Assembly (NCBI RefSeq): GCF_031551385.1
Contig: NZ_JAVBNS010000261.1
Location: 1-28,973, forward strand
DNA length: 28,973 nt
Direction of reading: 5' to 3'
Source of the DNA: Anaerosporobacter sp.
GTDB lineage: Bacteria > Bacillota > Clostridia > Lachnospirales > Lachnospiraceae
The notes under the pieces are model-generated. The model saw only the letters and a program-made list of their open reading frames with translations, had not been told where the DNA came from and did no database searches. Both the position numbers and the translations under genes were made by a program. Positions 1 through 28,973 of this stretch are shown in pieces (the stretch's first letter is position 1; each line of letters begins with the position of its first letter).

Positions 1-1
1 G

Positions 2-694
2 CAAATTCATGGTTTTAATAAAACAACGTTACTTGATTATCCGAAACATTTAGCGGCGACTATCTTTTTAGGTCACTGTAATTTTCGTTGCCCATTCTGC
101 CACAATTCATCCCTTGTTTTATCTCCAGATATGCAGCCAACACTTGATACTTCTGAAGTACTTGATACGTTAAAAAAGCGTAGAGCAATCCTTGAAGGCG
201 TATGTATCACTGGAGGAGAGCCAACTTTATCAAAAGATTTACCTTCATTTATTGAAGCAATTAAAGATATTGGTTTAAAAGTAAAACTAGATACGAATGG
301 TAGTAATCCTCTTATGCTAGAACAATTATTGTCTTGCCAATTGCTTGATTATGTTGCCATGGACATCAAGAACTCACGTGAGCGATATGCAGAAACAATT
401 GGTATTGAAAACTATCCTTTGGAGACTATTGACGCTTCTATCGCTCTTATAAAAAACAGCTCTATCCCTTATGAATTCAGAACTACTATCGTCCAAGAAT
501 TCCATTCTTTAGATGACCTTCTTGCTATCGGTAAATGGCTAGAAGGTTCTAAAGAATATTACCTCCAATTGTTCTTAGATAGTGGAGATATTTTATCACC
601 CGGTCTTCATGCACCTACTCGTGAAACAATGTTAGAATACCAACAGGCATTACTATCATATTTTAATACAGTAGGAATTCGCGGAATGGATTAA
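2..694 (+). CDS. nrdG: Anaerobic ribonucleoside-triphosphate reductase activating protein (radical SAM activase); 5' end cut by the window edge
   Basis: The reading frame is open from base 2 and in frame with the 131..694 ORF. The extra N-terminal part reads QIHGFNKTTLLDYPKHLAATIFLGHCNFRCPFCHNSSLV, which contains the CxxxCxxC radical-SAM cluster motif. It is followed by GVCITGGEPTL and KLDTNGSNP blocks typical of NrdG-type activases. Confidence 0.85.
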   Translation, partial: QIHGFNKTTLLDYPKHLAATIFLGHCNFRCPFCHNSSLVLSPDMQPTLDTSEVLDTLKKRRAILEGVCITGGEPTLSKDLPSFIEAIKDIGLKVKLDTNGSNPLMLEQLLSCQLLDYVAMDIKNSRERYAETIGIENYPLETIDASIALIKNSSIPYEFRTTIVQEFHSLDDLLAIGKWLEGSKEYYLQLFLDSGDILSPGLHAPTRETMLEYQQALLSYFNTVGIRGMD

Positions 695-711
695 AAAGGA
701 GCCTTATCACT

Positions 712-1263
712 ATGAGATTATACTATGAAACGCAACGTTTACAACTTAGAGTATTAACAAGTACTTACGCTACAGAAGTACTTAATTTCTATGAACGAAA
801 CAAAGATTTCTTTAACTGTTGGGAACCTGATCGTGTTCGTTTGTTTTATACAAAGGATTTTCATCGTGCTAACCTTGTTTATGAGTATAATGAAACAATT
901 AAATCACATTTTCTTCGTTTCTGGATTTTTGAAAAAACAAATCCTGAGCACATTATTGGCTGTGTCTGCTTTCAAAATTTTCAAAAAGGTTCTCTTATGA
1001 CCTGCACGGTTGGTTATAAACTGGATCAACAATATACTGGTCAAGGTATCGCTTCTGAGGCTTTGCAAAAATCAATTGAAGTAGTTTTTTCTGAACTTGG
1101 TTTTCATAGAATCGAGGCACTTATTCATCCAATGAATACACCTTCCATTAGCTTAATTGAAAAACTTAATTTTGAATTTGAAGGTATCTCCAAATCATGT
1201 ATTCGCCTTAACAATAAATGGACTGATCATTTACGTTACGCATTGATCAATCCACTCCATTAA
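712..1263 (+). CDS. GNAT family N-acetyltransferase (RimJ/RimL-like)
   Basis: 183 aa with AAGGAG 8 nt upstream of the ATG. The YTGQGIASEAL...FHRIEALIHPMN...LIEKLNFEFEG pattern matches the acetyl-CoA binding core of RimJ/RimL-type GNATs. Confidence 0.8.
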   Translation: MRLYYETQRLQLRVLTSTYATEVLNFYERNKDFFNCWEPDRVRLFYTKDFHRANLVYEYNETIKSHFLRFWIFEKTNPEHIIGCVCFQNFQKGSLMTCTVGYKLDQQYTGQGIASEALQKSIEVVFSELGFHRIEALIHPMNTPSISLIEKLNFEFEGISKSCIRLNNKWTDHLRYALINPLH

Positions 1264-2868
1264 CTACATATTCACTTTTATATACCAATATCCGAATTCA
1301 CCAGTCTTTTGCTCTACAACTTTAGAACATTTGAACTGTGTGAATCCGAACATCTTTGCCATAAACTTCTCACGATTTTGATAGATACCAGGTACTCCTA
1401 GAATATATTCTTCCCCATCTACTATCTTTCTCTTTGCAAATATTAGATGACGGAAATTATAATATCCATGAAGCAAAAAGCTATTGTTTCCAAGAACCCA
1501 ATTTTCTATCGGAAATAACCCGATATCACCTGGTTCAATTCTGGAACATGCAATAATCTCATCATCTTCAAATGGATAGATCGCAGGATACTTTTGCAAG
1601 ATTCTCTCCGCTGTTGATGTTTTCTTCTTAGCCACTTCTTCAAGACGTTCGTTCCATTCTTTCTCCGTGTTTGCATCATAGAAAGACTTTTCCTCTTCAA
1701 ACAACGTATTGATACAATCCTCACAATCTAACGTTGTAGCAACCTCATCTTCGTTTTCCTGCCTATCTTGACTTTCTAATTCTTGCGGACTTTCCTGCTC
1801 TTCAAGGCTCTCTAATTCGTCTTGGCTCTTTGATTCTACTTGACTTTCTTGCTCACCATTATCTTGTGCTTGCACCTCATCAACTTCTTCACTAATCTCT
1901 TCCTCGACAACCACATCTTGCTGCTCTTGCTCTGCAACAATATTTGCAACATTAACCATTCCATCTGCTTTCGGGAATCCTGTCTCTTGACTTCTATACC
2001 AATTAATAAAACGATATCCAACTAATTTTGCTGTCTCTGCTGATATAACTCTTTCCTGTTCATGAGTTACATTTACTTTATTATTAGAATTATTCGTTTC
2101 TTCATTTAGCTCAGCTGCTTCAAGTTTAGATTTTGGCGTAACTTCTGATTTTGTTTTTTGCCCTGTTTTTGTATTATCATTTGCATCGTAAAAGAGTTCT
2201 AAATTACAATCTATACTCTTTAATATGCTTTGAACAATTTCTTCCTGCGTATTGCGAAGTGCCTCTTCCGCTTCTTGCTTTTTCTTTATATATGTAACTT
2301 CTTCTTTCGGAATTTCAATAAATTTAGCTTCTGATTTGACTTCACTACTGATTTCTTTTACCACACTCTTAGGTGCTTCTATATGCGATTCCTTATAGGA
2401 TTCTATGTTGGTAACATTGCTATTATTGGCGACTGCTTCTGTTACATCTCTTTTCCAATCCTTCGCACTATTCCATTCATATAACTGATTCAATACGATT
2501 GGTTGGTCGTCCCATTCCGTTGCGTAATACCTATCCAATGTATAATATAATAGCACTCCGCCTAACTGATTAAAATCACAGCCTGTATTCATAATATTCT
2601 TCGCATTCGTAATGCCTTTCCACTCGAATATTCCGTTCTTAACAACGGCCTCTGCTAATAAGATTTGAATCATTTTCTTATTCTCTCGGTAGAATACATA
2701 TGTCTTTAATTTTTGTCCATTTAGACTGGCTGCCTTTATATTAATTGAAATCTTACACTGTCCATTTCTAAGTTCAATCTTGGCAAATCCAACATTATTC
2801 TTTTTTATACCCTTTTCATAATTATAAATATACGAAATCAGTCGTCTATAATCTGACACTCCACTCAT
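1264..2868 (-). CDS. Hypothetical protein with N- and C-terminal globular domains joined by a long acidic Glu/Ser/Gln-rich low-complexity linker
   Basis: A 534-aa ORF fills the whole gap between converging genes. The C-terminal block is YILGVPGIYQNREKFMAKMFGFTQF. The central stretch of roughly 250 aa is highly acidic (EEEISEEVDEVQAQDNGEQESQVESKSQDELESLEEQESPQELESQDRQENEDE). I recognise no catalytic motif. The start is uncertain: the ATG at 2868 abuts GGAAGG, and an in-frame GTG 9 nt downstream is possible. Confidence 0.7.
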   Translation of the reverse strand: MSGVSDYRRLISYIYNYEKGIKKNNVGFAKIELRNGQCKISINIKAASLNGQKLKTYVFYRENKKMIQILLAEAVVKNGIFEWKGITNAKNIMNTGCDFNQLGGVLLYYTLDRYYATEWDDQPIVLNQLYEWNSAKDWKRDVTEAVANNSNVTNIESYKESHIEAPKSVVKEISSEVKSEAKFIEIPKEEVTYIKKKQEAEEALRNTQEEIVQSILKSIDCNLELFYDANDNTKTGQKTKSEVTPKSKLEAAELNEETNNSNNKVNVTHEQERVISAETAKLVGYRFINWYRSQETGFPKADGMVNVANIVAEQEQQDVVVEEEISEEVDEVQAQDNGEQESQVESKSQDELESLEEQESPQELESQDRQENEDEVATTLDCEDCINTLFEEEKSFYDANTEKEWNERLEEVAKKKTSTAERILQKYPAIYPFEDDEIIACSRIEPGDIGLFPIENWVLGNNSFLLHGYYNFRHLIFAKRKIVDGEEYILGVPGIYQNREKFMAKMFGFTQFKCSKVVEQKTGEFGYWYIKVNM

Positions 2869-3028
2869 CCTTCCTTTTTGTCATTATAACAAAGAATTTA
2901 CTTTGCAAACGCTTACGCAATATAACCACTTTGCACAGTTACTTATGCTATATATATATTCAAAAAGTATGTTGTTTATGCCAGATATTGATTATTTGTA
3001 ATGATTCAAACATTATATTTGATTCAGA

Positions 3029-3904
3029 CTATGATAGACGGCTAATTATATTACTTAATCTTGCAAATTGTTCTAAATCAAGTGCCTCACCACGAATTGT
3101 TGGTGACACTCCTAACTCCTCAATTGCTTGTGCAATAACTTCTTTTGACACATGAATCTCAGGTGAGTTATTAAGTCCATTTACCAATGTCTTTCTTCTC
3201 TGATTAAAAGACGCTCGAATTAGACGAAACATTAATTTTTCATCTTCTACTTGCACTGGTATTTCCTTATGTGTTGTAAGTCTTATTACTGCTGAGCCTA
3301 CATTTGGTCTTGGCATGAAGCAGTTTGGTGGTACATTTGCTACGATATATGGTTCTGCATAATATTGAACAGCAAGAGATAGTGCACCGTAGTCTTTCGT
3401 TCCTGGACCAACTTGCATACGATCTGCAACTTCCTTCTGTACCATTACCGTGATATTATCAATTGGTACATGACTCTCGAATAATCCCATAATAATAGGA
3501 GTCGTAATATAATATGGTAAATTTGCAACTACTTTAATTGGTTTTCCACCATTTTTCTCAATTGCAAGTTGATTAATATCCACTTTCAGAATATCTTTAT
3601 TTATTACCGTCACATTATCATAATCCGATAGCGTGTCCTGCAATATCGGTATCAATGCCGTATCAATTTCAACAGCAATAACTTCTCTTGCACACTCACA
3701 TAGATACTGTGTCATTGAACCAATTCCTGGCCCTATCTCTAATACTAAATCATCTTTTGTTACACCTGCTGATGTTACGATTTTTTCTAATACATGTGTA
3801 TCAATTAAGAAATTCTGTCCAAACTTCTTCTGAAATACGAAATTGTACTTCTTTATTGCCTCTATTGTATTCTGTGGATTTGCTAACTTGTTGCTATGAT
3901 CCAT
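3029..3904 (-). CDS. rsmA: 16S rRNA (adenine1518-N6/adenine1519-N6)-dimethyltransferase
   Basis: The sequence KKFGQNFLID...VLEIGPGIGSMT...VVANLPYYITTPII holds the SAM-binding and NLPY motifs of KsgA/RsmA. It lies downstream of tatD-metG, as in other Firmicutes. Confidence 0.93.
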   Translation of the reverse strand: MDHSNKLANPQNTIEAIKKYNFVFQKKFGQNFLIDTHVLEKIVTSAGVTKDDLVLEIGPGIGSMTQYLCECAREVIAVEIDTALIPILQDTLSDYDNVTVINKDILKVDINQLAIEKNGGKPIKVVANLPYYITTPIIMGLFESHVPIDNITVMVQKEVADRMQVGPGTKDYGALSLAVQYYAEPYIVANVPPNCFMPRPNVGSAVIRLTTHKEIPVQVEDEKLMFRLIRASFNQRRKTLVNGLNNSPEIHVSKEVIAQAIEELGVSPTIRGEALDLEQFARLSNIISRLS

Positions 3905-3925
3905 TCTCTCTTCCTCTTAACTTTC

Positions 3926-4690
3926 TTATAAACGATATAATTTTAAAGCATTTTGCTTTGTAAGTTCCACGACTTGTTCCGCCTCAAGCCCTTTAATTCT
4001 TGCAATTTCTTCTACAACATTTGGTAAATATAAAGAGGAATTTCTCTTTCCTCTGTTTGGTTCTGGTGCAAGATACGGACAATCTGTCTCTATTACAATG
4101 GATTCGATTGGTGCATATTCTACTACTTCTTTTAATTTCTTAGCATTTTTAAATGTTATTACACCACCAATTCCAAGAAAAAATCCCATATTAAGATATT
4201 CTCTTGCCATGTCCACCGAATAAGAAAAACAATGAACTACTCCTGACATATCACCTGCATGAGCGGTTTTCATCATATCAAGCGTATCTTTTGCTGCGTC
4301 TCTGCTATGAATAATCATAGGAAGTTTGACTTCTCTTGCTAATTCCATCTGACGGTCAAACCATTTTCTTTGTATATCACGTTCTGGATCATCCCAGTAA
4401 TAATCCAAACCAATCTCCCCTATTGCAACAATTTTAGGCATAGCCGCTAATTCTTTCAGGCGTTCTATATCCGTCTCCGCTAAATCCAGCGTACAATTTG
4501 GATGTACACCAACAGCTCCATAAACATGGGAATATTGTTGTGTTAACTCCACTGTCTTTTCGGAAGATTCCATATCTGCTCCAACATTTACTAGCAACTC
4601 GATTCCATTTTCCTTCATAGAATTCAAAAGCTCTTCACGGTCTATATCAAATTGTTCATCATCATAATGTGCATGTGTATCTATAATCAT
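3926..4690 (-). CDS. tatD: TatD family metal-dependent hydrolase/DNase (YabD-like)
   Basis: MIIDTHAHYDD... is the TatD N-terminal HxH motif, with further conserved His/Asp/Glu blocks (GEIGLDY, IHSRDA, HCFS, ETDCPYL). I moved the start to the ATG at 4690 because GGAGG lies 5 nt upstream. The track start at 4705 is a TTG overlapping that SD. Confidence 0.9.
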   Translation of the reverse strand: MIIDTHAHYDDEQFDIDREELLNSMKENGIELLVNVGADMESSEKTVELTQQYSHVYGAVGVHPNCTLDLAETDIERLKELAAMPKIVAIGEIGLDYYWDDPERDIQRKWFDRQMELAREVKLPMIIHSRDAAKDTLDMMKTAHAGDMSGVVHCFSYSVDMAREYLNMGFFLGIGGVITFKNAKKLKEVVEYAPIESIVIETDCPYLAPEPNRGKRNSSLYLPNVVEEIARIKGLEAEQVVELTKQNALKLYRL

Positions 4691-4868
4691 TTTTGCCTCC
4701 ATCAACTTTAATTGAAAATAAATTCTTGTCTTTTTAGTTACGCAACTTCACAAGTAATACTTGTGAAATGCATGTAGTGTAAGTTGACATATACTTCTCT
4801 TAATTTTCATTCCTTATTATAACCAAGTAACATATAAGTTACAAGTAAAACCCTTAGTAAAGCTGTCT

Positions 4869-4904
4869 AAAAAAGAAGAGACTCCATTGTTCAAGTCTCT
4901 TCTT
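4869..4904 (-). terminator. Intrinsic terminator, probably ending the metG transcript
   Basis: On the minus strand: AAGAAGAGACT, a 10-nt loop, AGTCTCTTCTT (11-bp perfect stem), then a TTTTTT run. It lies about 300 nt beyond the metG stop. Confidence 0.7.
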
Positions 4905-4988
4905 ATCTGCTTTAATATTAATTAATGTACGAAATCTTAAATAATGCTAAGGAATAAATAGAATCATTTATTCCTTCAACACCTAGCC

Positions 4989-5181
4989 TGTACTTGTGTA
5001 TCCAAAATGTAGATATGCAAAACTTAGATACCTAAACCTGCTTCTTCGCTGCTGTACTAAAACTAAGAAACGGTAGCGAAGTACCTAGGTGCATAGCGTG
5101 TTTCGTGTCATAGTACAGCAGCGAAGAAGCTATGAAAACATAAAAAGTTTTGCATTCAAAATCCTCTAATACACAAGTACA
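4989..5181. repeat. Structured intergenic repeat element, complete copy (nested long hairpin)
   Basis: Three nested inverted repeats: 4989-5001/5169-5181 (13 bp), 5015-5025/5145-5155 (11 bp) and 5040-5058/5112-5130 (19 bp, perfect). The apical 53 nt contain CCTAGG. Region 5077-5157 aligns without gaps to 28129-28209, with 63 of 81 positions matching by hand count. Confidence 0.7.
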
Positions 5182-5209
5182 TCATCAACTTGAAAAGAAT
5201 ACATATTGA

Positions 5210-7171
5210 TTAGCAGATCTCTGCTCCAGATGGCATCTTCTTCTCAGGTACCATAAGTGCTAATTCACCGTTCTCATCTTCTGCACATAAAAGCATACCT
5301 TCTGATAAAACACCTGCTAGTTTTGCTGGTTTTAAGTTTACTAATACCATAACCTTTTTACCAACCATCTCTTCTGGTGTATAATATGCTTTAATTCCAG
5401 ATACGATTTGTTTTACTTGGCTACCAATCTTAACTTGTGAGCAAAGTAATTTCTTTGATTTCTTCACTTCTTCACAGGCAATGATTTCACCAACTTGGAA
5501 CTGCATCTTCATAAAATCATCATATTCGATTTCATCTTTTGCTTCAATATCAATTCCTGGTTCTTCCTCTTTTTGTGGTTCAGCATCTGTCATTTGTTCT
5601 GCTCTCATCTCTTCCACTTTCTTTATAACTTCCTCTAAATCAAGTCTTTGGAATAGAATCTCTGGAGTCTTTGTTACTTCATTTCCAGATGGATAGTTTC
5701 CGTATTCTTTCATCTCTTCCATAGAACGAGCAGTTGTATTTAATTGAGAAAGAATCTTTGATGAAGTTTCAGGCATGAATGATTCTAATAAACTTGCTCC
5801 AATGCAGATTGATTCCACTAAGTTATATAAAACAGTCTCTAATCTTGCTTTGTTGCTTTCGTCTTTCGCAAGTGCCCAAGGCATTGTCTCATCAATGTAT
5901 TTGTTACAACGTTTGAATAATGTAAATATTTCAGAGATGGCATCTGCAACACGTAATTTATCCATCTTCTCTACTACTTTATTTGGTGTCTGTAATGCAA
6001 GACTGATTAATTCATCATCAACGTCTTCTTTTACTCCCGCATTATTAACTACGCCTTCAAAATATTTGTTAGACATAGATATTGTACGATTAACTAAGTT
6101 ACCAAGTGTATTGGCAAGGTCAGAGTTCATTCTCTCAACCATGAGTTCCCATGTGATAACACCATCATTATCGAATGGCATTTCATGTAAAACAAAATAA
6201 CGCACCGCATCTACACCAAAGAAATCAACTAAATCATCTGGATAAAGCACATTTCCCTTTGATTTACTCATCTTTCCGTCACCTTGTAATAACCAAGGAT
6301 GACCAAAGATTTGTTTTGGCAATGGTAATTCAAGTGCCATTAACATGATTGGCCAATAAATGGTATGAAAACGTAAGATATCCTTACCGATTAAGTGTAA
6401 ATCTGCTGGCCAGTATTTCGCATAATTGTCACCATTGTTTCCATCAACATCATATCCAAGCCCTGTGATGTAGTTGCTTAGTGCATCAAGCCATACATAT
6501 ACAACATGTCTGTTGTCAAAGTCTACTGGGATTCCCCATTTGAATGATGTTCTTGATACACACAAATCTTGAAGTCCAGCTAAGATAAAGTTGTTCATCA
6601 TTTCATTCTTTCTTGACTCTGGTTGAATAAATTCTGGATTCGCATTAATATGCTCAATTAAACGATCTGTGTAATTGCTTAATTTTAAGAAATATGCTTC
6701 TTCCTTTGCTGGTTGGCATTCTCTTCCGCAATCTGGACATTTATTATCAACTAATTGAGATGAAGTAAAGAAAGATTCACATGGTGTACAATACATTCCT
6801 TCATAGAAACCTTTGTAGATATCACCTTTGTCATATAATTTCTTAAAAATCTTCTGTACTTGTTTCTCATGGTCTTTGTCTGTTGTTCGAACGAATTTGT
6901 CATAAGATGTGTTCATCAAATCCCAAATCCCCTTGATTTGACCTGCAACACCATCTACAAATTCTTGTGGTGTAATGCCAGCATCTTCTGCTTTTAATTC
7001 AATCTTTTGACCATGTTCATCTGTTCCTGTTTGGAAATACACATCAAATCCTTGTGCACGTTTAAATCTTGCAATACTATCTGCTAATACGATTTCATAC
7101 GTATTACCAATATGTGGCTTTCCTGATGTATACGCAATCGCTGTACTAATGTAATATGGCTTTTTACTCAT
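5210..7171 (-). CDS. metG: Methionine--tRNA ligase with C-terminal tRNA-binding (Trbp111/EMAP-like) domain
   Basis: It has the class I HIGH motif (KPHIGNTYE), the KMSKS motif (GKMSKSKGN) and a CPDC/CTPC zinc knuckle. The C-terminal part reads QVGEIIACEEVKKSKKLLCSQVKIG. AGGAGG lies upstream of the ATG and a T-box leader lies further upstream. Confidence 0.96.
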   Translation of the reverse strand: MSKKPYYISTAIAYTSGKPHIGNTYEIVLADSIARFKRAQGFDVYFQTGTDEHGQKIELKAEDAGITPQEFVDGVAGQIKGIWDLMNTSYDKFVRTTDKDHEKQVQKIFKKLYDKGDIYKGFYEGMYCTPCESFFTSSQLVDNKCPDCGRECQPAKEEAYFLKLSNYTDRLIEHINANPEFIQPESRKNEMMNNFILAGLQDLCVSRTSFKWGIPVDFDNRHVVYVWLDALSNYITGLGYDVDGNNGDNYAKYWPADLHLIGKDILRFHTIYWPIMLMALELPLPKQIFGHPWLLQGDGKMSKSKGNVLYPDDLVDFFGVDAVRYFVLHEMPFDNDGVITWELMVERMNSDLANTLGNLVNRTISMSNKYFEGVVNNAGVKEDVDDELISLALQTPNKVVEKMDKLRVADAISEIFTLFKRCNKYIDETMPWALAKDESNKARLETVLYNLVESICIGASLLESFMPETSSKILSQLNTTARSMEEMKEYGNYPSGNEVTKTPEILFQRLDLEEVIKKVEEMRAEQMTDAEPQKEEEPGIDIEAKDEIEYDDFMKMQFQVGEIIACEEVKKSKKLLCSQVKIGSQVKQIVSGIKAYYTPEEMVGKKVMVLVNLKPAKLAGVLSEGMLLCAEDENGELALMVPEKKMPSGAEIC

Positions 7172-7280
7172 GTTTTAATTCCTCCTATTTATGGCTTAAT
7201 AAGTTCCATATAATTAAATGTAACGGTTCATAAAGGTACTAATGCAATGTCTGCAACAAGGCACATAGATTTCCTTGCGC

Positions 7281-7585
7281 AAAAAAAATCGCCTTTAAAG
7301 AAATCCTATGATTTCATTTAAAGACGAGAATAATCCCGTGATACCACTTTAATTCTTCTATTTTTCACAAAATAGAACTCAGTAACTGCTCTCTTGCCGA
7401 ACAGTCTTGCATGGTAACGGTTGCAGATTCCCGTTGTTCCCTAAAAAGCATATCTCTATAGCCTATTCAGAAACAATGCTCCAAGACCATCTTCCATACA
7501 TTCTGTATTACCTCTTCTCAGCAAAACAAGGCTCTCTGTAGAATCTTCCTGCATGTACTCTTCTCTTCATAGCATTTTCATATTA
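7281..7585 (-). promoter_or_regulatory. T-box riboswitch leader of metG (predicted Met specifier)
   Basis: Read on the minus strand, the T-box sequence AAUUAAAGUGGUAUCACGGGA is the complement of 7334-7354. It is followed by a long terminator hairpin (UCGUCUUUAAAUGAAAUC/GAUUUCUUUAAAGGCGA) plus U8 at 7281-7327. Stem I-like CAGAGAGCC (7530-7538) and GCUGAGAAG (7514-7522) elements are present. AUG triplets at 7499-7501 and 7495-7497 sit where a specifier loop is expected. Confidence 0.85.
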
Positions 7586-7591
7586 TTATGT

Positions 7592-7620
7592 AGTATAGCA
7601 TTCCCCTACACGAATGTCAA
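7592..7620 (-). promoter_or_regulatory. Sigma-A type promoter for the metG T-box leader
   Basis: On the minus strand: TTGACA (7615-7620), a 17-nt spacer, then TATACT (7592-7597). Confidence 0.7.
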
Positions 7621-7794
7621 AATATTTTTCCCAATAAGACAGCAATCCACACTACATTACTTTTATTCTAGTATTGCAAAAATACATGTTATTTATTCAA
7701 ATGTTAAATTTAGTAGAAAAATAGCAAGATAACAGGTATAATTAGTAGTGTTGATAAAATATGGCAGTAAAATCAACTAGGAAGGAGCTTTTAA

Positions 7795-9006
7795 ATGTCA
7801 TTAATTAATTGCCCTGAGTGTGACAACGAAATATTAGATAAAGTAAAAACCTGTCCACACTGTGGATATTCATTTAAAAAAAGGCTCAAAAAGTTGCAAC
7901 TAATAATAATTGTTTTTGTTATAGTAGTGGTTTTAGGAGGCATCGCTACATTCGTTATACTAAATGTAAACAACAATGTTAAAAATGCACGAAATTGTTA
8001 TAAGTCTGAAAACTTAGACGGTTTTATTAAAATAAAAGCACAGATGTCCACAGAAGAAAAAATAGAATTTGCAGAATATTTAGAAAAACAAGTAGAACTT
8101 ATATTTAATGATTATTTTAACAATACAATTACCTATGTAGAAGTAACAGAAAAGATGAATCATTTAATACAATATAGTCAAAGTTCACTTGTAAGTAATT
8201 ATGAAACAACTTTGAATAAAATTGAAATACTAAATGACTCCCATATCTCTTATGATAACGCAATAAACAATGAAAACAATGGTAATTACGAACAGGCAAT
8301 TGCACTTTATGCCAAAGTAAATGTGAATGATTCTAATTATTCTAATGCAAATGAGAAAATTGAAGCACTAAAATTAAAATTAGTAGAAACATATAGAACT
8401 GAAGCAGAAGAAAACGCCCAAAAAGAAGAGTATGAAAATGCACTTGCACAAATCAATAAAGCTTTAGAATACGATTCCACTAATCAAGAGTTACTAAGTT
8501 CAAAAGAGGACTATACAAAAAAGAAAGAGGCACAAGATAAACTAAAAGAAGAAAATGCAAGAAAGAAAGCATTACTCCATAAAGGAAAGACGATTGAAAC
8601 CATTGCTATAAAAGCCACATTCGAAACTGCAAACATCACCGACAAAATAGTTCCTAATAATACAAACGGTTACTATCTGTATTATAGCCCTTTAGATGAT
8701 TCCAAAGTATATTTAGACATAGTCTTTAGAGTAAAGAATATATCTTCCCATACAATATATTTAGAGAATTTAGTTGCCAGTGTAAAGGCTCTATATGATA
8801 ATCAATACACATATACTTCCTATAATTGCTTTTATTCCGACTCTTCACATATCAACACCGTCTATAGCTGGGATGCTCTTGATGCTTTAGAAGAAACTAC
8901 GTTTCATTTAGCTATTACATTGCCAAAAGAAGTCGGGGAAACTCTGGTTCCTTTAGAGGTTGAATTTTACTTAGATGCCGAGAAACAAATATTAACCTAT
9001 CGATAA
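7795..9006 (+). CDS. Zinc-ribbon / single-pass membrane protein with helical repeat region and C-terminal beta-rich (DUF4352-like) domain, paralog 1
   Basis: GGAAGGAG lies 8 nt upstream of the ATG. The N-terminus has CPECDN...CPHCGY (four-Cys zinc ribbon), then a hydrophobic helix (LQLIIIVFVIVVVLGGIATFVIL). The C-terminus ends PLEVEFYLDAEKQILTYR. It is homologous to the next gene along its whole length. Confidence 0.8.
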   Translation: MSLINCPECDNEILDKVKTCPHCGYSFKKRLKKLQLIIIVFVIVVVLGGIATFVILNVNNNVKNARNCYKSENLDGFIKIKAQMSTEEKIEFAEYLEKQVELIFNDYFNNTITYVEVTEKMNHLIQYSQSSLVSNYETTLNKIEILNDSHISYDNAINNENNGNYEQAIALYAKVNVNDSNYSNANEKIEALKLKLVETYRTEAEENAQKEEYENALAQINKALEYDSTNQELLSSKEDYTKKKEAQDKLKEENARKKALLHKGKTIETIAIKATFETANITDKIVPNNTNGYYLYYSPLDDSKVYLDIVFRVKNISSHTIYLENLVASVKALYDNQYTYTSYNCFYSDSSHINTVYSWDALDALEETTFHLAITLPKEVGETLVPLEVEFYLDAEKQILTYR

Positions 9007-9053
9007 TAATACGAAAGGTCTCATATGTAAACAAACTAGAGAGGAGAATTTAA

Positions 9054-10316
9054 ATGACACCAAACTACTGCCCTAAATGTGGTAATCCAATGTGTAACGA
9101 AGAAAAATCTTGCCCATATTGCGGACATATTTTCGAGGATACAAATCCAATTATTGAGGATACTGATACCGCTATTGCTAGTACAGCTATTGTGGCAAAA
9201 AAGCAAAAAAAATTACGCCCACTATTCCTAGTATTGACTATGATTATAATTCTGGGAGGAATCACTACATTTGTTGTACTAAATCTAAACAATAATCTTA
9301 AAAAAGCTAAAAATTATTATATTTCTAAAGACTTTGATGCTTTTGTAGAGATTGAAAAAAAGATGTCTGAAGAAGAAAAGATGGACTTTGCAGAGTATTT
9401 AGAGAAAGATGTCGAACATATCGGCAATGATTATAGCAATGATACAATTACATATGCAGAAACAAAAGAAAAAATGGATACCTTGATGCAATTTGCTCAA
9501 GATTTACCTATTAATAATTATAAGTCAACTACAGAAAAAATTAATGCACTACATTCCTCCCAGTCTTCCTATAAGGAAGCAATAAAGAAAGAGAGAAAAG
9601 GAGACTATGAAGATGCCATTTTGCTATACAAACAAGTAATAGAGGAAGATTCCAATTATTCTGATACGCAGGAAAAACTTATCACTGTAAAGGCAAAACT
9701 TGTAGACGATTACACTGCCAAAGCAATAAAAAACGCCCAAGAAGAAAAGTACGAAAGTGCACTAGACTATCTTGAAACAGCTTTATTTTATGTCGGTAGT
9801 ACTTCTACTTCTAGAAAAACATTATTAGCTTTACAAGAAGAATATACACAGAAAAAAGAAGAACAATCAAGAAAGAAAGCTTTACTCACAAAGAAAAAGG
9901 AAATTAAAACTTCTAATATTAATGCCCAATTTAAAAATGCAAAAATTACTAGTGAGATATATCCTGACGACACAAGTGGTTTCTATATGTATTACAAAAG
10001 CAAAGATACTTCAGAAGTATACTTGGACATACAATTTAAGCTTAAAAATTCTAGTTCCACTTCAATTGAATTAGAGAAGCTTATTTCAGATATAACCGTT
10101 TTATATGATGGCAAAGAAAAAGTTATTAGCTATGGCTCTATGTATTCAAGCGGTTCTAGCATAGATACTGTAGAACGTTGGAGCACACTTAGTGCAGGAA
10201 AAGAAGTTACATTTCATTTTCTCATTATATTACCAACGAAACTTTCTGAATCAGACGCTCCCTTAGAGGTTGAATTTTACTTAGATGGAGAAAGACAAAT
10301 ATTAGTTTATCGGTAA
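9054..10316 (+). CDS. Zinc-ribbon / single-pass membrane protein, paralog 2 of 7795..9006
   Basis: GAGAGGAG lies upstream of the ATG. It has CPKCGN...CPYCGH and a TM helix (LFLVLTMIIILGGITTFVVL), with the same domain order. It ends PLEVEFYLDGERQILVYR. A 25-nt stretch (TTAGAGGTTGAATTTTACTTAGATG) is identical in both genes. Confidence 0.8.
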   Translation: MTPNYCPKCGNPMCNEEKSCPYCGHIFEDTNPIIEDTDTAIASTAIVAKKQKKLRPLFLVLTMIIILGGITTFVVLNLNNNLKKAKNYYISKDFDAFVEIEKKMSEEEKMDFAEYLEKDVEHIGNDYSNDTITYAETKEKMDTLMQFAQDLPINNYKSTTEKINALHSSQSSYKEAIKKERKGDYEDAILLYKQVIEEDSNYSDTQEKLITVKAKLVDDYTAKAIKNAQEEKYESALDYLETALFYVGSTSTSRKTLLALQEEYTQKKEEQSRKKALLTKKKEIKTSNINAQFKNAKITSEIYPDDTSGFYMYYKSKDTSEVYLDIQFKLKNSSSTSIELEKLISDITVLYDGKEKVISYGSMYSSGSSIDTVERWSTLSAGKEVTFHFLIILPTKLSESDAPLEVEFYLDGERQILVYR

Positions 10317-10481
10317 TACTGTACTTCATTCTTGAATCGTATCATTTTACTAAAGTTCCTGACATACTACTTTCAAGAATGGATACTATTATATATAAGG
10401 TATTAAGACAAATGTACACCAAACAAGTTTGTGTCTACGCCACAAATTTGTTCCTAAAAAAGCGTAGACATGGAGGTAACT

Positions 10482-12245
10482 ATGAAGAAACACACAAAAT
10501 TGTATCTACTACTTACACTTGCTACATTGCTATTCGCTTTCACTGGTTGTAGTTCCATTGGCGATATAACTAAGAGTGCAGCACAATCACAAGAAGAATT
10601 TGATGCTTTGGCAAATGAAATTTTCTTAGACAATGTACAAAGTGACAGCATTACTCTTAACTATACATTGGCAAATCCTGAAAGCTATGGAATTACCAAC
10701 TACAAACCAACTCTTGGTGAATTTACTTTAGAAGAAATGAAAGCAAATCTTGCTAAATGTGAAAATTATTCGGCTCGCCTAGAGAAAATCAATTACAAAA
10801 AGCTTACTGATGAGCAAAAGCTTACATACGATATCATGAAGGATTATTATAAAGTTGATGATAATGATCAAGATTTACTATTGTATTATGAAACTTTAAG
10901 TCCTACCGTTGGATTGCAAGCGCAACTTCCTATCCTTTACGCAGAGTATAATTTTTATGATAAAGATGATATCGATGCCTATCTTGAACTTTTACCATGC
11001 ACATATGATTATTTCAAACAAATTATGGACTTTGAGAAACTGAAATCTGATGCGGGACTATTTATGAGTGACCGTAGTGTAAATGATATTATTGACCAAT
11101 GTGCAGCCTTAATCTCTGATAAAGAAAATAATTTCCTTATTAGCGTATTCAATGATAAAGTTGAAAATTATGAAGGCTTAACAGAAGATGAGATAACCGC
11201 TTACAAAGAAAAAAATAAAGATGCCATTCTAAACTATGTAATTCCAGCATATGAACTACTTATTGAAGGATTAACCGATCTAAAAGGTACTGGTGTTAAT
11301 GATGGCGGATTAGCTAACTTTAAAAATGGAAAACAATATTACGAATCATTAGTTCGTTCTGAGACTGGCTCAGATCGCGACATTGAGTCTTTAATCAGAC
11401 TCCTTAACAAATACATACAGACAAACATCGTAAATATGCAAACTCTTCTTGCTAAGGATGCGTCTCTTGAAGAACTTGCAAGCAGTTATACCTACCCCAT
11501 GACAGACCCAGAAGAGATTCTCTCCTATCTACAAGAGGCAATCAAAGAACGCTTCCCTGATATGGAGAAAGTAAACTACACAATTAAATATGTTCATAAA
11601 TCTCTTCAAGATTTCATAAGCCCTGCTTTTTACCTTACTCCTGCACTTGATAACTACAACGAAAACTCTATCTATATCAATGGTAGTGACAAGTTTGATT
11701 TATCAGAAATCTTCACTACATTAGCTCATGAAGGTTATCCTGGACATTTATTTCAAAATGTATATTATGCGCAACAAAATCCAGCTCCAATCCGTAGTAC
11801 TCTAAATTTCGGTGGTTACTCTGAGGGTTGGGCAACGTATGTTGAGATGATTTCTTACCATATGTCAGGTCTTGATGACAACCTGGCAAGTGTTCTCGAA
11901 CAAAACAATGCTATTATTCTTATGATGTACGCAAGAGCTGATATTGGTATCAACTATGAGGGTTGGACGAGAGACGATTGCGATAGCTACCTTAAATCCA
12001 TGCTTGGTATAACAGACGAAGACACTTGTGACAAATTCTACATTGCTATGGTTGAAGAGCCAGCAAACTATCTACAATACACGATTGGATATATTGAGAT
12101 GATGGAATTGCGTAGTAAAGCAGAAGAGAAATTAGGTGATAAATTCTCAGAGAAAGCCTATCATGAATTTATCCTTAAAACTGGCCCTAGCCAATTCTAT
12201 GTAATTGATAAATATCTTGATAAATGGATTAAATCTGTTAAATAA
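10482..12245 (+). CDS. DUF885 family lipoprotein (HExxGH metallopeptidase-like)
   Basis: Signal peptide with lipobox (LLFAFTGCSS). HEGYPGHLFQ and GWATYVE motifs are typical of DUF885. I moved the start to the ATG at 10482, which has GGAGG 5 nt upstream. The track ATG at 10470 overlaps the SD. Confidence 0.85.
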   Translation: MKKHTKLYLLLTLATLLFAFTGCSSIGDITKSAAQSQEEFDALANEIFLDNVQSDSITLNYTLANPESYGITNYKPTLGEFTLEEMKANLAKCENYSARLEKINYKKLTDEQKLTYDIMKDYYKVDDNDQDLLLYYETLSPTVGLQAQLPILYAEYNFYDKDDIDAYLELLPCTYDYFKQIMDFEKLKSDAGLFMSDRSVNDIIDQCAALISDKENNFLISVFNDKVENYEGLTEDEITAYKEKNKDAILNYVIPAYELLIEGLTDLKGTGVNDGGLANFKNGKQYYESLVRSETGSDRDIESLIRLLNKYIQTNIVNMQTLLAKDASLEELASSYTYPMTDPEEILSYLQEAIKERFPDMEKVNYTIKYVHKSLQDFISPAFYLTPALDNYNENSIYINGSDKFDLSEIFTTLAHEGYPGHLFQNVYYAQQNPAPIRSTLNFGGYSEGWATYVEMISYHMSGLDDNLASVLEQNNAIILMMYARADIGINYEGWTRDDCDSYLKSMLGITDEDTCDKFYIAMVEEPANYLQYTIGYIEMMELRSKAEEKLGDKFSEKAYHEFILKTGPSQFYVIDKYLDKWIKSVK

Positions 12246-12266
12246 AAAACTATTCTTTTTTCACCA

Positions 12267-12304
12267 AAAATGCCAAGTTGAAACATATTTCAACTTGGCA
12301 TTTT
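12267..12304. terminator. Bidirectional intrinsic terminator between the convergent DUF885 and MATE genes
   Basis: AAAATGCCAAGTTGAAA, loop CATA, TTTCAACTTGGCATTTT. This is a perfect 17-bp palindromic stem that includes A/T runs on both sides. Confidence 0.85.
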
Positions 12305-12316
12305 ATGCTTTTATTA

Positions 12317-13663
12317 TTACTCCATTACTCCGGAATCTACAAATCCTGCTTTCGCTCTCCATCTTCCACTTGCAAATCTCCATACAAAGGAACATACACG
12401 GAAAATCCAATCCATAATCATCGCAATCCATACGCCTAGTGCTCCCATTCCCAAGCCAACTCCTAATATATAGCTGAACATAATACGGAATGCACACATG
12501 GAACATATGGATAATATCATAGCGAATTTCACATCGTTACACGCTCTTAATGCATTGGGTAATGTAAATGAGGCTGGCCATAGTAATATCGCCATTCCAT
12601 TATGTATAAATATTAATATATATGTTAGTTTCTGCGTCTCTGGTGACAAAGAGAACAGTCGCAAAAGCAGTGGTAGCAAAAGTAATATACAACTGTTTAC
12701 TACTGCTGTTATTGCATATGTAATCTTTAATAATTTCTTCGTATAATAGCGAACTTGCCCTTCATCATGAGCTCCTACACATTGTCCAACTACGGTAATC
12801 ATTGCAAGACTCATGGCTTGTCCTGCAATGCAGCCCATGCCATCAATTGTATTTGCAACTCCATTCGCAGCTATCTGAACTGTTCCAAAACGAGCAATGA
12901 TACTAACAACCATTACACGTCCAAATTGAAATAATCCACTCTCTATTCCGCTCGGAATTCCGATATATAATATTTTCTTAATCATCTCGAACTCTGGGCA
13001 TAGACTTCTGCCTTCAAGATGTACCGCATTCTTCTTATTACATAATAGAAACAACATAATTCCTGCCGCTATTGCTCTTGATACTAGCGTCGGTATCGCC
13101 ACACCCATAACTCCTAGTTTAAAACCAAACACAAGAATCACATCGCCTGTCACATTAATTATATTCATAAAGATAGAAACTTTCATTGATACTTTAGAAT
13201 TACCCATTGCTCGAAATAATGCTGCACTAGAATTATAGATTGCCAAGAACGGAAAGGATAATGCTGTTATTATAAAGTAAATAAGTGCATTACTCATAAC
13301 CTCTTCCTCAATAGAACCAAACAACACTGTTAACAGACCTCTTCTAAACAAAATAGATAACAGCATTACTACTGTTGAAATTGTTAACGCAATTAATAGC
13401 AGTTGCTTTGCTGACTTACATGCCTTGTCTTCTCGTTTAGCTCCTATAAACTGCGCTGTTACTACCGCTCCACCTGTCGCTAATGCTGCAAAAACTGCTA
13501 TAATAAGATTGTTAATCATGTCAACAAGCGAGACACCCGATATGGCTGCCTCGCCTGCTCTTGATACCATGACAACATCGACCATTCCAACTGTTACCGC
13601 CAATGTCTGTTCAATGATTAATGGTATGATTAGTTTCTTCAATTTGCTATTTGTAAAAAGCAT
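12317..13663 (-). CDS. MATE family efflux transporter
   Basis: 448 aa with about 12 hydrophobic segments. The N-terminus LIIPLIIEQTLAVTVGMVDVVMVS is typical of MATE/NorM-like proteins. GGAGG lies 4 nt upstream of the ATG. Confidence 0.88.
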   Translation of the reverse strand: MLFTNSKLKKLIIPLIIEQTLAVTVGMVDVVMVSRAGEAAISGVSLVDMINNLIIAVFAALATGGAVVTAQFIGAKREDKACKSAKQLLLIALTISTVVMLLSILFRRGLLTVLFGSIEEEVMSNALIYFIITALSFPFLAIYNSSAALFRAMGNSKVSMKVSIFMNIINVTGDVILVFGFKLGVMGVAIPTLVSRAIAAGIMLFLLCNKKNAVHLEGRSLCPEFEMIKKILYIGIPSGIESGLFQFGRVMVVSIIARFGTVQIAANGVANTIDGMGCIAGQAMSLAMITVVGQCVGAHDEGQVRYYTKKLLKITYAITAVVNSCILLLLPLLLRLFSLSPETQKLTYILIFIHNGMAILLWPASFTLPNALRACNDVKFAMILSICSMCAFRIMFSYILGVGLGMGALGVWIAMIMDWIFRVCSFVWRFASGRWRAKAGFVDSGVME

Positions 13664-13791
13664 GTTGCCTCCTATCGGCGCTTTTTTTACGTCGTTTTTA
13701 TATCTTTTCTCTTAGGTCAATAAGTTTAACTTGAATTCTAATAATATTCTAGTCTTCTTATTTCATTTTTACAATAGCAATTCTTATATTT

Positions 13792-14043
13792 CTACCAATA
13801 TTTATTTTCACTCGGACAATAGTTTACTTTCTTAGCAGCTCTTACTTCAACGAAGCAACCACATTTTCTACACATGCCACTTTCCAAGTTATCGCATTGC
13901 TTACAAAGCGATAATCTTCTTTGATACTCTTCCTCTTCTGTCTTTACATCGACGGGAAGTAAGGCTATATATTCATACATACTTTCATAATATGCATCCT
14001 TATCCATCTCTGCTAGAAGACATTTCTTACATGCCCATTTCAT
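13792..14043 (-). CDS. Small Cys-rich (putative zinc-binding) protein, function unknown (possibly the DUF6171 family)
   Basis: 83 aa with CKKC...CKQC...CRKCGC...C spacing. Its SD (AAGAGGTGA) is embedded in the last codons and stop of the upstream GH51 gene, with a 4-nt intergenic gap, which suggests translational coupling. Confidence 0.65.
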   Translation of the reverse strand: MKWACKKCLLAEMDKDAYYESMYEYIALLPVDVKTEEEEYQRRLSLCKQCDNLESGMCRKCGCFVEVRAAKKVNYCPSENKYW

Positions 14044-14047
14044 TATT

Positions 14048-15529
14048 TCACCTCTTTAGTTTTAATGATACGACACTACAGGCTGGTACTGCAAGAATTA
14101 TTTTTTTATCCTCCATTCTATATCCATTATAATCAACTGGCTCTACAATATGTCCATCTTCGAAAGAGTTGTATCCGTCCATCTTTGATTGTAGCAATTC
14201 TGCACTGCACTCACTGAATTCTCTATCAACTAAATCAACCACTACTTCATAGTCTTCTGCTAAATCACAATTTGATATTGTCAATAGAATACTTCCATCT
14301 TCGCTAATTGATGCCGATTGCGATAATGCAGGCACAAGCACATCTTCACCAGCTTCATTATTCTCAACATAACTATCTAGCAATGTTGCATCTTGATGAT
14401 CACGATACATACGGAATATATGGAATGTTGGTGTCTTAATCATCTTCTCACCTTCTGTAAGAATAACAGCCTGCAATACATTAACTACCTGAGCAATGTT
14501 TGCCATTACTACTCGGTCTGAATGTTGATTAAATATATTCAATGTAATTGCTGCAGTAATTGCATCACGCATTGTATTCTGTTGATACAAAAATCCCGGA
14601 TTTGTTCCCGGTTCTACGTCAAACCAATTGCCCCACTCATCTACAATAAGCCCAACTTTATGTTCTTTATCATGTCTGCTCATAATTTCGCAATGCTTCT
14701 CAATTATCTCGTCCATCATATAGGCTTTGTGCATTGTATTGTAATATTCCTCAGTAGAGAAATCGGTTGCACTTCCCTTCTTCGCCCAAGTACCAGGCAT
14801 TACATAATAGTGTAGCGCAATTGCTTTGGGAAGTCTATTGGTTAGCATTGACATCAGTTTATCTGTCCAATCGTAATCCGTTGAATTCGGCCCACAAGCG
14901 ATTTTATATAACTCGTTACCACTTAGATTTTTACAGTATTCTTGATATCTTCTATATTCATGCGCATAGTACTCTGGGAACATACTTCCACCACAACCCC
15001 AGTTTTCATTTCCTATTCCAAGATATTTTAACTTCCATGGTTTCTCTTGTCCATTCTTCTTACGAAGGTTTGCCATTGGAGATTCTCCATCAAATGTCAT
15101 ATATTCAATCCACTCTGCAAGCTCCTGAACTGTTCCGCTACCAACATTTCCTGCAATATAAGGCTCACAACCAATCTGTTCACATAGTTCCATAAACTCA
15201 TGTGTACCAAAGCTATTGTCTTCTACCACACCGCCCCAGTTTGTATTCACCATTCTCTTTCTGCCTTCTTTTGGACCAATACCATCTTTCCAATGATATT
15301 CATCTGCAAAACAACCTCCTGGCCAGCGCAAAACTGGTGTTTTAATTTCTTTTAGAGCTTCTACAACATCATTTCTCATACCTTTTTTGTTCGGAATACT
15401 GGACTCTTCTCCTACATAAATTCCTTCATAGATACATCTTCCTAGATGCTCTGAGAAATGTCCATAAATCTCTCTGTTAATCTTACTTTTTTGATTCGCT
15501 GCATTTACAAATAATTTTACTTGTTTCAT
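14048..15529 (-). CDS. abfA: Alpha-L-arabinofuranosidase, glycoside hydrolase family 51
   Basis: The [38 protein letters not shown] and [12 protein letters not shown] (acid/base Glu) blocks are characteristic of GH51. GGAGG lies 6 nt upstream of the ATG. Confidence 0.9.
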
Positions 15530-15713
15530 TATGTGCCTCCTATGTAATTATATCATGATTTTTTATATCTACATATTACATAATTGACAAATTCATTACA
15601 ATGATTTATCTTATTATAAAACTGATTTATTCTATTTTAAAATCGCAATGAAACGCACCCAATTTTCTTACTGTTCACATGTGATATCCTGCGAGGTGTT
15701 TTTTGTGACTGTA

Positions 15714-15746
15714 AAAAAGCAAAAGTTGCCAAAAAGCAAAAATTGC
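15714..15746 (+). repeat. Tandem 16-bp direct repeat in the abfA/araC-like divergent control region
   Basis: AAAAAGCAAAAGTTGC (15714-15729) and AAAAAGCAAAAATTGC (15731-15746) repeat with a 17-bp period and one mismatch. They sit immediately upstream of the AraC-family gene start. Confidence 0.6.
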
Positions 15747-15762
15747 AGACTACGAGAAAGGC

Positions 15763-16566
15763 ATGGTTATTACTATGAAAATACACAGCATTGGCTATCA
15801 TTACCGTGAAAAACCGAGTTTCTTTATTCATCGTCCTCATGGAATAGACTCTTATTTGCTCTTATTAATCTTAACTCCTGCTTTTTTCGAGTTAAACGGT
15901 GAGCGAATCCTAACAAAACCAAATTGTATGATTCTTTTTGATAAAATGTCTCCACAACTATATGGTGCTGTGAACCAGCCATTTTGCAATGATTTCATTC
16001 ATTTTGAATTTGAAGACAAAACTGAACAATCCTATGTTTCTTCTATCTTATCCTTTGATACAATATATGAAATCCCAACTATGGAATTGATATCAAGGAA
16101 AATACGCGAACTGAGTTTTGAACACCTTTCTGCTAATAGTAAGAAAGAAGAATCTATGCAACTTATACTAAAGCTTTTGTTTTTTAAGATTGAAGAACAG
16201 CTAAAAGCAAATGAATCCAGTACACCTTACTCACCATATTATCATGATTTACTTTCCCTACGTTCCTATATCTATAATTCCGTAGAGAAAAAACACAGCA
16301 TCGAAGAGCTGGCAAACCGAGTAGACCTTAGTCCTTCCCATTTTCATGCTCTATACAAGAAAACATTTGGTATATCCTGTATTCAAGATGTTATTACAAG
16401 TAAAATTGAATTTGCAAAGTATCATCTTACACAGACAGGGTATCAAGTCAAAGAAATCGCCACACTATGCGGTTATGATAATGAAGTGCATTTTATGAGA
16501 CAATTTAAGAAATTAACTGGTTATACGCCGAAGGAATATAGAAATAAGGTGCTACATAAGAATTAA
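15763..16566 (+). CDS. AraC family transcriptional regulator
   Basis: The C-terminal dual HTH reads IEELANRVDLSPSHFHALYKKTFG ... IKEIATLCGYDNEVHFMRQFKKLTGYTPKEYR. The gene is divergent from the GH51 gene. The start is ambiguous between the ATGs at 15763 and 15775. Confidence 0.88.
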   Translation: MVITMKIHSIGYHYREKPSFFIHRPHGIDSYLLLLILTPAFFELNGERILTKPNCMILFDKMSPQLYGAVNQPFCNDFIHFEFEDKTEQSYVSSILSFDTIYEIPTMELISRKIRELSFEHLSANSKKEESMQLILKLLFFKIEEQLKANESSTPYSPYYHDLLSLRSYIYNSVEKKHSIEELANRVDLSPSHFHALYKKTFGISCIQDVITSKIEFAKYHLTQTGYQVKEIATLCGYDNEVHFMRQFKKLTGYTPKEYRNKVLHKN

Positions 16567-16581
16567 ATCTTATATAGCACC
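16548..16581 (-). terminator. Candidate terminator hairpin for the transglutaminase-like gene, overlapping the 3' end of the AraC-family CDS
   Basis: GGTGCTACATAAGA, loop ATTAAA, TCTTATATAGCACC: a 14-bp stem with one mismatch. On the minus strand it is followed by a TTATTTCT stretch, so the U-tract is weak. Confidence 0.4.
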
Positions 16582-16605
16582 TTGCTAATGTACTGTGTTA
16601 TTAAT

Positions 16606-17682
16606 TTATTTTGTCACTGTAACTTTTGTTGTTATCTTCTTAACCGTACTATCCGGCATGGTCACTGTAGCTGTTATTGTAGCCGTTCCTTTTGCCTTTG
16701 CTGTTATCTTACCTTTTGTTGAAACGGTTGCTATCTTTGTATTACTACTCTTCCACTTTACAGTTGCCTTTTCTGGAATTGGTAACGTTATAGTTTTGGT
16801 TTTACTTACTTTTAATGAAGCTTTTGTCAACATCTTAATGTCTGATGCTGTTGGTGTGTAATTCTTCTCTGCTATCGTATACTGCTCTAGTACATCTTCC
16901 AAAGAAAATTGATCTGTCGCCATATGATCTTTATCAAATGTCTTACTACCTTTTAGAAAATAGTCATAGTAAACTTTCGTACCACCTATTGGATCATCCC
17001 ATGTAGTATCAACCATATACCATTTATTCTTTAATTCAACGATATTCCATGCATGTAGCGTCTGTGTCCCATCTGTTGTAGCAAGTCCGGTAACAATCTT
17101 ACATGGAACTCCTGCTTCTGTTAGCATCTTATAAAATAACAATGCATATCCATTACATACTGTACTTTTATTAATCAACCCATCATAGGCACTAAACTTC
17201 TTTAAATCTGTATCATACTCCACATTCTTAACAATGTAGTCATGGATCGCTTTTATCTTCCCATAGTCCGACATACTTGATACACCAAGTGATTTCAACA
17301 CTTGTGCAATCTTCGCATCCACCTCTTGCGTTTCTTTCAATGTCTCATGGTAAGAGAAGGATATCGTAAATACATTCCCTGTACGTGACAATTTCCATGA
17401 TTTGAATATTCCTTGTATATAATCCGCATCACTTGATGTACTGTCATCATCAATTTGATAAGCCTCCGTTAGCAAGTCATCAAAATTGTCAAAAATCTGT
17501 TCTCTGTCTGACCCCGTATATGTTATCGTTGTTTTACTCTCGCGTTTTGAAATCGCGTCATACAGCGCTTGAACAAACTCATCACTATCCTTTGCTGTCT
17601 TTGCTGACGCAACTTGTGGAACAATAAGTGAAATGCTTAAAAGAATAGCTAGTAACAATGTTTTTATTTTTTTAGTATACAT
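16606..17682 (-). CDS. Secreted transglutaminase-like cysteine protease domain protein with C-terminal Ig-like (Big_2-type) domain
   Basis: Signal peptide (LLLAILLSISLIVPQVASA). The transglutaminase core is VCNGYALLFYKML...HAWNIV...VDTTWDD (Cys-His-Asp). The C-terminus KWKSSNTKIATVSTKGKITAKAKGTATITATV is typical of Big_2. Confidence 0.82.
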   Translation of the reverse strand: MYTKKIKTLLLAILLSISLIVPQVASAKTAKDSDEFVQALYDAISKRESKTTITYTGSDREQIFDNFDDLLTEAYQIDDDSTSSDADYIQGIFKSWKLSRTGNVFTISFSYHETLKETQEVDAKIAQVLKSLGVSSMSDYGKIKAIHDYIVKNVEYDTDLKKFSAYDGLINKSTVCNGYALLFYKMLTEAGVPCKIVTGLATTDGTQTLHAWNIVELKNKWYMVDTTWDDPIGGTKVYYDYFLKGSKTFDKDHMATDQFSLEDVLEQYTIAEKNYTPTASDIKMLTKASLKVSKTKTITLPIPEKATVKWKSSNTKIATVSTKGKITAKAKGTATITATVTMPDSTVKKITTKVTVTK

Positions 17683-17727
17683 GCTGCTTCCCCCTGCCCG
17701 TTCTTGCTCCTACGATAACTTCACTTG

Positions 17728-18114
17728 TTATTTCTTTCGCTTCTTCAAGAACTTCTTCCATTTCTTTCTAGTCGATTTACTAATATTATGTTCAATAAGA
17801 TCAGCTTCTGCCTCTGCTGTTTTTTCATCTACTTCTAATACCTCAATAAAAAACTTACGAACCACCTTATATGACTCTAAGATATTATTCGCTGTCTTTT
17901 CACCTTTTGGGGTTAGCTTAACTGTTCCATAATGTTCATGCTCAATATACTCACCTTCTTTTAGCATATTAATTGCACGATTTACACTAGGCTTCGATAA
18001 TCCCAAATATTTTGCTACATCGGTTACTCTTACTTCTCCCTGTTCTTGCTCTAGAAGATAGATTTGTTTGAGGTAATCTTCTTGTGATGCAGTAAGTACA
18101 TATTTATCTTTCAT
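17728..18114 (-). CDS. DtxR/MntR family metal-dependent transcriptional regulator (short form with Lys-rich tail)
   Basis: QEDYLKQIYLL...VRVTDVAKYLGLSKPSVNRAINMLKEGEYI matches the DtxR-type wHTH, followed by a helical dimerisation region. At 128 aa it ends STRKKWKKFLKKRKK. Confidence 0.8.
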   Translation of the reverse strand: MKDKYVLTASQEDYLKQIYLLEQEQGEVRVTDVAKYLGLSKPSVNRAINMLKEGEYIEHEHYGTVKLTPKGEKTANNILESYKVVRKFFIEVLEVDEKTAEAEADLIEHNISKSTRKKWKKFLKKRKK

Positions 18115-18129
18115 TGTGCCTCCAGATAA

Positions 18130-18576
18130 CTATTTATCATTCTGGTAATTTTTAAAAAATCGGTTTAAGTTCGTCAATGCTTGAACTAATGTATTCGTCT
18201 CTTGTTCACCTAAGCCTTCTATCATGGCCTTTATCATCTTCTCGTGAAAATCTTTATGATGTACATATGCTTCCTTGCCAAGTTCACTTAGTGATATTAA
18301 TACGACTCGCTTATCCTTTTCACTTCGAATTCGATTTACGTATCCCTTTTTTACAAGGCTGTTAATTGCAATCGTTAACGTTCCAACTGTTACTTTTAAC
18401 ACTTTTGCTACTGAAGACATATTCTTAGCTGCTTTGTCTCCTATCGCCTCTATGATATGCATATCATTATTGGTAATATTTTTAAATTGTTCTGTAATAA
18501 TAGCCTTTTGTTCTAACTCCATTATATCATTAAACAAACCTACTAACGTTTCGTGAAACGTAGTGTATGCATCCAT
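18130..18576 (-). CDS. MarR family transcriptional regulator
   Basis: 148 aa with a wHTH block SVAKVLKVTVGTLTIAINSLVKKGYVNRIRSEKDKRVVLISLSELG typical of MarR. It lies 15 nt upstream of the DtxR-like gene. Confidence 0.85.
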   Translation of the reverse strand: MDAYTTFHETLVGLFNDIMELEQKAIITEQFKNITNNDMHIIEAIGDKAAKNMSSVAKVLKVTVGTLTIAINSLVKKGYVNRIRSEKDKRVVLISLSELGKEAYVHHKDFHEKMIKAMIEGLGEQETNTLVQALTNLNRFFKNYQNDK

Positions 18577-18606
18577 ATTAATTCCTCATTTCTATACCTC
18601 TTAAGT

Positions 18607-18972
18607 TTATGCGGGAAGTACTTCTAACCAATATCCATCTGGATCACTAATAAAATAGATTCCCATAGCAGGGTTTTCAAAACATACACATTCCATCTCT
18701 TTGTGTTTCTTTAAAGCTCCTTCAAAGTCATCTACTACAAAGGCAAGATGAATCTCATTATCTCCTAAATTATAAGGACGATCCCATTCCTTTAACCATG
18801 TAAGTTCTAACTGATGCGGTGTAGTTTCATCTCCAAGATATACCAATATAAAACTTCCATCCTCTGCTTCATGTCTTCTTGTTTCCACAAGTCCCAATGC
18901 TTCTTTGTAAAATGTTAGTGATTTATCAAGATTAAATACGTTTAAATTATTATGTGCAAATGTAAATTTCAT
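18607..18972 (-). CDS. VOC family protein / glyoxalase I-like (lactoylglutathione lyase family)
   Basis: The pattern HNNLNVFNLDKSLTFYKEALGL...HLAF...DPDGYWLEV matches the glyoxalase/VOC fold. I moved the start to the ATG at 18972, which has GGAGG 6 nt upstream. The track start at 18978 is a TTG abutting the SD. Confidence 0.85.
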   Translation of the reverse strand: MKFTFAHNNLNVFNLDKSLTFYKEALGLVETRRHEAEDGSFILVYLGDETTPHQLELTWLKEWDRPYNLGDNEIHLAFVVDDFEGALKKHKEMECVCFENPAMGIYFISDPDGYWLEVLPA

Positions 18973-19050
18973 ATACAACCTCCATCTATATTATGTCTCG
19001 AACAATAACCATTTGAACTCGTTTCAAACTGGAATTATCGTCCTATTAAT

Positions 19051-19079
19051 ATCTTAACATAGCTTCTACTTGATTTCAA
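19051..19079 (-). promoter_or_regulatory. Candidate promoter of the VOC-MarR-DtxR-like operon
   Basis: On the minus strand: TTGAAA (19074-19079), a 17-nt spacer ending in TGT (extended -10), then TAAGAT (19051-19056). A TTTGAA-N5-TTCAAA palindrome at 19012-19028 lies between it and the SD. Confidence 0.5.
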
Positions 19080-19142
19080 ACATAACGTCAAAATTAGTCA
19101 AAATAAATCGGTATTAATTATCACTTTTTCCTCCCATTTACA

Positions 19143-19171
19143 TTGCTTAATCTGATAATAAGTGTTATAAT
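19143..19171 (+). promoter_or_regulatory. Candidate extended -10 promoter of the repeat-motif noncoding unit
   Basis: TTGCTT (19143-19148), a 17-nt spacer ending in TGT, then TATAAT (19166-19171). Confidence 0.45.
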
Positions 19172-19246
19172 AAAACAAGATAAAACATTAAGTTATATTT
19201 CATTAATGCGAGTTACCTAAGATATAATCAACTCCAGATTTTTATA

Positions 19247-19497
19247 ACAAAAGAGCGAACTACTTTCCCCATGATAACACCACCAAAATAGTGTTATGTA
19301 TAAACAAGCCACAAAAGAACAAAATACAAAAGATAAGTTATCAAAGTACAAAAGAATCAAAAAACAAATGAAAAGTTTTACGAAAGACAAAGTTTTAATT
19401 TACTAAAGATGTTTCTACTAAAGATTAACTTTACAAAAGATGTCGTAACTACCAAAGATTACATTTACTAAAGAAAAAATATTTACTGTACAAAAGA
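19247..19497 (+). repeat. Array of 11 dispersed copies of the 8-mer ACNAAAGA (usually TACNAAAGA)
   Basis: Read directly from the sequence. After a 64-nt first gap, start-to-start spacings are 15, 22, 32, 22, 15, 16, 18, 16 and 23 nt. The third position varies (A, G, T or C) while the other seven are invariant. Confidence 0.8.
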
Positions 19498-19510
19498 GAA
19501 CTAATATGAT

Positions 19511-19540
19511 GAGAGGCTATCCGATTGGGTAGCCTCTTTT
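19511..19540 (+). terminator. Intrinsic terminator following the motif array
   Basis: AGAGGCTA(T)CC, loop GATTG, GGTAGCCTCT, then TTTT. The stem is about 10 bp, GC-rich, with one bulge. The T-run is present only on the + strand. Confidence 0.7.
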
Positions 19541-19723
19541 CGTGTGCTGAATCTCCCCGTCGCTGCAAACAATTTATGTGTGCAGTAATGAATCTTACTA
19601 TTATGTTACTTTTGAGCCAATATAATGCAAGAAAATATTTATTTTGTGTGTTATTATGGATGGTAGTGTGACTATTCTTTTTATTGGGAGTCGTTCAAAA
19701 CCAAACAACGGAGGTTCTTTTCA

Positions 19724-20926
19724 TTGAAAGACAAATATCAAAAAACATTATATGCATGTTTTGTAGGTTATGTTGTTCAAGCAATTGTTAACAATTTTGT
19801 TCCTTTGCTTTTCCTTACTTTACAATCAACCTACCATATTTCTTTACCAAAAATAACATTTTTAGTAACAATTAATTTTGGACTACAACTTATTGTGGAT
19901 TTATTATCCATCGGCTTTGTAGATAAAATCGGCTATCGTGCCTCAGCTTTAATTGCTCATGTCTTCACTGCATCTGGATTAATATTATTGACAATTCTTC
20001 CAGATTTATTACCAAATGCCTATGCAGGAATATTCATATCCGTTATAATTTACGCTATCGGTGGTGGGCTCCTTGAAGTGTTAATCAGCCCAATTGTAGA
20101 GGCTTGTCCAACAGATAACAAAGAGAAAGCCATGAGTCTGCTTCACTCCTTCTATTGTTGGGGACATGTAGGTGTTGTACTATTATCTACAATATTCTTT
20201 GCTGTTTTCGGTATACATAACTGGAAGGTGCTTGCTATCTTCTGGGCTATCATTCCGATAATAAATGTATTTGCATTTGCTAAAGTTCCAATCGCGTCTC
20301 TTATCGAGGAGGATGAAACTAGCTTACGTATTAAAGACCTTGCTCATGCAAAAATCTTCTGGGTTTTAATGCTTCTTATGGTTTGTGCTGGTGCATGCGA
20401 GCAAGCTGTAAGCCAATGGGCATCTACTTTCGCAGAAAAGGGATTACAAGTTAGCAAAACGGTTGGCGACCTTGCTGGCCCAATGTTATTCGCTATCCTT
20501 ATGGGAACTTCTCGTGCCATATACGGAAAATACGGTCATAAGATAAATCTGAATCGCTTTATGTTACTCAGTGGTTTCACTTGTATCGTATCCTACCTTG
20601 TTATATCACTTTCTCCCTATCCATTCCTTGGACTTATAGGTTGTGGTTTATGCGGTTTATCTGTAGGTATCTTATGGCCAGGAACATTCAGCATCGCTTC
20701 CGCTTCAATACGAGGTGGCGGAACTGCTATGTTTGCACTCCTCGCTCTTGCTGGTGACCTTGGTTGTTCTGGCGGCCCGACGTTTGTTGGTTTAGTATCC
20801 AGTGCTTTTTCTGATAACTTGAAAGCAGGAATTTTGGGGGCTATTGTGTTTCCTGTGCTTCTTATTCTTGGGATTTGGATGCTTGGAAGGATGCGAAAAA
20901 CGACGATTAAAAATTCAGAAGTTTAA
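19724..20926 (+). CDS. MFS transporter
   Basis: 400 aa with about 12 hydrophobic segments and a central loop (EEDETSLRIKDL). The start is TTG, with GGAGG 9 nt upstream, and there is no nearby in-frame ATG. Confidence 0.85.
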   Translation: MKDKYQKTLYACFVGYVVQAIVNNFVPLLFLTLQSTYHISLPKITFLVTINFGLQLIVDLLSIGFVDKIGYRASALIAHVFTASGLILLTILPDLLPNAYAGIFISVIIYAIGGGLLEVLISPIVEACPTDNKEKAMSLLHSFYCWGHVGVVLLSTIFFAVFGIHNWKVLAIFWAIIPIINVFAFAKVPIASLIEEDETSLRIKDLAHAKIFWVLMLLMVCAGACEQAVSQWASTFAEKGLQVSKTVGDLAGPMLFAILMGTSRAIYGKYGHKINLNRFMLLSGFTCIVSYLVISLSPYPFLGLIGCGLCGLSVGILWPGTFSIASASIRGGGTAMFALLALAGDLGCSGGPTFVGLVSSAFSDNLKAGILGAIVFPVLLILGIWMLGRMRKTTIKNSEV

Positions 20927-20946
20927 ATGTCAATATTTTTATTAAT

Positions 20947-20973
20947 TTGATATTTTATGTTTTATGTTATAAT
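20947..20973 (+). promoter_or_regulatory. Candidate extended -10 promoter for the small membrane protein gene
   Basis: TTGATA (20947-20952), then TGTTATAAT (20965-20973). The spacer is only 15 nt, so the call rests mainly on the extended -10. Confidence 0.4.
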
Positions 20974-21028
20974 ATATAGATATTAATAACCTAACACAAT
21001 ATTGCTACACGAAAGGAGTTAACAGTCA

Positions 21029-21256
21029 ATGGAAGGCATAGCGTTTGTTTCAATTATTTGCTTGATTCTTGAGTTTATTATATGTTTATATCGAAAATAT
21101 ATAATAGCAATACTACTCCCTATTATTGTACTTTCGATAACCGTAATTTTTCCCATTAATACATTAATCGGAATCATTGTATTCTTTTTTAGTTTTTTAA
21201 TGTTATTGATTTTTTATATTACACGATTGTTGAAAAAGATAAATAGTAAATTTTAA
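21029..21256 (+). CDS. Small hydrophobic membrane protein (about 3 TM segments), function unknown
   Basis: 75 aa with AAGGAG 10 nt upstream of the ATG. A strong terminator follows. The sequence is very hydrophobic with a basic C-terminal tail. Confidence 0.6.
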   Translation: MEGIAFVSIICLILEFIICLYRKYIIAILLPIIVLSITVIFPINTLIGIIVFFFSFLMLLIFYITRLLKKINSKF

Positions 21257-21282
21257 GCTAGTACGCTCATCTTAAACACAAA

Positions 21283-21328
21283 AACACTATATAAGACTAT
21301 TTCCAATCTTATATAGTGTTTATTTTTT
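21283..21328 (+). terminator. Intrinsic terminator after the small membrane protein gene
   Basis: AACACTATATAAGA, a 10-nt loop, TCTTATATAGTGTT (14-bp perfect stem), then TATTTTTT. Confidence 0.8.
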
Positions 21329-21457
21329 GTTCCCTATCTAAAAACTCCACAGCTAAAAAACTATTTCCGACTTACTCAGGTAAGTTTGCTATGGTTCAAT
21401 TAACAAGAAACCGTGTATTTTTCAAGACTTTCAAGTATAATACTGCCGAATGTCTCC

Positions 21458-22999
21458 TCACAAAATCACTTCAAAAAGCTTCTTATCCTCAACCGTTACC
21501 CAATCTGAAGATTTTTCTTTGCTTTTATTGAAATTAAATACCAATAAATATCCAATATCTATATTCTGAATGTGCAGATATCTTGCTAATTGCTCTCTAC
21601 CTTTTTCATGATATTTCTCACCATTCCAGAGCTTGAGTTCAACTATATATTTATGTTTGTTGTATATAACAACTACATCCAGACGCCTGTTCTCTCTTGT
21701 CTGTGGCTCTACAAAGTAAAATCCTTTTCCATTTAATATGGGTTTTAAGTAAGCAAGAAAGATAAGCCTTCCTTGAGACTCATAAAACTTTTCATCCTCA
21801 CTTCGATACTCCTCGTACATAAAGTCCTGAAACTTTAGAAGTATACGCTCCATATCCAAATCATCTGCTTTCGTAAACTGGTTTAATTCATTTTCTGATA
21901 TTCGAACTTGTAGTTTTCGTATATTACTTTTCTCTGTCATATAGCCATAAATAAGCTCCTCGAAAATCTTATTATGAATTACAACTTTGCCTTTATCATT
22001 TCTAAATATTCCATACATAATTCCTGCTTCATATGAGAAAGGATGAAAGCTGATATGACTGCCAGATAGAAGTAACTCATTAGTTACTGATTTAATATCC
22101 TCATTGTTTTCAATGTTCTTAATCACATCTTCAAATAAAGTATTCTTTTCATTCAAAATAGCTTTGACCGCCATATAGATACTTTCTTCTGTCCAAACAG
22201 CACCCAGCTTTTCATCCACAGTTTTACAGATGTCACTTACCAAATAAGGATATCCACTTGTAAACATATGAATTTGTTCTGCAATCGCATTTACATCAAA
22301 ACCAATACCAGTCTCCGACTGATAGTCAAGTAACATACTTCCTATTTCGTGAGCATTAAAAGACATATCAACTTCAAACTTAGCTGCTATATTCCACGGG
22401 CTGTTGAATCTTTTATCACTCTCATCACGCATTGCAAGCTTTAATGTTCTTACATCGTGTACTCCAGCCAAAATAACACTTTGAAATGTAAAATCTTTAT
22501 TTGCACTCGCAGACAGATATTTATTCCTAAGCACTCCAAGGAATTGTAGAAATATTCTGTTATTGCTACTCTTATCTACCTCATCAATAAGCAAAACTAT
22601 TTTTTTCCGTGATTCCAATACAAATTCGGTGATAGCATCAGAAAGCTCTCCAAAATTTTTCGATGTATTGTACTTTAATAAAAGTTGATGCGTCTCCTTG
22701 TCTGTAAATCTTATGGAGTCCGCAAAGGTTTTAAACACTCTTTTGCAAAATCCTTCTTCTGTATCAAATAAATTATCACCAACACCTTCAAAACTGCTAT
22801 CAATTACTGCATATTTTTCAGAAAGCGCTTCTCGTAAAACATTAAGAGTAGTGGTTTTACCAAACTGTCTAGGGCGATTTATGGTAAAGTATTCTCCCTC
22901 ATCTACCATAGTCACAATTTGCTCTATTTTATCTGATATGTCTACCATATAATGCTTATCCTTAACGCATAAGCCTGTTATGTTAAATTTCTTTTTCAT
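21458..22999 (-). CDS. Fusion protein: N-terminal predicted AAA-ATPase (P-loop) and C-terminal PD-(D/E)XK nuclease-like domain
   Basis: Walker A is RPRQFGKTTT and Walker B is VLLIDEVD. The C-terminus RLDVVVIYNKHKYIVELKLW gives the D...ExK signature. The architecture matches the widespread AAA-ATPase_like + PDDEXK_9 type (assigned from memory). I moved the start to the ATG at 22999, which has GTGAGGT 8 nt upstream. Confidence 0.8.
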   Translation of the reverse strand: MKKKFNITGLCVKDKHYMVDISDKIEQIVTMVDEGEYFTINRPRQFGKTTTLNVLREALSEKYAVIDSSFEGVGDNLFDTEEGFCKRVFKTFADSIRFTDKETHQLLLKYNTSKNFGELSDAITEFVLESRKKIVLLIDEVDKSSNNRIFLQFLGVLRNKYLSASANKDFTFQSVILAGVHDVRTLKLAMRDESDKRFNSPWNIAAKFEVDMSFNAHEIGSMLLDYQSETGIGFDVNAIAEQIHMFTSGYPYLVSDICKTVDEKLGAVWTEESIYMAVKAILNEKNTLFEDVIKNIENNEDIKSVTNELLLSGSHISFHPFSYEAGIMYGIFRNDKGKVVIHNKIFEELIYGYMTEKSNIRKLQVRISENELNQFTKADDLDMERILLKFQDFMYEEYRSEDEKFYESQGRLIFLAYLKPILNGKGFYFVEPQTRENRRLDVVVIYNKHKYIVELKLWNGEKYHEKGREQLARYLHIQNIDIGYLLVFNFNKSKEKSSDWVTVEDKKLFEVIL

Positions 23000-23079
23000 A
23001 TGGTTTACCTCACTTTCAAAGAACTTCTTCATACACTACATATATCATACCAAAGCAAAGCCATAAAACCAACCATTTC

Positions 23080-24360
23080 TTATTCAAAAAACTCCTCTAC
23101 ATCCCCCAAATATCTCCGAATATCCTCTTCCGTATGAGCCACAGACAAGAATATTGCCTCAAACTGGCTTGGTGCAAGATAGTGACCTCTATTCAGCATA
23201 TGATTAAAATACTTACCAAACATCACAGTATCAGATGTTTTCGCTGATTCATAATCTACTACTGGCTCTTTCGTAAAGAACATACAACTTAATGAACCAA
23301 TTCCATTTACTACACATGGTATCTGATATTTCTCTATTAATTCTCTTAATCCTGCACGCAATTTCTCGCCATTTTCATTAATTTTGCTATAGATTTCTGG
23401 GTGTTCTTTTAGAATTCTGAGTTGTGTAATTCCTGCGTGCATCGCTACTGGATTTCCACTTAATGTACCTGCTTGATATACTGCTCCTACTGGAGATACA
23501 ACTTGCATTACATCTTTACGTCCTCCATAAGCTCCAACTGGCATTCCACCGCCTATAATCTTGCCATAGGTAATTAAATCTGGTGTAACGCCAAAGTAGC
23601 CTGATGCCCCCTCTAACTGCAAACGAAATCCTGTAATTACTTCATCAAATATTAACAGTGCACCTTCTCTTGTACAGATGTCTCGAAGTCCTTGCAAGAA
23701 TCCTTCCTGTGGTTCGACAACACCCATATTTGCTGCAACTGGCTCAACGATTAAACATGCTACTTCACCCTTGTTCTCTGCAAATAATTTTTCCACACTT
23801 TCAAGATTATTATAGATTGCTGTTAATGTATCTTCTGCACAACCTGCTGGTACACCTGCACTGTCAGGTACGCCTGATGTCATAACTCCTGAACCTGCTT
23901 TCACAAGCATTGCATCCGCATGTCCATGATAGCAACCTTCGAATTTTAATACTTTATTTCGTCCTGTATAGCCTCTCGCAACACGAATTGCACTCATAAC
24001 TGCTTCTGTTCCTGAGTTTACCATACGAACCATCTCAATAGCTGGTACGATATCACAAATTAGTTTTGCCATCTCTACTTCGATTTCAGTAGCAGCACCA
24101 AAACTAAGACCTTTCTCAATCGCTTCCTGTACTGCCGCCTGTACTTGCTCATTCTTATGACCAAGAATCATTGGCCCCCATGAACCAATGTAATCAACAT
24201 ATTGATTGCCATCCACATCATAGATGTATTGTTTTTCAGCTCGTTCTATAAACCTTGGATTTTTTCCAACTGCTTGAAATGCACGCACCGGACTGTTTAC
24301 GCCTCCTGGAATTTTCTCTACTGCTTCTTTGAATAAACGTTCTGATTTATCTGTTTTCAT
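23080..24360 (-). CDS. hemL: Glutamate-1-semialdehyde 2,1-aminomutase
   Basis: GGVNSPVRAF, YVDYIGSWGPMILGH and LIFDEVITGFR are hallmark HemL blocks, and YGKIIGGG carries the PLP lysine. I moved the start to the ATG at 24360, which has GGAGG 5 nt upstream. Confidence 0.95.
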   Translation of the reverse strand: MKTDKSERLFKEAVEKIPGGVNSPVRAFQAVGKNPRFIERAEKQYIYDVDGNQYVDYIGSWGPMILGHKNEQVQAAVQEAIEKGLSFGAATEIEVEMAKLICDIVPAIEMVRMVNSGTEAVMSAIRVARGYTGRNKVLKFEGCYHGHADAMLVKAGSGVMTSGVPDSAGVPAGCAEDTLTAIYNNLESVEKLFAENKGEVACLIVEPVAANMGVVEPQEGFLQGLRDICTREGALLIFDEVITGFRLQLEGASGYFGVTPDLITYGKIIGGGMPVGAYGGRKDVMQVVSPVGAVYQAGTLSGNPVAMHAGITQLRILKEHPEIYSKINENGEKLRAGLRELIEKYQIPCVVNGIGSLSCMFFTKEPVVDYESAKTSDTVMFGKYFNHMLNRGHYLAPSQFEAIFLSVAHTEEDIRRYLGDVEEFFE

Positions 24361-24415
24361 GTTTACCTCCATGCAATGTATATCGCAAGCTTACTTGCGA
24401 TGTTACTCTACTAAC

Positions 24416-25408
24416 TTATCCGATTCTTCCTTCGTCAATATATCCTGCAATCTCTTTCGCATAATAGGAAATCAAAATGTCCGCTCCTGCACGAAACATA
24501 CTAATTGCAGATTCTCCAACAATTGCTGCTTCATCTATATATCCTGCTGCCGCTGCTGCCTTAATCATCGAGTACTCTCCACTTACGCTATATACTGCAC
24601 ATGGCACTGGAAAACGTTCTGAAATCTCTTTCACAATATCAAGATATGCAAGCCCCGGTTTTACCATAAGAATATCAGCACCCTCAGCAATATCTAATTC
24701 TGCTTCCTTAATCGCTTCCCTTTTATTATGATAATCCATCTGATACGTTTTACGATCACCAAATGCTGGTGCAGAACCAGCCGCTTCACGAAATGGCCCA
24801 TAGAACGCGGAGGAATACTTCACTGCATAAGACATAATTGGTGTATTCGTATATCCTGCCCCATCTAACATATTTCGAATTGCTAATATTCTTCCGTCCA
24901 TCATATCGGAAGGTGCAACCATATCTGCTCCTGCTTGCACATGCGATAGAGAAGTCTTTGCTAGTAATTCAAGCGTGCTATCATTGTCAACCATTTGGTC
25001 ATGCAATAATCCACAATGACCATGGGAAGTATATTCACATAGGCAAACATCTGTAATGAGATATAAATCAGGAAACTCTCTCTTTGCAAACTCAAGTGCT
25101 TTCTGTACAACACCATCTTGCGCCCAAGCACCACTACCGCATGCATCTTTATGCTCCGGAATTCCAAAGAATAGCACTCCACGAACTCCTGATTTTTGAA
25201 CACGTTCCAATTCATATGCTAATGTATCCAAACTATAGCGGTACTGACCGGGCATAGCTGAGATTTCTTCTTTTATATTATGACCTTCTTTTACGAAAAT
25301 CGGATAGATTAATCCATTCTTTGAAACTCTTGTTTCTCTTACCATGTCACGAAGTATCTGACTTCCTCGTAATCTTCTTGGTCTATTTAGTAAATCCATA
25401 GGTATCAC
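24416..25408 (-). CDS. hemB: Porphobilinogen synthase (delta-aminolevulinate dehydratase), zinc-type
   Basis: RPRRLR at the N-terminus, the Cys-rich metal site DVCLCEYTSHGHCG, plus VAPSDMMDGR, YQMD and MVKPGLAYLD. The start is ambiguous between the GTG at 25408 and an ATG 9 nt downstream. Confidence 0.95.
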   Translation of the reverse strand: MIPMDLLNRPRRLRGSQILRDMVRETRVSKNGLIYPIFVKEGHNIKEEISAMPGQYRYSLDTLAYELERVQKSGVRGVLFFGIPEHKDACGSGAWAQDGVVQKALEFAKREFPDLYLITDVCLCEYTSHGHCGLLHDQMVDNDSTLELLAKTSLSHVQAGADMVAPSDMMDGRILAIRNMLDGAGYTNTPIMSYAVKYSSAFYGPFREAAGSAPAFGDRKTYQMDYHNKREAIKEAELDIAEGADILMVKPGLAYLDIVKEISERFPVPCAVYSVSGEYSMIKAAAAAGYIDEAAIVGESAISMFRAGADILISYYAKEIAGYIDEGRIG

Positions 25409-25419
25409 GATTCCTTTCT

Positions 25420-26958
25420 TTATTGATTAAGCAACTCTGCTAAACATTCTACCATACTATCAATCGTAGCTTTCTTTGAAATATAAACCTGCATTCCATA
25501 TTCATTTGCCACTTTTGCTGTTTGTTCCCCGATACAGATTGCCTTAATCTTTGTATAGTTCATATCACTAAGACATGATACGGTTGCTTTAACGCAAGAA
25601 GCACTTGTGAACATCATATAGTCTATCGTCTCATTTTCTACACCTGTTACAATTCGTGTTGCCAAGTCCTCATTCACGCAATACTCTGTATGATACACCG
25701 CAACATCTTCATACTTCATTTTATTCTCTTCTAAAACTTCAACCAACTCTTCTGTCGCACTATAGGCTCTATATAATGTTATATCTATATCTTTACCGTA
25801 TGTAGTAATCAAACCTTTTGCTAAATCTCTACCACAATATGTATCTGGCATATAATCCGCTTCTATACCATGAAGTCGCAATTCTTTTCTCGTTGCATTA
25901 CCAACTACTCCGAATCTAATATTTGCTGTATATAACTGGCGAATATCCTTCTTTGCTACTGCTAATAAAGAAAAGAAACTCTCTACACCCTTTGGACTGG
26001 TAAATAAAATCCATTGTTCTGTGTTTCGATCTGTAATTTTATCAAGACTTCTTGTAAAGCAATCTATGTCATTTTCACCATCTAATGTTACTGTTCTAAT
26101 CGCCGGCATCTCAATAACATGAGCACCTTGTGAGCGTAATTTCTCTGTAAGACAAGAGCTCTTTTCTTTCGGTCTTGTCACTACAACTTGAAGCCCTGCA
26201 AGTGGTTGTTTTTCAACCCACGCAAATGAGTTTGACAAACTACACACTTGCCCTACTACAATAATTGCAGGTGTTTGAATATTTGCTTCGTCTGCCTCTT
26301 TCTTTAATGTCGCTACTGTAGCAACAACTCTTCTTTGCTTCGCACTTGTTCCTCTTTCAAGTACAGCCGCTGGCATATTTTCGTCCATACCGGCTTCCAT
26401 TAATGAATTACATATCTCTTCAAGTGCTCCAATTCCCATAAGAAATACAAGTGTTGCATTCATTTTAACCAATGCATCATATTGGATTCTTGATACCCCG
26501 CCTTTTCTTGCATGCCCTGTGATAATGTGAACAGAAGATGTGAAATCTCTATGGGTAACTGGTATTCCTGCATATGCCGCAACAGAAACAGCCGATGTAA
26601 TCCCAGGTACAACTTCATATGCGATGTTATGCTGGACTAACAATTCTAACTCTTCTCCACCTCTTCCGAATACAAAAGGGTCTCCTCCCTTTAAACGCAC
26701 AACACGTTTTCCATCTAACGCTTCCTCTAGCAGAATCTTATTGATCTCCTCTTGTGGTACTAAATGATTATTTGCACGTTTTCCTACATTAATCTTCTTC
26801 GCCGAAGACGGAATTATTGCTGCGATTTCATCACTTACAAGTGCATCATAAACAACAACTTCTGCACGCTCAAGTATTTCTTTTCCCTTTATCGTTAGTA
26901 AACCTATATCACCAGGCCCAGCTCCAACAAGCCAAACTTTTCCTGCTTTATCTTCCAT
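25420..26958 (-). CDS. cobA/hemD: Bifunctional uroporphyrinogen-III C-methyltransferase / uroporphyrinogen-III synthase fusion
   Basis: The N-terminal half (VWLVGAGPGDIGLLTIKG...LKGGDPFVFGRGGEE) is SUMT. The C-terminal part of about 250 aa (VVVTRP...ILFTSPKGV...MMFTSAS) is HemD-like. Confidence 0.9.
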   Translation of the reverse strand: MEDKAGKVWLVGAGPGDIGLLTIKGKEILERAEVVVYDALVSDEIAAIIPSSAKKINVGKRANNHLVPQEEINKILLEEALDGKRVVRLKGGDPFVFGRGGEELELLVQHNIAYEVVPGITSAVSVAAYAGIPVTHRDFTSSVHIITGHARKGGVSRIQYDALVKMNATLVFLMGIGALEEICNSLMEAGMDENMPAAVLERGTSAKQRRVVATVATLKKEADEANIQTPAIIVVGQVCSLSNSFAWVEKQPLAGLQVVVTRPKEKSSCLTEKLRSQGAHVIEMPAIRTVTLDGENDIDCFTRSLDKITDRNTEQWILFTSPKGVESFFSLLAVAKKDIRQLYTANIRFGVVGNATRKELRLHGIEADYMPDTYCGRDLAKGLITTYGKDIDITLYRAYSATEELVEVLEENKMKYEDVAVYHTEYCVNEDLATRIVTGVENETIDYMMFTSASCVKATVSCLSDMNYTKIKAICIGEQTAKVANEYGMQVYISKKATIDSMVECLAELLNQ

Positions 26959-27051
26959 ATTGGTAAATCAGCCCCTTTCATAATACTTATTTTCTTAGCC
27001 AATTGTGAAACTCTAAATATGCTTGACTGCTTCTTGATTAACATACATTAA

Positions 27052-27942
27052 CTAATCTTTCTTTAACTGCTTCGCTAATGTCTCACCTAGTTTACCTGCA
27101 TTCTCTATCTCACCATGAATACTTCCAATGCAAATATCTTCGCTATCCTCTTCACAATATAATCCCTGTAACATAATTTCATTGCCTTGTATCTGTGCAT
27201 ATGCCGCAATAGGGGAAGAACACCCTCCATTCAATGCCGTCACAAATGCTCGCTCACACGTTGAGATAATTTCCGATTCCCTATCTAAAAATGTATCCAA
27301 AAACGAATAATCAAAATCTCTTCTCCCTTGAATCGCCAAGATTCCCTGACCTGCTGCTGGAATCATCTCATCCGTCGATAACACTCTTGTAACGATATGT
27401 TCTAATCCAAGTCTTTTAATTCCTGCCAACGCAAGAATAATTCCATTATAATTTTGCTCTTCCATCTTTTTAAGTCTAGTCTGAACATTTCCACGAATCG
27501 TTTCAAATTGTAGATTCGGATATAACTTCTTTAACTGAAGTACTCTTCGTTTACTAGAAGAGCCAATAATCCCGTTTTCAATTTCTATGTCAAAACCGTC
27601 TTTAAGTATCAATGCATCTCTAGGGTCTTCACGTTTTGAAAAACCAATCAAAGGCAAATCTTCTGGCACTTCCATTGGCATATCCTTTAAACTATGTACA
27701 GATAAATCAATTCTGCCTTCTCTAAGGGCAATATCTAATTCCTTAACAAACAGACCTTTTCCACCAACCTTATCAAGACTCCTATCTAATATTCTATCGC
27801 CTGTCGTTTTCATTGTAACTAATTCTAACTCAATCTCTGGATGCGCTTTCTTGATAGCCGCCATAACAATCTCTGACTGCGTAACTGCAAGTTTACTTTC
27901 CCTACTACCAATTCTAATTTTCTTACCAATCATACTTTTCAT
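27052..27942 (-). CDS. hemC: Hydroxymethylbilane synthase (porphobilinogen deaminase)
   Basis: The blocks RIGSRESKLAVTQS, TTGDRILD, GGKGLFVKELD, RGNVQTRL and the cofactor Cys region GGCSSPIA identify it. GAGAGGA lies upstream of the ATG. Confidence 0.95.
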   Translation of the reverse strand: MKSMIGKKIRIGSRESKLAVTQSEIVMAAIKKAHPEIELELVTMKTTGDRILDRSLDKVGGKGLFVKELDIALREGRIDLSVHSLKDMPMEVPEDLPLIGFSKREDPRDALILKDGFDIEIENGIIGSSSKRRVLQLKKLYPNLQFETIRGNVQTRLKKMEEQNYNGIILALAGIKRLGLEHIVTRVLSTDEMIPAAGQGILAIQGRRDFDYSFLDTFLDRESEIISTCERAFVTALNGGCSSPIAAYAQIQGNEIMLQGLYCEEDSEDICIGSIHGEIENAGKLGETLAKQLKKD

Positions 27943-28095
27943 ATCTGTCCTCTCTGCATTATGTATAAAAAAATTAACTTATCCTATAATTTAAGCATTT
28001 ATTTCTCTTATTATTCTACATCCAATCTATATTGTGCATCACTAAAGTAAAATTATTCCACATGCAACCTCTACCTATGTATCAGCAACGTATAT

Positions 28096-28207
28096 AGGCA
28101 AAACTTCAACACCTATCCCTACACACTTAGAAGTCCTTAGGTGTGTAGCGTGTTTCGTGCTATCGTACAGCAACGAAGAAGTTTCGAAAGCCTACAAAGT
28201 TTTGCCT
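28096..28207. repeat. Structured intergenic repeat element, truncated or degenerate copy of the 4989-5181 element
   Basis: The outer stem is 28096-28106/28197-28207 (AGGCAAAACTT/AAGTTTTGCCT, 11 bp). An inner hairpin is at 28119-28126/28141-28148. Region 28129-28209 aligns to 5077-5157 (63/81 by hand). The left partner of the 19-bp arm seen in copy A is missing. Confidence 0.65.
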
Positions 28208-28231
28208 CTAATGTTTTGCCTCTCAAACTAC

Positions 28232-28696
28232 CTACACCATAGATTTTAACACACTTTTTATCTTATCGGTAACTTTCTTGGCAAGATGATGATTTGTTCC
28301 ACTCGCCGTTACGCCAACAACAACTGAATCCACTTTCGCAATACCAGGAAAATAAAATGTGGATTCCTCTTTACTATCTGCCACGCTAACAGGGATTGCT
28401 AACTTTGCACACTCTAATCCTACTTGATGATTTATCATTCTTTGATTTGTAGCCGTTACCACAATTGTTGCTCCTACAACATCATTTTCTTGGTAGGCAC
28501 GAGCATACCAAACTATTTTTTTCTCTTCTGCTAATTTCTTAATTTCATCTGAAACTTCTGGTGCAATTACTTCTATATTACAACCAAATGAACACAATGT
28601 CTGTACCCTTCTAGTCGCAATTACTCCGCCACCTATTACAACTACACGCTTATCCGTTAAATCAATAAATATAGGAAAATATGCTTGTTCCATCAT
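28232..28696 (-). CDS. sirC: Precorrin-2 dehydrogenase / sirohydrochlorin ferrochelatase (siroheme synthase N-terminal-type, SirC/CysG-N-like)
   Basis: 154 aa. FPIFIDLTDKRVVVIGGGVIATRRV is the Rossmann-type NAD motif typical of this family. It sits between hemA and hemC, as in many Firmicutes. Confidence 0.8.
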   Translation of the reverse strand: MMEQAYFPIFIDLTDKRVVVIGGGVIATRRVQTLCSFGCNIEVIAPEVSDEIKKLAEEKKIVWYARAYQENDVVGATIVVTATNQRMINHQVGLECAKLAIPVSVADSKEESTFYFPGIAKVDSVVVGVTASGTNHHLAKKVTDKIKSVLKSMV

Positions 28697-28709
28697 TACA
28701 CGTCCTTAT

Positions 28710-28973
28710 TTACATTTTCTTAGATGCCTCTTCAATTGCCTCAAGACATGCATTCCACTGTCTTTTATCAAGGTTATCCTTCAAACCATACAAAAGATTC
28801 GTCACAACTTTATTCGATGCCGCCTTCACAAGCTTCTTAATCTCCTCTGTCGATTCCGAATCATTAATAATCTTCTTCATCTGCTTATCAATTCGATTTA
28901 CTACACTTACAGAAGATGTTCTCCCAACACTTTGGATTAACGGTATGTATTCCCTAAACAGATACCATGAACT
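28710..28973 (-). CDS. hemA: Glutamyl-tRNA reductase, C-terminal end only (the rest lies outside the window)
   Basis: The minus-strand frame is open from the window edge to the TAA at 28710-28712. It translates as ...VVNRIDKQMKKIINDSESTEEIKKLVKAASNKVVTNLLYGLKDNLDKRQWNACLEAIEEASKKM. This helical tail resembles the HemA dimerisation domain. Its position at the head of the hem cluster supports the call. It is not in the ORF track because there is no long Met-initiated segment. Confidence 0.6.
   Translation of the reverse strand, partial: SSWYLFREYIPLIQSVGRTSSVSVVNRIDKQMKKIINDSESTEEIKKLVKAASNKVVTNLLYGLKDNLDKRQWNACLEAIEEASKKM

Follow-up and report, generated by a model that had tools for sequence, protein, structure and literature searches.

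The stretch of DNA analysed here (the window) comprises 28,973 bases from Anaerosporobacter sp. (Lachnospiraceae), and the unit under study sits in a 745-bp gap at positions 18979-19723. On one side the unit adjoins a VOC/glyoxalase gene (18607-18972, minus strand), which is followed in the same operon by genes for a MarR protein, a small DtxR/MntR-type repressor and a transglutaminase-like protein. The other side is occupied by an MFS transporter gene (19724-20926, plus strand; Pfam MFS_1, 5e-24), which begins 184 nt 3' of the terminator of the unit. As stated in the original prediction, the gap holds no open reading frame (ORF) of at least 60 aa; the longest one has 57 aa. A candidate RNA-binding partner protein was not found among the genes near the unit.

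Nine distinct homologues were compared, namely the window itself, L001, L101, L104, L105 (A. faecicola), L106/L107, L116-L118, L119 and L120. In every case the unit and the VOC-MarR-DtxR-transglutaminase operon are divergently oriented. The predicted promoter of this operon was located by a consensus scan at 19051-19079 on the minus strand (TTGAAA-17-TAAGAT with a TG upstream), and the divergent-promoter block ATCTTAACATAGCTT....TGATTTCAAA is nearly invariant across the nine homologues. Between both divergent promoters a conserved block contains the imperfect palindrome GTATTAATTATCAC (19111-19124), which is perfect in L120 (GTAATAATTATTAC). This palindrome could plausibly serve as operator for one of the adjacent regulators, the MarR or the DtxR/MntR-type protein, and because of its position between the two promoters the unit may itself be controlled by one of the regulators of the operon.

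Anatomy of the promoter-to-terminator unit

The putative promoter of the unit (19143-19171, plus strand) consists of a −35 element TTGCTT at 19143-19148, a 17-nt spacer and a −10 element TATAAT at 19166-19171 with TGT immediately upstream, exactly as it had been read before. This geometry is kept in all homologues, each with a perfect TATAAT and a TTGnnT at a distance of 17 nt. A simple consensus scan of the window called neither this promoter nor the terminator of the unit, because the −35 element is weak (three of six positions match) and the U-tract is short.

The predicted transcript (19178-19542, plus strand) extends from the conserved promoter to the terminal hairpin over about 365 nt with 46 % A and 13 % G, while lengths of 262-423 nt are predicted in the relatives. 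A conserved ORF does not exist in the unit, and the indels among the homologues are not multiples of three. A decayed coding sequence or a small ORF, the former having been considered in the original prediction, was rejected since the 36-aa ORF on the plus strand and the 57-aa ORF on the minus strand are not conserved, their frames being broken by indels. Likewise, a reading frame of four codons in the 5' domain (ATG-NNN-NNN-ACY-stop) has no Shine-Dalgarno sequence, overlaps a hairpin stem and a motif copy and was judged incidental.

The 5' end is conserved as A(A/G)AACAAGATAAA(AC) at 19172-19185 (plus strand), with AGATAAA invariant in nine of nine homologues. It is followed at 19186-19208 (plus strand) by a hairpin, CAUUAA-loop-UUAAUG, which was derived from the alignment of the homologues. 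Its stem is invariant and its loop varies from 3 to 14 nt in the seven homologues having the 5' domain (L001 and L101 lack it entirely), and as this alignment displays no covariation the support for the hairpin is weak. The 5' domain also includes a relaxed copy of the motif described below, UACCUAAGA at 19214-19222 (plus strand), which reads UACUUAAGA in most relatives and fits UAC-N-W-A-D-GA. A second small hairpin, AUAACAC / GUGUUAU at 19274-19297 (plus strand), is the sole internal helix in the RNAalifold consensus. It occurs in eight of the nine homologues, being absent in L105, and takes the form AUCACAG / CUGUGUU in relatives; the stem of the window thus differs from theirs yet remains complementary.

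At 19511-19540 (plus strand) the unit ends in a GC-rich hairpin followed by UUUU, predicted to be an intrinsic terminator or a 3' protective stem. The hairpin at 19511-19538 has 12 bp around a GAUU loop and is extended by flanking pairs (−26.7 kcal/mol, z = −7.9). The hairpin with a T-tract that had been reported here is therefore real in its stem, but the T-tract amounts only to TTTT (19537-19540), and the U-tracts of several homologues are interrupted. Terminal hairpins were found in all homologues (−18 to −32 kcal/mol, z from −5 to −8). They represent three unrelated sequences, so that the position is conserved while the sequence was replaced (twice).

The body between these elements is predicted to be largely open. 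Inside the motif array the RNAalifold consensus contains no structure, and partition-function folding gave an unpaired probability of 0.74 for the motif positions versus 0.52 for the rest of the body; the corresponding values given for the array of the window are 0.66 and 0.55.

The motif array and its evolution

The array consists of eleven exact (U)ACNAAAGA(W) copies at 19247-19497 on the plus strand, spaced by 15-64 nt. Exact matches of ACNAAAGA start at 19247, 19311, 19326, 19348, 19380, 19402, 19417, 19433, 19451, 19467 and 19490, and all eleven copies of the original prediction were recovered with these starts and on this strand. That so many copies lie beyond chance had been a matter of judgement and can now be quantified. 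Since the region is A-rich (46 % A), the unit was also shuffled on its own composition; 0.25 ± 0.49 copies are expected against the eleven observed, and the maximum in 2000 shuffles was three. In the whole window, both strands included, ACNAAAGA occurs 19 times, a count that was not attained in any of 100 dinucleotide shuffles (5.8 ± 2.4), and 11 of these 19 matches fall within 250 nt. In 83 kb from Anaerosporobacter only 12 occurrences of the related pattern TACNAAAGA lie outside the units, a background which, to judge by sequence context, lies apparently entirely in coding DNA.

The enrichment is shared by the relatives. The nine homologues contain 11, 5, 4, 4, 8, 7, 4, 6 and 5 exact copies, against 0.10-0.25 expected, and the relaxed form UAC-N-W-A-D-GA has 5-10 sites per homologue against 0.1 expected. 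Each of the eight other distinct relatives carries 4-8 exact copies. A logo of 54 copies across the homologues reads U-A-C-N-A-A-A-G-A-(A/U), the leading U being present in 45 of them, in agreement with the earlier remark that the motif is usually preceded by T; the commonest form is UACNAAAGA(A/U). All copies lie on the plus strand, 70-330 nt inside the promoter-to-terminator unit. Their spacings (15, 16, 18, 22, 23, 32 and 64 nt) vary by species and exhibit no 10.5-bp phasing. Tandem Repeats Finder (TRF) detected in the window only a weak array of period 34 (2.5 imperfect copies, 80 % match).

At six orthologous sites the mean pairwise identity was 0.90 for the fixed positions, 0.67 for the spacers and 0.51 for the N position (Mann-Whitney p = 2e-5), a contrast between conserved motif and drifting spacer which is inflated because the alignment of such a repetitive region is partly anchored on the motif. 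In the aligned sites UAC and GA are almost invariant, while the N of one and the same site can be any of the four bases in different species. The AAAGA part occurs there also as AAGGA, AAUGA and UAAGA. Only the minority AAGGA variants resemble a Shine-Dalgarno sequence. A pairing of the motif with the 3' end of 16S rRNA was rejected, as AAAGA would require UCUUU, which is absent from CCUCCUUUCU (judged by the B. subtilis 16S sequence). The most divergent homologue, L105, is otherwise poorly alignable and retains eight exact copies.

Differences in copy number amount to whole units: L001 corresponds to L101 plus a single unit of 18 nt, and in the window the copies at 19417, 19433 and 19467 are tandem additions that have no counterpart in the other homologues. 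These three copies represent a lineage-specific tandem expansion, and therefore the number eleven is not a property of the family. Some orthologous copies are decayed (ACAAATGA, ACATAGGA), which together with the range of 4-11 copies indicates that no individual site is essential. Judged from these comparisons purifying selection acts on the motif but leaves position 3 free, although the family spans about one genus and its conservation is partly due to short divergence times. The array is real; its statistical support is overwhelming, and it has been maintained in evolution.

Synteny, distribution and known families

The unit had originally been described as lying upstream of the MFS gene, with a possible role as its leader or attenuator. 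A search with the MFS protein, using one genome per GTDB species, returned 80 loci, and the array is absent from 79 of these 80 MFS orthologue loci (66-72 % identity). In L001, the closest MFS locus (87 % identity), the array adjoins the VOC gene and is separated from the MFS gene by about 3.5-3.7 kb including two genes on the opposite strand. Further homologues were recovered by following the VOC protein rather than the MFS protein. A co-directional MFS gene is the downstream neighbour in two of the nine homologues (the window and L106/L107); the others have a convergent gene, either an ABC-2 permease (L104, L105, L116, L119, L120) or an aminotransferase (L001, L101). A linkage of the unit to the MFS gene was consequently rejected on account of the MFS-anchored loci without an array and the distant array of L001. 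Since the unit is intact whatever lies downstream, it is not an MFS leader but an autonomous element; it has to be assigned to the VOC-MarR-DtxR side instead of the MFS transporter, which corrects the logic of its annotation.

A metagenome scan with GCCACAAAAGANCAAAATAC gave 20 matches, of which L101 is the sole true homologue and the rest are due to chance. VOC homologues of at most 85 % identity in other synteny (P0017, P0019, P0024, P0041) lack the unit. When the nine-sequence alignment was searched with nhmmer against about 240 loci, only the orthologous loci were detected, without paralogues or distant homologues. As far as sampled, the unit thus seems to be confined to one genus-level clade, Anaerosporobacter and close Lachnospiraceae.

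The assumption that the unit is not a named RNA family agrees with an Rfam 15 scan at gathering thresholds, which yielded no match in the unit for the window and seven homologous loci. A permissive Rfam scan of 18950-19800 gave four sub-threshold matches, GibS, BTnc060, Phe_leader and AbsR25, the best of them GibS with 28.8 bits compared to a gathering threshold of 115; all four were rejected as far below threshold and are read as hits to the terminator hairpin. BLASTN of the unit against plasmids and phages gave no match. Viral-contig matches with three spaced copies were dismissed as unrelated, being either coding repeats with periods of 9, 18, 21 or 27 or iterons with identical spacers. A literature search for anything relevant to the unit found nothing, and no RNA-binding specificity known to us corresponds to the motif.

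Among the known systems with a similar layout, the trp leader of Bacillus bound by TRAP (11 (G/U)AG triplets) resembles the unit in its multi-copy motif on one strand and its terminator, and the window happens to have eleven copies as well. However, the TRAP triplets are only 2-3 nt apart (9-11 sites), whereas the motif of the unit has 9-10 nt, a spacing of 15-64 nt and 4-11 copies, and UAG/GAG is at or below the shuffle expectation in the units. Moreover, the TRAP sites belong to a 5' leader in which antiterminator and terminator structures compete, while seven of the nine units have no co-directional downstream gene and no alternative structure is predicted. Of the two layouts suggested in the original prediction, the comparative data favour the sponge-like noncoding unit from promoter to terminator, but the TRAP analogy fails on motif and spacing.

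Type III antitoxins (ToxI, CptI, TenpI) share with the unit the order of promoter, direct repeats and Rho-independent terminator, and cptIN occurs in Lachnospiraceae. They differ in having 2-5.5 near-identical repeats of 34-45 nt, whereas the copies of the unit share only a core of 9-10 nt. In addition, their toxin gene is located directly downstream, a place taken in the unit by an MFS or a convergent gene and never by a ToxN-like endoribonuclease. Plasmid and phage iterons are uniform in length and spacing and accompany an initiator gene on a mobile replicon; the unit, in contrast, is irregular and chromosomal and has no rep gene.

A putative decoy RNA and its alternatives

The unit is quite probably a stand-alone non-coding RNA gene. 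What kind of RNA it would encode is a more tentative matter: a protein-sponge sRNA, i.e. a multivalent decoy for a single-strand RNA-binding protein, is the explanation that we favour, at somewhat less than an even chance. The sequences seem to be described best as a new sRNA family of narrow distribution, characterised by many single-stranded copies of a novel motif. From sequence comparison we infer transcription, an action at the level of RNA rather than DNA, protein binding and a control by the neighbouring regulators.

According to this model, a sigma-A-type promoter divergent from the VOC-MarR-DtxR operon would drive a transcript of about 260-420 nt with a short conserved 5' end, one or two small hairpins, a long A-rich and essentially unstructured body and a strong terminator hairpin. 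The body would display 5-10 single-stranded copies of UAC-N-(A/U)-A-(A/G/U)-GA, mostly UACNAAAGA(A/U). Many copies of a sequence-specific single-strand RNA-binding protein may bind to this RNA and would thereby be titrated away from their mRNA targets, as CsrA is by CsrB/RsmZ or Hfq/Crc by CrcZ. Its expression would possibly be controlled by the divergent MarR or MntR-type regulators. An action at the RNA level is suggested by the restriction of the copies to one strand, their position 70-330 nt inside the unit, their free spacing, the conservation of just 9-10 nt and the predicted single-stranded state.

The sRNAs CsrB/CsrC and RsmX/Y/Z, sponges of CsrA/RsmA in Gammaproteobacteria, are stand-alone genes with their own promoter and intrinsic terminator like the unit, for which these elements are read from the sequence. 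Both have many copies of a short motif (7-22 there, 5-11 here) in a number that varies by species, and in both the short motif is the only strongly conserved element; titration is presumed for the unit. The differences concern motif and host. The CsrB/RsmZ motif A(N)GGA is mostly exposed in hairpin loops, whereas the motif of the unit, UACNAAAGA, lies in unstructured RNA; GGA occurs not at all in the window unit and one to five times in the relatives, which is not above shuffles. The CsrA SELEX consensus is reportedly RUACARGGAUGU. The motif is loosely like it, but its register is one nucleotide longer, and the GGA with its essential first G is replaced by AGA in most copies, for which reasons the resemblance is treated as a lead only. 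Furthermore, the hosts of the CsrB/RsmZ class are Gammaproteobacteria and the host of the unit is a Firmicute, and we know of no CsrA-sponge sRNA in Firmicutes.

In composition the closest analogues are CrcZ/CrcY/CrcX of Pseudomonas, sponges of Hfq/Crc with a length of about 400 nt and several A-rich single-stranded motifs. The CrcZ motifs AANAANAA, which represent (ARN)n read by the distal face of Hfq, are not enriched in the unit (1-8 per unit versus 1.6-4.0 expected), and neither is (ARN)3-4, with (ARN)x4 missing from six of nine units. Nor can the motif be read in an ARN register, given its invariant C at position 2 and its GA at positions 7-8. Taken together, no enrichment of GGA, AANAANAA, (ARN)n or UAG/GAG was found in the nine units.

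An sRNA that acts by base-pairing through a reiterated seed is the alternative that survives best, even though it is unlikely. Here the UACNAAAGA copies would pair with UCUUUNGUA and either regulate mRNAs or sponge another RNA. All evidence for a stand-alone unit applies to this explanation as it does to the decoy, the motifs are predicted to be accessible, and sRNAs with several seeds are known, such as LhrC and RsaE with their C-rich repeats. Against it stands the variation at position 3, which changes freely among copies and orthologous sites and would be unexpected for a fixed pairing partner; a free N flanked by constrained positions is more easily reconciled with a protein as the reader of the motif than with base-pairing to one partner. 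An A/U-rich duplex of 8 nt with an internal mismatch would also be weak. In the 83 kb examined, a small sample, a 5' UTR containing UCUUUNGUA did not occur, and the motif is complementary neither to the anti-Shine-Dalgarno nor to the Shine-Dalgarno sequence, unlike the known multi-seed sRNAs.

A little less likely again is an array at the level of DNA, that is, double-stranded sites for a transcription factor or a nucleoid-associated protein serving as operator, decoy, roadblock or iteron-like element, where the binder could be the neighbouring MarR, DtxR or an AraC regulator. Binding to DNA and to RNA look alike at the sequence level, and the adjoining operon encodes two DNA-binding regulators. 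In addition, iterons containing ACNAAAGA are present in viral contigs (L174 and L216 with cttACCAAAGAca, in both orientations, and others in L215 and L208). The copies of the unit, however, have one orientation and are all inside the promoter-to-terminator unit. Irregular, species-variable spacing without 10.5-bp phasing, along with the indels and whole-unit duplications between species, argues against a helically phased DNA array. True iterons are identical units, whereas here 9-10 nt are conserved amid unrelated spacers. Palindromes are the targets of MarR and DtxR proteins, and such a conserved site, distinct from the repeats, is already available between the promoters. Finally, a rep gene and any plasmid or phage similarity are missing, and the chromosomal synteny is conserved.

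It is very improbable that the array is a non-functional by-product of a dispensable intergenic spacer in which a 15-18-nt unit was multiplied by slippage or tandem duplication. The changes by whole units (18 nt between L001 and L101, three extra copies in the window) and the weak period-34 array of TRF would be in line with such an origin, but neutral decay hits motif and spacer alike, contrary to the observed 0.90 versus 0.67 and the 0.51 of N. Neither does it agree with the eight exact copies that L105 holds amid poorly alignable sequence, or with the conservation of promoter, 5' end and terminal hairpin around the array.

Hardly credible and largely refuted by synteny is a leader or attenuator in which a protein on the repeats would control read-through of the terminator at 19511-19540 into the MFS gene at 19724: an MFS gene does come next on the same strand in the window (184 nt downstream) and in L106/L107, and the short U-tract makes some read-through plausible, but the unit is intact in seven of nine homologues with a convergent downstream gene, the MFS gene of L001 is about 3.5-3.7 kb away past two opposite-strand genes, 79 other MFS orthologue loci have no array, and an alternative antiterminator structure is not predicted.

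Post-transcriptional regulation in gut Lachnospiraceae is, to our knowledge, almost unexplored. We know of no report of a protein-titrating sRNA in Firmicutes; the antagonist of CsrA in this group is a protein, FliW. It is conceivable, if doubtful, that the decoy is the first protein-sponge sRNA described in Lachnospiraceae or Firmicutes, that its UACNAAAGA sites are the code of a new RNA-binding regulator in gut Clostridia and that the RNA is switched by the divergent MarR/MntR-type regulators. If this were true, a stress or metal signal would be linked to a post-transcriptional regulon. An sRNA whose sole strongly selected feature is a single-stranded 9-mer in many copies would provide a ready-made bait for the RNA-binding regulator, and the motif could then predict the mRNA targets of that regulator.

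Region around the divergent promoters

An imperfect palindrome, GTATTAATTATCAC, lies at 19111–19124 of the window, halfway between the promoter of the VOC operon (VOC-MarR-DtxR-transglutaminase) and that of the predicted motif-array sRNA unit. This block is conserved in all nine distinct homologues, and in one of them (L120) the palindrome is perfect (GTAATAATTATTAC). The palindrome is a candidate operator for a regulator of the MarR or of the DtxR/MntR type, both of which are encoded in the operon itself. Furthermore, the 5′ untranslated region of the VOC gene carries an insertion of about 46 nt (~18989–19036) which includes the inverted repeat TTTGAA-ctcgt-TTCAAA. The insertion is specific to the window and missing in 7 of the 8 other homologues; at the same site Anaerosporobacter faecicola (L105) has a shorter, dissimilar insert.

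Mini-ORF in the 5′ domain of the predicted sRNA

Six of the seven homologues possessing the 5′ domain keep a four-codon mini-ORF of the form ATG-NNN-NNN-ACY-stop, within the region corresponding to window 19186–19222. It is probably incidental, since it lacks a Shine-Dalgarno sequence and overlaps both the stem of the 5′ hairpin and a copy of the relaxed motif (UACUUAAGA).

Repeat arrays at other loci

Several arrays found by the motif scan in viral contigs are classic iteron-like DNA arrays with no relation to the predicted sRNA unit. Two IMG/VR contigs (L174, 100–800; L216, 5400–6100) contain cttACCAAAGAca arrays in which the copies preceding a gene are inverted and those apparently within that gene are direct, and three further viral contigs (L215, L208 and L186) contain perfect tandem units of 15–23 nt ending in ACAAAAGA. 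A tandem repeat is also present in A. faecicola, where at least five copies of TATATTTCTCATATCTT with a unit of ~16–17 nt (L105 ~2232–2360, minus strand; 640–769 in the reverse complement) are located just past the predicted sRNA terminator and abut the 3′ end of a convergent ABC permease gene.

Neighbouring genes and RNA elements

Directly downstream of the MFS gene the window encodes, on the minus strand (21458–23032), a protein of 524 aa that contains AAA-ATPase_like and PD-(D/E)XK (PDDEXK_3) domains. This gene is absent from that position in L106/L107, counted as one homologue, where the MFS gene is directly followed by an aminotransferase gene. In the related Lachnospiraceae genome L001 a TwoAYGGAY RNA (RF01731; 7863–8026, plus strand, 70.2 bits) occurs ~1.7 kb beyond the MFS gene's downstream end. 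The window itself harbours a T-box leader (Rfam RF00230; 7317–7579, minus strand, full-length match, 110.5 bits) upstream of a 653-aa minus-strand ORF (5210–7171), which presumably encodes an aminoacyl-tRNA synthetase.
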